Below, in pieces: positions 1 through 64,000 of a stretch of DNA of 64,000 nucleotides. The notes beneath the pieces are model-generated. The model searched no databases and was not told the origin of the DNA. It was given only the letters and a program-made list of their open reading frames with translations. Made by a program: the position numbers and the translations under genes. Positions within the stretch are counted from its first letter, which is position 1. Every line of letters starts with the position of its first letter. The stretch covers positions 68,510,001-68,574,000 of the forward strand of contig OZ024746.1 in assembly GCA_964016885.1 (NCBI GenBank). Direction: 5' to 3'. This DNA is from Eledone cirrhosa (Eukaryota).

Positions 1-104
1 GGTGTACCTTGGACTGCATTATCTAATGTGGTCATTTTTTAAAATATTATTTTAGATCGTAGGCTGTGCTATGAGAGAGAATTGACTGCTATTTCTAGTG
101 TTAG

Positions 105-636
105 TGTAAAAAATTAGAAAGACCCGAATTCCCATGGGCTGAAGCTGAAGCATATAGACAATATGCCCCCATGCCCCTCCCGCTGTAAAGTGGTCGTGTA
201 GGTGTCACGACAAAAAGCACCCAGTCCACACTGTAAGTGGTCGTGTAGGTGTCATGACAAAAAGCCCCCAGTCCACACTGTAAAGTGGTCGTGTAGGTGT
301 CATGACAAAAAGCACCCAGTCCACACTGTAAAGTGGTCGTGTAGGTGTCATGACAAAAAGCACCCAGTCCACACTGTAAAGTGGTCGTGTAGGTGTCATG
401 ACAAAAAGCACCCAGTCCACACTGTAAAGTGGTTGTGTAGGCGCCACGGTAAAAGAGCACCTAGTACTCACTGTAAATGAGGTTGGTGTTAGGAAGGGCA
501 TCTAGCTGTAGAAACTGAGCCAAATCAGTCCTGTATGAGCAAGACAAGGTCACCTGACCTGGCATTGCCCATAACAGGACACCCCGTCTAACCCATGCTA
601 GCATGGAGACATCAATATAAAACAGTGATGATGATG
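105..636 (+). mobile_element. 3' end of an RTE-type LINE lineage with a tandemly amplified 48-bp unit in its 3' UTR
   Basis: About six 48-bp units (GTCGTGTAGGTGTCAYGACAAAAAGCACCCAGTCCACACTGTAAAGTG) at ~184-478, then GTTGGTGTTAGGAAGGGCATC, an RTE-like tail CCCGTCTAACCCATGCTAGCATGGA and a (GAT)n end. The 5' part resembles the copy at 47937-48298, which still carries the RTE ORF C-terminus. Confidence 0.75.
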
Positions 637-1049
637 AAAGAAAAAAGGGAAGAATGAAGGAAAAGGGAGTGAGAGAGAGAGAGAGAGAGAATGAAGGAAA
701 AGAAAATGGATATTGAGGAAGAAAACAGATGTAGAGAAGATATAGTAGATTTGTGACAGAAAATATAAAGCTTTGACAAAAAAAAACATGGAGATATGAA
801 AAGAGGAGAGAGAGAGTGAATGGAAGAAAGACAGAGAGAGAGTGAAATAGAGAGAGAGTGTGTGTGTGAATGAGAGAGAGAGAGAGAGAGTGTGTGTGTG
901 AATGAAAAAGAGAGAGAGTGTGTGTGTGTGTTTTGATGGCTGCCGGAAAGTTGTTAGAGTGACTATTTGGTTCAAACACGCACTTCTAGGCTTTGGATCC
1001 TTAGTTATACTTGTGCGGACACACAGAGACATGACATTAAGCTCTGGTT

Positions 1050-2080
1050 GACTGGTTGTGTGGTGGGTTGGTATAGTTGTGTGGTTGTGTGGTTGGTTGG
1101 TATAGTTGTGTGGTGGTGTGGTGGGTTAGTATAGTTGTATGGTTGTGTAGTGGGTTGGTATAGTTGTGTGGTTGTGTGGTGGGTTGGTATAGTTGTGTGG
1201 TTGTGTGGTTGGTTGGTATAGTTGTGTAGTGTTGCTATAGTTGTGTGGTGGTGTGGTGGGTTAGTATAGTTGTATGGTTGTGTAGTGGGTTGGTGTGGTT
1301 GTGTGGTGGATTGGTATAGTTGTGTGGTGTGGTTGTGTGGTTGTGTGGTGGTATAGTTGTGTGATGGTGTGGTGTGTGGTGGTATAGTTGTGTGGTTGTG
1401 TGGTGGGTTGGTATAGTTGTGTGGTGTGTTGGTATAGTTGTGTGGTGTGTTGGTATAGTTGTGTGGTTGTGTGGTGGGTTTGTATAGTTGTGTGGCGTGT
1501 TTATGTGGTTGTGTGGTGGTATAGTTGTGTGATGGTGTGGTGTGTGGTTGTGTGGTGGGTTGGTATAGTTGTGTGGTGTGTGGTGGTATGGTTGTGTGGT
1601 CGGTTGGTATAGTTGTGTGGTGTGTTTGTGTGGTTGTGTGGTGGTATAGTTGTGTGATGGTGTGGTGTGTGGTGGTATAGTTGTGTGGTTGTGTGGTGGG
1701 TTGGTATAGTTGTGTGGTGTGTGGTGGTATGGTTGTGTGGTGGTATAGTTGATTGGTTGTGTGGTGGTATAGTTGATTGGTTGTGTGGTGGTATAGTTGA
1801 GTGGTTGTGTGGTTGTGTGGTGGTACAGTTGAGTGGTTGTGTGGTGGTACAGTTGAGCGGTTGTGTGGTGGTATAGTTGAGTGGTTGTGTGATGCTCTAG
1901 TTCAGTGGTTGTGTGGTGGTATAGTTCAGTGGTTGTGTGGTGGTATAGTTCAGTGGCTGTGTGGTGGTATAGTTCAGTGGTTGTGTGGTGGTATAGTTCA
2001 GTGGTTGTGTGGTGGTATAGTTCAGTGGTTATGTGGTGGTATAGTTCAGTGGTTATGTGGTGCTATAGTTCAGTGGTTAG
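1050..2080. repeat. GT-rich minisatellite (~24-bp unit GTGGTTGTGTGGTGGTATAGTTCA and variants)
   Basis: Direct tandem repetition is visible; the unit drifts along the array. Confidence 0.95.
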
Positions 2081-2259
2081 TTGGTTGGCTGGCTGGTTTG
2101 TATGTATGTAACCTGTTCACAGACCATAGAAGTTGAATGGCTTTGCTCTTTGAACTTGGCCACCTTCATCACACACCTTTCTTCAGTAACCCAGGTAGCT
2201 AAAACACAGGTGATGGCAGTAAAATATGGGCGAAGGAGGGGCTGGACTGGAATGGAATA

Positions 2260-2630
2260 GGAAGGAGAGAGAGGGGGGTAGGGAGAGAGAGAAAAGTAGA
2301 GAGAGAGTGAAATGTAGAGAGAGAGTGAAAGGTAGAGAGAGAGAGAGAAAGGTAGAAAGAGAGAGAAAGGTAGAGAGAGAGAGAAAGGTAGAGAGAGAAA
2401 GGGGAGAGAGAGAGAAAGGAAGATGGTGGGAAAGAGAAAAAATGGAGAGAGAAAGGGAGAGATGGAGAGAAAAAGAGAGAAAGGGGAACAGAGAGAGAAA
2501 AAGAGAGAAAAGGGGAGAGAGAGAGAGAAAAAGAGAGAAAAGGGGAGAGAGAGAGAAAAAGAGAGAAAAGGGAAGAGAAAGAGAAAACGGGAGAGAAGGA
2601 GAGAGAAAAGGGAGAGAGAGAGAGAATGAA
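2260..2630. repeat. GA-rich low-complexity/microsatellite tract
   Basis: Nearly pure purine tract with GAGAGAAAAGGG units. Confidence 0.95.
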
Positions 2631-3125
2631 TCATAATAGTGCAGGTGTTATTAGACTGAACAACAACAAATGACATGGGGAAATGATGTCAAAACAAAAA
2701 AAAAGGTGGAAGTGAGGAACAATATATATATATTTTTTTTTTAAATAAGGTTCTTGGCTGAAACTGTAGATAGGGGTTCAATTTCAGTGAGGTTGAAATC
2801 TAGGGACAAACACGAATGAGATTAAAGTGAAGGAAAGGGTGCAGCTACTTGCTACAGTTGTGAGGTAAGTCATAATTTAGTATTACTGGAATTCCACAGA
2901 CACACAGTCACAGACCTCACAAATTTCCCATCTCCTTCATCACGATCATCATTATCAGGATCATGATCATCATCATCGTAATCATCATCATCATCATCGT
3001 AATCATCATCATCATCATTGAGTATTCACATGAGCATTCAAGATCAATTATCATCATCATCGTCATCTTCTCATACATCATCTTTCCATTTCTCTATTTC
3101 CTTCTTTCATTTGTTCTCTCTCTCT

Positions 3126-3177
<52 letters not shown>

Positions 3178-3539
3178 CTCATTTGTTCTTTCTCTTTCTC
3201 TTTCTCTCATTCTCATTTGTTCTTTCTCTCTTTCTCCCTCTGTCATTCCTCACCACACTATTTTACATCACACAAGCACACCATCTATCATATATACATA
3301 AGCACGCAAAAACAAAACATGACAGAGCATCTATGTGGTGTTTCTAGCTGCTAGAAATAGTAGCCAAATCTCTCTTGGATCACACCCTACTATCTGAAAT
3401 AAGAAAAGGACATATTAGATAATATATTCCTACATATGAAGACAGGATAGTCATGATTAGGAGGTCTTTGATCATATGGTTACTCAGTTGTGGTCAGCTT
3501 GGGGCTAAACAAAAGCATCAACAAAGCAGCCGATTTAAC

Positions 3540-3782
3540 ACACACAAACACACACAACATACACACACAACATACACACACACTCAACATGTCACACACA
3601 CAACATGACACACACAACACAGAAACACAACACAACGCAGACACATAACATGACACATAACACAACACACACACACACCACACACAACATGACACATACA
3701 CACAACATGACACACACACATGATACACACTCACACACACATGACACACACACACACACACACACATCACACACACACACAC

Positions 3783-3829
<47 letters not shown>

Positions 3830-5240
3830 TTACATAAAATGAAACAAACGCATAAACTGGCACACAAACTGAGAACCACACACACACACACATGCATACA
3901 CAAACACAAACTGATACACACACACACTAACACAAACACACACCAATACGTTCACACAAACATACACTGAGGCAGGCATATAGATCATATACACACACAG
4001 ACAAACAGAGGCACTTTCACACACACACACAGATATACCAATACACACACACATGTACCAACACCCACACAGATATACCAATACACACACACATGTACCA
4101 ACACCCACACAGCAACACATACAAACAGATATACCAATACATACCAACACACACACAGCAATACATACACACAGATATACCAATACATACCAATACACAC
4201 ACACGTATACCAACACACACACAGATATACCAATACATACCAATACACACACACACAGCAACACATACAAACAGGTATACCAATACATACCAACACACAC
4301 ACAGATATACCAATACATACCAATACACTCACACACAGCAATACACACACACAGATATACCAATACATACCAACACATACACAGCAATACACACACACAG
4401 ATATACCAATACATACCAACACACACACAGCAATACATACACACAGATATACCAATACATACCAACACACACACAGCAATACATACACACAGATATACCA
4501 ATACATACCAACACACACACAGCAATACATACACACAGATATACCAATACATACCAACACACACACAGCAACACATACAAACAGATATACCAATACATAC
4601 CAACACACACACAGCAACACATACAAACAGATATACCAATACATACCAACACACACACAGCAACACATACAAACAGATATACCAATACATACCAATACAC
4701 ACACAGCAACACATACAAACAGATATACCAATACATACCAACACACACACAGCAATACACACACACAGATATACCAATACATACCAATACACACACAGCA
4801 ATACATACAAACAGATATACCAATACATACCAACACACACACAGCAACACATACAAACAGATATACCAATACATACCAACACACACACAGCAATACATAC
4901 AAACAGATATACCAATACATACCAACACACACACAGCAATACACACACACAGATATACCAATACATACCAACACATACACAGCAATACATACAAACAGAT
5001 ATACCAATACATACCAACACACACACAGCAATACACACACACAGATATACCAATACATACCAACACACACACAGCAATACATACACACAGATATACCAAT
5101 ACATACCAATACACACACACGTATACCAACACACACACACAAATACATACCAATACATACATGAATGCACACATACACACACATATACCAATACACAAAC
5201 ACATATACCAATACACACACACATACATGCACACACAGAG
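3540..5240. repeat. CA-rich compound microsatellite grading into a ~48-bp minisatellite (ACAGATATACCAATACATACCAACACACACACAGCAATACATACAC)
   Basis: Regular tandem units from ~4030 to 5110. Explains the 300-470 aa V/C/Y and T/H ORFs. Confidence 0.95.
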
Positions 5241-5484
5241 AGTCAATGTTTATAATTCAGGCCATTGTCCACAGGAATGCTTTTGCTATCTTGTCCGTGG
5301 GGAGCAGCACTTCTACCCCCTTGCCCTAGGCCCAAAACCCAATTACCCCTCTCCCTTCACCCCTCCCTCTCTTCTGTGACATCAGAGTTCTTGCCACCCC
5401 CTCCCGTTCCTATTTTTCCTTTCTTTTTCTCTTTTTTCTCTATATTTCCCATTTCCTTTTGTTTTTGCCATTATTATAGTTGTC

Positions 5485-5851
5485 ATTGGCAGTATCGGTA
5501 GAGTGTCAGGCACCCTGGTTCGCAGCACAGAGTTACGTCCCTTTATGGTCTGAGTTCAAGTCCTGCCGAGGTTAACTTTGCCTTTCATCTTTACAGGGGT
5601 CGATAAAATGAAATACCAGTAATGCACTGGGATAATTGCTGGCCTTGTGCCAAAAGTAGAAACAATTATTTTTTGCAGCACAGAGTTATGGCCCTTTACA
5701 GTTGGAGTTCAAATCCCGCCGATGTTAAATTTGCTTTTCATCCTTACGGGGGTCGATAAAACAAAGTACCAGTAATGTACTGGGATAATTGCTGGCCTTG
5801 TGCAAAAAGTAGAAACAATTATGTTTTGCAGCATAGAGTTATGGCTCTTTA
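5485..5851 (+). mobile_element. tRNA-derived SINE (Meta/MESC-like core), one near-complete copy plus tandem partial copies
   Basis: A-box-like TGGCAGTATCGG, B-box-like GAGTTCAAGTCC, core CTTTGCCTTTCATC...GGGGTCGATAAAA..AGTACCAG, tail GCTGGCCTTGTGCCAAAAGTAGAAACAATTAT. Many similar copies occur in the window. Confidence 0.85.
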
Positions 5852-6398
5852 TGGTGTTGGTGATAGTGTTGCTGTTGTTGCTGTTGGTGCTAGTGGTGGT
5901 GGCGGTATTGGTGGTGGTGATGGTGTTGTTGTTTAGCTCCAGCCCAACCTTTCTGGAGTAGATCAATAATCAGAAGCATTCCAGCCATGACCAGATTTTT
6001 TTCAGACATCCATGCCTGCATTATACCCAATGTGTCTTTCCTGTTTTAAGATTGGGGTGTGTGATTTGAGGGAAATTTGGCTGCTATTTCTACCAGGCCA
6101 AACAACCACATTCTATGCTCCCTCATATTCTCAAATAGTGATTCAATAGTATATCAGACTTTCATTGTAGTTGGTAATAAATGTTGTCATTGTTGGTGTC
6201 GTAGTTATTGATGACAGAGGCAATGTATGTCCCATATAATATAAGCTATAGTATCTTGTATATAATTACGATTCTGTTGAAGAGAAGGTGGTTGTTATTG
6301 TTGGTTCTTGTTTTGCCCCAGGTTAGCCATATTCCAACATAGTAATTATGGTCAATGGCATTTCACACTTAGTCTTTCAAGCATAATGTACCTAAGGC

Positions 6399-6562
6399 AG
6401 TGATTTTAAAAGTGAAATGAATCCCCCACAAATATTCTGGAAAGCAATTTTTCTAAGTTTTACATAATTCTTTTAACACTATAACATGGAAGATGATTGA
6501 AGGGAGATTAACCTTTTTTGTTCCATGTCGTACCACACCTCAAAAAATGTTAAGAACCACTG
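6399..6562. mobile_element. Degenerate hAT (Charlie/Buster-type) MITE
   Basis: Termini CAGTGATTTTAAA ... GTTAAGAACCACTG; the right end matches the terminus next to the hAT transposase fragment at ~57690. Confidence 0.5.
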
Positions 6563-6784
6563 ATTTAGGACTAACTAAAGTAACCAAGCTGTCAGTTTAA
6601 CCATACCTTATAAACCTTATAAACAAATGTAAATATATTTTGTTATTTTCATTGGACTTAGAAAAGTATATATGAAATTATAATATCAAACTCTTGTAGC
6701 TGCATTAAATTTACCTTAGATTTTCTAGTAGTACATGCTGTGTTGCACATAAATATTTATGATTTGATTATATCACCAAAAAGT

Positions 6785-6916
6785 GCCACTGAACTATACC
6801 ACTACACAACTACTGAACTATACCACCACACAACCACACCACCACTGAACTATACCACCACACAACCACTAAACTATACCACTACACAACCACACAACTG
6901 TACCACCACACAACCA
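6785..6916. repeat. Short array of the same minisatellite as 1050-2080, in reverse orientation
   Basis: CACTGAACTATACCACCACACAAC is the reverse complement of the 1900-2070 unit. Confidence 0.85.
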
Positions 6917-7897
6917 TATAAATTAGACTGTATATGGGAAATAGTAATTATTGCATGGGACTCAAACTCAAGGACTCATAAGGGCCATTATGTCCTGGGG
7001 AAGAGACACAGTGGGCCAAAAGGGAAATGAGGTGGAAGAGGGCATGATTTCCAGCAGTTATAATGCTAACCTGCAATACAGCTAATGGGTTGCTATTTAT
7101 TTATTACTAGCGGTCACCCAGCCTTCGCCCTGGTCTGTACTGTACTCAAATCTAGTCATAAGGCACCTATTGTCATCTATCATAATGCCCATTTTTCTTA
7201 AAATAAAGGATGTTAAAAGGTATTTAAATATTGCATAACATACTTTTTTTAAACATATTTAGAATATCTAATTACAGAAAGTAATAAAGAAATTAATAGA
7301 AAAATGTATTCTACAAAAATTATATGAAGTTTATAGGGGCTTCCTACTCTGGAACAACCTACATACAATTGACCATGTGAGAAACATCCTGTGAGAAACT
7401 AACTGGGGTTTCAAATTCTCTTGGTTCATGGTGAGAATGTGGCTATCTGTTTAGGATACAATTTGATTGGTTGAAGATGATCACGTGATTAGGTATAAAA
7501 CATTGTTACTTCTCCTTATATCCGTGTATTAACGAAAAACAAACAAAATTCTATGCGTGATCACGTGATAATCCTCAAACAATCAACCTCTATATTAAAC
7601 ATATAGCAATTTTAGCTACATTTTCTTCATAAAACAAGGGAAATTTCACTCCTCCCAGAGACGTGAAATTAGGACGAAGCTCCTCATTTTACCTTGTCAC
7701 TTTGGAAATCATTAAAAAGTTGTGAAACCAGTAAAATGAGTTATTGTAAAAAAAAGTCTTCCTCAAAGCTCTAAAGTGCATTTTCAACTTCTTTTCTTTA
7801 TATTTCTGCGTGGAATGGAAAATTCTTTTTCCTATATATATATATATTTAATTCTTTGCTTTTTCTTCAGAAATACTTTATATATATATATATATAT

Positions 7898-9655
7898 ATC
7901 ATCATCATCATCATCATCATCATCAGGTTTAGCGTCCGTGTTCCACGCTTGCATGGGTTTGGACGGGGGTTTTCCCACTTGAGGCAAGAGTGGTTGTCTT
8001 GCTCGCATAGGACTGTCTGGCGGGTTTTCTACAGTTGGATGCCCTTTCTAACACCAACCACATTTACAGTGTGGGGCTGGGAGGTTTTTACCGTGTTGCC
8101 TACACGGCCACATTACAGCGTGGACTGTCTGGCGGGTTTTCTACAGCTGGATGCCCTTCCTAACACCAACCACATTTACAGTGTGGGGCTGGGAGGTTTT
8201 TACCGTGTTGCCTACACGGCCACATTTACAGCGTGGACTGTGTGTTTTTTTGTCGTGACACCTACACGATCTCATTTGTTTCGGCCTGGATGTTGTGGGA
8301 CCAACATAACTTTACATTGAAAGGGGCGGTGTGGATGGGGTGGAGGTGGTGGGACCGGGGGGTGTTTTGATAGAGATGCCTACTGACTGTAGTAGGTTTT
8401 TACTTTGTATTTAGGTAAGGCGGGTCTTCTCTATTACTGAGTACCGCCAAAGGTCTCGGTCCAGTGACATTGTCTTGGAGAGGTGTAAGCGTGTGAGGTC
8501 GGAATTTATCAGCTCGTCCCATGTTTTTCTGGGTCTGCCTACTCCGTGGCTACCGTCTATCTTTATTGCCCTGCACTTTGTTATACAGCTGTCGTCTTTC
8601 ATGCGCATCACGTGACCGTACCAACGTAGCCTTCTCTCGAGTAAACAACATCTGATCCCTCTTATTTCTAATTTTTTTTCTTAGTTCGTTTATGCTTTGC
8701 CGTTCACGTATATTACTATTGCACATCCAGCGGAGCATGCAAGCTTCGTTCCTCTCTAGTCTGCGTATATCCTCTGCACACAATGCCCAGGTCTCACTGC
8801 CATGCAGCATTGCTGTTCGTATGCAGGCATCGTATAACCTGCCTTTCATTTTTAGGGAGAACCCTCTAGCGGCTAATAGTGGTATAAGCTCTCTGAACTT
8901 TTTCCATCCAGTTCTGACTCTAGCTACTGTACTTTCAGAGCACCCTCCCCCACTGCTGATTTTGTCACCCAGGTAACGGAAGCTGTCCACTATTTCTATA
9001 GAACCCTCTGCGCAGTTGAAGGAGCTAGTATTTTTGGGCACTTGCTGCTACTTATTGCACCAGAGCACCGGCCACATGTAAAATCTATGTTCTTAGTTAG
9101 CTTACCTGTGATCCCACTACATCTTTTATGTACCCATACTTTGCATCTGGGACATAAAATGGAGTTTCTACCTACGCCTTTCCTACACACTGAGCATGGC
9201 CATTTCCCAGATGGGACTGCCGCTTTATTTTCTTTCCTACAAACTAGAACTTTAGTCTTAGCCAGGTTAATTTTAAGGCCTTTTGATTCTAGGCCGTGCT
9301 TCCATGTTTGGAATTTCTTCTCTAGTTCGGTCATTGATTCAGCTATGAGCGTTAGATCATCTGCGTATAGGAGTTCCCATGGGCAGCCGGTCTTGAACTC
9401 CTCTGTTATAGCCTGAAGGGCAATAATAAATAGTAGGGGGCTAAGAACAGAGCCCTGATGGACACCAACTTTTACGCTAAACTCTTCACTATATTCGTTG
9501 TTAATTCTAACCTTACTGACTGTTTCTTTATACATGGCTTGTATAACTCTCACAAGCCATTCGTCAACACCTAGTTTTCTAAGAGACCACCAGATAATGG
9601 AACGGGGGGACTCTGTCGAAGGCTTTCTCCAAGTCGACGAAAGCTAAGTATAGGG

Positions 9656-9660
<5 letters not shown>
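7898..9660 (-). mobile_element. 5'-truncated, frameshifted RTE LINE with a long structured 3' UTR
   Basis: ORF pieces 8996-9553 (HQGSVLSP, YADD, Cys cluster), 8550-9041 (FRYLG, ETW) and 8411-8611 (GRPRKTW). 3' UTR holds repeated units and a (GAT)n tail; (TA)n on both sides. Confidence 0.92.
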
Positions 9661-9687
<27 letters not shown>

Positions 9688-9720
9688 AGAATGAAACAGT
9701 TCTAGTCCTGTAAAATATCA

Positions 9721-9759
<39 letters not shown>

Positions 9760-11107
9760 AAAAATAACCAAAGATTTCACTTAATTTAAAACGTATTTTT
9801 CTATAATTGTTTCAATTAATGAGGATAAAATTACAATTAATTAATAATTCAATTGTTAATTAATTATATTAGGGGAGTGATAATCATAAAGATTACAGAC
9901 CTGTCAACTCTCTCTGTCCCACGGGGAGATCTCCCACCCACTCTGGGATGGGTGAGAGATGTCTTTTCTTATGAAAATGGGTATAGCTTTCATAATGTAA
10001 AATCTCTCCATTACGCCTCATTTCTCCCCACTTGGGTTTTTAGAGGTTGGCATGTCTGAGATTATCCACCGATTCCTCCTCCAAGAAAAACAATGGATTA
10101 AAGATGAAATGTCCCTTTGATTATTTTGGCTTGCCTCATTGCTGATGGTAATAACACATCTTGATAAAAATTCCTTTTGTATATGCATGTATGTATGTAT
10201 ATATATATATATATATATAGTTAAAACAGAAAACAAAAACAATAGTGAAGAGTCCAGTACAAAGTGTTGTGTGTGTGTGTGTGTGTACAGGGTGAGTCAT
10301 AAGTAAGTGGGAAATCCAACATGATAATATAAAAATTCTAATCATACAGTACAAAATTATAAATACATCAATCTAAAGTAGTTAAAAATAAATATAACAT
10401 GGCTGATCACAGACAAATAAGTTGAGGTTCAAAAAGTTAACTGTGAACCTTGCAATAAAAATGCAAGGTATGTATTTGTTTTTTGCAAGATACTTCATGT
10501 GAAATCGTTAGTTGAAACAAATACTGTACCTTATTTTCCTGTGTATGATATGAGCTATTGTCAACTAACATTTTCAGAAATTTTTTTACTGAGCTTAAAA
10601 TTACACATTTCAAATGATTGTAAATACATGTTGTTAACAATTGTTTACACAGTATTTGATTTATGGATGATATTTCGATATTTGTTATTTGTGAACCAGC
10701 AAAATTGAATGTCATTCATCACAAAGACAGGAAATTGATAAAATAAATTAATAAAAGGGAGTGCATGAGATCTGATATTTTATATTCTTTAATGTAATGA
10801 GAAAATGAATAATGTAATTGAATATATGGGTGAGATGGAAATTTTATTGGATAACATGTTACAAGTTTACAAAACAATAAATATAGATATGACTGTACTC
10901 TGGGGTTGTATGAAACACAGAGATGTAATTTATTCCTGTTTTGTAGCTTTAAAAACAGGAGTTATGTTATTGACAAAGAAATACAGTAATCTGGGAGGTT
11001 CATACTGTCAAAAAACACATGCACTGGTTGAGTTTCACTTCAGTTTTATTAATTACATAATTAATCCACCAATCAGTTGATTTATTATTTAATTAATTGT
11101 CAAAGTG

Positions 11108-11430
11108 AAGATGCATGGCTTTGTGGTTAAAGAATTTGGCTCACAATTGTAAGCTCTTGCACTCAATTCTTGGCGGCGCATTGTGTCTTTGAGCAAGATA
11201 CTTTATTTCATGTTGCTCCAGTCCACTCAGCTAGCAAAAATGACTTGTGCCTATAATTCAAAGGGTCAGCCTTGTCACGTTTGGTGTCACATTGAATCTC
11301 CCTGAGAACTACATTAACGGAACACATGTCTGTGGAATGCTCAGCCACTTGCACATTAATTTCAATAGTAGGCTGTTCCGTTGATCAGATCAATTGGAAC
11401 ACTTGTCGCAGTAACCGATGGAGTGTCAGT
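11108..11430 (+). mobile_element. Second tRNA-derived SINE family (older)
   Basis: tRNA-like head (GCATGGCTTTGTGGTTAAAG), TTGAGCAAGATACTTTATTTCA core, GAATCTCCCTGAGAACTACATTAA body. Related copies at ~38225-38560, ~44970-45705 and ~58250-58580. Confidence 0.7.
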
Positions 11431-11728
11431 TATAGGTAGATTGTCAAAGTTCTGTCATCACAATCTGTGATCTTATCCATGACTATTGCTCTCTATAAAT
11501 CCTCATCATCCATACTTGCTCTATATTTTCCATTTGTCTTCTTCTTTCAGGACCTCACAGCAGAGGTGTGGTATATATATATACACACCTCACCTCTGCA
11601 CTATAAGTAACTGAGACTTCATCAAAAATAATTTATTTACAAAATCTGTAAGACTATTGTTTTTCATGTTATATGACACAAAACTGTTTATATTTATCTA
11701 AAAACATTTCATTATAATATAAAAGTAC

Positions 11729-12353
11729 CCGAGTTCAAATCCCGCCGAGGTTCACTTTGCCTTTCATCCTTACGGGGTCGATAAAATAAAGTACCAGTAA
11801 TGCACTGGTTAATTGCTGGCCTTGTGCCTAAAGTAGAAACAATTATAATATAAAAGTACCAGTAATGTACTGGGTAATTGCTGGCATTGTGCCAAAAAGT
11901 AGAAACAATTATAATATAAATAAGGGTAGTGGATTGGCAGTATCGGTAGAGGGTCGGACGCAATGCTTTGACGCATAGAGTTACGGCCCTTGCCATTCTG
12001 AATTCAAATCCCACTGAGGTTAACTTTGCCTTTCATCCTTATGGGGGTCGATAAAATAAAGTACCAGTAATACACTGAGTAATTGCTGGCCTTGTGCCAA
12101 AAGTAGAAACAATTATAATATAAATCAGAACCTTTGTTAGATTATATTCCAAACACAAGGTTAATAATTGTTTCTACTTTTGGCACAAGGCCAGCAATTA
12201 CCCCCAGTACATTACTGGTACTTTATTTTATCGACTCCAAAAGGATGAAAGGTAAAGTTAACCTTGGCGGGATTTGAACTCAGGCCGTAAAGGTCCGTAA
12301 CTCTATGCTGCTAAGCATGACATCCAACCCTCTTCCGATACTGCAAATCCACC
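11729..12353. mobile_element. Cluster of Meta-like SINEs: three plus-strand copies (11729-12117) and one minus-strand copy (12163-12353)
   Basis: Repeated SINE core and tail motifs; the last copy is inverted. Confidence 0.88.
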
Positions 12354-12478
12354 GAATGAGAGAGTTATATTACTGAATCGCTCCAAATTCTTGATTATTT
12401 AAAAATAATCATTTGAAAATCATAGTTAAAGTAAGAATCAGGTATGATTTTCTTTTTCTAAACACAAAAAGTAAATGT

Positions 12479-12526
<48 letters not shown>

Positions 12527-12713
12527 TGTGCCCCATTTTTCCCTAATTGCAGCAATACAATATCTGGGGAAATAGATAAATAATGACATAGAAACATGAA
12601 TGGCATCTCAAACAACTTAAAGAGCACTTTATAACTATTGATTAAGAATATATACAATTTTATATAATAAAGATATATCTTTCTTTGGGATCAAAAAAGC
12701 CCCCTAAGTGCAG

Positions 12714-14939
<2,226 letters not shown>

Positions 14940-14940
<1 letters not shown>

Positions 14941-17900
14941 TCATCATCATCATCATCATCATCATTTTACGTCCGCTTTTCCCTGCTTGCAAGGGTGGGA
15001 CGGGTCTTATTCAGCACAGCATCTCTCCACTCGTCACGGTCCCTCGTCATCTCCACCGTGAGCTTCAATGATCTGAGGTCTGTTCTCACCACCTCCGCCC
15101 ATGTTTTTCGTGGTCTACCTCTACCACGTCTTCCTTCAACTGGCATTTCCTGGCACTTCTTCACCCATCGGTCATCCTCCATGCGCATCACATGTCCATA
15201 CCACCTCAGTCTCCTCTCCCGTACACTACATTCTATCCCTCTCAGACACAGTTTCTCTCTCAACACATTTATGCTGGGTCGTTCACGCACATTTACACTG
15301 CACATCCAACGGAGCATGCTTGCCTCATTTCTCTCCAGCCGTCGCATATCTTCTGCGGTAGCTGCCCATGTCTCACTACCATGCAGCATTGCGCTCCTCA
15401 CACAGGCATCATACAACCGGCCTTTCGTACGCAGGGAGAAACCCTTCTTCGTCAACAGAGGAAGCAGCTCCCTAAACTTCTTCCAACCCGTCCTTATTCT
15501 AGATACTATGGCCTCGGAACACCCTCCTCCCATGCTAATCTGATCTCCTAGGTACCGGAAGCTATCCACCACTTCTATAGCGCCCTCTCGCATTTGAAAA
15601 ATGTGTCTATCAGTGCGACTTCTACTGTCTAATTTCCCTGTACATCTACTGCATACATATTTCTCCCTACATGTTAGTTTGCCTGCTATCCCGCTACATC
15701 TCTTGTGTACCCAGGACCTACATTGTGTGCATTTTATAGAATTTATGCCAGTTCCTTTTCTGCATATCGAACATGGCCATTTCCCTGACGGAATCAGGGT
15801 TTTGTCCTCTTTTCTACTCATCAACACTTTTGTCTTAGCTAGATTTACTCTCAGTCCTCTTGCTTCCAACTGCTGTTTCCATAGCCGGAATTTATTCTCT
15901 AGCTCCTCTACTGATTCTGCCATAAGAGCCAGATCGTCAGCATAGAGAAGTTCCCATGGACAGCCAGTCTTAAACTCCTCTGTTATGGCTTGGAGGACTA
16001 TAATGAACAAGAGCGGGCTGAGGACCGAACTCTGATGTACTCCTACTTGTATCTGGAATTCCTCACTAAACTCCATTCCTACCCTGACTTTACTGAGAGT
16101 ACCTCTGTACAAAGTTTGCACTGTCCTTACAAGCCATTCCTCAACACCCAGCTTCCTTAGGGACCACCAGATGACAGATCGGGGTACCCTATCAAAGGCC
16201 TTCTCTAGGTCAACAAAGGCTAAGTATAGTGGCTTATTCTTCTCTAAGAACCTCTCTTGCATTTGTCTCACCAAGAAGAGGGCATCTGTTGTACTCTTCC
16301 CAGGCACAAAACCAAACTGCATCTCATCTAGTTTGACCCTTTCTCTAATTAGTTGTGCTAAAATCCTTTCTGCCACTTTCATAACCTGATCTATCAGTTT
16401 TATACCCCTATAATTGCTCCTCTCCAAAGCATCCCCTTTACCTTTGTAGCAATTTATGAGAATACTGCTGCACCAGTCTTTGGGTATGACACCACCATAT
16501 ATAGCCTGATTGATTATGCGTGCAACCAGTTTAGTGCCTACGTCCCCTGATGCCTTCAGCATCTCAGCAACTATTCCCGATGGTCCGGCCGCCTTACCAT
16601 TTTTCATTTCCCTAATCGCCTCTTGGACCCTATATTCGTCAATCTCAATAGCTGGTCCCTCTGTCGGATCTACCAAGGGTAATTTCTCTCTCTCCCATTC
16701 GTTCTCCACATTCATCAGTCTCTCATAATGACATTTCCAGGCCTCCTTTTTCTGGTCATTCGTGACACTAAGTACACCGGCATCATCCCGGACACATTTA
16801 TCACCAACAACATCCTGATTTGCATTGACACACTGCCTTGCAATGTGGAACACCGCACGCCTCTGATCTTCCCGTCGCAGAACATTGGCAAACCTCCTAC
16901 TCTCTGCCTCCCTGCGTGCTAAGTACACCTGACGTCTAGCTTCTCTCTTAGTGGCTGTATATTCTTCCCTACTCCCACCCTTATTCCAAGCCTTCCATGC
17001 TAGTCTTTTGTCTCTAATAGCCTTATCTACACTGCTGTTCCACCACCAGGTCACTCTCTGTCTGGTTGGAGCTCTGCTCCAGCCACAGGTTTCATCAGTA
17101 GCCTTCAGCAAGTTGTCACGTAAGAACTTCCAGTTATTATCTATGTCATACGTCTCTAAATCGTCTTCTTTTTCGTCATATACATCTTGAAGGGCTTTCC
17201 TAAATTTGAATTTTAGTGAAAGGTCTTTTAGCTTCCAGACCTTTCTTCTCCACACCTTCCTATATGTCTCATTCCATCTCTTGCTTACTGAGATATCACT
17301 AACAACTAACCTATGCTGTGGGGTACATTCTTCCCCAGGGTATGCCTTGGTATTAGACACTATCTGCCTGTCCCGCTGCCTAACTAGCAGGAAGTCAATC
17401 TGGCTTATGTGCTCACCAGATTTGTAGGTTATTAGGTGATTGGCAGGTTTCTGGAAGTTTGTGTTGCAAATAGTCAATGTACTTGCATCACAAAATTCAA
17501 GAAGTCTCACTCCTTCTTCATTTCTTGAACCGTAACCGTGCCCACCATGTACCCCAGTGTAACCATCCTGGAGCTGTCCAACATGACCATTGAAGTCTCC
17601 TGCTAGCATAACGATGTCTCCGTCCTCTGTCATTGTGGTTGTTTGCAAAAGTTGCTCATAAAAGCAGTCTTTCTCATCTTTGCCTAGGCCTGCTTGGGGA
17701 GCATAGACCGAGATGATTGTCAGTAGTCTCCTACCTACAACTAATCTAAGCTTAATTATTCGATTACTAACTCGAACTACCTCTATTGTCTTATTGATCC
17801 ATTTCTCAGCCAGGAAAATGCCTACTCCCCCTAACCCATCATCCTTACCTACCCAGAATAGCTTATAGCTAAGACGCTTGCCTACGACTAGTCTCGCAGA

Positions 17901-18226
17901 GGCACCCCTCCATCTCACCTCTTGCACGCAGCACACATCCACCTGCCTTCTCTCCAGCATCTCCGCTATTTCAGCAGACCTACCTCTGAGAGTGCCAACA
18001 TTAAGTGTTGCAACTCTGAGATGCGACGTCTTCATATTTTTCTATGCTGTTTTGTTGCTGTGCTGATAAGCTTTTTGGCATTGATACACTGGTTGGATGC
18101 CCTTCCTAACACCAGCGCCACTTTACAGCATGGACTGGGTGCTTTTATTTGTGCCACCAGCACTAGAGAGGATGTCTTACTAGACTCAAGGGCCCTCTCT
18201 ACCCCTCCATTTTACAGCATGGTCAT
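14940..18226 (-). mobile_element. Apparently full-length RTE-clade non-LTR retrotransposon
   Basis: ~190-nt 5' UTR with the GGAAGGGCATCC motif, a single 1022-aa ORF, and a (GAT)n tail directly after the stop codon; embedded in (TA)n. Confidence 0.95.
14967..18035 (-). CDS. RTE LINE ORF: APE endonuclease + reverse transcriptase with an inserted PHD-like C4HC3 finger
   Basis: APE motifs [31 protein letters not shown]; RT motifs [44 protein letters not shown]; RTE C-terminal [10 protein letters not shown] and GRPRKTW. Confidence 0.96.
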
Positions 18227-18227
18227 T

Positions 18228-18757
<530 letters not shown>

Positions 18758-19440
18758 TAATGTCATTTGCACTGTAAATAAGGTTATGATGATGTTTGTA
18801 AATCATTCAATGTAGAACCAAGAGAATTCCTCAAAAGTATTTCTCAAGTGATTTTACCAATCTAATATTGATTACTACTACTACTTCTCAACAACATTGA
18901 ACTGATAGTGAATTGATTAAAACTTTTTTCTCCCATAGACACTGTAACTGTTGAAGTGGTCAACCTTTCATAAGATCCTCATCAAATAGCTGTTGAGTTT
19001 ATAAACAGATACTATATATAATAGATTCATAGGTGAAGTTCATAATTACTTGCAATACAAAGAAATTACACTGACATTATGACCGTACTAGATATCTTCG
19101 AGGAAAAGTACAAGAAAGAACTTTGATTTTCTTATGAATTGAAAGAACTATAGAACAATGTTTTCCTTCACAAAAATTTTCATTTTTAAATTTTCAACAA
19201 GTAATTCACATCATGTTTAAGTATACTTATGTAAGTACTTTACAATATATATTGGTATCTGTATAGTGGCTTCTTTCATTTATTATTCCAAAGATGTAGA
19301 GTTATATCACTGATCAAACAAACTTGTTGGAAATTATTGGATATAAGTATAACTAAATTAACTTCATTCTTTTCAATTAAATTAAATAATTACTCAAAAA
19401 TTGTTTAGATGGAAACACTAAAGCCCAATTTCATCATAGA

Positions 19441-20432
19441 AATAATAATAATGAAATTATTGTGTACAGTGCTCAGGTGCACTACAACTCATCAAACGTG
19501 CATGTATAGTACATAGAATAATGTACAAATGTCAGGAAAATGAACAGTGTACGAGTCATGATATAATAACAATAACAATAATGAAATATTGTGTACAGTG
19601 CCCAGGTGCACCACAACTCATCAAAAAAGTGCATGTACAGTACATAGGGCAATGCACAAACATCAGTAAAATGAACAGTGCACGAGTCATGATACACACG
19701 TGTGCATGTGCATGGAAGGGGTACATCAGGTGTAGTTTTGGCTTATTTCGGGAAGCATGAGTGTCTTAAAGGATGCAGTGTCTCGGCAGCTAACAATTGA
19801 CGCAGGCAGTTTGTTCCATGCTTCAGCAACTCTGAGCGTGAAAAAATCTCTACGAAAGTCATGGGAGCTGTGCTGTTTTCTGATCTTGTAGGCATGTCCA
19901 CGTGTGTTAGACACATGGAGATCAAAGAGGCGCTCAGGGCTGCAATTGGCGAGATGGTTAAAAACTTTGTGGGTATTCACCAAGTCCATTGCCAGACGTC
20001 GGAGCTTCAATGAATCCATGCTCAGGGAAGCAAGGCGTTCAGAGTATGGTAGGTGTCTGATGGAGGGTATGCGCTTGGTTGCACGTCTCTGAACAGTTTC
20101 CAGGAGGTCAATGTTCTGAGCAAGATAGGGGTTACAGACTGATGATGCGAATTCCAAGTGTGGTCGTACCATAGCTGTATACAGTTTTAAATAGATGGCT
20201 GGAGAGCGGCTAACAAAGGTCTTGCTGAGTGATGCCAAGACACCCTCGGCCTTCTTGACAATCTTAGAGACATGCTTTTTCCAATGCAAATCGTTGCTGA
20301 CAGTAATGCCCAGGTCACGTTCACAAGAGGACTTTTTGATATCAGTGTTGTGGAGGGAGTATGTGGACGCTGGATTTTTCCTTCCAAAATGCATGGTGGT
20401 ACACTTGTCCACAGCCAGCTTCAGTTGCCAGT
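19441..20432 (-). mobile_element. CR1-clade LINE 3' fragment with a second short 3' tail copy stacked on its end
   Basis: ORF 19726-20412 has KC..MHFG, ERDLG, YTAMVRPHLEFAS, LETVQRRATK, Y.ERL, TRGH and WNKLP motifs; (ATT)n tail. The tail occurs twice (19441-19563 and ~19565-19700). Confidence 0.9.
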
Positions 20433-21714
20433 TATATCATTCAATTATTTTTCCATTAAAAAAATTAGAATGGGAAAATAATTGAATGATATGTTGTACA
20501 GGCAAAAACCAATAGACAGGAGACCCAGACGTAGACCATGTGCAAGATGGTTGAATATCATCCATGAGTTCAGCTGGTCTTGCTTGAGGATCTAGCTGGA
20601 TCAGTTGGGAACGATTGCTTCTAACAGGGCCCACTGGAAGGAGTACTTGAAGATTTTTGCCTCCACTACCCTCCCAGGAATAAGTGAGTGAAGAAAAGAA
20701 GAATTATTTGTTCATATAACCTATACAAAAGCTGGATCTTTTGAATAACTTTATCAAGATCTCATCTTGAATACAAGTCTTAAATATGACATTTAAAATT
20801 TACTCTAAAATGTTACTCTAAAATTTAAGTTACATCATTGAAGAGAAACAATTTGAGAAATACAAACACATACACATACGCACATGAATATATACTGTCC
20901 TTTAAAATTTGACATTTTATGACAGACAATTCTTTTTTATACACACTATATTACAGAGGTAATGAATTGGCAGAGTTGTTAGAATGCAGTATTCATTGTG
21001 GCTCTCTGCTCATTCAGTTCAAATCCCATTGAGACTAACTTTGCGTTTCACCTTTTCTAGGTTAATAAAAAAAAAAGTACCTCTCTATTACGAGGGTTGA
21101 TTATTTTTCTAAATTTCTTTCTCACTCTTCTCTAACCTTCTCTGAAAGAAATCTGCTGTACTCAGGCTTGGAGAGAGGATGGGTTCTGCTAGGTTTTAAA
21201 ATGCCCTAAGAAACATTGTATGTCAATATGGCACCCTACAACTTCCCAATGAGTTACAGGTCCATACTATATTACAGTGATAATCATATGACACATACTA
21301 TAACAAAATTCCTAATCTCATATACATACATACATTTCATACAAACCTGTTACATGCAAAACCTTTTGAAGCAAATGAACATCTTTTTAACACTAAATGG
21401 TGCATTGTATCAGAGAGAAAGTCACATTGGCTAACAAGTAACTACTTTTCCATTGATAATACACAATATAAAGAATAAATCTCAGCTAACCAAGAGAGCG
21501 AGAGAGAGAGGGGAGAGAGTGAGAGAAAGAGGCAGAGAGAAAGAGAGAGATGGCTCCTTCTCCACATTCTTGCTTACTTCTCATCCCTTATCACTCTCAC
21601 TCCCAATTTATTATGATGTGCCTTAAGATTGGATAACAAATATTTGTACAAAATTAAAATCATAGCAAAGTCCATGAAACATAAGTAGCATTTGTATAAA
21701 TTATATATATATAT

Positions 21715-21745
<31 letters not shown>

Positions 21746-23204
21746 ACGTGTGTATGTCTGTGGTTTAGCAGTTAATGGCTGCCACAGTTATCTAAATTTC
21801 CTTGGACCTGGAGCCATATGCTGTCTAGTCTTCCAATTGAGGATAGCAAGTGAGGTCTTTACCACATTCAGTCCACAGGGTGGTTTATTATTGGTCTTTG
21901 GCAAACTGATGTACTATTAGATATGCCAAGTCACATGACAGAAATCAAAAAGTACTGCAACAAATTTGAGAGGCCTTGTTGAATGCAAGTAAGACCACTC
22001 TGTTGAGGGTAACTTAACATTAGTAAGGGAAGTTACTCCTTGTTTCTTCCTAATGTTACCTCCCATGGTATCATTTTTCATGCTGATATTTTCTAGTTCA
22101 CTTGATTGGTATCGATCTAGGATGGGTGCTCTATTGCCACAATAAAATGTCATTTTGCATTTCATGTTGAGAAATCATCATCATCATCATCATCATAATT
22201 CGACTCCTCTTTGGGCAGTTGGAACTTTCCTGACAATCCCTTTCCACAGTGTTCGGTCCTGCATTACTGTCTCCAGATCCCTTATGTCCAACCCTGAGTC
22301 CTGAGGTATGGTGTCTGGGAAAGTCAGTTTTCGTGAATATACGCATAGAGAGGGATGCCACAGGAGAGATGAAATGATTTCTTTGTTGGCTCGATGACAG
22401 TGACCAGCAAAGTGTAGTCTTATTTGCTTGAGTCTGAGGGATATTGAGAAATACTATAACCACTTTAGGATATACAGTTTTTCAAACAGGCACACATTCA
22501 AATTTTACATTCACACACAAACACACAGCGTCACACATGGTGTATATAGAAACAAATACATCACAAACTAATAGACACACAAAAAATTTCAAAAGAACAA
22601 ACACATACACACACTACTGACTCAAATATGCAACCAGGTTCCACATACACTCTCAACAGTACCTCTTCCTAATTAAGGACTTTAGTCTGAAATGTTAAAA
22701 GCATTTCTATTCTATTCTTTTCAAATGTTAAACTAACACCCTTGTTATCATAATTTTGTTGTCCTTGTGTTCCTTATTTACTTCAGAGAGAGGTGGTTAT
22801 ATTAACAACAGTTTAATGACTGCTATAAGTTATTCACTGTATATTTGTATCTTTCTCTTTGTGATTTACCCATGTTCTGACGACTCCAATGTTCATTCAG
22901 GTATAGATTATGTTCTGTTTTGTTATTATTTCTATTTTGTTTATAGTTTTTGTTCTCTTAATGTTATATGTTCCTTCATCTTTATCCTGGTTTATGTTAA
23001 ATTTAGCAGTATATATTCCATTATAATCAAACACAGTCCTGTCTAGAACTATGTGAAACTGTAATATTTGATGGGGGATAGCTGATGAACAGTATTTCCA
23101 TGTTGTTTACAGGGTTTTTATTTTGTTTGTTTATTGTAACCTTGAGTTACCACTGTTTTTGTCTCTCTACACACCCACCCTAACTTCCAAACTCCTGACT
23201 CTCA

Positions 23205-23561
23205 TCCCCTGTCCAGCCCATGCAGGCATACATGGAAAACTGGATATGCTCCATGCCTTCTCTCCCACAGTGTTAGTACAACAACAAAAACTATGCAGTC
23301 CACCTTGTAATGTGGCTGTGCAGGTACTACGATGACACAGCACAGTCTACCCTGTAAAATAGTAGTGATCCTACTACAAAAAAGCACCCTGTAAACTCTG
23401 TAAAGTGGTTGGTACTAGGAAGGACATCCAGTCATAGAAACCAAATAAAAAAACAAATCTCTATCAGCAAGATGTACTCACCTGACCTGGCTACCCTCAT
23501 AAAGTGACAACCTCTCTAATCCACGCAAGCATGGAAAATAGACATTAAATGATGATGATGA
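23205..23561 (+). mobile_element. Old RTE 3' end with tail-module-tail organisation
   Basis: Tail-like GTCCAGCCCATGCAGGCATACATGGAAAA, then degenerate 48-bp-like units, AGGAAGGACATCCAG, a second tail and (GAT)n. Confidence 0.6.
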
Positions 23562-23856
23562 CAATATATATATAAAAAAGTCTAAAGTCTGTCTTAAGCC
23601 AGAAGGCTCATTTGACTGGTGCTTATCCCGGTTTCATGGCATGAAGCGACAGAGTAAAAGATATATATATACATGTTTAGGTAACTGTAGGATTAAACTT
23701 CTTAGGTCATTGCTTCATCAGATGAATTAAAACATCAACAGTTAGAAACAACTCTACTACATAAGAAAAATTACTCTATATCATTTTCAACACTGCCGCA
23801 AACAAAATAGTGGAACATGCCTGTATTAACTACAATCCAAATAACCAATATATGTG

Positions 23857-23896
<40 letters not shown>

Positions 23897-23995
23897 TCCA
23901 AAACGTTAAGACCCTCTTCCTGCTATATCAAACATTAACCTAATATATTCCTTCCATATATTGTACTGATCGTGTTACTATTTCTGTTTAACTTT

Positions 23996-24031
<36 letters not shown>

Positions 24032-24185
24032 CCGTATTTCCCGCCCTCAGGGACATACCCTAATTTTGAACAACCAAAAATTTGAAAAAAAAAATAATAA
24101 ATAACCTTTGGCTTCCAGGACGCATGGTAGATTTTTTAGACTTATTTTAGGAAAAAAGTAGTGTCTTCAACGCCAGGAAATACAG
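24032..24185. mobile_element. Tc1/mariner-type MITE
   Basis: TA-CCGTATTTCC ... GGAAATACAG-TA terminal inverted repeats with TA flanks. Confidence 0.65.
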
Positions 24186-24629
24186 TATCTAAACTATAAT
24201 AAAGGAAGGTCTGCGGGACTGCGTACGGTTTATTTTTTTAAATCCAGTTTACCGCTGCATCCAGAATGTGGGAAGAAGCAAAAGAGTCATTAACTGTGAC
24301 GTCCCAGGTAAGGTACCTGCCTCTTGACCAGGAGCACAGAGTAAGACCGTCAAGTCTTTTCCCATCAATTCAGGACAACCCAGACGGTTCCAAAATTGAG
24401 GGGATGTTTGCCCAGGCCAAAGCTCTTGAGTGGTAATAGGACAGTGTGTGTATGTGCGCGCACGTGAATTTGTCAGCGTTCTTAAATTAGAGACACGTGT
24501 GTGTGTCACTGTTTTTAAGTTAGACATATATATGTGTGTATCCTTTTCCTTCCTTTTACACACACATACAGTCACACAAACACACATACACATTGCGTGA
24601 TGGACGGGTGGACAGAAGTCCCTCAAATT

Positions 24630-25045
24630 TATATACATGTGAATGGAGTTCTACTGAAGCAGTTAGAGAAGTTCAAGTATCTTGGAGCCGTGTTCATGAG
24701 TGATGGAATGCAGGAGGCTGAATTAAGTGCAAGAATTGCAAAAGCTGATGCAGTAATGCACCAGCCTCAGCTTTCAGCTGAAGGTGGGTAGGTGTAAAAG
24801 CCAAACTTGCTGTTTTCCTGGTATTTCTGCCAACCCTTACCAAGGATCATGAATCTTGAGTAATGACCGAATACAATTGCAAATAAAAGTGGCAGAAATG
24901 GGATTTCTCCGAAGGGTCTTTGGAGTAACGTTACTCGATAAACCATAGAGTCACTCCTGGTAGAGCCGCTACTTCTCCAAATTGAGAGATCACAACTCCG
25001 ATATTATGAGCATGTGGTTAGAATTTCTCAGTAAAGAATGTCTGG
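24630..25045 (+). mobile_element. Degenerate RTE-like LINE C-terminal fragment
   Basis: Translates to VNGVLLKQLEKFKYLGAVF...ARIAKA with downstream remnants. Confidence 0.65.
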
Positions 25046-25051
25046 ACACAT

Positions 25052-25420
25052 AATAATTATTTTGGGTAAAGTGGTGGGTAAAATGATTATTGTGGGTAAA
25101 ATAATTATTGTGGGTAAAATAGTAGATAAAATATTTATTGTGGGTAAAATGGTAGGTAAAATGATTATTGTTGGTAAAAAGGTGGATAAAATGATTATTG
25201 TGTGTAAAGTGGCGGGTAAAATGATTAATGTGGGTAAAAGTGATGGGTAAAATGATTATTGTGGGGGAAATTGTGGGAAATATGATTATTGTAGGTAAAA
25301 TGATTATTGTCAGTAAAAAACGGATCCCCCCCCCCCAAATAAAAAACGGACCCCCAAATAAAAAAACGGATCCTCCCAAACAAAAAACGGATCCTCCCAA
25401 ACAAAAAACGGACCCCCCTT
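25052..25420. repeat. ~30-bp tandem repeat (GGTAAAATGATTATTGTGGGTAAA..) followed by ~20-bp AAAAAACGGATCCYCCC repeats
   Basis: Directly visible tandem units; probably the interior of a non-autonomous element. Confidence 0.85.
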
Positions 25421-25807
25421 TCCGAGGTCAACCACAAGACAATGAGGTTACGTAAAGTGATATGTGTTTCTTTCACAAGAAATTTGAAGCAAAAGATACC
25501 AAGTAACCATGTAACTTCAATAGCGCTTCATCATTGACTCCGGGAGAAACTCTAGCACCAACCACCAATAAACACTCCATTCTGCATATACAAGGCTTCT
25601 CAGTTCAGTTAGCAGGGTGCTCGATTTTCTCCAAAATCTACCTCAACCAAAGTTATCATCAATTACCTGTACTAGATGATAATATGTAAATACAATTTAA
25701 TACAAAAAGAAAAAAGAAAATTTAGATTGAGAAGAAAGAATGGAATGTAAAATAAGAAAATATTTAAAAAAACGGAAAAAGAAAGATATGGCAAGAGCTC
25801 TAGTGTA

Positions 25808-26151
25808 TCATCATCATCATCATTTCATTTTACGTCTGCTTTTTCCCTGCTTGCAAGGGTGGGACGGGAACTGATTCTGGCTTGATTTCTACAGCTGGAT
25901 GCCCTTCCTAACACCAACCTCATTTACAGTGAGTGCTGGGTGCTTTTTTGCCGTGGCACCTCCACGACCACTTTGCAGTGGAATGATAGGGACTGGGGTC
26001 CCTATCATCTCATTTCTACAGCTGAGTAAACTGGAGCAATGTGAAATAAAGTGTCTTGCTCAAGGAAACAACACATCACCCGGTCTGAGAAGTGAACTCA
26101 CAACCTTTCGATTGCAAGGCCAATGCTCTAACCACTAAGCCATGTGCCTCC
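25808..26151 (-). mobile_element. Composite SINE: tRNA head + core + RTE 5'UTR-derived module + RTE 3' tail
   Basis: Head GGAGGCACATGGCTTAGTGGTTAGAGC...; 3' end CCCGTCCCACCCTTGCAAGCAGGGAAAAAGCAGACGTAAAATG nearly identical to the tail of the full-length RTE. Near-identical second copy at 45900-46249. Confidence 0.88.
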
Positions 26152-26415
26152 ATTAGCCATGTGCCTCCATTTATATAATATGTATATATATTCTTTAATT
26201 TTGCTAAGTGAAGAGTCTTGTTACTTTGGAGTTTTACCTGTGTACACACAGAATCATCACACAAGACCCATAAAATAATTAAACTCTCTTCTGTATTGAT
26301 TTATAATTAATTTTTCTATGACAAGAGCTCAAAGTGAAAACCTACACTTTTGAATCTACAGTGTTGAGTGTTCAATCTCGCGTCCATCAATACCACATGG
26401 ATCTATATATCAGTG

Positions 26416-26456
<41 letters not shown>

Positions 26457-27979
26457 ACGTTTGTGTGTGTGTGTGTATATATATAATATATATGTGTGTG
26501 TGTGTTTATCTATATATATATATGTGTATGTATATATACATATATGTGGATGTGTGTGTATGTATGTGTATATATATGTGTGTGTGTGTTTATATATATA
26601 TATGTGTATATGTGTATGTGTATATGTGTATGTGTATATATGTGTGTGTGTGTTTATATATATATATGTGTATATGTGTATGTGTATATGTGTATGTGTA
26701 TATATGTGTGTGTGTGTTTATGGTTTTCTGTCAGCAAATGAAGAGACATGGAACTGAAATTTATTGATTAAATGTCTTTTCATTTGTCTTGAACTTTGGC
26801 TTGATTCTTGAATAAGAAATAAATAAATCTATCAAGTGTATGTGAGTGAGTTTGTTCTTTTTTATTTCATTAAAGATATTTGATTAATGCAGAATACCTC
26901 TTATTTGAGGAAAAACCAAATTAGACCTATATTAGATGACAGAGATCAATTAAACGTGGAACTACTGACAATTTTCAATGAGTTAGTATCAACAGAAAAT
27001 GTACTTAGATGACATATTTCATTATTATTGCACTAGAACAAACCTGTATTTACTTTATTGCATATTATAGAACCCTATGACTGACTCTCCTGTAATCTTG
27101 GTATCACTCTCAAGTAATAATCTGTTGACAGAAATTATAGAAATCAAACCATCTTCACATTCAGATAGAATGTCTCGTAACAGCAGTTGCTCGGAACTTT
27201 TACATTTATCACGGTGGAGCTAATAATTGTTTCTACTTTTGGCCAGCAATTATCCTAGTGTACTTTATTTTATCGACCCCGTAAAGATGAAAGGCAAAGT
27301 CAACCTCAGCGGGAGAAGGGTAGACTGTTGCTTCTGTGGCTGTTGTTGCGTTTAGCTTGCTGATTGGATCAAATAACTCAACCAACCAGTAACTGCACTC
27401 TAATAAGTCAGCTGATACAATGGGGGAAAAAAATCAAATAATGAATGTTAAACTAATTTAGAGAAAAATAGATTAATCAATAGGTCAGCTAATTATAGAT
27501 GTAAAAGCAATTTATGATTGAGTTTCTAGTTACATGAGAAGCAGAGATAAGAGATATACAACTGTTGAGAAAATACAAATTTTCATAGTTGGAAGAAAGA
27601 AACTACAAAAAATGTGACAGCAAAAATGAATATATAGATAAGAACAACTTAATTTTTAAAAGTTTCACAAATATAGGTTTTCACTTTAAGCTTTTGTCAG
27701 AAAAATTAATTAAAAATCGATACAAAAGAGAGTGTAGTTGTTTTGTTTTCAGAATAAAATTGGTAAACAATATTTAAGGGTGGTGGGTGTTAAAGAGATG
27801 AATATCATAAAATTGAATTGGATGTGTTTTCTAAATCTAGTTATTTTAATTATACTGCATCGAGTATTGATTTTGTTGAAAGAAACTCCTTCCAAATATA
27901 TGTCAAGATAAGTCAGTCTACATAAGTCTGTGTTTGCTATCTTTTAGTAAAGAATACTCAATCGTCTTTTTCATCATTA

Positions 27980-29360
27980 TCTTTGTGGTTATATCTGTTG
28001 GAAGGGTCCTCTCCAAAACAGCTTCTTGCTACTTGTTTCAATATTTTATCATTATTTCAAGAGGTTCTTAAATCAGCTTTTACCACTTCTGCCCACCTCT
28101 TCCTTGGCCTTCTCTGCCATGACTTCCTTCTACTTGCAACTCCTAGCACATCTTTATCCAACTGATATCATCCATACACATCATATGTCCATACCAGCAC
28201 AGTCTTCTCTCTTGCATACAATATCTGATTACTCTTAAATCCAGTTTTTCTCTCAACACATCTGTGCATCATCATTCATGTACACTAATGTTACATATCT
28301 AGCAGAGCATGCTTATTTCATTATTTTTACTGTCATCACACGTATTTTGCATTCAATGGTCATGTCTCACTACTATGCAAGACTTCACAACGTTCATGAG
28401 AATCATATAATGGATATAAATGTAGAAACTGAAAAATGTAAGCATTCAACAGACTATTGCTCTCATATATGCGAGACGATGTTGCCGCTACATACACAGA
28501 TATGCTAGACTGCATCTAAAGAATTGTCACTTGACTAACTGGTTTAAAGTTGCACAGAATACACTCCAGCCTCTGGTTCACAGGTTGTTGTCTTCCCATC
28601 TCTTTCTCTCTACATTTTCTACCACTACTACAGACGTCTCTGCTTCTCAAAACTAGCTGGCATCATGTTACATCTACCTAGAAACTCCAGACTTACTCAA
28701 ATTTTCCATATTGTATGAATCTATAGGCCCTGCACTAAGCAGTACACCTTATCCTATATCCTGAGAATGTCAGCATTCTAAAATTTCAGAGAAACCTTCT
28801 CCACTACCAATTAGGTCATTTAGGTAACAGAAGCTATCAACCACTTCTATGTAGCCTTCCTGGGATTGAAACAAAGTTTATTTCACTGGGACTCTTAGTA
28901 CTAACTACTGTGCATTTCCCACATATAAAGTCTACCTTTTCTGTTAGTCTGCCAACAATCCCACTACATCTTTTGTTTATCCATGCTTTAAATTGTGTAT
29001 ATTGTATAGAGTTCCTACCTATTTATTTTCTATTTATTGAGGTTAACCAATTCCCTGATGGGACCATCATCCTGTTTTCTTTCCTACTCACTAAAATGTT
29101 GGTCTTTGCAAAATCAAAAAGCCTTTTTGATTCTCAGCTTTGTTTCCACAGTAGGAATTTCTTCAACAAATTCAGCAATAAGCGCTAGGTTGTCAGCATA
29201 CAAAAGTTACCAAGAGCAGCTAGTTATAAACAATTCTGTTATGGCCTGGAGGACTAAAATAAGCAGGAGTAGGTCATGATGAACATCTACTAGCATATTG
29301 AATTCCTTATTAAACTCATTACCACTCACTGACAGTACCTCTGTACATGGCTTGCACTGG
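27980..29360 (-). mobile_element. Highly degenerate RTE LINE pieces
   Basis: Remnants of YADN, the Cys cluster (WINKRCSGI), DSFCYL and WYGH motifs when read on the minus strand. Confidence 0.7.
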
Positions 29361-30649
29361 TGGGTAGCTATAGGACAAATATAGCTGGCTACATGTTTAA
29401 AGATGGGGTGTAGATATGGCTGTGTGGTTAGAAATAGGACAGATATTGCTGGCTACATTCTTAAGAATGGTGGCTGTTTAGTTAAGAGGTTTTTTTTGTA
29501 ACTATGTAGTTTGGGGTTCAATTCTAATACACTCCCATAGCATTGGGTCAAGTAAAACCCTGTCAATAAAACTTGGCACTCAGAAAAACTGTGCAGAAAA
29601 CCATATGAAGGATTCTCCCTGTCCTTTGAGGGTTTATTTAATCTGTTACTGAATTTAATAGCATCACTTAATGTTTTGGGAATCTTTAACAGAATTCCAT
29701 CTATTGCAAGTCTGTACTTTCAGTTCATGGTTATCTCCTCCCTTCTTTCCTCTCACCTATCTCAGAGGTCTTAGAAAAGATCAAAAGTATTACCCTTCCT
29801 TCTGTGACTAAACCATGGAGAAAAAAACAATACAAAGACAATAAAAAATACAATGTTAGCAAGAGCATTGATCTAGGCACACTAGTACTATTATAGCAAG
29901 ATAATTGTTTCTACGTTGGGCACAAGGCCAGCAATTACCCAGTGCATTACTGGTACTTTATTTTATCGACCCCGTAAGGATGAAAGGCAAAGTTAACCTT
30001 GGCGGGATTGCAAGATAATAATATATAATCAGATGTAGTAAAAGTTTGTTGAAATAAAACAGCAGCAGACATTGTAATCACACATTAATTTCTTGTTGCC
30101 AACACAACCTAGATATAAAAGTTCTATTTATGATTGTTAAAAGTCAAGAACTGTTTTTCCTTCAAGGCGACACCACAGTTTTCTGATTCATATATTAAGT
30201 TAAATGCCAGGTATCTCTGCGTGAAAATGTTCATAATTAAAGCAAACACTAACAAAAGTGTTAAAAAATATTCTATTTCTAAACATATATTCTTATCACT
30301 TCTACCTTTTCTAAACTGAGTAGAATATGTTTTGCTAAGGAGGTTTAATAAGATTGAAACATGTCTGTTGCTTTCACTTGTAGTCTTTAAACACAAGATC
30401 CACTCCACTCAACATTATTTGCATTGTTCAAAAATATTAATCAACTGATCATATTGGAATTATCTTCCTTACTTTTAAATATAAAATGCCTCTGGAAATA
30501 AATTTTGTATGGATAATTTCAGTTAATTGAAGTTTTTCAACTCACTTTATTGCATATGTGAGATGCTACCATATATGTATTTAGTATGTGGAAGGCTCTC
30601 ATGGGGTACATACTTTTGTAGCTAATGTTGTAAATACTACCAGATAAAT

Positions 30650-31235
30650 TGTTAAATAAAGATGAGTGGAATAAAAAAATCTAGTGATGGTCTGTATCAG
30701 GGAAAATTACTGAATAAAATTTGCAAAGATGAATTAGAACGAGTTGGAAGAAGTTTAGAGAACTGGCACTTCTCCTGATAACAAATGGCTTCTCTCTAAA
30801 AGTGAAGGGTAGATCTATGATACTTTCATATAAACTGCAATGCTACATGGCAGTGAGACATGAGCCTTGACCAAAGAAGACTTGTGAGGGCTAGAATGAA
30901 ATGAAGTGAGTATGCTCTGGTAGATGTGTAATATTATTGTGCATGAATGAGCTAAAGAAAAATGCAGTAGAAAAGAAATTAGACATAATATGCAAAAGAG
31001 AAGGCTATGCTGGTACAGACATGTGATGCATATGGTAAATGACTGGCTATATAAGCCGCAGGTCAATCTCAGTGGATGGAACCTGTGAAAGAAATAAACC
31101 CAGGAAGATATGGGAGGAAATGGTAAAAGCAGACATTAATAAGCTGAAGTTCATGACAGAGATGATAAAGTACCATGATGATTATCAACTAGCAATTCTA
31201 GAGATGACTCACCTACTGGTATAAAACAAGACACC
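30650..31235 (+). mobile_element. Degenerate RTE LINE 3' fragment
   Basis: MLHGSET and KPRKIWEE remnants. Confidence 0.7.
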
Positions 31236-31999
31236 AAGTATGATCCCCCACATGTCTTCCATAGTATCTGCTACAACCTTATATATCCAGCGTTCATACT
31301 TTCATCGTTCTTTTCAAGGTAGATATGATGAAGTACCAGTCTACTGTTGTACAGGTGTCAAATTAGCAGAGTCCTTAGAACATCAGATAGAATGTTTTGC
31401 AGTATTCCTTTTGCCTCTCTACTTTCTGAGTTCAAATCCCGCCGAGGTCAACTTTGCCTTTCATCAATCCATTCAAGGTTGATAAAAAATACCAGTCTAG
31501 TACTGTGGTCAATTCTTCCTCTATATTTCTTTCTCACTTCCATTCTCTCATTCTCTATTCTTCTCTGGAAGAAATCTGCAGTGTTCAGACCTGAAGAGAA
31601 GTTGGGCTACACCAAGTTTTAAAATGCCCTAGAAATGTCATCCCTATGACTATCAGGAGTTCTGGGACCAGGCATGCATGCACCATCTTAAAATGTTTTT
31701 CAAATAATTGTTTATATTGAGGTATATTTTGTCTTACTTTAAGAAAATCTAGTGTTAAAAATTATAGTTAAAGAAGCATTATAAGTTCAGCAACATAAGA
31801 ATGAAATGTTTCATTAAGTTCAGCAACATAAGAATGAAATGTTTCATTTTGATTAAACATTTCATTAGCAGCTAAGATTATTTGTTCTCTTGATGAATTT
31901 ATAAACAACATATACGACTGCTGCTTGCTGGACAAAAATTACAAAAGGTCACACTTCACTTTGATACTAAACTCCACCAGTTGCAGAATGCGCATCAAT

Positions 32000-32390
32000 A
32001 TGAGATATTTTTCTCCACAAAGTTCGATCACCAACAGCAGAATTTAAAGAGCAAAGATCAAGTCCAGTCCATAGGTTGACATTATCAAGTCATCGTTTTG
32101 GATGCTGGCCTCTGCTTCTCTTACCAGCCATCCTTCCTTCCAGCCATAACCTACTCACACCAAGAGTTGATCCTTTTATATGACTGTATAGTTTGAGTAT
32201 TGACTTGACAATTGATGTAATTGGTCTAAGTCGGGTAATGTTGAGCAGCTCACTGATCCAGATATGGTCGCTGAGCCACTTGACAGTCATAAGTCTCATG
32301 ATGTGGTTCTGGAATGTAGAGAGCTTCTGAAGTGACCTTGTCGTCCAATTAACACAGTCAAAACCATATAACACAACTGGTAGGATGTAA
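32000..32390 (-). mobile_element. Degenerate RTE-like LINE C-terminus of another family
   Basis: LYG...W, LEGRMAGKRSRGQHPKR. Confidence 0.55.
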
Positions 32391-33289
32391 AATCAATTAA
32401 TCTTTTGTTCTACACTTCCTCCTTTTTACGAAGCCATAAAAAATACAATAAAAGTTAAGTTTATATTCAATTACCAACAATAGACACATTAATATAATTA
32501 TTGATTGCAATAATTACTTATTTCATACAATTTCTATTATAAAAACTTCCCCGTCAGCATAATAATTACATTAAAATTAACATTGAAAAACATAATTCAA
32601 CTAGCATTTAATTTCCATTAATTCAAAAGTATTCAATAAAACTTTCTTTATCCTCCTAAACACAAGACTAAATCATGAAAAAACCAGCCAGCACAATGTG
32701 TCTTGTCTTACCATAATAAACAATAGAATTATATCTAACTGAAATATTCAGTTAACAAGTGAAAAGTTTAAAATGATTAAATGGAATTGATTAATTTCCA
32801 TAAATGATTCAATGTTTAGTAGACAAAAAGAAATCCTAGCAAGCTTATATTCTGATTAATTCAGAAACAAAATACTCTTGAATGTTTGTTGGACAATATG
32901 TTTTCTTTTAAAGATAACCTGATTTAATTTCAATAAGTAGTCAATCCAAACAGTAAGATGCTGAATATCAGGTTTGCACAAAAATAATGACTGCTCAAGA
33001 ACATTTTACAGTTGTTCAATTATATTTGTGTTTGTGTGCATAAGTGCATATGTACTGATGTACATCTGCACTTGTGCAGGCCTGTGCAAAACTTGGTAAT
33101 AGGCTCAGGCAAGATGTGAAATATAGTGTACCAAAACTAATAATAAGCCCAGATTAAATATGAAATATAGGCCACATTTCCAACTTTTCATTACGTATTA
33201 TAGTATTTAGTGCTAAATACATATGTCAGGTTGCTCTCTAAGCACTACTAATAACATGTAATCCAGTACAACCTGTTACATGGTCAGGT

Positions 33290-33490
33290 CATCGGCAACT
33301 AAACTGGCAACCCCACCAAGCTTGCTTGATAAGGAGGGTGATTTTTGGTCACCCTGCAGGATGAAAAACAAAACTCATCAAAGGGCATCCAATAGCGTGC
33401 AAAAGAAAAAAATGGGTAGACAGAGTTCATTAGCCTTGGTTGGCAGTCTGTCTAGGAGAAGGATCACTCTGATTTCAAAGCTGGGGTGGA
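33290..33490 (+). mobile_element. Isolated RTE-like 5' UTR remnant
   Basis: GGCAGTCTGTCTAGGAGAAGGATCACTCTGATTTCAAA resembles the TAGGAGAAGGAAAACTCTGA motif of RTE 5' UTRs (recognised from memory). Confidence 0.45.
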
Positions 33491-34387
33491 TGGGAATACA
33501 TAGACACCTTTGTTACGACCTTTCAAGTGACAATGGCGTCATCCTTGTGATGAAAGTGGATGAGCTGTGACTCAGTAGCCAGCTTCTGCGTAATGGTTGG
33601 ATGAGGATTTGGGACCCACCAACATCACTTTTCACCTGATAAGAATCATGGACATACAGCATCATATAAATTAGCATTGGTGCTATTGTCCACAGTCCTC
33701 AACCCTCAGCAATGAGAATAATATGAGACCTGATCAGTATATGATTTATACATAAGTTATGGGTATCAATGTACATATAATTTACACAATGTAAAAGAAC
33801 TAAAACCTGAGTGGAGTAAGTTCCTTCAAAATCGTAGATACCTAAAAATTGGCTTTCCTGCTCTCTCCTCTGTTCTAGCCTGCTTTTGTGAGGGAACACA
33901 CTTGTGATTGGAACATGGCACTCATACAAACTGACTTCTGACAAACCAATAAAGTCAATGAGAGATTGTTTGTATAGTTATTTAGGCTGCTAGAAATAGA
34001 AATCAAATTCCCTTACACCACACTATCATCTTAAAATAAACACATTAGATAATGTAGTTCTAGATGCTCTTATAAAGATATGATCATCATGGTAGAACAC
34101 CTTTGATCATAGGTCTGTTAGATTAAATATCTACCTAGGGTTAAACAACTAGAACAACAATAACTGGATTTTGTTGTGATGAGCTTCTCAAAAATTGTGT
34201 CCTCAAAGGACATTGAGGTTGTAACAATGGAATTTTATAAATCAATAACAGTTTAATTCAGTTTTGATTCTCTTTAGTAACAATGTAGTGAATTTAAGCA
34301 GATTAAAACCACTTTCTCTCTCTCACTTTATCTTTTACTATTCCTCTCTCTCAATCACTCACTCACTCACTATCTTTCATTATTTCC

Positions 34388-34577
34388 GGTGGATTGGCAG
34401 TATCGGTAGAGGGTCGGACGCCATGCTTTGACACATGGAGTTACGGCCCTTGCCATTCTGAGTTCAAATCCCGCTGAGGTGAACTTTGCCTTTCATCCTT
34501 ACGGGGTCGATAAAATAAAGTACCAGTAATGCACTAGGATAATTGCTGGCCTTGTGCCAAAAATAGAAACAATTATT
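34388..34577 (+). mobile_element. Full-length Meta-like tRNA SINE
   Basis: Complete head, core and tail. Confidence 0.88.
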
Positions 34578-34774
34578 TCCCTCTTCCTCTCTCTCTCTCT
34601 CTCTCTCAGGGGATTCTTTTTAATCTGTAAAAGCTAAACATGGATGCAAATCAGAGTAAACCAAAAGCAAACGTAGCTGGGATGACAAATTACTGCTGCT
34701 GATAATACAGAATCAGATAACAGAAAGAGAAGAGCCGTATCAAACTTTTAGGCCAATGAAGGTTCATGGATCTA

Positions 34775-34868
34775 CCGTATATACTCAAATATAGGCTGAT
34801 CTCTCCATTTTACCATCAATTCTTTGATCACATATTCCTCAGCTTAAATTCGAGAATACATATACAGT
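34775..34868. mobile_element. Small mariner/pogo-type MITE
   Basis: TA-CCGTATATACTC ... ATATACAG-TA termini. Confidence 0.45.
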
Positions 34869-36617
34869 ACATTCTCCAGAATACCAATTTCAAAATTGTT
34901 TTTACTATGTTCTATCCCGATGCAGCATTTGTTCTATTTCAAGACCACATTTCAAGGCCACAATTGACAGAGTTGTTAGAACTCCAGATAGAATCCTTTG
35001 CAGTATTTGTTCTGTTTCTCTACATTCTGAGTTCAAAACTCACAGAGGTCAACTTTACCTTTCATCCTTCTGAGGTCAATAAAAAATATACCAGTCTAGT
35101 ACTAGTGTTGATTCTTCTTCTTCTTCTATATTTCCTTCTCACTCCTTCTCTGGAAGAAATCGGCTATGTTCAGACCTGGAAAGGATATGGGCTCCACTGG
35201 ATTTTTTAAAATGCCCAAGAAATGCCATGTCATGACAGTGCCTCGATGACTCCACCAGGAGATACAGGTCCATACAAACACATACAATACCATATTTCAT
35301 CTTGAAGTAGAGCTGGGGAGGAGGGCGGGTGGCTTGGAATGGGGAACGGAGAAAATAAATGTCCTTTATTTCATTTTATAAAAAAGAAATGTAGATTATC
35401 ATTCTTTTTTTGTTTTTTTAATTATTAAATCAAAATTAAAATGAAAGCATACAAATTTAATTTTATCTAGTATCCAATTTTATTTCAAACAATATACCAT
35501 GTACTTTTGCAATATCAGTGAAATACTGTTATATTTATTATCTTTTTCTCACTCTAGCACTATTATAGTTTAAGTGTTTCTAAAATAAATATATTTATCC
35601 GCAAGTGTGTGTGTGATGTTTCTTCCATTCTAGATTGAAATATTTTCTGAACAAAGAGAATGTTTATATAAGCTAAAATATATTTCCACTGAAATGATTG
35701 AGCAAACAGATAAAACTGTTTTTTTAAGATTTGTTCTTTAAAGGTGCAGTGCCAAAATGGCTAACATTCAGAATTATTAAATCAAAAGAGCATAGCTTTA
35801 ATCAGCACCATTAGTAAGACTCTCAATGCAAAGGAAAATGCCTTAAGGGAATAAATAAAGAACAACACCATTCCCCACAAATATTTCTAGTGTTGTCCCT
35901 GTGTTAGAAATGATATTTATAGACTGTCTATAGATGTCAATAATTACTATAACCTGAAATTAAATATTTCTTGTATTTTTTGGCAATAATATTGATAATA
36001 ATAATAATGAAATTATTGTGTACAGTGCTCAGGTGCACTATAATCCTCATCATCATCATCATTATTTTATGTCTGTTGTTCCACGCTGTTTTTTCTATTC
36101 ACTTTGTTTGTTGTGTTAACATAAGTTAAATGAGATGTTTTAAGGCAATATTCTATGCACTTCCTGATACATTACTTAGTATTAAGTATGGTACTTGAAA
36201 ACAAGAAACCAATCTTCACTGGTTGAACTGCTGAGATGTGAGGTATAATTGTGTGGTACATAAAAGTCACCAACTACCCAAGTGCTATCACTGCCAAGGC
36301 ACACAAAGACAAACTCACACACACATACACACATGACAGTCACAGACATGACAGACTTCTACATAGTTTACATTTACTAATTTCATTCATTAACACAAGA
36401 CTATAGTAGAAAACACTTGGAATTCAACTCGAAACCATGTGGTTGCAATACTGCAAAGAAAACTTAATCCTAGCCATTCCTGCACAAAGCCACATCTGGT
36501 GAAAGGATAAATAATTAGAAAGAAAAGTGAAAACATATTTCATATTTATAGTTCAAATTTAATTTGTGAAATGATTCTTATGTATTTTAAAATTATTTTT
36601 TCTAGTTAAGTCATTAA

Positions 36618-36838
36618 CCCTTTAACATTTACATTACTCTATATTTACTATTATATTTTCGTGGTAAAGGCTTTTCCTCTCATAATTATCTCACATAATA
36701 TCGAATCTATGAGATTTTGATATTATTTATTTTGAGAACAATACCTTAATATAGGTATGAGCAGCTGGTTACAGCCAGTTTGAACAGAAAGAGGTGACAG
36801 AATTCTGGCCGGATATGGCCAGTTTAAATGCTAAAGGG
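36618..36838. mobile_element. piggyBac-type MITE
   Basis: TTAA-CCCTTTAACATT ... AATGCTAAAGGG-TTAA. Related copy in the opposite orientation at 46842-47054. Confidence 0.85.
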
Positions 36839-37125
36839 TTAAGGAAAACAAATTGCTGTAAACAAAGCTTGACTAATGGAATTATATTCCATCAATGTAG
36901 TAGAAATTTCTTAAGTTGAATTTTGTTCTAACCAGAAACACCAAAATGAAATGGTGACATAATGTGGTATTCCCTTTTCTGTGACTATTAAACAGTCCAA
37001 ACCATGGATCATTTGTTGGTCTGCTTGTTATTGAATTTACCTTGTTGATTGGAGGTGTGGAGAAAGCAAACAAAAAAAAATGTATAAGATTGAGTAAAAA
37101 TTAGGAAATATTATTTATAGACATG

Positions 37126-37317
37126 TAATAATTGTTTCTACTTTTGGCACAAGGCCAGAAATTACCCAGTACATTACTGGTACTTTATTTTATCGAGCCC
37201 GTAAGGATGAAAGGCAAAGTTTACTTCGGCGGGATTTGAACCCAGTCCGTAAAGGGACGTAACTGTGCTGCAAAGCATGGTGTCTGACCCTCTACTGATA
37301 CTGCCAATCCACCGCCC
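37126..37317 (-). mobile_element. Full-length Meta-like tRNA SINE with target-site duplication
   Basis: AGACATGTAATAAT is repeated on both sides. Confidence 0.88.
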
Positions 37318-37411
37318 TTAGAGACATGTAATAATAATTTATACAATGAATGCCTTTCACATACACACACACATCCAGTTGTGAGTTCATGCTCTTCACA
37401 AAATATTGATG

Positions 37412-37724
37412 ACATCATCATCATCATTTTGCATCAGCTCTTCCATGCTTGCATGAGTTGGACAGGTTCTTTCTAGCATAGCACTCCTCCATTTATTTCG
37501 GTCTATCATCATCACCTCCACGAGATTCAGTGATTTGAGATCAGCCCTGACAACTTCTGCCCAGGTCTTTCTTGGTCTTACTCTACCACAGCTGTCTTTC
37601 ACCGAGATTTCTTCACACAACACTTATTATCCATACCATCACAAGCTTCTCTCCTGCACACTACATCTAAATCCTCTTATATTCAGCCTTTCTCTCAGCT
37701 CATCTATGCTTTGCCTTTCATGTA
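37412..37724 (-). mobile_element. RTE LINE 3' fragment
   Basis: [17 protein letters not shown]...; (GAT)n tail. Confidence 0.8.
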
Positions 37725-38077
37725 TACTAGATAAGGGTGATGACATCTTCTCCTTCTTTCCATCTCTCACACACTCTTTTTAAACAAATGATCCTTTTTC
37801 TCTCTATCTATGTACACCCCTTTCTCTATAGAGATGAGGGCGACATCTGTACATCTCTTTCACTTGGTGCTCCACCTCTCTCTATAGAGAGGAGGGCAAC
37901 ATTGTAAATTTCTGTCTATCTACCTCTTTCGTCACCTCGAAAACACAGCATTCCTTTTTCTCTCTCTATGTACATATCCCTCGCTTGGCACTACCTCTCT
38001 CTATATGAAGTGAACATGATGGATGGAGGGATGAACGGATAGACAGACAATACAATGCTCTTATTATAATATAGATT
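37725..38077. mobile_element. Possible non-autonomous Helitron/DINE-like element
   Basis: Starts ACTAG, has internal short direct repeats and a GACA/GGAT microsatellite, and ends TTATTATAATATAGAT. Confidence 0.4.
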
Positions 38078-38697
38078 AACATTACATATCCTTTCAATCG
38101 TGCTTGCTTTGTTTCTCTCCAGTGATGTATACTGCAATAATATATACTGCATTATTGACATGGCATTAACAGAACATTGAACTATAACTATTTTAGCATT
38201 ATAGATTTAGATACTGAGTGTAGACACAGCCTGGCTGAATGGTGAAGAAGTTGACTTCACAATCATGAGGTTCTGGGTTCAATCACAGCATATGGGATCT
38301 TGAGAAGGTGTCTTCCACAATAGACTTCGGACAATACAAACCTAACGAGAGAAATTGGATTGATGGAAACTGTTTGGGCATCAATCAGATGGATTATACC
38401 TGTAATGCTTCAAAGGGCCAGCATAGTCTCACACTCTGTCAGACTGAATTGCCTTGTCAATTATGTTACAGGTACATATGTTATTGAGATACTCATCTAC
38501 TAGCATGAGTATACCACACCATTGATTAAACAACTAGAACATTCATCGTTAAAACCAATAAAGGTAGATTTACTTTTACTATACCAGCACTTTACAGAAT
38601 CTAATTGTAAGTTTAGCGCAATACCTCAAATACCCCACCCTATATATATATCCCACCCTTGCAAGCAGGGAAAAGCGGACGTAAAATGATGATGATG

Positions 38698-38767
<70 letters not shown>

Positions 38768-38806
38768 ATATTAAATAAATGGAAACTATATTTATAAAAC
38801 CATATT

Positions 38807-38867
38807 TATTCTATTATATATATTTCAAGGGTACCAAAATTTTGGTACGCTATCATCAGATAAAATA
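38807..38867 (-). ncRNA. Minimal type I hammerhead ribozyme motif (left arm copy)
   Basis: Exact reverse complement of 40694-40754. Confidence 0.65.
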
Positions 38868-39769
38868 CGAAGTGTGTTTTATAAATTTTGACATAACCAA
38901 GGAGAATATACCTTAACGGTTCAAGTTTTCCTTGGATAGTGAGGGGATAAGAGAAGAAAAGTCAGATATTTCAAATTATTAAGATGAGTATGCAAATGAG
39001 GTTTAGGTAAAAGAGCTGAAAAAAACGTTATTTTAGATGCTATGGAAAATTAAAATAATTATGATAAGTTATTGTATGTGTAGGAAAGAAGAGAAAGGAA
39101 GAAGAGCTAGCATTTACGTTAATATGGGGAAAAAAAGTGGAATATGATTCCAGAGTTTAAATTTTAATTTATTTACCTATATTATGAGTTATAATATTGT
39201 ATATATAATCCATTAGATTATATGAAGAATTATGGTTGTAAGTATTTTTATCTTATTACATTACGATAGGTTATATGTATATATGTAAATATCTATATCT
39301 ATATAGATTATATAGGTTATATGTATATATGTAAATACCTATGTAGATTAATAATTGCGTATGTATTAGTATTATAGAGATTAGTTGTTTATATATCAAA
39401 TATGAGTTACGAAGGATGTTGATTTTGTATTTTACTTAAAAATAGGTGGTTCAAGTTGTGAGAGTAGAACAATTTGTGGATTCAAAAAATTTTTGTTCAA
39501 TATTGAAAATGTTTTCAGAATATTGTTAATTTAGCAAAGTTATATAGATTATCAAACATACTATGTTTGATAATCAAACATACTATGTTTGATAATCAAA
39601 CATACTATGTATGATAAAACTAATAATTTATATGGTATGGAAAAGGACGAATATAATAACCTTATATTGAAAGAACTCAGAAAAAACAACAAAATAACAT
39701 CAAATGAAGATCTTTCAACGTTAAATAGAGAAGCTTCTGAGAATTATATTAACGGTACACATGTCTAGA

Positions 39770-40152
39770 ATAATAATAATGAAATTATTGTGTACAGTGT
39801 TCAGGTGCACTACAACTCATCAAAGGTGCATGTATAGTACATAGAATAATGTACAGATGTCAGGAAAATGAATGAACAGTGTATGAGTCATGAGATACAT
39901 GTGTGTATGTGTATGGAGGAGGGATATCAGGTATAGTGTTGGCGAATTTCAGGAAGCATGGAGGTTTTAAAGGATGCAGTGTCTCGGCAGCTAACAACTG
40001 ATGCAGGTAGTTTGTTCCATGCTTCAGCAACTCTGAGCGTGAAAAAATGTTTCCGAAAGTCATTTTTTCACGCTCAGAGTTGCTGAAGCATGGAACAAAC
40101 TACCTACATCAGTTGTTAGCTGCCAAGACACTGCATCCTTTAAAAGCTCCAT
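39770..40152 (-). mobile_element. CR1 3' fragment with a fold-back inversion (duplicate of 45230-45609)
   Basis: Arms 39958-40049 and 40061-40152 with an 11-nt loop. Confidence 0.88.
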
Positions 40153-40693
40153 CTGTAGAATGCTCAGCCATTTACATGTTAATTTCATGAGCAGGCTATT
40201 CTATTGATGGAACAACTGGAACACATTTTTGAAACTGACAGAAGTCCATTTCATTTCATATTGATTTAAGCTCTACAATAATACAGGGCTACCTTACCAT
40301 TTTACATAATCTGTATCCTCACTTCATACTTTGCTTTCAAATGTCTAATTGATTATATATACAATATTATAACTCATAATATAGGTAAATAAATTTAAAT
40401 TTAAACTCTGGAATCATATTCCACTTTTTTTCCCCATATTAACGTAAATGCTAGCTCTTCTTCCTTTCTCTTCTTTCCTACACATACAATAACTTATCAT
40501 AATTATTTTAATTTTCCATAGCGTCTAAAATAACGTTTTTTTCAGCTCTTTTACCTAAACCTCATTTGCATACTCATCTTAATAATTTGAAATATCTGAC
40601 TTTTCTTCTCTTATCCCCTCACTATGCAAGGAAAACTTGAACCGTTAAGGTATATTCTCCTTGGTTATGTCAAAATTTATAAAACACGCTTCG

Positions 40694-40754
40694 TATTTTA
40701 TCTGATGATAGCGTACCAAAATTTTGGTACCCTTGAAATATATATAATAGAATA
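40694..40754 (+). ncRNA. Minimal type I hammerhead ribozyme motif
   Basis: Stem I TATTTTAT/ATAGAATA, CTGATGA (40702-40708), stem II around the palindrome GTACCAAAATTTTGGTAC, GAAA (40735-40738), palindromic TATATA stem III, and a UA site with predicted cleavage after 40746. Stem II closes imperfectly. Confidence 0.68.
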
Positions 40755-40890
40755 AATATGGTTTTATAAATATAGTTTCCATTTATTTAATATCATTGTA
40801 TATTATACTCTAGAAAAACTGTCGAGTGCTCTGAATCAGTTATAAACATTTATATTTGTTGAATTACCAACAAATTGAATATCCTTTCTG

Positions 40891-40958
<68 letters not shown>

Positions 40959-41030
40959 TGATGGAAGCTAAGATGCTTCCATAGGCGGTATGCCGGTTGA
41001 GCACTCTATGCTCTTACAGAGCAGAGTATG

Positions 41031-41288
41031 ATAGAATAGAAAACGAAAAATCAGTAATGCATCTGAACTCAATTTATTGTGTTACAGTTGTTTCCACGGC
41101 GGACAGCTCAAGACGTTATATTTCAGAGCATATCTCCGAAATCATTAGACGTGTTCGTCGAACCTGCGGGTCCAGAATCAGACAGATCCACACAATGATC
41201 GCGTCTCGAGCTGTCCACCGGGGAAACAATTGTAACACACAATAAATTGAGTTCAGATGCATCACTGATTTTTCATTTTCTATTCTAT
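41031..41288. repeat. Inverted repeat, ~85-bp arms with an ~86-bp spacer
   Basis: 41031-41115 is the reverse complement of 41202-41288 with several mismatches. Confidence 0.9.
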
Positions 41289-41301
41289 ATATATATATAT
41301 A

Positions 41302-41655
41302 TATCATCATCATCGTTTAACATCCATTCTTCCATATTAGCATGGGTTAGACGAGTTGTCCAGTTGTGAGACAGGCCAGGTCAGTTGACCACATCTTACT
41401 CATAAAGAAATGATTTGGGCTTGGTTTCTATGGCTGGATGACCTTCCTAATGCCAACCACATTTACTGTGTGTACTAAGTGCTTTTTGTCATGACACCTA
41501 CATAACCATTTTACAGTGTGGACTGGCTGCTTTTGTCATGACACCTACATAACCATTTTACAGTGTGGACTGGCTGCTTTTGTCATGACACCTACACCAC
41601 CACTTTACAGTGTGGACTGAGTGCTAACTGTCGTGTTACCTACACAACTACTTTA
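41302..41655 (-). mobile_element. RTE 3' UTR copy with repeated ~47-bp units
   Basis: Same tail and units as 105-636; (TA)n on both sides. Confidence 0.8.
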
Positions 41656-41688
<33 letters not shown>

Positions 41689-41953
41689 TTCTATAACATA
41701 CTGGTGTGTAACTTCTAAGGTACTCAGAATTTCCTGAAGTTGGTTTCACTTCATTCTTCAGCCTGCATTAGTCATGTATTTTATACAATACAGTATATAT
41801 TTACCTCTATGATTACATATTGAGGGCTCTTTCTGTAATGATTACAGTCAGGCAATATATATAATGCAACCAAGTATTTAGGAAGAATTATACCATTTTA
41901 TATGAATAAAATAGTATACATTTTCCCTAAATCCTTGGTTGTATTATTTAATA

Positions 41954-42407
41954 GGGGGTGGATTGGCAGTATCGGTAGAGGGTCGGACGCCATGCTTTGA
42001 CGCATAGAGTTACGTCCCTTGCCATTCTGAGTTCAAAGCCCGCCAAGGTTAACTTTGCCTTTCATCCTCATGGGGTCGATGAAATAAAGTACCAGTAATG
42101 CACTGGGTAATTGCTGGCCTTGTGCCAAAAGTAGAAACAATTATTTAATATTCATATTCTGTGGTGTTACATATGTACAAATTTTGGATGTTTTACCATA
42201 TGGAATACACCTAGGAGGAATTTGTCTTTAGGATATGAATTCAAAATAGGGGGCACACTGGACAAAAACAATGAAAATAATTGTTTCTACTATTGGCACA
42301 AGGCCAGCAATTACCCAGTACATTACTGGTACTTTATTTTATCGACCCCGTAAGGATGAAAGGCAAAGTTAACCTCGGTGGGATTTGAACTCAGAATGGC
42401 AAGGGCC
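41954..42407. mobile_element. Two Meta-like SINEs tail to tail (41954-42144 plus; 42277-42407 minus, 5'-truncated)
   Basis: The second copy is flanked by the TSD TGAAAATAAT (42272-42281 and 42408-42417). Confidence 0.88.
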
Positions 42408-44502
42408 TGAAAATAATAATGGAAAGATGGACAGTCCCATCTCCTCAGTCAACCTCTGGAAATCACTTCGGTTTCAATGTATTAAGGTAGATGAATAGTC
42501 AGTTAGTGAGTAATGTTTGTTAATCTTTCTAATAAGCACCACATATAAATGTGTCTGTGCTTGTTTGCTGTGTGTGTATGTGTGTGGTGTGTGTGGCAGG
42601 GAGATGTTGAACATAGCATGTATGGAAAAGAATGGAAGAGAATATGGCTTTGTCTTTTCTAAAATAAAGCTTTTGCTTGTGAAGTACATTAATTAGAAAA
42701 ATAATTTCTTTAATGTGGGCACTCTGATGAACAAATAGAAATCACAACTCTTGACTCTTGATCTGATCTGATTGAAAACTCTGTTTACTATAAAGATCAA
42801 AGACCTCTCTATGACAACTCTATTATTCATGATCAAAAAAGCTATTTTTCACAAATAAAACATGAACCAAACACTCTATGATACAAGGTTTTATACTTTA
42901 TCATGCTGAAGCCTTCTATTTAGAAGAAACATGATTTATTGCAATCAGTATAGCTTGAGCATCTAATTAAACATTAATATATCCGGTAAAAATGATACAA
43001 TGTAAAGGTTTATATTAGCTGAACCAAAAAATAAAGAATAAGTATAGATGGAAAATATACTTGTATTTATCATCAAACTTTATTCTTTTACTAGAGGCAA
43101 AACTTAAGATTGCATCTGATTTGTCATTTATGTCAGAAATATAAAAATGTATATAAAACATAAGGAGAAAATAGTTCTCTAAGCTTGGGTAATTTGCTAT
43201 AAACAGACCCTCATTAACAAATATTACACTTTTAACTTTGTTGATATTGCAGCATAAATCATTTCTAACTGTCTTAAAGATTTTCTTTAACAGACTTCTT
43301 TTGTTTCACCAAATTTTGGCAAGCTATACAAAAATAGGTAATGTGATATTATTTGACATGTTTAAGGTGAAGAATGGAGAAAATTGAAATAAATGAACAT
43401 CTATAAATCACATTGTGAAATTCCTGCTCTGTTATCAACATTAAGCTAAAGCTCTAATTTGATATATATATATATATATATATATGATAGATAGATAAGT
43501 ATGTAGGTAGGTAGGTAGGTAGGTAGGTATGTAGGTAGGTAGGTAGGTAAGTGGATAGATGGGTGGGTGTATGGATGGATGGATAAAGGATCATTGAAGG
43601 ACAATGACCTGGAGTTATAATTACTTCGGTAATATCAGACTGTTTTCTTTTGGTTTCCATAGATAATGTTACTTGGTGTATTTAAAAATACTTCTGTGTG
43701 GGTTGCAAGCTTACAATAGGTATAACAAAAATAAAATTTAAAAATATTCCAAATAAAGAAAGTGAAGATGTATAAGCATTTATCTTTTATCATCTTCAAA
43801 ATATTTATCCAATCATATATATTCTTTAATCAATTACAAATATTCTCTGAGTAATCAACAAAACCACCCCCAGTTGAAATCTCAGCAGAGTAGCAAAGCT
43901 GCTAAATTGCTGGTTTGAAATTGATAAATTCTAAACCTAATCTTAACATAGATTAGATAAGACAACTTAGATAAAAACCAGTACTGAATCCACTTCACAA
44001 TAGACAAGATAGCATTAGGAAAACAATCAATAACTAGGGTATAATGTTTCAGCAATTCTTACAACTAGACATTACAGATACAGCCAACCCATGTTTTTTC
44101 TTCTTCTTTACCCACTTATTCCTGAGCATGTTGTAAGAACAGAGTCTTTAGACATGCCTTCAAGAGGGTCCTATGAGAATTAAGTCTACAAGTGAGAACC
44201 AGTTGAGTTTATGAATATCATTCATCCATTTTACTAATGATCTACCTCTGTGTCTCCTGCCAGTTGGTTTTGCTTGTAAAATCTGTCCAAAGATCCTTTC
44301 CTAAGACATTCTAACCACTTGTCTATAGTATCAGAGCTGTGATCTCTTAATGTAAAGAATTTGTAATTCTACCTGGAGAGACTCCCTGAACTCCAAGCTA
44401 CACAACCCATATTTTGATATAAAATCATTTATTTAAAACATCAATATTAAAAGACAGAAAAATGTAAATGTTTCTATTTTGTAAAATTAATTATTTTAAA
44501 GG

Positions 44503-44882
44503 AAAAAAGCACCCAGCCTACACTGTTAAGTGGTCATGTAGGTGTCACAACAAAAAGCACCCAGTACTTACTGTAAAGTGATCGTGTAGGTGTCACGATA
44601 AAAAGTGCCCAGCACACACTGTAAAGTGGTCGTGTAGGGGTCACGACAAAAAACACCCAGTAATCACGGTAAAGTGGTCGTGTAGGGGTCACGACAAAAA
44701 GCACCCAGTACTCACTGTAAATGAGGTTAGCATTAGGAAGAGCATTCAGCTGTAGAAACCAAACCAAAATCAGTTCTGTATGTGCAAGACATCGTCACCT
44801 AACCTAGCATTGCCCACAACAGGACAATTCATCTAACCCATGCTAGCGTGGATAAATTGACATAAAATGGTGATGATGATGA
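44503..44882 (+). mobile_element. RTE 3' UTR copy with four 48-bp units
   Basis: Same units, GGAAGAGCATTCAGC hairpin, tail and (GAT)n. Confidence 0.8.
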
Positions 44883-44969
44883 CAAAGAGAAACTTCAATG
44901 GTTTTGTTTTTACTTTGCTACCAGACAGTAAAATTTCAATGTTAATTACAATCATTTAGTAGAGGCAGA

Positions 44970-45705
44970 GAGGCAGCATGTCCAAATCGTTGAGAAGTTC
45001 ACTTTGCAATCATTAGGTCCCAGGTTCAATCCACTGTGTGGCATTTTGGGCAAGTGTCATTTACCATATATCTTTGGGTCAATCCATAGTTTGGAAGTGA
45101 AATTAGATAGATGGAAACTGTGTGGAAGATCATCAGATAGACTTCACCTCTAACTCAAAGGGCCAGTTTTATCATACAATACATCATGCTGAATCTCCCT
45201 GAGAATTATATTAACAGTACACGTGTCTAGAATAATGATAATGAAATTATTGTTTACAGTGCTCAGATGCACTACAACTCATCAAAGGTGCATGTATAGT
45301 ACATAAAATAATGTACAAATGTCAGGAAAATGAATGAACAGTGTATGAGTCATGAGATACATGTGTGTGTATGGAGGGGGATATCAAGTATAGTGTTGGC
45401 GAATTTCAGGAAGCATGGATGTTTTAAAGGATGCGGTGTCTCAGCAGCTAACAACTGATGCAGGTAGTTTGTTCCATGCTTCAGCAACTCTGAGCGTGAA
45501 AAAATGTTTCAGAAAGTCATTTTTTCATGCTCAGAGTTGCTGAAGCATGGAACAAACTACCTGCATCAGTTGTTAGCTGCCGAGACACTGCATCTTTTAA
45601 AAGCTCCATCTGTAGAATGCTCAGCCATTTACATGTTAATTTCATGAGCAGGCTATTCTATTGATGGAACAACTGGAACATACTTTTGAAACTGACAGAA
45701 GTCCA
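44970..45705 (+). mobile_element. tRNA SINE interrupted by a fold-back CR1 3' fragment (45230-45609)
   Basis: The SINE body ...GTACACGTGTCT resumes as CTGTAGAATGCTCAGCC after the insert (compare 11320-11350). Confidence 0.8.
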
Positions 45706-45899
45706 TTTCATTTCATATTGATTTAAGCTCTACAATAATACAGGGCTACCTTACCATTTTACATAATCTGTATCCTCACTTCATACTTTGCTTTCAAATG
45801 TCTTTTTCCAAATAATCAACAATATGTTAGAAATTATAGAATTTAAAAAAAATTAAAGATAATCAAACATCCCCAACTGTCTATGATATTGATGTATTG

Positions 45900-46249
45900 T
45901 TCATCATTCATTTTCATTTCATTTCATTTTACGTCCGCTTTTCCCTGCTTGTAAGGGTGGGACGGGAACTGATTCTGGCTTGATTTCTACAGCTGGATGC
46001 CCTTCCTAACACCAACCTCATTTACAGTGAGCGCTGGGTGCTTTTTTGCCGTGGCACCTACACGACCACTTTGCAGTGGAATGATAGGGACTGGGGTCCC
46101 TATCATCTCATTTCTACAGCTGAGTAAACTGGAGCAATGTGAAATAACGTGTCTTGCTCAAGGAAACAACACATCACCCTGTCTGAGAATTGAACTCACA
46201 ACCTTTCGATTGCAAGGCGAATGCTCTAACCACTAAGCCATGTGCCTCC
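45900..46249 (-). mobile_element. Composite tRNA/RTE SINE (second copy)
   Basis: Nearly identical to 25808-26151. Confidence 0.88.
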
Positions 46250-46841
46250 ATTGTTGTTTATCATAGCTCTACTTGATCAATCATCCCTGGTGTAAACAAA
46301 GGTAATAGCATATACAAACATAGAAAGCTGGATACACTCAACACTTACTCTTCTACAGTCCTGATACCATAACAAAAAATACCCAATCTAAACCTTAATT
46401 GTGGTCATGCTGGTGACAACAAAAAAGCACCCAATCCACCCTGTAGATGGTTGTGCTGGACAACGATGAAAAAGCACCCAGTCCACACTGTAACACCAAC
46501 TGTGATTGGTGTTAGAAAGGGCATCCAGCTCTAGAAACCAAGCTAAAACAAAGCATATGATCAGGACTCAGTGACAGCTAACTAATTTACGCAAGTATGG
46601 AAAATGGAGATGTTGGTGGTGATGATGATGACATATGTGTGTGTGTATTGAAAGTATTTCAGAAAATGTACAAAATCTGTTCCATGAACACATAAGGCAC
46701 CAAGATGAGAGGATCTGTCATTACAATGCCATCAATACTGCCAATGGCCTTATATGCAACTGAAACCTAAAGAAAGCTGCAAAGATTCACCAAAATGTTG
46801 GATTTCATGCAATGATCATATCAGAAATGAAGAAGTTTTAA

Positions 46842-47054
46842 CCCTTTAATGTTCAAACTGGCCATAATCAGACAGAATTCTCTACCTATTTCTGTTGAAA
46901 CTGGCTGTAACTGGTCACTCAAATTGATGTTAAGGTATTGTTCTCTAAATAAATACTTTCAAAATCTCATAGATTCGATATTAAGTCAGATAATTATGTG
47001 AGATTTAACATGAAAATATAATAGTATATATAGAGTAATGTGAATACTAAAGGG
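46842..47054. mobile_element. piggyBac-type MITE
   Basis: TTAA-CCCTTTA ... TAAAGGG-TTAA. Confidence 0.85.
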
Positions 47055-47900
47055 TTAAGAAGAGCATCATCATCATCATTAAGACTCCAAGACATGATGG
47101 TGGAACAAAGATTACAAATGGTCATTCATGTCATGTAGCTACCAGATCATTGATATACAAATACATCATTGAGATAGAGACCAACAGATGAAGGAGCAGC
47201 AGATCATGAGTCATATGGTATTAATCCTTTTAACACTGTATCATCATCATCGATTAACGTTTATCTTCCACGCGAACATGGGTTAGACGGGTTTGTCCCA
47301 TTTAGAGGCAAGTTGGGTCAGGTGATCATGTCTCGCTCATATAGGAGTGTTTCTGGCTGGTTTTCTATAGCTGGATGCCCTTCCTAATGCCAATCTCTAT
47401 TGAAATACACTGCATATGTATTTCAATTAATTTTGAAAATAACCATGCATTTGGAGGAATTTAATAAAATAACTAAATTTTACATTAGAAAACTGATACT
47501 TAGAACATTACAAAAAATGTCTAAAGTAGAAATTGTAATAAATACATTTGATATAAGGATATACATCATATAATGAGCAGTTTTCTATTATATACATAAG
47601 GTAGTTTCAGGTGGGGTGGAATGATATCAAGAGAGATTAGAGATTTCAGCAGGACTTGAAAGTTGTCAACAGATATTGGGAAACATACAAGAACATGAAA
47701 TGCAATCCAGAAGTGATGCCTGATATGCATATATCTTCAAGATGTTGTCACTTTCACAAGCACTTGTTCAAATTCTGACACTCTACAATGATATAAGAAG
47801 ACATGCGAAACAGACCCTTCTGAAGATCTCCATTTTATAAAAGGAACCTATCAAGATCTCTTCCCCTTTCTTATAGCAACTTATCCCAGCACTGTGACTG

Positions 47901-47936
<36 letters not shown>

Positions 47937-47940
<4 letters not shown>

Positions 47941-48298
47941 TCATTTTACGTCCATTCTTTCACACTAGCATGGGTTAGATGGGTTGTCCTGTTGTGGGCA
48001 ATGCCAGGTCAGGTAACTATGTCTTGCTCATACAGAACTGATTTTGGCTTGATTTCTACAGCTGGATGCCCTCACTAACACCAACCTCGTTTACAGTGAG
48101 TACTGGGTGCTTTTTTTACCATGGCGCCTACTTGACCACTTTACAGTGTGGACTGGGTGCTTTTTGTTGTGACACCTATACGACCACTTTACAGTGGGAG
48201 GGGTGGGGCATACTGTCTATTCACTTCAGCTTCGGCTTGTACCTGCGGGAAGTGGGGGTCTTCTGTATTACTGCGTGACACCAGAGGTCTCGGTCCTG
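47937..48298 (-). mobile_element. 5'-truncated RTE LINE: ORF C-terminus plus 3' UTR with the repeated unit
   Basis: Minus strand starts DRDLWCHAVIQKTP (compare DRDLWRYSVIEKTR at 8411-8465), followed by two units and the tail; flanked by TA/CA repeats. Confidence 0.82.
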
Positions 48299-48332
48299 TA
48301 CACACACACACATATATATATATGTATGTATG

Positions 48333-48375
<43 letters not shown>

Positions 48376-50009
48376 ATATATATATATATAAATTGGTACA
48401 ACTTACTTACCATATGAGATCCTTTTTCTACTTGATTTCTGTGTAGCTCATATTCATTTGTTAAACCTGTAATTGTGACTCATTTCCCTATTCACTGTTA
48501 CAGGAGTAGAGTTGGCTAACTGCAGGAATGGGCCCTGCAAGTTGGAATGGCTATTTCCTTACTATCCTCTGGAGTTACACATTATCCCCACCTGTCTGCT
48601 GGAGCCATGAGGTGGCTTGCCTCTGGGGTTCTGCATGCCAGAAAACCATCTCCCACACTGTCCGAGCTTTTGAAATGTTTTATAATTTAAAAACAATATA
48701 TCCAAGAAATATTAACTCTGCTTCTAACTAATTGTATACTGTAAAATCTTAGTATATTCTATTCTTATTCTTTAAAAACACACACACCAGTTGAGTTTCA
48801 CTTCATTTATATTTATTAGACTGCTGTGTGTCTTTTTATAGATATCATGGCCCTTCCAAAACTATAGCAATTTCTGATTCAATACACGATATCACACCAA
48901 GAATCTTGCGAAAACAAATACAAAGTTTAGTATATTCATTTAATGGAAAATATCCCTCAAAACTAAATTATGAGTTATCTCCTTCCATTACATTATTAAT
49001 TTAATAATGAAATAAAGAAATTTTCATATTAAAGAAAGAAAAAACAGTGAGAGGAAGGATGGAACAGCCACCAACACTCACTACATAAGCCACTCTACCT
49101 CATGTGGATCCTTCCTTAGGTAGGATGCACTCCTCATTTTGCAGGGGAAAACAGGAGTTCAGAAATTGAGGGTTATGGATTAGGAGCAATTAGTGCATCA
49201 GACAATTATTTAGCAGTATTTGTTCCAAGTCATTATGTTCTTTTTGAGTTCAAATCATGGAAGCTCATTGGACTGGTGCTTAACCCAGTTTTTGTGGCGT
49301 TATCTGAGAGTAATAGACGCCACCCTGAACAGGATGCCAGTCTATTGCAGGCCTAAATTCTCAGCTACTGCTGACAATCATTTACAGCTGAGTTAAGTAC
49401 TGGGATCGATATAATCGACTTTCCCTTTCCTTAAAGTAAAAATCATTATATTGACCCTATATAGCGTACATGAGTCCTATATCAGTGCATGTTTTAGTAA
49501 GTTTAACACACTAACCAATAAAACAAGATATTGAGTCAGAAAACAGAAACGCTGCATGTTGTTTTCATAATCAAAGGTAGGCAACTCCTAAATATATATT
49601 ATTTACTAGTCAATTATTAACGTCCTGTATTACATGAAACCATATTAGCAAGACAGTCTTGAAAAATACAAAACACTATGATTGCATTACATTAAAAATT
49701 AAAGTCTTTTCTCTAACACTGCAGGTTTTTTAAAATAATTTCCTGAATTAACAAAGCAATTTTTAGATATTTTCTGCTAAAGAGTTAAATAGTGTATTAT
49801 AAAGTGGATTTTGCTTAATTTATTTGCATAAATGAAACAAAAATAAGAAGGCTTGGTCATCAATATTCTAGCAGTATAGTGACACATAAAGCATTGAAGT
49901 GAATGATTACCAGACTAATTTGTAGCCACAGCTATGATAGTAGAGGCTCCTTCATATATCACTTTAACTATCTGGATTTGAACTGTGCCTTTCAGAGTTG
50001 GGCATGGAT

Positions 50010-50460
50010 ACATTAAAGCTCCGACGTCTGGCAACTGACTTGGTAGACACCCACAAAATTTTTAACCATTTTGCCAACAATATCCCTGAACGCTTTTTTG
50101 AATTCCATGTGTCTAACACCCATGGACATGCTTACAAAATCAGAAAATAGTACAACTCCCATGACTTTCGGAAACATTTTTTCACACTCAGAGTTGCTGA
50201 AGCATGGAACAAACTACCTGCATCAGTTGTGAGCTGTCGGGACACTGCATCCTTCAAAACTTCCATGCTTCCTGAAATTCGCTAACACTAGACCCGATAT
50301 TCCACCTCGATACACATGCATGCATGTATCTGTGTGTGTATCATGATTCATACACTGTTCACTTTCCTGACATTTGTACATTATTCTATATACTATAGAT
50401 GCACTTTAAATGAGTTGTAGTGCACCGGAGCACTGTACTTATTTTCATTATTATTATTAT
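50010..50460 (+). mobile_element. CR1 LINE 3' fragment
   Basis: Homologous to 19565-20030, with an (ATT)n tail. Confidence 0.88.
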
Positions 50461-50945
50461 AAGTATTGGGATCGATTTAATCAACTTTTTCTTTCCTTCA
50501 AATTGCTGGCCTTTTGCCAAAAATCGAAATTAATATTTGTTTAATTTTTTTTTTTTTCAGTCTTCACCCACTGGAAATATTTGATGAAGGTAAGCATGAA
50601 ATTCCATATTTGGCATGAGAGTCAACATTACATGTACCTTGTATTTCCTGGCATTTAGAATAGGTACACTGTGTCACTGTGGGTTGTAAGAGCTGACCTT
50701 TTAACAGCTGACTAAAGGGGTTGTAACAACATAAAAGACATCATGAGGCATAAAACACTGCCTCAAAATCTCCTGTCCAACCCATGCTAACAAAGAAAAG
50801 TGGATGTAAAAACATTGATGGCAATGACAATATATGTATTATATTTCGTCTTTATATGATTATAATTGTTTAACTATTAACCTATTTGTATATTCTTCAC
50901 ACAGCCTCTGTTGTCTTGTAGATAAAACATTATTATCTTTAGTTT

Positions 50946-51134
50946 GGGCGGTGGATTGGTAGTATCGGTAGAGGGTCGGACGCCATGCTTTCCAGCATAG
51001 TTACGTCCCTTTACGATCTGAGTTCAAATCCCGCCGAGGTTGACTTTGCCTTTCATACTTACGGGGTCGATAAAATAAAGTACCAGTAATGCACTGGGTA
51101 ATTGCTGGCCTTGTGCCTAAAGTAGAAACAATTA
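50946..51134 (+). mobile_element. Full-length Meta-like SINE
   Basis: Flanked by the TSD ATTATCTTTAGTTT. Confidence 0.88.
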
Positions 51135-52091
51135 TCTTTAGTTTAATAATAAAAGTTCATAGACCAAACCCAATATTGTACTATGTACACACAGGAAGAA
51201 TAAGACAAGTGCTGATGTTGTTGAGACCTAAGCCAACCTATGATCAAAAGTATTCCAGCCACGACCATTTCATCTTTTTCTTCAGGCATAATATATTTAG
51301 GACCACACATTACATTTAATGTGCTCTTCCTTTTTCTTAGATGGCAAGTGTGATTTGAAGTTAAACTGACCTGTTATTTCTATCAGGTTGAGTGGTCACA
51401 TAAAGACTCTTTTAGCGTTTTATAGAGTAAATGTATATATTAAAAGTTTATATTTCATCTTAAAGTCCTGTACCACATGAAACTACATTAGAAAAACATT
51501 CTTTAATAGTACTAAGTTACACTATTACTGCATCACAGTAAACATTTGAGTCTTTATTTTACTGTAAATTTTCACAACGATCTGCCCACTAGTAAAGATA
51601 CTATAAACATTTGAATTAACAAACTTGTTTTCAGTTATTTTTTTTGCTAAATTGCTATAGGATGTTAAGAGTTTAAGATCTGGTAAATAACCTAAAAAGT
51701 ATGATTTTATTACCAACAACTCAAAACAGCAAATTGGTAGAGTTGTTAGAACAAGTAACCACATAGAATCATCCTGGTGGATATGTTAAAATGTGTGGTG
51801 CATATTTGAAAAACCAAGCAGTAGGAAATATTACTTTCTCTGGCTAAATATGACTTTAATGTCAGATAAATGCCTTTCGGTATTTAGTCGTATTCTTTTA
51901 CGTTCTGAGATCGAATTCAACCGAGATCAACTTTGATTTTCATTCTTCCGGTGGGTCAATAAAATTAATACAAATCAATAGCTGGTATCTATATAATCAA
52001 CTTATATCATTGTTCAAAATATGTGATCCTGTTCCGATGTTAGAAAAAATATTGTATTTCAAGGGAAACAACTCATATTATCTCCCTTACA

Positions 52092-52233
52092 TAGCATAGT
52101 TACGTCCCTTTACAGTCTGAGTTCAAATCCCGCCGAGGTTAACTTTGCCTTTCATCCTTACGGGGTCGATAAAATAAAGTACCAATAATGTACTGAGTAG
52201 TTGCTGGCCTTGTGCCTAAAGTAGAAACAATTA
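52092..52233 (+). mobile_element. 5'-truncated Meta-like SINE
   Basis: TSD ATTATCTCCCTTACATA on both sides. Confidence 0.85.
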
Positions 52234-54453
52234 TCTCCCTTACATAATAATTTCTGGCTATGCTGTGATGTATATATAATTGCACATAAGGTTGTTTGAC
52301 ATGCTAGAAATAACAGCCAAATAATAATAAAAACTTGCCAATCAATCTTTCAAAAAGGGACATGTATGAGAATTTCGTTATAAGTATACAAAAAGTATTA
52401 TTCCTTCTATTAAAAATTCAGTTCACATTTAAGGGTTTCTAATTTTAGACAAAAAGCCAACAATTTGTGCGGAAATGAAAATCCATTATACTGATCCCAG
52501 CACTTAACTGGTACTTTATTTTATTAACCCCGAAAGAATTAAAGGTAAAGTTCGCCTCGGAAAGATTTGAACTCAGTACGTAAGAACAAATACCGTTTCA
52601 CATTTGATCGGCGCTCCAACGATTCTGCCAACTCACAACCCTTAGATGCTTTATAATATATAATGTTAAATAGGCTATAGTTTAATTTTATTATCATATA
52701 ACAAATATATAAGGTTAAATAGAAATACATACTTATAATCAATTAATTATTGCTAGGAACCATATAAATATAATACACAAAAATATACAATCAAAGCGAA
52801 GAAAAAAAAAACATCGATCAATACTAAGTGTGTCAACCGGTCATACACCACAAGGGTCATCAGAAAATCTTGGGGCACTAGAATTGTTTTCAACACGCTG
52901 ACGTGTATGAGTGTGCGTGTGTGTATGCGCATATGCATACATTTATATGTATGAGTATATAAATATAAACGCGCAAACACAGACACGCTTACAAAAATAC
53001 ACACTCACAGACATACATTCACACAAACACACACACAGCGTAGCAAATGGGATGCCAGCCGCTGTTTCGCTATAGTCTTTTTCACCAGTCTCTTTCCTTC
53101 CTTTTATACATACATTCACACACACATTATGACGGCAGAAGTCGCTGAAATTTATATATAAAAGCCAACACGCTCGCAGTTAGTTCTTATTTTATCGATT
53201 CTGGAAAATTGAAAGACCATGGCAAGATTTAAACTCAGAATGTAAAAGTCTGAAATTAAATACCGTGGGTGTTTTATCTAATGTGCTCAAGATTCTAAAC
53301 AATTTTTTAGTTTAATATTTCACATTTGCTTTTATCAAACAACTGCGACCGTCAACTTGAGGCTAAACAAAAGTTAAAATTTGTTTTTACCGACGAAAAA
53401 CAAAAGCAAAATATACGTAAATGAAACAAAAAGATAACAACCATAGAAAATGAACAACAAAAAATAATAAATCCTACAACTTTAAAAAAACTGGGATTAG
53501 TTATTTTTTTATTTTTCATTTGCGTAGATTTGTCTTTTGTCTTTTTTCAATTTAGATTTTTTTTTAAATATTGATTTTTGTCACACACACACACACACAC
53601 ACACATCTCATCCCACCCGGGTGGTCAACAGTAAAATAAAATGATAGTAGCTGTAGGCTGACAATAGTAAAAGTTATCGTCTGAGTCTATATCTCTCTCA
53701 CCTGAAACAATAATAGCTGCAATGTTTTTGATTATAGGGTTAGCTGAAGATGCCGGCAGCTAGGACAGTCGTTCATATTTTTAGCTTTTCCAATATATAT
53801 ATCGTTTCAAAAACGCCTGCATGGCTAAGTCTTTAGAATGTGAATTCAAAGTAGGGAGCACTCAGAACAAAGGCACAATGGAAAAACAACGGAGGCGGAC
53901 AGTCGCATCTCCTCAGTCAACATCTGGAAATCACTACGGTTTCTGTGCATTAAGGTTGACACCGTTCATTTCAGTGCACATTGAGACATAACAAAACAGG
54001 TAGAGACAAAGATAGGACAAGTTATGCTTTAAGGCGAATTACACAAATATGTAGCGAAATCTGTCCACGCCTTGACCCTTGAGTGACACCTAACGGTCAA
54101 ATTCTGAGTTACCCCTTTTTGGGGAAGGGGGAAAAGTCGATTAAATTGACCTCAGTGCATTACTGCTGCTTTATTTTATTGACCCTACCTACCCAGTAAG
54201 GATGAAAAGCAAAGCTAACCACGGCGGGATTTGAATTAATAATGTAAATGGCCGTAACTATATACCGACACTACCAATCCATCGCCCCTCGACAGTAGAA
54301 ATAATCAAGTTAGACAACTAAGTGGAGAATATTTTGCTCAGTATTTGAGAGTAGATTCCCTTTGATTATATGTAAATGCCTAAAGTAGAAACAATTATAT
54401 GTAAATGTCAACATATAGTAAATATGGCTACCTTTAAAACTGAAATATTATTC

Positions 54454-54637
54454 ATAATTGTTTCTACTTTTGGCACAAGGCCAGCAATTACCCAGTGCAT
54501 TACTGGTACTTTATTTTATCGACCCCGTAAGGATGAAAGGCAAAGTTAACCTCGGCGGGATTTGAACTTAGAATGGCAAGGGCCGTAATTCTATGCGTCA
54601 AAGCATGGAGTCCGACCCTCTACCGATACTGCCAATC
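54454..54637 (-). mobile_element. Meta-like SINE
   Basis: Head, core and tail motifs present. Confidence 0.85.
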
Positions 54638-56079
54638 TAATTAATGACTTTATATGTCAATATAACCGCCATCATAATATTACAAATAAAAAGGGAAAGA
54701 AATGGGAAAAGAAAAAAACACACGCACAAGCACATCTGGGACCACATACAAGCGAAAGGTGTGGACAAACGAATCACTACCAGAACAAAAGATAACTATA
54801 TAGCGAGGAGCACTGGGAAACCTCTCTAATAATTTTTGAGGCAAGCCAGCACACTCGCAGCGTTACCTCGGGTGATGGCGAGGCTGGGATGCTGGAACAG
54901 ACAAGCGCCTTCACGAGCATCACCAGTTACCTCGGTTAGGCGAGCAGCCAGTGAAAAATAGTGATGTACGCGATGGGCCGTTTGGTTCAATGATAAACTA
55001 CACGATATTTATAATGGGCATCGATATATTTTTTTTAAGATGTGTATATTTTTTTTAATTTTGTCAGCATAATTGTTATCAAGACATTTTTTTTGGGGGG
55101 GGGGAGCATTAAAATATAGTTTGAAATAAATTATTGCTTGAACATTATTTCTTTTTTTTTTAAATTAATTTAGTCGATACTGGGCGAGCCAAAGACAGTA
55201 TAAACAAAAAAGTATATATTGTGGGGCATGGCAAAAAAGTTGTTGAGTCTCATTACTGTATAAAATAACATTAAATAGGCAATATGGTTATGCTTGAACT
55301 TGTTAATTAGTGTTTAAAACAGGGAATTTGTTTTTATATTTGAAGGTCACATTGAATTAAATGTTATTTCATGAGGTAACACTAAAGAATATTGTATTAG
55401 TTAAATACAAACAAATATAATTAAATTTATAGTGAAAATTAAGGTAATAAATATAAATACAAACTAACCTTTTACAAACATACTTTAACACACAGCAAGG
55501 AAGGTATCCATAACGTGGGTAGAAGGAAAAGGAATGGTAGGAGGTGGAGGGAATGGTGGGAGGGTGTGGAGAAAAAAGGTAGGGATGTAGGCTTCTTTTA
55601 GAACTCTACACTGAAGGCCACAAGATGTTTCTCACTCCTATTCTAGTAACCAAAGCCATTTTATATGGGGCTCTAAATCCTGAAGGAGTCATAGAATTTC
55701 TTTCATAACACAAAGTATTGGGCATTTAAACCTAGCAAAGGCCATCCTTCTTCAGATATTTAACTACACTTCTATGTAACTAGAAAAGATTCTCTTATTA
55801 GTTCCTAACTAATAATATAGAATAATGTAATCCTGGATACATTATATCTCAAACAATCTAAGGAAGGTTTGGCTGCCATTTCTATCATGCTCCCTCATAA
55901 TGAAATTGAAGCATGAGTTTGGTAAGCTGAGTTCAGGATCTAGTTTTGATTTCCTTAAATCAGAAATATTCTGCAGAAAAGCAAGAATATTACAACATCC
56001 ATTCGATAGAGTTAATCCTTCATTGTCTCCCTTGGAGAACTAAAGTAGTTCAAATACTAAAATGTGAAGGCTTATCATC

Positions 56080-56335
56080 TTAATTTCCATTACCATATCT
56101 CTAATAAGATACACTGCCTATGTGTCAACTTAACCCTTCAATCACCATATTTCTAATGAGATACACTGCCTATGTATCAACTTAACCCTTCCATTACTAT
56201 ATCTCTAATGAGATACACTGCCTATGGCAACTTAACCCTTCCATTACCATATTTCTAATGAAATACTCTGCCAATGTGATTCAATAAATTTTGAAAATAA
56301 CTGAACATTTGGAGGAATTTAATAATGCCTTGACT
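56080..56335 (+). repeat. Four ~52-bp tandem copies of a piggyBac-like MITE left end
   Basis: Unit TTAACCCTTCCATTACCATATTTCTAATGAGATACACTGCCTATGTGTCAAC; the continuation resembles 47395-47470. Confidence 0.75.
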
Positions 56336-56339
56336 AAGC

Positions 56340-56810
56340 TGACTACAATTTGTAAATTGAAGCTCCCCAAACAAATGGAATGCAAATTCTTCCAGACAGT
56401 GGAATCAGTCCTGCTGTATGGAGGTACTGTGGACACTCACTAAACAACTTGAAAAGAAACTTGATGGAATGTACACATGAATGCTCAGAGCACCTTTAAA
56501 CATATCCTGGAAGCAGTAACCTACATAAAATCAACTCTACAGTCATCTACATGCAATCTCTCAAGAGAGATGGACCAGATTCACTGGACACTGCTGGAGA
56601 GCAAAGGAAGAAAATTTCAATGATGTGTTATTACAGAGACCAAAGCATTGGTATTCCAGTGTGGGTAGACCTCACATAATCTACATCAAACAACTATGTG
56701 AGGATGCTAAGTGTAATCTGGAGGATCTGCCATGAGCAATAGACCACCAAGACAAGTGGAGAGAAAAAGTCATGGCAATCCACGCGACAAGCACGACAAA
56801 ATGATGAATA
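56340..56810 (+). mobile_element. Degenerate RTE-like LINE 3' fragment
   Basis: VESVLLYG, WTLTK.LEK.LDG.YT.MLR and RFTGHCWR remnants. Confidence 0.7.
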
Positions 56811-57074
56811 AAATTATTAAGATTTTCATTAGTAAGCTGTTATTTGAAACATCACATGATTTTTTTAAAAATAATATTATGATGAAAGGTTTTAATATAA
56901 GGATAAACATTTTGAAATGAACAGTTTTGTATTGTAAATCTAAGGTGGTTTTATGTAATTTGGTATCAAAGGAGTAAAAACCCCCTTCAGTACTGAATGA
57001 TCATGGGTTTTGCATCTAGAAAGTTCCCCTCCGAAGCACAAGCTCAGGCTATGTGTTTTTGTAGAGGGCTGCAG

Positions 57075-57694
57075 TCACCCACAAAATAAAATGTGTTCTA
57101 AGATTTCTTCATTCTTGACATAACGGATGAGAGTAATTAATTGGCTACAATGAGAAACATCTGTAGATTCGTTCACTGTCACAGGACTTACCTTGATATC
57201 ATCGATCACCAGTTCCAATATATCCTGGTTCATATCAACAATTCTGTTCCTGATTACATCGTTAGACATTGGTACTTGTGCCACCTTCCTTTCCACATCT
57301 GTTCTCAGAATGATCTTGGTAACTTCAAGGATACAAGGCTTAACTAACTCTTTGATGATTCTCTGAGGTATTTTTCTCTTTAACCACTAGATAGACAATT
57401 TTATAGGATGCTTCAAGAACAGGCTTTCCAGTTAGTACAAATCCTAACTTTGGTAGAGTTCCTTAATAATCAAAAATTGCCTTTTTCACCTTGAGTGTTT
57501 CTTTATCATTTCCAGCCTCAGTACCACCAAGTACTCTATTGTAGTTAAGAAATTGAAACAAATAAAAAACTTTGAAACACTGAATGATGAGAAGTAAAAC
57601 AGAAAAAAAGTTGTTTCTGGGCTTCTCCTTGCATCCCCAAGAACTGAATCTTGTACCCCTTGGAGGTGCTGGCACCCTAGGTTAAGAATCACTG
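57075..57694 (-). mobile_element. hAT (Charlie/Buster) transposase fragment with its left terminus
   Basis: MSNDVIRNRIVDM..DI....ESTDVSHCSQLITLIRYV...EHILFC matches Buster-type transposases; terminus CAGTGATTCTTAACC at 57680-57694. Confidence 0.8.
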
Positions 57695-58999
57695 AAGCTA
57701 TATATGCAGAAAGTGCTTTCCAGTGAAATCAAACTCATAACCACATGGCTGTAAAGTGAACTTCTCAACCACACAGCCATGTTGGCAATTACATCTAAAT
57801 TCTACACTAATTAAGAAACTTTTTTTAAATATCTGACTTCAGAATTTTCTCAGGTTATAAAAGTTATGTTATATAATATAGTAAAATAACAGAGTGCAAA
57901 AAAAAAAATTAGTGATGTTTTGTGTCAGCAAAAGGAAATTACAAGTTGTTTAAATTATATAATACATTTTATGCCATGAGGAAGAGAAATACTGACTAAG
58001 TAGTTGTCATAGGTACAGATGATGAAATATTTAGTGATTATCTACAAACCACACACTCCAGATATTGAGTTTAATGTACAAGAAATTGTTTCCCCAGGGT
58101 TATGTCTTCAGTCTACCTCTATTAAATATAATTCAAAAGTTCTAGACAGGATATTATTGAGAACTTTTTTATATGCTGATGCTTTGGTTCTTATAAGAAT
58201 TGGATACAGAGCTGCAGAAAATGTTACTGGAATGGAACTCTGTCAGATTCGATGACGATTGCTCAAGTTGTCCGATCAATAGAACAACATGCTCATAATA
58301 CTAACATGCAAATGGCTGGAGCATTCTACAGATACATGTACCTTTAACATAATTCTGAGGGAGATTTAATGTAATACAATGTGTGACAAGGCTTGCACTC
58401 TGAATTACAGGTACAATCATTCTGACTGCCTTCCACACAGTTTTTGTATACCCAATTTTACTCACAAGGCATAAGTCAATCCAAGGCTAAAGAAAATCTC
58501 ACTTGCTCAAGATGCTATACAGTGAGATCAAACTTGGGAACTAATGATTGTGAAGCGAACTCCTGAACTATTCAGCCGATTTAAATATACTACATATATC
58601 AGGAAAATACATTCTCACTCATGAATAACACATAACTAATAGAGAGACACATAGTGCAATGTAATTCAACATAATCCTTAAAATACAGAGTAGTCACTGT
58701 TGGAACAACTTTGATTATATATCTGCTCAAACAGCAATGATGTGCAGTTAAACAACAGCAAATACAGCAAAAGAAATATTGAAGCTGGGTGCTTAGGGAA
58801 TAAAAAAGATGGTCATGATAGAACTATCCTTCAACATCATCATCCTACTGCCTCAACTTTGGAAGAGTTTAGTAGGTTGAAATGCCAGATTCCGTCATGC
58901 TTATTGCATGCTAACCAAGACTGGGCTTTTCTAGTGTTGAAATCTTTTCCAGTGTCCATTATCCATACGATGCTCTATCTGGGGCTCTATCTCAGGCTC

Positions 59000-59450
59000 A
59001 AATAACATCTGTTGTATCTGGCACTCAATAACAACTTCTGTTTTATCTGGAGCTCCCTAACAACTTCTGCTCAATCTAGGGCTCAATAACAACTTCTGTT
59101 CTATCTTAGACTCAACTAACAACATCTGTTCTATCTAGAGCTCAATAACAACTACCTGGGGCTCTCTCTCACTCTGTATCTGACACTCAATATCAACTTC
59201 TGTTCTATCTGGGGCTCTATAACAGCTATCTGGAACTCTATTTAGGGTTCAGTAACAACTTCTGTTCCATCTGGAGTTCTATCTAGGCTTAGTAACAACT
59301 TCTATTATATCTGGAGCTCTATAACAACTATCTGGAGCTCTGTCTATGGCTCAGTAACAAATTCTGTTCTATCTGGAGCTCAGTAACAACTATCTGGAAC
59401 TCTATCTATGGCTCAGTAACAAAGTCTGTTATATCTGGAGCTCAATAAAA
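59000..59450. repeat. Degenerate minisatellite (TAACAACTTCTGTTCTATCTGGAGCTC, ~30-bp and shorter units)
   Basis: Directly visible. Confidence 0.85.
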
Positions 59451-61029
59451 AAAATGCCGTTCTTCTGATTGTTTAGTGCACAAAAGTTTTAATCTGGAGG
59501 ATATTTAAACCCCAAAATATCAATTAGGCTAGTTTAGCTTTCTAACCAATAAGTTGACCTTAGATTTAGTTGATATACCACATCTTAGAATGTTTAACAC
59601 AGTGGCTGACTTATTGCCTATGGTTGAATTTAATTTGGATGTGAAACACAAGTAAAAATAATGAATCACTTTAACCAGACATATTTTTATTCACATATAT
59701 TTCCATTTGCTGGTCTGTGAGTGAATTTGCTTGATAGAGTAAAATCAGAAAGACAGTAACCTGCCTGAGGAAGGACCCCCATGAGGTGGGATGGCTGTTG
59801 CAACAGGTGTTGCTGGCCATTCTCTGCTGCAGTACCTTTGCCATCTTATCTGTGAGGTGCAGCTGAAACGCCACTTAGACTGGGGCGTAGAGCCAGTTAT
59901 CCCATCCCTCTCTTTGTTTCTTTCTATGCTTAATTCCTTTTTTTTTTTCTTAGTCTTTTTCTTATTTTCCTCTCTCTCTCTCTCTCTTCTTATTTCCTTA
60001 TTGCCATGTATATAGTACATTTCGTTTTACTACTGTATATTTCATATTGAAATAAGTTCATTAGATTAATGGCTTGTGAGAGCTCTATTCCCCATCTATG
60101 ACAATTGGCAATGATTAGCAAAGAATGTGGTTTTCAGGTCAACATTTCCTCAGGGTTATGTCATCAGCCCACTTCTATTCATTATAGTTCAAGTATGGCT
60201 GTCATTGAGAACTTTTTTATGCTGATGACTTGCTTTTCATAGCAGAATATGTTGAAGAGTTGCAGAAAATGTTCCAAACATACAAACATGGTACAGCACA
60301 AAGTACTGGTTAGTAACAGAGAGCATCGTTAAACCAAGTACCATCATATTAACCATATTTGGTTAATATGTAGGAAAGAGGAGTATAAAAAATTTATACT
60401 TTACATTCAATGCTGCTAAGAATGTGTGGTGTGCTCCCAGGCTAGCTGGTGGAAAACAAAGACTTGAAATGTGCCCCAGCAGTTACCAGTAGGACCACTG
60501 AATAATGTAAATTTCTTCGATAGTTTAATTAGAATTAATATTTTTTTTAAACTAGGTATTCATTTTTTGGGTTTAGTCAGGCATGGAAGGGCATAAAACA
60601 TAAACCTTTTAAGAGTCAATGAGACTGACAGAAGAAAGGAAGGATGTATACTGAAATTGGAGACTTGGTCCAAATACCTGCAGCAGAGATGACATTACTA
60701 AAGATATCCAAGAAGGGCCAAGCAGTTTTGTTAAACCAAGCAACAGATTACCTCCCAAGTGAATCACAGAAGAATTTGAACCCAGAATGTAAAGACTCAG
60801 AAAAAAATACTAAAAAAAAAAAGGCATTTTATCTGACAATCAATCAATTTCTCCAATCCACTGTCCTGGATTGGTACTTTACTTTATCAACTGCAAAAGG
60901 ATAGAAAACAAAGTAGAATTCAGTAGAACTCAGAACAAAGAGATCTGGAACAAATTCCACTCCACAAGACATTTCAACTTTTACTCTAACAACCCTACCT
61001 ATTTGCCACCTATTAGCTTATTACAATGA

Positions 61030-61550
61030 ATGTGTAGCCATGGTAAAGAAGAAATTCAGAAAGTTATTGCTTCTGTTAACAAGAACAAGTTTCTCTTGTC
61101 AGTCAAAAAATAAAAAGACTATGAAGCATATGTCAAAACTGTGATATGCATGGTAGTGAGACAGGGACATCAAATATGAAAGAGCTGCGAAAGCTATCAA
61201 GAAATGATCTGTTAAATAAATAATGTTGGCTAGCATAAAAGTCAGACAAGTTAACTTATAGAGCAGCTGTGGATGAAGTGTAATAGATGAAGAATAGACA
61301 GCTGCTCTAGTATGGAGATATGTTAGTAAGAGATAATAAGTGTTAGTTGAAAAGATGCCATGTATTCTGTCAGTTAAGGCAGCTTAGGGAAAAGAAATAT
61401 TGAGGAAAACATGGAAAAAGTGTTAAGGTCAGATATCTAGATGTTGATTCTCAAAAAAGAAATGACACTAGACAAAGATGACTGTCTGGTAGAAATATCC
61501 AACCCAAACCATCAAATAAAAATAAATGTTAAAATATTGGTGATGAATAT
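61030..61550 (+). mobile_element. Highly degenerate RTE 3' fragment
   Basis: HGSET and RKTW remnants and a tail remnant. Confidence 0.55.
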
Positions 61551-61785
61551 AATTGCCCAGAATTATCAGCAAATTGGCAAAGTCATAAGAATGTAAAACA
61601 AAATGCCTTGCAAATTTATTCTAGCTCTCTGCATTCTGAGTTTAAATCCCACTGAGGTCAATTTTGCTTTTCATCCTTTTAAGGTTGATAAAATTAAGTT
61701 CAAGACCAAAGCAATGGATAGTCAGGATTGTTAGAGCCAACTTGGGATTAAACAACAACAACAGCTATATGTATATGAAATAGTC

Positions 61786-61820
<35 letters not shown>

Positions 61821-61861
61821 AATATGATAATAATGGAGCTGCGGCGTTGCAAATGGGTTAC

Positions 61862-62208
61862 ATATAAAAAAGTGAGTCCTTCATCAGCGACCCTCCAACC
61901 GTCCTCGGCATTTCATCGCTTTAAGGGCCATATGACTCGGGTTGGTGCGAACAACGGCTAAAAAAAGTCGTTGGGACACGTAAACAAAGGGGGACGCTAG
62001 AGTAACAACAAAAAAGTTTAAGCAACGGTTCTACTCACTTTCCGTTGCTTAAACTTTTTTGTTGTTACTCTAGCGTCCCCCTTTATTTACGTGTCCCAAC
62101 AACTTTTTTTAGCCGTTGTTCGCACCAACCCGAGGCATATGGCCCTTAAAGCGATGAAATGCCGAGGACGGTTGGAGGGTCACTGATGAAGGACTCACTT
62201 TTTCATAT
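61862..62208. repeat. Near-perfect 167-bp fold-back (13-nt loop), possibly a Penelope-like terminal repeat
   Basis: 61862-62028 is the reverse complement of 62042-62208. CTGATGA lies near the outer end of each arm; flanked by (TA)n. Confidence 0.9.
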
Positions 62209-62436
62209 ATATATATATATGGATAGAACAACTAAATGCAGGGAGTCATAAAAGTGAGAAATTTGAAAATTAACTAAAAAATAAACATTAAAATCCCATT
62301 TCTCACTTTTATTGTCCATCTGATCAGCTGGACAGAAATTTGATTCTTCAGCTGATTAGCATCATTAAAACCCACTAATTGCACTATTTTCTTCTTTTTT
62401 TTTATCACAACTGAATACCATTAATTAGGTATAGTA

Positions 62437-63003
62437 CTAATTGTTTCTACTTTTGGCACAAGGCCAGCAATTATCCCAGTACATTACTGGTATTTCATTT
62501 TATCGACCCCCGTAAGGATAAAAGGCAAAATTAACCTTCGTGGGATTTGGACTCAGGACGTAAAGGGCCATAACTCAATGTTGCAAATCATGGCATCTGA
62601 CGTATAGGTATAGTAATAATTGTTTGTACTTTTGGCACAAGGCCAGCAATTATCCCAGTGTATTACTGGTACTTTATTTTATCGACCCCATAAGGATGAA
62701 AGGCAAAGTTAACCTCGGCGGGATTTGAACTCAGACTGTAAAGGTCCGTAACTCTATGCTGCAAAGTATGGCGTCTGACCCTCCACTGACACTACTAATC
62801 CACCGCCCTAGTAATAATTGTTTCTACTTTAGGCACAAGGCCAGCAATTACCCAGTGCATTACTGGTACTTTATTTTATCGACCCCATAAGGATGAAAGT
62901 CAGAGTCAACCTCGGCGGGATTTGAACTCAGATCGTAAAGGGACGTAACTATGCTGGAAAGCATGGCGTCCGACCCTCTACCGATACTGCCAATCCACCG
63001 CCC
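62437..63003 (-). mobile_element. Three Meta-like SINEs stacked head to tail
   Basis: Copies at ~62437-62602, 62614-62808 and 62812-63003, separated by TAGTAATAAT-like junctions. Confidence 0.9.
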
Positions 63004-63387
63004 TAGTAATAATGTTGATATTATAGAATAATTATAAATACTACAAAGACATGTTCTCTCTGCAATGCTGGTGCTACCATTAAGTCTAACAAGGCAGCCA
63101 CCTAAAGTGCAGAACTCAGAGAGGTGCCTGACTAAACCTTAAAGGATCACAATTTTATACACATTTCTATAATTAAATTAGATATATAAAAAAACGTTCC
63201 TGCAATCAATAAAGAAATTATGAAACATCTTTGCTATGTAACAGTAATGTTGAAATATTCAAATTAGATTGTATGATGTTATGAACTGTCACAGGATTTG
63301 GCATAGGTGAATGTAGGTTATGTAGTGGAAAATAACGGTTTAGTAATTGTCTTAGTGTGAAATGTCAAAAACTAGGTTCATCAGTTT

Positions 63388-63650
63388 AATAATAATAATA
63401 ATAATAATGAAATTATTGTGTACAGTGCTCAGGTGCACTACAACTTATCAAAGGTGTATGTATAGTACATAGAATAATGTACAAATGTCAGGAAAGTGAA
63501 CAGTGTATGAGTCATGATATACATGTGTGCGTGTGTATGGAGGGGGGATATCAGGTGTAGTGTTGGTGAAATTCAAGAACCATGGAGGTTTTAAAGGATG
63601 CAGTGTCTCAACAGCTAACAACTGATGCAGGTAGTTTATTCCATGCTTTA
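63388..63650 (-). mobile_element. CR1 LINE 3' end
   Basis: Same tail as 19441-19830, with (ATT)n. Confidence 0.88.
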
Positions 63651-64000
63651 CAATAGTATAAGTTGGAATTATTTTATTTGTAACACATGACTGGAAGACT
63701 GATTGTACATTGTAGAGTTAACAACCTATAGAACCAAATAGCCAGGTGTTGGCTCTGACTCTCTGTATAAAAGTTAAATTTATGATGCATGTGTTAAAAG
63801 TGTGAACTCAATGGTACAAAAGAAAAATATGGTGACAGTGAGACACATTTAAGAGAATTTAAGTCAAGGATGAGCAACTAGTGGTGAAAAGTGTTGGTGT
63901 ATGATTTGTTAGTTAATAAATAAAAATTAGAAATATAGAAATAGTGATTTTCCATCATAAGGCAGCCATCTTGGATAGTGGTAGTAAAAATATAAATAAT

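Follow-up and report, generated by a model that had tools for sequence, protein, structure and literature searches.

A Penelope-like insertion in Eledone cirrhosa that encloses a copy of neighboring DNA

Host DNA enclosed by the ends of Penelope-like elements (PLEs) is already in print. In the available text on Penelope elements of Adineta vaga (Arkhipova et al., 2013; PMC3846280), host DNA lies within a PLE unit, inverted junctions form palindromes, internal deletions are bounded by microhomology, and a gene has been relocated, with a target-site duplication at its new position. The locus described here, in a 64,000-nucleotide stretch of the Eledone cirrhosa genome (GCA_964016885.1, contig OZ024746.1, positions 68,510,001 to 68,574,000; hereafter the window, whose numbering is used throughout), resembles the rotifer case in the first three respects. 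It differs in that the donor lies 4.3 kb away, the acquired segment (the cargo) replaces the middle of the element copy, and nothing was moved.

The closest parallel comes from L1, in the form of templated insertions and twin priming with template switching (bioRxiv 10.1101/2024.08.27.596794; also PMC11702581). As far as the former describes them, L1 templated insertions (22, with 3,598 insertions examined) are typically shorter than 250 bp and originate within 15 bp of the site, whereas the patch in the window measures 610 bp, comes from 4.3 kb away, and is flanked on either side by segments of a PLE. Non-LTR retrozymes, in the accessible part of their description (bioRxiv 10.64898/2026.07.22.740005), are likewise non-coding, PLE-derived and hammerhead-bearing, but they consist of tandem same-sense hammerheads. 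The two hammerheads of the window lie on opposite strands of a single-copy unit, one per strand, and with no tandem same-sense array we rejected the locus as a retrozyme of this type.

In Pack-MULE and in Ds-like gap-repair gene capture, internal sequence is replaced by copied host DNA between inverted ends; these elements have true terminal inverted repeats and move again together with their cargo. In the window, by contrast, the arms are a head-to-head by-product, and the searches, in each of which 40 candidates were scored, turned up no daughter copy. What is unusual here is the length of the patch, its distance to the donor, and the fact that a donor was identified. In the literature covered, which included few subscription papers and no supplements, we found no description of a PLE whose donor was local but kilobases away. 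The structure itself is real and well preserved, but it is a single rearrangement, and the dead copy that carries it belongs to a known kind of element.

The parent family and the layout of the insertion

The parent is a high-copy PLE with Hydra-clade motifs. In the 3.0 Gb of genome searched, the arm sequence drew 2,938 first-look candidates, and among the best 40 of these, which were scored, the best other matches were 90-96% identical. The family unit is about 3.7 kb long. Its DKG motif is modified to DKT (KSDKTNNLY in family copies L077, L079 and L080; DKTNNLY in the window), a CxCx5C linker is present as CNCRIKSNC or CNCRIKLNC in the same three copies, and the N-terminal RWK motif occurs as an RWH variant, KLRWHAF, in L087. 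A single frame of 699 aa contains YRDD and the C-terminal motifs VVYKC..NYVGAT..RWNN, read by eye, and we read it as one ORF joining a reverse transcriptase (RT) core to a C-terminal GIY-YIG endonuclease, as in the Hydra clade. Look-alike proteins in the atlas scored 0.96-0.98, and some of their clusters carry GIY-YIG (26-58% of members) and RVT_1 (77%). A Pfam scan returned no family for any of three family proteins, and a PDB profile search gave one chance match only (E 0.75).

Compared by motifs with the published definition, the family agrees with the Hydra-clade C-terminal-endonuclease PLEs in the available text of Craig et al. (2021; PMC8557442) in its DKT, CxCx5C linker, RWK-like N-terminal motif, C-terminal GIY-YIG-like domain, pLTR hammerhead, (TA)n targets, and inverted 5'-truncated copy with optional tail. 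Hydra-clade PLEs are given there as shorter than 3 kb with tails usually described as 30-40 nt, whereas the present family exceeds both the length and, with about 90 nt, the tail. Both ends of the insertion and many family ends adjoin (TA)n.

There are two main classes of family 3' end, a short one (window 38758) and one with the tail of about 90 nt (40893); a third end near 40787 appears as loose ends in read contigs. Many of the copies nearest to the tailed end of the insertion (L186-L222; 96-98%) have no ORF and consist of a tiny head-to-head pair or a solo end, 150-350 bp in size; they resemble hammerhead-bearing MITE-like relics. A truncated copy of the family studied here is joined directly, at L223 (875-5178), to a second PLE-like family, which is more distant and whose inverted arms of 458 bp are 99% identical.

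The 450-bp inverted arms described in an earlier sequence-only reading of the window are real, and measured 460 nt each (38758-39217 and 40344-40803), 99% complementary with five substitutions. The element boundaries of that reading held for the arms only: the left copy extends 350 bp beyond its arm, to 39568, and the right copy about 90 bp, to approximately 40893, as the optional family tail, which had been missed. The arms are the overlap between two head-to-head 5'-truncated PLE copies and not terminal repeats of one unit. The two copies face each other in (TA)n, one stopping at the short family end and the other at the tailed end. The same layout was found at 95 of 160 other family loci, and head-to-head junctions are described as typical of PLEs in the part of PMC8557442 available. 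No target-site duplication was readable in the microsatellite flanks of the insertion.

Against the natural copy L090, window 39568 to 38753 corresponds to positions 2877-3664 on the minus strand, and window 39612-39747 and 40344-40807 to positions 517-651 and 3191-3664 on the plus strand. The left copy is 90% identical to copy L076, and the tail has 39 other matches at 96-98%. As the left copy holds 314 bp that are missing from the right one, it was not folded back from the cargo-bearing strand.

The ORF fragment runs antiparallel to the left copy. Its peptide, YDKTNNLYGMEKDEYNNLILKELRKNNKITSNEDLSTLNREAS, is encoded on the plus strand at 39613-39735. It matches at least 149 further places in the genome with 75-98% identity (best 150 of 8008 candidates scored), in agreement with the PLE remnant recognized in the sequence-only reading. 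The 22-bp repeat at the head-to-head junction likely reflects snap-back plus reiteration. Similar junction inserts, palindromic or reiterated, recur across the family (L128, L153, L169, L175, L177, L198, L216), and junction palindromes are described for rotifer PLEs in the available text of PMC3846280. Reiterated units measure about 13 nt in L153 (6588-6700), about 24 nt in L128 (6425-6709) and 22 nt in the window; they could stem from iterative end-joining synthesis or from the RT reiterating in the manner of telomerase.

Table 1. Features of the insertion and of the cargo donor, in window coordinates (., no strand).
Feature	Position	Strand	Remarks
(TA)n target microsatellite, left	38698..38762	.	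Family ends adjoin (TA)n in many copies
Inverted 5'-truncated PLE copy, left	38753..39568	-	816 bp of element 3' end, to short family end; contains left arm
Minimal type I hammerhead, left	38807..38867	-	Identical to right one
Head-to-head junction	39545..39612	.	Self-complementary 22-bp unit x3, linked to ORF via TGATAA microhomology
PLE ORF fragment with DKT motif, 5' end of right-hand copy	39612..39740	+	97.8% identical to L076
Cargo, 610-bp templated copy of 45199-45803	39737..40346	+	Microhomologies CTGA (left) and TCT (right)
Quasi-palindrome of high-copy repeat in cargo	39958..40152	.	92-bp arms, 11-nt spacer
Right arm, 3' end of right-hand PLE copy	40344..40803	+	94.6% identical to L076
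Minimal type I hammerhead, right	40694..40754	+	CUGAUGA 40702-40708, GAAA 40735-40738
Optional family 3' tail, ~90 nt	40804..40893	+	Also in L011, L016, L018, L022, L024-L027, L030
(TA)n(GT)n target microsatellite, right	40894..40958	.	
Cargo donor	45199..45803	+	SINE part split by palindromic repeat, plus ~90 bp unique flank

The cargo, its donor and its age

In the right-hand copy, 2,539 bp of element sequence are missing, and the cargo occupies that gap. Its close resemblance to 45199-45803, pointed out in the sequence-only reading, was confirmed at 96% over 610 nt, with 19 substitutions and two indels. Neither this match nor the inverted arms and the DKTNNLY peptide could plausibly arise by chance. 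At that locus, 4.3 kb beyond the element, a SINE spanning 44974-45710 flanks a nested palindromic high-copy repeat, and both sides align to the uninterrupted SINE at 58228-58572. The cargo begins within the SINE and stops in the unique flank, and the 45-kb locus is therefore the donor. The same direction of copying had been proposed before, and the SINE continuing on both sides of the nested repeat agrees with it.

About 380 bp of the cargo (39769-40152) is high-copy repeat, and the cargo carries no gene. The full 610-bp stretch was found at cargo and donor only (best 40 candidates scored), which counts against the objection, raised with the earlier reading, that it might itself be a multicopy repeat. 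Its unique 3' part also gave no third copy (best 40 scored), and the junction of ORF fragment and cargo did not recur elsewhere in the genome (40 candidates scored). At the junctions the cargo shares CTGA (4 nt) and TCT (3 nt) with the element, and imperfect matches flank both; the chance of both microhomologies was about 0.002 in 100,000 random element-versus-neighborhood pairings. With an intact nearby donor and microhomology at both junctions, the locus has the marks of a templated insertion made by microhomology-guided synthesis.

The cargo is nearly centered on its quasi-palindrome (centers at 40041 and 40055, respectively; a post hoc remark), and this 92-bp hairpin may have laid the template open. 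Between element and donor there are two further palindromes, both weaker. Other long repeat palindromes of the window, at 78-94% identity, are at 61859-62211, 42016-42405, 41031-41288 and 11929-12352. The window also holds RT-like fragments at 8553-9643 and 19729-20436, and on the minus strand at 14970-18041 an open frame of 1,024 aa with an endonuclease-like motif at its start, which we take to be a probably near-intact non-LTR retrotransposon.

Reads bear on whether two copies exist in the animal. In one sample (runs X1-X3), single-copy contigs had depths of 8.4-10.7, and a 294-nt contig over the duplicated part had 14.4 and 16.5, or 1.58x and 1.67x the single-copy value, where 1.40-1.52x is expected for two copies and 1.0x for one. 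Both alleles were seen at 40224/40226, with the donor letters in X1 and the cargo letters in X2 and X3. Sample and window flanks differ at 0-1 positions in 899 nt, and the sequenced sample may be the assembled individual. None of the contigs listed bridges any junction, the sole contig over the right cargo end continues into the donor flank, and three window-specific arm letters have little or no contig depth; contigs drop rare paths, and the lack of a bridging contig is not the absence of the junction. RAD-seq run X10 gave almost no depth on unique bins and is uninformative about alleles, run X4, from another organism, covered the unique flanks patchily and was left out of polarizing, and the run search listed no RNA runs holding the sequence.

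The arms differ from each other at 5 of 460 sites (1.1%) and the cargo from its donor at 19 of 605 (3.1%; Fisher p=0.035). Polarization assigned 11 of 15 substitutions to the donor and four to the cargo (binomial p=0.12), in agreement with mirror symmetry within the palindrome at seven of seven sites. Private changes per lineage (6/465, 5/464, 6/305, 4/384 and 11/384) are homogeneous (p=0.20). The capture is about as old as the insertion and not measurably younger. Of 12 inverted pairs measured, the two arms of this insertion resemble each other most closely, and they have three private changes in common; the copy is therefore young or partly converted. The age of the cargo fits capture at integration, possibly by RT, and disfavors a much later repair.

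The hammerhead motifs

A hammerhead in each arm had been noted from the sequence, and identical cores were recovered on the two strands (Table 1). In the right one, helix III is the palindrome UAUAUAUA, the cut is predicted after 40746, helix I consists of TATTTTAT paired with ATAGAATA, and helix II is bulged and starts with a U-U pair, as it does in 26 of 96 family motifs. A hammerhead core is found in 107 of 153 aligned family copies. Among the 96 distinct parsed motifs, whose rows were pre-selected by pattern, each helix I pair is kept in 90-94, and helix II shows a U-A/C-G exchange (75/12). An Rfam scan of 38500-41200 gave 29 matches, all below the gathering score and none of them a hammerhead; the miRNA matches among them were discarded as palindromes and microsatellites.

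It had been suggested that transcripts of the unit would both cleave themselves and fold back around the cargo. The two properties are self-defeating. In the predicted fold of the plus-strand transcript, 457 of the 460 arm bases pair with the other arm, so that the ribozyme would be buried, and each strand has a single minimal hammerhead. Minimal hammerheads are nearly inactive as monomers and need a second same-sense copy, according to the available text of PMC4209133. For a lizard PLE, the accessible part of PMC11167929 describes reverse transcription that begins at two internal sites downstream of the ribozyme, with mostly uncleaved RNA used as substrate in vitro. In the present family, reverse transcription would start at the two family ends, which are about 55 and 145 nt downstream of the predicted cut; cleavage would therefore remove, rather than create, the ends used for copying.

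Origin of the captured segment

Templated junction inserts are seen repeatedly in the family, as are internal deletions. We compared 160 other loci, fetching 10 kb for each with flanks of roughly 2.5-7.5 kb, beyond which more distant donors would escape; they were taken as top matches rather than drawn at random, and at least one pair among them (L107/L108) is duplicated. All 105 gaps were listed for the first 100 loci and the window, and flagged and internal gaps only for the 60 further loci. The earlier reading had asked whether cargo between arm pairs comes from within about 10 kb; in the 10 kb fetched for each, none of the 160 loci had an internal segment whose source lay kilobases off. 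Nor was any other replacement-type insert without likely transposon origin seen among them. Candidate captures were flagged in 10 gaps at seven other loci. At L160 (G000:C1:369227000 region), an inverted 215-bp copy of the element's own left flank and (TA)n target occupies 2744-2960, at the boundary of pLTR and tail, the sole adjacent-flank capture among the 160 loci. This copy differs from its source at 2 of 159 sites and the arms at 6 of 103 (p=0.06), which suggests that the flank was copied after insertion.

Other candidates were set aside. The insert at L223 is a repeat of another PLE-like family, and those at L110, L185, L192, L204 and L214 were judged, mostly from coordinates, to be tandem duplications, SINE repeats or flank. 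Inserts at L159 (3790-4714), L145 (5362-6271) and L235 (4198-4606) have ends whose motif we take to be Helitron-like, and those at L081, L118, L125, L144, L155, L172 and L180, most of which have short duplications, look like later insertions. The inserts of L159 and L145 begin at one element position (about 804), as do the unrelated inserts of L144 and L155, and this position is possibly an insertion hotspot.

The window holds a dead head-to-head PLE insertion in whose right-hand copy 2.5 kb was replaced by a 610-bp copy of DNA 4.3 kb away, probably through microhomology-guided DNA synthesis, that is, second-strand or break-repair template switching during or after integration. Two cDNAs would have been primed from the two nicked target strands and their ends joined through snap-back and microhomology. 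A DNA end in the right-hand copy would have annealed to the neighboring locus via CTGA or TCT, been extended by a 610-nt copy of it, and then returned to the element at a point 2.5 kb beyond, and the unit would have stayed put since the capture. This appears the most likely explanation given the head-to-head habit, both microhomologies, the junction inserts of the family, L160, and the lack of a third copy. The cargo tract is longer, and its source further away, than in typical L1 templated insertions, which counts against a repair reading.

Product alone cannot separate such DNA-templated synthesis from a jump of the RT, and we favor the former. It is possible, although doubtful, that, 470 nt into the right-hand cDNA, the PLE RT switched from the element RNA to nearby chromosomal DNA or a local RNA, copied 610 nt there, and resumed on the element RNA 2.5 kb upstream, within a single integration. 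In its favor, capture and insertion are of the same age within error, and the available parts of the literature offer precedents: L1 cDNAs are proposed to switch onto genomic DNA at integration (bioRxiv 2024.08.27.596794), template jumps are proposed for rotifer PLE inserts (PMC3846280), and a purified PLE protein nicks and extends both strands (PMC11167929), although jumping onto DNA is not reported in the text of the latter that was available. Two jumps plus a return to the same RNA would be required, however, the cargo bears no RNA signature such as a tail or splice, none of the 160 other loci shows a capture of this kind, and read-through RNA from the site could not predate the element. 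Misassembly, for instance if a second haplotype of the 45-kb locus had been put in the wrong place, would suit a repeat-rich region in which no listed contig bridges the junctions. It is nonetheless very improbable, with 19 sites and two indels separating cargo and donor in a sample whose flanks are almost invariant, a depth of about 1.6x with both alleles present, and microhomology at junctions that fall at element positions 2.5 kb apart.

The sequence-only reading saw in the unit a Pack-like, possibly re-mobilizable derivative. Such a unit would be a non-autonomous PLE, transcribed, self-cleaving and mobilized again with its cargo. Both family 3' ends and both hammerhead cores are indeed intact, and rotifer host DNA between pLTRs has moved in trans (PMC3846280, available text). 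We regard the proposal as hardly credible: no second copy of the cargo or of the ORF-cargo junction was found (40 candidates scored per search), none of the 160 other loci shows a kilobase-distant capture within the 10 kb fetched, the donor is adjacent and requires no mobilization, pairing of the arms is predicted to bury the ribozyme, each strand has one minimal hammerhead with a U-U at the base of helix II, and uncleaved RNA is the main PLE substrate in vitro in the part of PMC11167929 available.

The biological weight of the locus is small, as it records one non-coding event in a dead copy, with geneless cargo and no daughter copy among the candidates scored. The copy preserves two 3' ends, a snap-back junction and a long templated patch with its donor, a record of each step that bears on how PLE integration is completed. 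PLE insertions can contain copies of neighboring DNA, which repeat annotation may miscall as fold-back or Pack-like elements. It is possible, although doubtful, that a growing strand in PLE integration can copy hundreds of chromosomal bases kilobases away and then return. If such an excursion at integration were true, PLE insertion would itself be a source of local duplications, and the present locus a case in which donor, junctions and age are all readable.
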